From assembly GCF_003334405.1 (NCBI RefSeq), contig NZ_QOWM01000005.1: DNA of 64,000 bases. One strand, written 5' to 3'. Below the pieces are notes generated by a model, which did not search any database, was not told the origin of the DNA, and worked only from the letters and a program-made list of their open reading frames with translations. Positions 1 through 64,000 of this stretch are shown one piece after another (position 1 is the stretch's first letter; each line of letters starts with the position of its first letter). The position numbers were made by a program, and so were the translations under genes. Origin of the DNA: Escherichia coli. Its GTDB lineage: Bacteria > Pseudomonadota > Gammaproteobacteria > Enterobacterales > Enterobacteriaceae.

Positions 1-1362
1 GGTGGTCAGCGTTTCAACAAACGATTTGTCGATTTTCAAAATATCGACATTCAATGATTTAAGGTTATGCAAGTTAGAGTAGCCAATACCAAAATCATCA
101 ATTGCCACTTCGTAACCTGCCTGGCGGAAAGCCAGAATAATCGGCGTCATTTTGTCAACATCAAGAAATGCATGCTCAGTCACTTCAAATTTAATTTGCT
201 GCGGACGCACCGCGTATTGCTCTGTTTTCTGATTGATTCGCGCTATCAACCGTGACGTATGAAAATCGGAGGCCGACAGGTTAATAGAAACATAGCGATC
301 TGCATGTGTTGCCAGGTAATCGCCCAGATCGCGGAAGACATTATCAATAACATAATCAGTTATCTGTTCTATCATCCCCTCCTTTTCTGCCAGCGGAATA
401 AACTCTGCCGGATTCATTATTTGCCCCTGCTCACCAGGCCAACGTAACAACGCTTCAGCGCCGATACATTTTTCTGTTTTGATATCGATTATTGGCTGGT
501 AATAAAGACAAAGTTGATGTTTTTCGAGGGCGCGTTGCAATTTACGTTTGGGAGATAAATAGTTTTGTCGAATACGTAGCCAGAGTAATAGCAGAACAAG
601 ACTCCCCAAAATACCGGCGGGCAACGCAAAAATAAGATGATTATAAAAATGGGTTATAAGACGTTGATATGAAGTCGCAACAATGGCTGCAATTGGGCGT
701 TTTGTCGAATAAACTGTCGCATATAAATAGCCATTTCTTTGTACGGTTAAATCCTTCAAATGAATCAGCGGAGAAAACGTTGCTGCCGAGGCCTCTTTGC
801 TTAACGAGAAAAAGGTTTTCGTCACCGTATCATACACACCCCATTGCAATGTCGGGTCATCAGACATCACTTCACTCCAGAAGAGAGGGTTGATAACCGC
901 CACATAATTTCCCCGCTGCATATAGGTCATTTTATAGCCAGAGAAAAAAGGCGTATCGCGGTAATAATAGATAGAAACGTTAGGTTCACGCTTATAATCG
1001 GCCGGTGCAATCGTATAGCCGTTTACAGGCGCTATCAGCGATGAGCATAAAAAATGGTTATCACGGGCATAGATCAATTCATTAATATAAAGATAGCCAC
1101 GAATAATATTCAACATTCGCTTTTGATGGGCTGGAGTGCAAACTTGCCCCTGATAGCGTTCAGCTGCATCGCTCACTAAATCTGCCTGGCGAATGACCAG
1201 CTCGGATTTATCCAGTGCCAGTTGAGCAAAGGTTCGGAGCTGATTATTCACTTCTGATTTTGCCCAAAGGAAGGCAATCCATAGCGAAAGAATGATGGGA
1301 AAGAGAACTAAAAAGATAATGCCCGGCAACGCCAGTAATTGGTGTCGTGCACGATGACTCAT
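1..1362 (-). CDS. pdeC: c-di-GMP phosphodiesterase PdeC (YjcC), EAL-domain membrane protein; N-terminal 454 codons only, 3' end lies beyond the window edge
   Basis: Minus-strand frame open from position 1 to ATG at 1360-1362; translation starts [17 protein letters not shown] and reads [24 protein letters not shown] at the window edge; not in ORF track because no stop in window. Confidence 0.85.
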
Positions 1363-1642
1363 TGCTATCAATTTCCTGCCTGTTTATACCCGGCCATTGC
1401 AAGGTGAAAACCCTGGGTACCGACGTCTTTAGATAAATCTTACGGTATAAATAGCACTTTTGCCTGATTTGAAATTGATACCTTTCTAATCGTCACCTGG
1501 ATGAAAATAATTCATTGATATTCAAAATTAATTTCCTACAGGAATGCAGAGGCGGCGGGAAGATATGCCCTTAATGCCACTGAAAAACCACATAATCTGT
1601 ACAGCAATAAAAGTCACGGCCTAATATGGCTAACAAACAATC

Positions 1643-1664
1643 AATTGTGATATAGTTCACAAAA
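1643..1664. promoter_or_regulatory. predicted CRP-binding site in pdeC-yjcB intergenic region
   Basis: aattGTGATatagtTCACAaaa: perfect TGTGA-N6-TCACA half-sites with AT-rich flanks. Confidence 0.5.
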
Positions 1665-1791
1665 TTAATGAAACAAACAGAGTGTTTCATTTTTGTGTTC
1701 TGCAAGCCCCGCGATAGCCAGAGTGTACCACGCCTCCCGTGAACAACGCCGCGCTGTCCAGGGCATCGGCTCTTTTCAGAGGAATTGTTTG

Positions 1792-2073
1792 ATGGCTACC
1801 CTCACCACTGGCGTGGTTCTTCTTCGCTGGCAACTTCTTAGTGCCGTAATGATGTTTCTGGCCAGCACACTCAACATCCGTTTTCGTCGGTCTGATTATG
1901 TCGGGCTTGCGGTGATCAGCAGCGGTCTGGGCGTTGTTTCCGCCTGTTGGTTCGCAATGGGGTTGCTTGGCATCACAATGGCGGACATCACCGCTATCTG
2001 GCACAACATCGAGTCGGTGATGATAGAAGAGATGAATCAGACACCGCCACAATGGCCAATGATTTTGACCTGA
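1792..2073 (+). CDS. yjcB: small uncharacterized membrane protein YjcB (93 aa)
   Basis: ORF 1693..2073; internal ATG at 1792 gives MATLTTGVVLLRWQLL..., hydrophobic, matches recalled YjcB length. Confidence 0.8.
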   Translation: MATLTTGVVLLRWQLLSAVMMFLASTLNIRFRRSDYVGLAVISSGLGVVSACWFAMGLLGITMADITAIWHNIESVMIEEMNQTPPQWPMILT

Positions 2074-2079
2074 TACGTA

Positions 2080-2108
2080 GAAGCCTCCATAACGGAGGCT
2101 TCTTTTTT
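2080..2108 (+). terminator. intrinsic terminator after yjcB
   Basis: hairpin gaagcctcc-ataacg-gaggcttc followed by tttttt. Confidence 0.7.
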
Positions 2109-2171
2109 ATGGCTGGCAGATGCTTTAATCATCCACCTTAAAACAATATAACCTATTGTTTTAATGACAAA

Positions 2172-2708
2172 TCAGAACGGAATGTCATCATCAAAGTCCA
2201 TCGGCGGCTCGTTAGACGGCGCTGCCGGAGCGGACTGCTGCGGGCGAGACTGCGCGCCGCCGCTGAACTGATTGCCACCCTGCGGCTGCTGAGGCTGACC
2301 CCAACCGCCCTGCGGCTGACCACCACCGATATTGCCACCTGCCGGAGCGCCACCACCCTGACGACCACCCAGCATCTGCATGGTGCCGCCAACGTTCACC
2401 ACGACTTCTGTGGTGTAGCGATCCTGACCGGATTGATCGGTCCATTTACGGGTACGCAGCTGACCTTCGATATAAACCTGAGAACCTTTACGCAGATATT
2501 CGCTCGCCACTTCTGCCAGTTTGCCGAACAGCACAACGCGGTGCCATTCAGTCTGTTCTTTCATCTCGCCGGTCGCTTTATCACGCCAGGATTCGGAAGT
2601 AGCCAGCGTAATGTTGGCAACTGCGCCACCATTTGGCATGTAGCGTACTTCCGGGTCCTGACCCAGATTACCAACGAGAATAACCTTGTTTACGCCTCTG
2701 CTGGCCAT
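2172..2708 (-). CDS. ssb: single-stranded DNA-binding protein SSB (178 aa)
   Basis: ORF 2172..2771; start at ATG 2706-2708 gives [44 protein letters not shown]..., Gly/Gln/Pro-rich tail ending DFDDDIPF. Confidence 0.97.
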
Positions 2709-2860
2709 GTTCGTGTCTCCTGAAAAAAATCGTTCTGAATAAGTGTAAACGCGCGATTGTACCATTACCAATAGCGCTTTTACTATGTTGTGACCTCGGT
2801 TCCGGGAAACAAACCTGGCCAGACATTGTTACACAACACTCCGGGTAATGCATTCCAATA

Positions 2861-2876
2861 CTGTATATTCATTCAG
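2861..2876. promoter_or_regulatory. LexA (SOS) box in divergent ssb-uvrA promoter region
   Basis: ctgtatattcattcag matches CTGT-N8-ACAG SOS box consensus; lies between divergent ssb and uvrA. Confidence 0.8.
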
Positions 2877-2961
2877 GTCAATTTGTGTCATAATTAACCG
2901 TTTGTGATCGCCGGTAGCACCATGCCACCGGGCAAAAAAGCGTTTAATCCGGGAAAGGTGA

Positions 2962-5784
2962 ATGGATAAGATCGAAGTTCGGGGCGCCCGCACCCATAAT
3001 CTCAAAAACATCAACCTCGTTATCCCCCGCGACAAGCTCATTGTCGTGACCGGGCTTTCGGGTTCTGGCAAATCCTCGCTCGCTTTCGACACCTTATATG
3101 CCGAAGGGCAGCGCCGTTACGTTGAATCCCTTTCCGCCTACGCGCGGCAGTTTCTGTCACTGATGGAAAAGCCGGACGTCGATCATATTGAGGGGCTTTC
3201 TCCTGCCATCTCAATTGAGCAGAAATCGACGTCTCATAACCCGCGTTCTACGGTGGGGACAATCACCGAAATCCACGACTATTTGCGTTTGTTATTCGCC
3301 CGCGTTGGCGAGCCGCGCTGTCCGGACCACGACGTCCCGCTGGCGGCGCAAACCGTCAGCCAGATGGTGGATAACGTGCTGTCGCAGCCGGAAGGCAAGC
3401 GTCTGATGCTACTCGCGCCAATCATTAAAGAGCGCAAAGGCGAACACACCAAAACGCTGGAGAACCTGGCAAGCCAGGGCTACATCCGTGCTCGTATTGA
3501 TGGCGAAGTCTGCGATCTTTCCGATCCGCCAAAACTGGAACTGCAAAAGAAACATACCATTGAAGTGGTGGTTGATCGCTTCAAGGTGCGTGACGATCTT
3601 ACCCAACGTCTTGCCGAGTCATTTGAAACCGCGCTGGAGCTTTCCGGTGGTACCGCGGTAGTGGCGGATATGGACGACCCGAAAGCGGAAGAGCTGCTGT
3701 TCTCCGCCAACTTCGCCTGCCCAATTTGCGGCTACAGTATGCGTGAACTGGAGCCGCGACTGTTTTCGTTTAACAACCCGGCGGGGGCCTGCCCGACCTG
3801 CGACGGCCTTGGCGTACAGCAATATTTCGATCCTGATCGAGTGATCCAGAATCCGGAACTGTCGCTGGCTGGTGGTGCGATCCGTGGCTGGGATCGCCGC
3901 AACTTCTATTATTTCCAGATGCTGAAATCGCTGGCAGATCACTATAAGTTCGACGTCGAAGCGCCGTGGGGCAGCCTGAGCGCGAACGTGCATAAAGTGG
4001 TGTTGTACGGTTCTGGCAAAGAAAACATTGAATTCAAATACATGAACGATCGTGGCGATACCTCCATTCGTCGTCATCCGTTCGAAGGCGTGCTGCATAA
4101 TATGGAGCGCCGCTATAAAGAGACGGAATCCAGCGCGGTACGCGAAGAATTAGCCAAGTTTATCAGTAATCGTCCGTGCGCCAGCTGCGAAGGGACGCGT
4201 CTGCGTCGGGAAGCGCGCCACGTGTATGTCGAGAATACGCCGCTGCCTGCTATCTCCGACATGAGCATTGGTCATGCGATGGAATTCTTCAACAATCTCA
4301 AACTCGCAGGTCAGCGGGCGAAGATTGCAGAAAAAATCCTTAAAGAGATCGGCGATCGTCTGAAATTCCTCGTTAACGTCGGCCTGAATTACCTGACGCT
4401 TTCCCGCTCGGCAGAAACGCTTTCTGGCGGTGAAGCACAGCGTATCCGTCTGGCGAGCCAGATTGGTGCGGGCCTGGTTGGCGTTATGTACGTGCTGGAC
4501 GAGCCGTCTATCGGCCTGCACCAGCGTGATAACGAGCGCCTGTTGGGTACGCTTATCCATCTGCGCGATCTCGGTAATACCGTGATTGTGGTGGAGCACG
4601 ACGAAGACGCAATTCGCGCCGCTGACCATGTGATCGACATTGGCCCGGGCGCAGGTGTTCACGGCGGTGAAGTGGTCGCAGAAGGTCCGCTGGAAGCGAT
4701 TATGGCGGTGCCGGAGTCGTTGACCGGGCAGTACATGAGCGGCAAACGCAAGATTGAAGTGCCGAAGAAACGCGTTCCGGCGAATCCGGAAAAAGTGCTG
4801 AAGCTGACAGGCGCACGCGGCAACAACCTGAAGGACGTGACGCTGACGCTGCCGGTGGGTCTGTTTACCTGCATCACCGGGGTTTCAGGTTCCGGTAAAT
4901 CGACGCTGATTAACGACACACTGTTCCCGATTGCCCAACGCCAGTTGAATGGGGCGACCATCGCCGAACCAGCACCGTATCGCGATATTCAGGGGCTGGA
5001 GCATTTCGATAAAGTGATCGATATCGACCAAAGCCCAATTGGTCGTACTCCACGTTCTAACCCGGCGACCTATACCGGCGTGTTTACGCCTGTGCGCGAA
5101 CTGTTTGCGGGCGTACCGGAATCCCGTGCGCGCGGCTATACGCCGGGACGTTTCAGCTTTAACGTTCGTGGCGGACGCTGCGAGGCCTGTCAGGGCGATG
5201 GCGTGATCAAAGTGGAGATGCACTTCCTGCCGGATATCTACGTGCCGTGCGACCAGTGCAAAGGTAAACGCTATAACCGTGAAACGCTGGAGATTAAGTA
5301 CAAAGGCAAAACCATCCACGAAGTGCTGGATATGACCATCGAAGAGGCGCGTGAGTTCTTTGATGCCGTACCTGCACTGGCGCGTAAGCTGCAAACGTTG
5401 ATGGACGTTGGCCTGACGTACATTCGACTGGGGCAGTCCGCAACCACCCTTTCAGGCGGTGAAGCCCAGCGCGTGAAGCTGGCGCGTGAACTGTCAAAAC
5501 GCGGCACCGGGCAGACGCTGTATATTCTCGACGAGCCGACCACCGGTCTGCACTTCGCCGATATTCAGCAACTGCTCGACGTACTGCATAAACTGCGCGA
5601 TCAGGGCAACACCATTGTGGTGATTGAGCACAATCTCGACGTGATCAAAACCGCTGACTGGATTGTCGACCTGGGACCAGAAGGCGGCAGTGGTGGCGGC
5701 GAGATCCTCGTCTCCGGTACGCCAGAAACCGTCGCGGAGTGCGAAGCATCACACACGGCACGCTTCCTTAAGCCGATGCTGTAA
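2962..5784 (+). CDS. uvrA: excinuclease ABC subunit A UvrA (940 aa)
   Basis: ORF 2962..5784, [19 protein letters not shown]..., two ABC ATPase modules (GLSGSGKSS and GVSGSGKST Walker A) and Cys-rich zinc motifs. Confidence 0.98.
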
Positions 5785-5790
5785 TCGTTA

Positions 5791-5820
5791 AGGCCGCTTT
5801 CTGAGCGGCCTTTTCCTTTC
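5791..5820 (+). terminator. intrinsic terminator after uvrA
   Basis: hairpin aggccgct-ttct-gagcggcct followed by T-rich tract, immediately after uvrA stop. Confidence 0.7.
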
Positions 5821-6175
5821 AGAGTTGCACCAGCAATTTACGTTTTTCTTCCGGCAGTAAATTCACCGCCTGCTGATAAGACGCATCCACCAGATAATAG
5901 ATTTGCGAATCTGGCAGCGAACCGTCGAGATACACGGTGCTCCAGTGCGCTTTATTCAGATGGCGGCTTGGACGCACATCGCTGTGCTGCTGACGTAGCA
6001 GCTCCGCCAGCTCCGGGCTGGTTTTCAGCGAAACAGCTGGGCGATTTTCTACTTCTTTCACCATCGCAAACAGTACATCTTCCACTTTGATCTGCGTCGC
6101 TTTCCAGTCATTATGCACGCTCTGTTCTGCGCCTGGTTTTGCCATGCAATATTGTAGCAACTCCGAAATGGTCAT
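5819..6175 (-). CDS. yjbR: YjbR family protein (118 aa), function unknown
   Basis: ORF 5819..6175, MTISELLQYCMAKPGAEQSVHNDWKATQIKVEDVLFAMV... Confidence 0.85.
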   Translation of the reverse strand: MTISELLQYCMAKPGAEQSVHNDWKATQIKVEDVLFAMVKEVENRPAVSLKTSPELAELLRQQHSDVRPSRHLNKAHWSTVYLDGSLPDSQIYYLVDASYQQAVNLLPEEKRKLLVQL

Positions 6176-6178
6176 TTT

Positions 6179-6595
6179 TTACTCCCCTTGTAGTGTCGCG
6201 ATGATGCGACGCGATCCGCCGTGGATGCGATGTTCCCCCAGCCAAATGCCTTGCCAGGTGCCGGTCTGAATACGCCCTTTATGCACCGGCAATACAAGCG
6301 ATGTTCCCAGCATTGAGGATTTGATATGAGAAGGCATATCGTCTGCTCCCTCATAGTCATGCTCATAATTTCCGTTGTCGGGAACGGTGCGGAGGAAAAA
6401 ACGCTCCATGTCGTGGCGTACGGTGGGATCGCAGTTCTCATTAAGTGTCAGAGAGGCGGAGGTATGTTGCAGCAACAGATGCAGTAAGCCGATGTTAACG
6501 CGCGGCATATCAGCCAGCTGATTCAGAATTTCATCCGTTACCAGATGAAACCCACGAGATTTGGCGCTAAGCGTGAGCGTCTTTTGATACCACAT
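6179..6595 (-). CDS. yjbQ: UPF0047 family protein YjbQ (138 aa)
   Basis: ORF 6179..6595, [57 protein letters not shown]...; 3-nt gap to yjbR suggests translational coupling. Confidence 0.85.
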
Positions 6596-6705
6596 GTGCT
6601 GCTCCTTGATAAAACTCTCTTAATCAGTTTGCAGCAAGACAGCGAAAGGATAAAGGTGTGATTAAAAAAACAGCATTCGGGAGAGCATCACGCTCTCCCG
6701 CTCTG

Positions 6706-7698
<993 letters not shown>

Positions 7699-7820
7699 TT
7701 AATGAACTTAATGATACAGCATTACAAAAACAATCGAAGTTTATAAAGATGATTTCTGATTGACCAGCCCCCTACCCTACAATGGTGATTAATTTTATTA
7801 CTCGCGATGGAGATGATGAT

Positions 7821-8024
7821 ATGAATATATCATATGTGAATAGCAACAAAACGACATCTTTACCTGTTGAGCTAGATGCACTAAATAATAAAGATATCTC
7901 TTATGCCAAAGATTTCTTTTTATACATAGAAACACAGTTAAAAATTGCAAAAGATTTTTTAGACCTGGAGAAGAAGTATCAAGTTCTATTGCAAGTAAAG
8001 TTTTTCACGCATTTATTGATTTAG
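7821..8024 (+). CDS. yjbS: small uncharacterized protein YjbS (67 aa) in AT-rich islet
   Basis: ORF 7782..8024; internal ATG at 7821 gives MNISYVNSNKTTSLPVELDALNNKDISYAKDFF...; very AT-rich. Confidence 0.6.
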   Translation: MNISYVNSNKTTSLPVELDALNNKDISYAKDFFLYIETQLKIAKDFLDLEKKYQVLLQVKFFTHLLI

Positions 8025-8525
8025 TTAACAAAATCAGGGGTAAGAAAGACTTTATGTATATTTGCACGCTTTGCTGTTTTGCCGAGGAGGTTAAAGGTGA
8101 TTATTCTCATTACAGGACCTTTTTATTTGATATTGGTAATCAATATAAGGTTAAACTTACACAAAGCGGAAAAAAGAGTTCTCTTTAACATTAGAATTTA
8201 ACGATACTATAATTGAATCTCAGAAAGTCACAGGCAATAAGGCAAAGCATATTCTTGAGGATATAGAAATATTCTATCGTAACAAACCCGATACTTATTA
8301 TTAAATTTAATAATGGTTAGATGTGCAGAAATTATTACTCCACCCAAAAAAACAGGATAAGGAATTCCAGATAATTGGGATAAGCTTAACAATAAAAGAA
8401 CTAACAACGTTTATTATCTCTCACGTAGAACGATGGCATCAAAAAAATCATCTATAAAGAAAGAGTGAAAGCGACGACAGTTTAATTTCACTGCAGGCTG
8501 GGTAGCTCCAGCCTGCTTTCCTGCA

Positions 8526-9719
8526 TTACATCACCGCAGCAAACGCCTTTGCCACACGTTGTACATTTGCCGTATTTAACCCGGCGACACACATGCGACC
8601 GCTGGCGATGAGATAGACACCAAATTCTTCACGTAGTCGGTCAACCTGAGCGGCACTTAAACCGGTATAACTGAACATGCCGCGCTGATTAAGCAGATAA
8701 TCGAAATTGCGTTCTGGCATCTCTGTGCTTAATACCTTCACCAATTCCTGACGCATTGCCAGAATGCGAGTACGCATCTCTTCTACTTCCGCCAGCCAGC
8801 TGGCTTTCAATGCCTCGTCATTCAGCACTGCAGCCACCACCTGCGCACCAAAATTCGGCGGGCTGGAGTAGTTGCGGCGAACTGTTGCTTTCAATTGCCC
8901 CAGTACGCGGCCAGCGGCTTCGGCATCTTCACACATAACAGAAAGTCCGCCGACGCGCTCGCCGTAAAGGGAGAAAATTTTCGAGAACGAATTGCTCACC
9001 AGAGCGGGTAATCCAGCGCTGGCAATGGCGCGAATAGCGTAGGCATCCTCTTCCATACCGGCACCAAATCCTTGATAGGCAATATCGAGGAATGGAATAA
9101 GCTCGCGGGCTTTGAGAATTTCAATCACCGCATCCCACTGATCATTAGTGAGATCGGCACCCGTTGGGTTGTGGCAACATGGATGCAGCAACACAATACT
9201 GCGGGCAGGTAATGTTTTCAGCGTCGCCAACAGGTCATTAAAGCGCACGCCGTTAGTCGCTTCGTCATACCAGGGGTAAGTACTCACTTCGAATCCAGCC
9301 CCGGCGAATATTGCTACGTGGTTTTCCCAGGTAGGATCGCTGACCCAGACGCCTGATTCCGGGAAGTAGCGTTTCAGGAAATCCGCGCCCACTTTCAATG
9401 CCCCGGAGCCGCCAAGGGTTTGAATGGTTGCTACGCGCTGTTGTTTCAGTACCGGATGGTCCGCACCAAACAGCAGCGGCGCAATGGCATGGCGATAGCA
9501 GTTAAGCCCTTCCATCGGTAAATAAAGCGAAGCGCCATGAGGCTGCGCATTCAGGCGCGCTTCCGCCTCCGCCACGGCTTGCAGTTGTGGAATAATTCCG
9601 TCTTCGTTGTAGTACAGACCGATACTTAAATTCACTTTGTCGCTGCGAGGGTCTTCTTTAAAACGCTCCATAAGCGTAAGAATCGGGTCGCCAGCGTAGG
9701 CGTCAACTTTTTGAAACAC
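8526..9719 (-). CDS. tyrB: aromatic amino acid (tyrosine) aminotransferase TyrB (397 aa), GTG start
   Basis: ORF 8526..9761; GTG at 9717-9719 gives (M)[36 protein letters not shown]..., aminotransferase class [15 protein letters not shown] lysine motif. Confidence 0.95.
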
Positions 9720-9915
9720 GCGATGGTTCTCCAGGTTTACGGGCAGGTGGTTAAAACACAATAAACCGGAAGAAGGCGAAGATCGAGTGGATGTTCAGGA
9801 GCGAACGGCAATTAGCAACAGAGTGAGACTCATGACAAACGTACATCCGCCAGAGGCACGACCTTTATAAGAGCATGAAAGAACATCAACTTATTGAATT
9901 TTTAGGATTTTATTG

Positions 9916-9945
9916 GCCGGATAAGGCATTCACGCCGCATCCGGC
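9916..9945. repeat. REP (repetitive extragenic palindromic) element
   Basis: gccggataaggcattcacgccgcatccggc, imperfect palindrome of the REP family, between tyrB and alr. Confidence 0.8.
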
Positions 9946-9971
9946 ACAGACAATCAAATATTACAGAACGA

Positions 9972-11051
9972 TTAATCCACGTATTTCATCGCGACCCTTG
10001 AAGTCAGGCGCGTAATAAGTTCGTAAGCGCTTACTTTCGTCATTTCAGCGATACGTTCTACGGGCAAACCTTCGCCCCATAAAATGACCGGATCCCCGGC
10101 TTTGTCCTGCGCCTGTGGACCTAAGTCTACGCAGATCATATCCATCGCCACGCGCCCGACAATCGGTACTTCGCGACCGTTCACCAGCACTGGCGTACCG
10201 GACGGCGCGGCGCGCGGATAACCATCGCCATAGCCCATCGCGACTACGCCAAGACGGGTATCACGTTCGCTTACCCAGGTTCCACCATAACCAACAGGCT
10301 CTCCGGCTTTATGCTCACGCACGGCAATCAGGCTGGAGGTTAGTGACATCACTGGCTGACAGCCAAAATCGGCACCGGTGGAGCGATCTTCCAGCGGCGA
10401 GACGCCATAAAGAATGATGCCCGGGCGCACCCAGTCAAAATGCGACTGTGGCCACAGCAGAATGCCACCCGACGCGGCAATGGAACGTTGACCAGGTTTG
10501 CCTTCGCAAAAGGTATTAAAGATAGCGAGTTGTTTCTCGGTTGCGCCACATTTTGGTTCATCCGCGCGCGCAAAATGGCTGACGATATTCACCGGCTGAC
10601 GAACGTTTTTGCACTGGGTCAGGCGATGATAAAACGCCTCAGCCTGTTCCGGCCTTACGCCCAGACGGTGCATACCGGTATCGAGTTTCATCCAGACGGT
10701 AACCGGCTCGTCCAGGCTAGCCTCTTCCAGCGCAGCCAGCTGTTCTTCGTTATGCACGGCGGTATGAAAATGTTGCGCAGAAATCGTCGGCAGATCTCTG
10801 GCATCAAAAAAGCCTTCGAGTAACAGTACAGGTTTGGTGATTCCCCCCGCACGCAGTCGCAGAGCTTCTTCGAGACGGGCTACGCCAAAGGCGTCAGCAT
10901 CGGGGAGCGTTCGCGCGGTCTCAAGAAGACCGTGACCATAAGCGTTCGCTTTCACCACCGCAACCATTTTACTGGCAGGGGCCAGTTCACGAAGACGTTG
11001 CAGGTTGTGTCGCAGAGCGCGGCGGTTAATCACAACAGTTGCCGCTTGCAT
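9972..11051 (-). CDS. alr: alanine racemase, biosynthetic (359 aa)
   Basis: ORF 9972..11051, [41 protein letters not shown] (PLP-lysine motif [10 protein letters not shown]). Confidence 0.96.
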
Positions 11052-11103
11052 TTGTGTTCCTTGATAAGTGTTTGCTTTAATTACCTAATTCATAAAATAA
11101 TTA

Positions 11104-12519
11104 TTATTCGTCGTCGTACTGCGGCCCCGCATAGTTGTCGAAGCGCGACCATTGACCGTTAAAGGTCAGGCGTACCGTCCCGATTGGGCCGTTACGTTGT
11201 TTACCGATAATAATTTCCGCGATGCCTTTTAAATCACTGTTTTCGTGATACACCTCATCACGATAGATAAACATGATCAAGTCCGCATCCTGCTCGATAG
11301 AGCCAGATTCACGCAGGTCGGAGTTGACCGGGCGTTTGTCGGCACGTTGTTCCAGAGAACGGTTCAACTGGGACAGCGCCACCACCGGCACGTTCAGTTC
11401 TTTCGCCAGTGCTTTCAGCGAGCGAGAGATTTCTGCAATTTCCAGCGTACGGTTATCGGAAAGCGCCGGTACGCGCATCAGTTGCAGGTAGTCGATCATG
11501 ATAAGCCCGATGCCGCCGTGTTCACGGGCAATACGGCGTGCGCGGGAACGCACTTCCGTTGGCGTCAGGCCGGAGGAGTCATCGATATAGATATTGCGTT
11601 TTTCGAGCAAAATACCCATGGTGCCGGAAATGCGCGCCCAGTCTTCGTCATCGAGCTGCCCGGTACGGATTTTAGTCTGGTCAACGCGCGACAGCGACGC
11701 CAGAGAACGCATCATGATCTGTTCTGATGGCATCTCCAGCGAGAAGATAAGTACCGGTTTATCCTGCAACATCGCCGCGTTTTCGACGAGGTTCATCGCA
11801 AATGTTGTTTTACCCATCGACGGACGCGCGGCGACGATGATCAAATCCGACGGCTGCAAGCCAGCGGTTTTTTTGTTGAGATCGTCATAACCGGTGTTTA
11901 CCCCGGTAACGCCATCGTGTGGCTGCTGAAACAACTGCTCAATACGCGCCACGGTTGCGTCGAGCACATCGGCGATGTTCTTCGGCCCTTCGTCTTTGTT
12001 CGCACGACTTTCGGCAATTTTAAAGACGCGGGATTCAGCCAGATCCAGCAGATCTTCGCTGGTACGCCCCTGCGGATCAAAACCAGCTTCGGCAATCTCA
12101 TTCGCAACCGAGATCATCTCACGGACAACGGCACGTTCACGCACGATGTCCGCATAGGCACTGATGTTAGCCGCACTTGGCGTATTTTTTGACAGCTCTG
12201 CCAGATAAGCAAAACCACCGACGCTATCGAGTTGCCCCTGGCGTTCCAGCGATTCCGCAAGAGTAATCAGATCGATAGGGCTACCGCTTTCCTGCAAACG
12301 CGCCATTTCAGTAAAGATATGACGGTGTGGGCGGGTGTAAAAATCGTCTGCTACCACACGCTCGGCTACATCATCCCAGCGTTCGTTATCTAGCATTAAA
12401 CCGCCCAACACCGACTGCTCCGCTTCGATCGAGTGCGGAGGCACTTTCAGCCCGGCAACTTGTGGATCGCGTTCGCGGGGTTCAGCCTGCTGTTTGTTGA
12501 AGGGTTTATTTCCTGCCAT
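11104..12519 (-). CDS. dnaB: replicative DNA helicase DnaB (471 aa)
   Basis: ORF 11104..12519, MAGNKPFNKQQAEPRERDPQVAGLKVPPHSIEAEQSVLGG..., Walker A ARPSMGKTTFAMN. Confidence 0.98.
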   Translation of the reverse strand: MAGNKPFNKQQAEPRERDPQVAGLKVPPHSIEAEQSVLGGLMLDNERWDDVAERVVADDFYTRPHRHIFTEMARLQESGSPIDLITLAESLERQGQLDSVGGFAYLAELSKNTPSAANISAYADIVRERAVVREMISVANEIAEAGFDPQGRTSEDLLDLAESRVFKIAESRANKDEGPKNIADVLDATVARIEQLFQQPHDGVTGVNTGYDDLNKKTAGLQPSDLIIVAARPSMGKTTFAMNLVENAAMLQDKPVLIFSLEMPSEQIMMRSLASLSRVDQTKIRTGQLDDEDWARISGTMGILLEKRNIYIDDSSGLTPTEVRSRARRIAREHGGIGLIMIDYLQLMRVPALSDNRTLEIAEISRSLKALAKELNVPVVALSQLNRSLEQRADKRPVNSDLRESGSIEQDADLIMFIYRDEVYHENSDLKGIAEIIIGKQRNGPIGTVRLTFNGQWSRFDNYAGPQYDDE

Positions 12520-12601
12520 AGTGAATGGAGTTACCGAGATAAAGAATGGGTCGAAACTTTATCATATGAAGCAGACCCTGACGATACGTTCTGGAGGACA
12601 C

Positions 12602-64000: not shown

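Follow-up and report, generated by a model that had tools for sequence, protein, structure and literature searches.

A probable cAMP-CRP operator superimposed on the yjcB core promoter, and an adjoining conserved inverted repeat, in Escherichia coli and related enterobacteria

Results and discussion

Organization of the pdeC-yjcB region

The stretch of DNA analyzed here (64,000 nucleotides, called the window throughout) contains the pdeC(yjcC)–yjcB–ssb–uvrA region of the E. coli chromosome. The pdeC (yjcC) gene starts at an ATG at 1362 on the minus strand and is divergent from yjcB (1792-2073, plus strand), which codes for a protein of 93 aa belonging to the YjcB family (PF15940). This small membrane protein is uncharacterised and is induced by antibiotics, superoxide regulators and acid. 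Downstream of yjcB lie ssb (minus strand) and then uvrA (plus strand). Relative to K-12 MG1655 the window is reverse-complemented, and positions were converted as K-12 coordinate = 4276833 - window position, a map that recovered the annotated start codons of both pdeC and yjcB.

The gap between yjcB and ssb has been described as integration hotspot 39, which in some E. coli strains carries an 18-kb Detocs/dGTPase defence island (PMC11728103). In the window this gap (2074-2171) held no island and contained only a convergent terminator, with weak Phe_leader-like Rfam matches. The spacer between pdeC and yjcB is interrupted in E. coli T16R by an IS1 element (489-1186 of locus L085, NZ_CP046716.1), and in this strain pdeC is annotated as a pseudogene with an internal stop.

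A CRP site in the pdeC-yjcB spacer

The original prediction placed two perfect CRP half-sites, separated by 6 bp, in the spacer between the divergent genes. The motif TGTGA-N6-TCACA was indeed read at 1646-1661 (TGTGATATAGTTCACA), with agreement at 10 of 10 core positions, inside a putative 22-bp cAMP-CRP operator spanning 1643-1664 and centered at 1653.5. The distances given for it were also correct, the end of the site being about 131 bp from the yjcB ATG (1792) and 284 bp from the pdeC ATG (1362). This was the single exact match to TGTGA-N6-TCACA within the 64 kb, where 0.08 would be expected by chance.

The site was then scored, as had been proposed, against a position weight matrix for CRP, which was derived from 150 SELEX-derived boxes (Shimada et al. 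2011, Table S3) with the present site excluded. It reached 17.26 of a possible 19.89 bits, the top score of the window, and would rank 8th among the 150 boxes; none of 100 random 64-kb sequences attained this score. The runner-up in the window was TTTGATAAAAATCACA at 25627-25642 (15.6 bits), which coincides with a published SELEX-chip box in the malM-ubiC spacer and served as a sanity check on the matrix.

The site had been thought undescribed, which proved wrong: it is an already known CRP target with several earlier descriptions, most of them in tables and supplements. PhyloScan (2007) ranked yjcB second to third among E. coli intergenic regions for Crp (in reduced E. coli sets with independent species omitted). 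In the genomic SELEX-chip analysis of Shimada et al. (2011, Table S3) purified cAMP-CRP bound the yjcB<>yjcC spacer in vitro, with the box given as TGTGAACTATATCACA, and this target had no RegulonDB entry. In Klebsiella pneumoniae CG43 the identical 16-mer was reported at -382 to -367 of yjcC; the transcript measured there was that of yjcC, not yjcB, and it was 2.85-fold higher in a delta-crp strain, and direct repression was proposed by the authors. No CRP ChIP at yjcB was reported in the main texts that mention this gene, and yjcB was absent from the PPTP-seq supplements (Nat Commun 2023). The present analysis makes two modest additions. The sharing of one 16-bp sequence, fixed throughout the family, by the operator and an extended -10 element was not found stated in the searchable papers, and neither was any description found there of the conserved repeat at +4 to +28.

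The CRP site overlaps the yjcB core promoter

Shimada (2014) assigned to yjcB a constitutive sigma-70 promoter of the form CTAACA-15-TATAGT, which in the window corresponds to a -35 hexamer at 1630-1635 and a -10 hexamer at 1651-1656. The 6-bp spacer of the CRP box is exactly this -10 hexamer, and the TG at 1648-1649, within the TGTGA half-site, occupies the extended -10 position (TGnTATAGT); the promoter assignment and the sequence together define an extended -10 element, TGaTATAGT, at 1648-1656 on the plus strand. In re-analyzed Cappable-seq data of MG1655 treated with novobiocin, rifampicin or tetracycline, the primary start of yjcB maps at K-12 4275169 on the minus strand, which is the A at 1664 on the plus strand of the window; this position comes from a single re-analyzed data set, obtained under antibiotic stress.

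The start at A1664 lies 7 nt past the -10 hexamer and 3 bp past the end of the right half-site TCACA. The 22-bp CRP site covers about -21 to +1 of yjcB, with the dimer axis at about -10.5, and thus overlaps the -10 hexamer and adjoins or includes the start, as an operator placed over a promoter does. A center at -10.5 is far from the positions used in class I or class II activation (near -61.5 or -41.5). These results indicate that the position of CRP over the yjcB promoter has the geometry of repression by occlusion.

Transcription from 1664 gives a 5' untranslated leader of 128 nt in E. coli (1664-1791, plus strand), and the leader ranges from 46 to 130 nt in other genera. A leader block, CGATAGCCAGAG, at 1711-1723 was kept in the genera with long leaders of about 120-130 nt (Escherichia, Salmonella, Citrobacter, Klebsiella and Raoultella) and was missing where the yjcB leader is about 60 nt (Enterobacter and Lelliottia).

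Upstream of the promoter, MarA ChIP-seq identified a marbox, gcaataaaagtcacg, at 1604-1618 (about -60 to -46 from the yjcB start), and yjcB is cited in the same report as a SoxS ChIP-exo target (PMC5684230). Only the A-rich core of this marbox was kept beyond Escherichia. Between the marbox and the CRP site, column conservation in 78 sequences revealed a block, CTGG(C/T)GAA(T/C)AAA, at 1626-1637 on the plus strand (-38 to -27), over the -35 region. This block was nearly invariant in the 78 sequences, yet it is a weak match to a -35 element; a marbox-like element of class II, or some other operator, may lie here. Position 1626 is A in the window and C in 95% of the species, in four other E. coli/Escherichia strains and in the aligned E. 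albertii.

Conservation of the site among enterobacteria

Orthologous regions were collected from 80 loci, one genome per species, of which 79 were usable. They were retrieved via the YjcB protein and not via the DNA site, and the sample is therefore unbiased towards the latter. The 79 loci represent 78 species and one contaminant E. coli copy: a 9.5-kb contig labelled Flavobacterium paronense (L003, NZ_JAUFQN010000013.1) has a yjcB region 100% identical to the window, which almost certainly reflects contamination of that assembly by E. coli.

In each of the 79 usable loci yjcB was preceded by (T/C)GTGATA(T/C/G)AGTTCACA, whose ten core positions showed 0-1 mismatches. The genera represented were Escherichia, Salmonella, Citrobacter, Enterobacter, Klebsiella, Raoultella, Kosakonia, Phytobacter, Leclercia, Lelliottia, Trabulsiella, Yokenella and others. 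The site was also constant within E. coli, among strains down to 95% identity, and in E. albertii. In the 78 sequences the segment from -38 to -3 was almost invariant, and the sequence was variable farther upstream and past +30. The distance from the site to the yjcB ATG varied from 64 to 148 bp, indicating a constraint linked to the promoter rather than to the coding sequence.

Response of yjcB and pdeC to loss of crp

The original prediction proposed catabolite control of one of the two divergent genes. Such control is supported by the SELEX-chip binding and by the response to crp deletion; the gene concerned is yjcB, and the direction is repression. A 2026 transcriptome of E. coli W3110 gave 474 TPM for yjcB in the delta-crp strain against 155 TPM in the wild type at pH 5.5 (about 3-fold). 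In the same study yjcB was up in delta-crp at pH 7.5 as well, and qPCR confirmed the effect. The pdeC gene was missing from the delta-crp differential lists of that study and was found only in the delta-rpoS (RpoS-dependent) lists.

We considered whether the CRP site could mainly govern the divergent pdeC, via a distal promoter or looping, as the identical 16-mer upstream of yjcC in K. pneumoniae CG43 and the higher yjcC mRNA in its delta-crp strain might suggest. In E. coli, however, the only reported pdeC promoter is the constitutive TTTTCA-16-TATAAA (Shimada 2014), with its -35 at 1410-1405 and its -10 at 1388-1383 on the minus strand, about 245-270 bp from the CRP site. The response to crp deletion also points away from pdeC, and the register of the site with the yjcB -10 and start was fixed in every species. 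On the pdeC side the flank at 1586-1625 was poorly conserved and held no conserved class I or class II promoter. Column conservation revealed no conserved promoter-like sequence 40-60 bp from the CRP site in that direction, and a scan of the spacer found no sigma-70 consensus pair. Since the sequence on this side is unconserved, the site has no conserved promoter by which to influence pdeC, and we regard control of pdeC as its main role as unlikely.

Two specific arrangements were tried and rejected. One was a minus-strand promoter using the reverse complement of GTTTCAT as its -35, and the other a class II pdeC promoter with its -10 near 1620-1626; in both cases the needed -10 positions were unconserved and the consensus scan was empty.

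The conservation of the 16-mer has to be divided between the promoter and CRP. The promoter role alone, through TG and TATAGT, explains part of it: the spacer reads TATAGT in 91% of the 78 sequences, a constancy demanded by the -10 hexamer and not by CRP. These elements would be conserved regardless of CRP, and the palindrome could then be a by-product of an extended -10 promoter, with no physiological role for CRP. On the other hand, the TCACA half-site (1657-1661) and the G at 1647 were invariant in all species and have no known core-promoter role, the constancy of TCACA being demanded by CRP and not by the core promoter, and the left half-site varied solely from T to C at its first position. 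SELEX moreover showed binding of CRP to the spacer, and deletion of crp alters yjcB expression, so that a by-product is a very unlikely explanation.

Our preferred reading is that the 16-mer is a genuine cAMP-CRP operator which coincides with the yjcB core promoter and represses yjcB by occlusion, pdeC not being the primary target in E. coli; we consider this probable. A CRP dimer at about -10.5 and RNA polymerase would be mutually exclusive on the yjcB promoter, so that cAMP-CRP would repress yjcB through occlusion. Activation of yjcB would come from upstream, through MarA and reportedly SoxS, at a promoter responsive to antibiotic and acid stress, and pdeC would be driven by its own promoter about 245-270 bp away. 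We infer that the effect of crp is direct and exerted by occlusion; it could be indirect, the crp-deletion strain having broad physiological changes.

The classic example of a CRP-repressed promoter with the CRP site over the core promoter and start is cyaA P2. Like promoters of that type, yjcB has a good-consensus CRP box over the -10/+1 region and is expressed at a higher level in a crp mutant. It differs from them in that the spacer of the CRP box is itself the -10 hexamer and a half-site supplies the extended -10 TG, the same 16 bp being fixed across about 78 enterobacterial species. A CRP box that doubles as a -10 element would explain why yjcB rises, and does not fall, in crp mutants.

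The yjcB promoter also resembles those of the MarA/SoxS/Rob regulon in its marbox and MarA ChIP-seq peak, its citation as a SoxS ChIP-exo target and its antibiotic-induced start. Unlike them it appears to bear a superimposed CRP operator, which would act as a carbon-status veto, a combination that was not found described in the searchable papers; yjcB may thus be a natural example of such a veto on a MarA/SoxS promoter. For annotation, the site would be better assigned to yjcB as a repressor site than to pdeC as an activator site. This assignment bears on the claim from Klebsiella that CRP directly controls a c-di-GMP phosphodiesterase.

An inverted repeat at +4 to +28 of the yjcB mRNA

Just downstream of the CRP site the original prediction described an 8-bp inverted repeat, ATGAAACA-N7-TGTTTCAT. 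It is exact at 1668-1690, with 0 expected, and its arms are in fact 9 nt long: the full repeat is AATGAAACA-N7-TGTTTCATT at 1667-1691 on the plus strand (arms 1667-1675 and 1683-1691), corresponding to +4 to +28 of the yjcB mRNA. The TTTT said to follow it was present in Escherichia and was not found in the other genera. The repeat starts 5 bp past the CRP site, and the centers of the two elements are 25.5 bp apart. This repeat is the only part of the region that has no published or convincing explanation.

In Escherichia a further inverted repeat of 7 nt, CACAAAA/TTTTGTG (1658-1664 and 1691-1697), flanks the 9-bp repeat on both sides and shares bases with the right half of the CRP site. The outer and inner repeats combine on the minus strand into a stem of -11.9 kcal/mol (z = -3.1), a feature of Escherichia only.

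The repeat was strongly constrained among the orthologues. GTTTC was invariant in 76 distinct sequences; the 3' arm GTTTCATT was present in 62 of 78 sequences and began 22-23 nt past TCACA in 70 of 78 species, and the gap between the arm cores was 9-10 nt in 73 of 76. The repeat is, on this sequence comparison, part of the same conserved module as the CRP/promoter block. One core pair was broken in 33 of the 76 species (TGTAAC or TGCAAC against GTTTCA) and was never compensated in the 3' arm. This uncompensated change in the 5' arm, together with the invariant GTTTC, suggests recognition of the sequence itself rather than of its pairing.

The two likeliest identities of the repeat are a stem-loop at the 5' end of the mRNA and the operator of a protein that binds beside CRP. 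A stem-loop starting at +4 could stabilize the yjcB mRNA against 5'-end-dependent decay, and given the start at 1664 the stem would begin 3 nt from the 5' end. A hairpin with GUUUC as its 3' arm was the minimum-energy fold in 55 of 76 species (mean dG -6.1 kcal/mol; mean z -2.2 against shuffles). Some covariation was seen at flanking pairs, the first inner pair being A-T in 33 species, G-C in 11 and G-T in 12, and the second outer pair A-T in 46, T-A in 4 and G-C in 1; in Kosakonia and Phytobacter the stem was lengthened by G-C pairs. On the other hand, the E. coli RNA forms a 9-bp AU-rich hairpin with 2 G-C pairs (-6.9 kcal/mol) that is unexceptional against dinucleotide shuffles (z = -1.24), RNAalifold on a MAFFT alignment found no consensus structure (0 pairs), and an Rfam search gave no match. 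The core pair broken in 33 of the 76 species speaks against pairing as well, and a pure stability element would have no need of an invariant GUUUC. A stabilizing role is therefore put forward only tentatively, as a possibility that we would not expect to hold.

The leader of ompA is an example of a 5'-terminal stem-loop that stabilizes a bacterial mRNA. As in leaders of this type, the yjcB stem starts within a few nucleotides of the 5' end; unlike in them, it is weak, AU-rich, broken in many species and partly invariant in sequence.

If the repeat is instead an operator for a DNA-binding protein working with CRP, CytR would be the best candidate. CytR binds only beside CRP, and its SELEX consensus is AATGYAAC-N(about 10)-GTTRCATT; its octamers are spaced by 0-4 nt or by about one helical turn, and the half-sites at nupG are 9 bp apart. 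At yjcB each of the arms, AATGAAAC and GTTTCATT, agrees with its CytR octamer in 7 of 8 positions, with a spacer of 9 bp between them, and no other pair of this kind occurs in the window, where 0.36 would be expected per 64 kb. The 5' arm reads TGTAAC or TGCAAC in 33 of 76 species, fitting the Y of the consensus, and the combination of invariant GTTTC with uncompensated substitution in the 5' arm agrees with constraint on sequence over pairing. In 70 of 78 species the distance to the CRP core is held at 22-23 nt, and the spacer stays at 9-10 bp. A strong CRP site adjoins the repeat, 5 bp upstream, and a single CRP site is also the arrangement at cytRp.

Against CytR, the 3' arm has T where the consensus needs G or A in 76 of 76 species, whereas GCA or TACA is preserved as the core of the candidate half-sites that we scanned at deoP2, udp and cdd, which have their 1-2 mismatches elsewhere. 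Known CytR promoters belong to CRP-activated nucleoside-catabolism genes and usually have two CRP sites, whereas at yjcB CRP would already repress alone. The gene was not mentioned in those CytR data sets that could be reached. Further, the motif was matched after the repeat had been seen and with many regulators considered. An operator of this kind thus seems doubtful, and the case for CytR as the protein partner is weak.

The arrangement can be compared with the CytR/cAMP-CRP complexes at deoP2, udp, cdd, nupG, tsx and cytR. Like these, yjcB has an inverted repeat of octamers with arms about one turn apart beside a strong CRP site, and, like real CytR sites, the repeat is well conserved among orthologues despite its deviation from the consensus. 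Unlike in these, the core GCA/TACA is changed to AAA/TTC in E. coli, the 3' arm reading TTTC in every species; there is one CRP site, the repeat is placed past the start, and the gene codes for a stress-induced small membrane protein. We would hold with little confidence that the module from -38 to +28, which is conserved in the Enterobacteriaceae, is a composite switch in which TG(A/T/C)AAC-N9-10-GTTTCATT is the operator of a partner docking on CRP past the start, either CytR with a non-canonical half-site or another regulator. If that were true, the CRP-dependent co-repressor logic of the CytR type would reach a MarA/SoxS stress gene.

The attenuator-like hairpin suggested by the original prediction did not hold up. 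A run of TTTTT follows the 9-bp stem in E. coli, as in an intrinsic terminator or attenuator in the yjcB leader, but the stem has only the 2 G-C pairs and the dG given above, a terminator scan of 1363-1800 was empty, outside Escherichia the T run is replaced by TTCGAT, TTCATG, TTACG and similar sequences while the repeat is kept, and the tables of Adams et al. (2021) show no 3' end within the yjcB leader, although yjcB expression may have been low in that study; this explanation is highly improbable. The only 3' end mapped near yjcB by Adams et al. (2021) is that of the ssb terminator, antisense to yjcB.

Several other candidates were tried and rejected. A second CRP site about 52 bp downstream, in the style of a CytR cassette, was represented only by an unconserved TGTGT half-site at 1694-1698 that has no right half. 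A small ORF or leader peptide from the ATG at 1668 (MKQTECF..., 24 aa) was discarded, its start codon and frame being unconserved: many species have TTG, GTG or CGA in place of the ATG, the Citrobacter and Enterobacter groups have a stop directly after it (ATG-TAA), and the reading frames differ in length. Duplexes between the 5' element and the ribosome-binding region of yjcB had energies no better than those of shuffles (mean z +0.44, 79 sequences). The sites of Cra, PurR, GntR, TyrR, OmpR, PhoP, CpxR, ArcA, EvgA and TorR and the marbox were compared by eye, as consensus sequences, with the repeat or the -35 block, and none agreed with it in spacing as well as in orientation.

In Salmonella, Kosakonia and Phytobacter (L010, L039 and L034) the yjcB start codon lies within GTTTCATGG, which repeats the GTTTCAT motif of the 3' arm; this recurrence at the start codon may be a coincidence.
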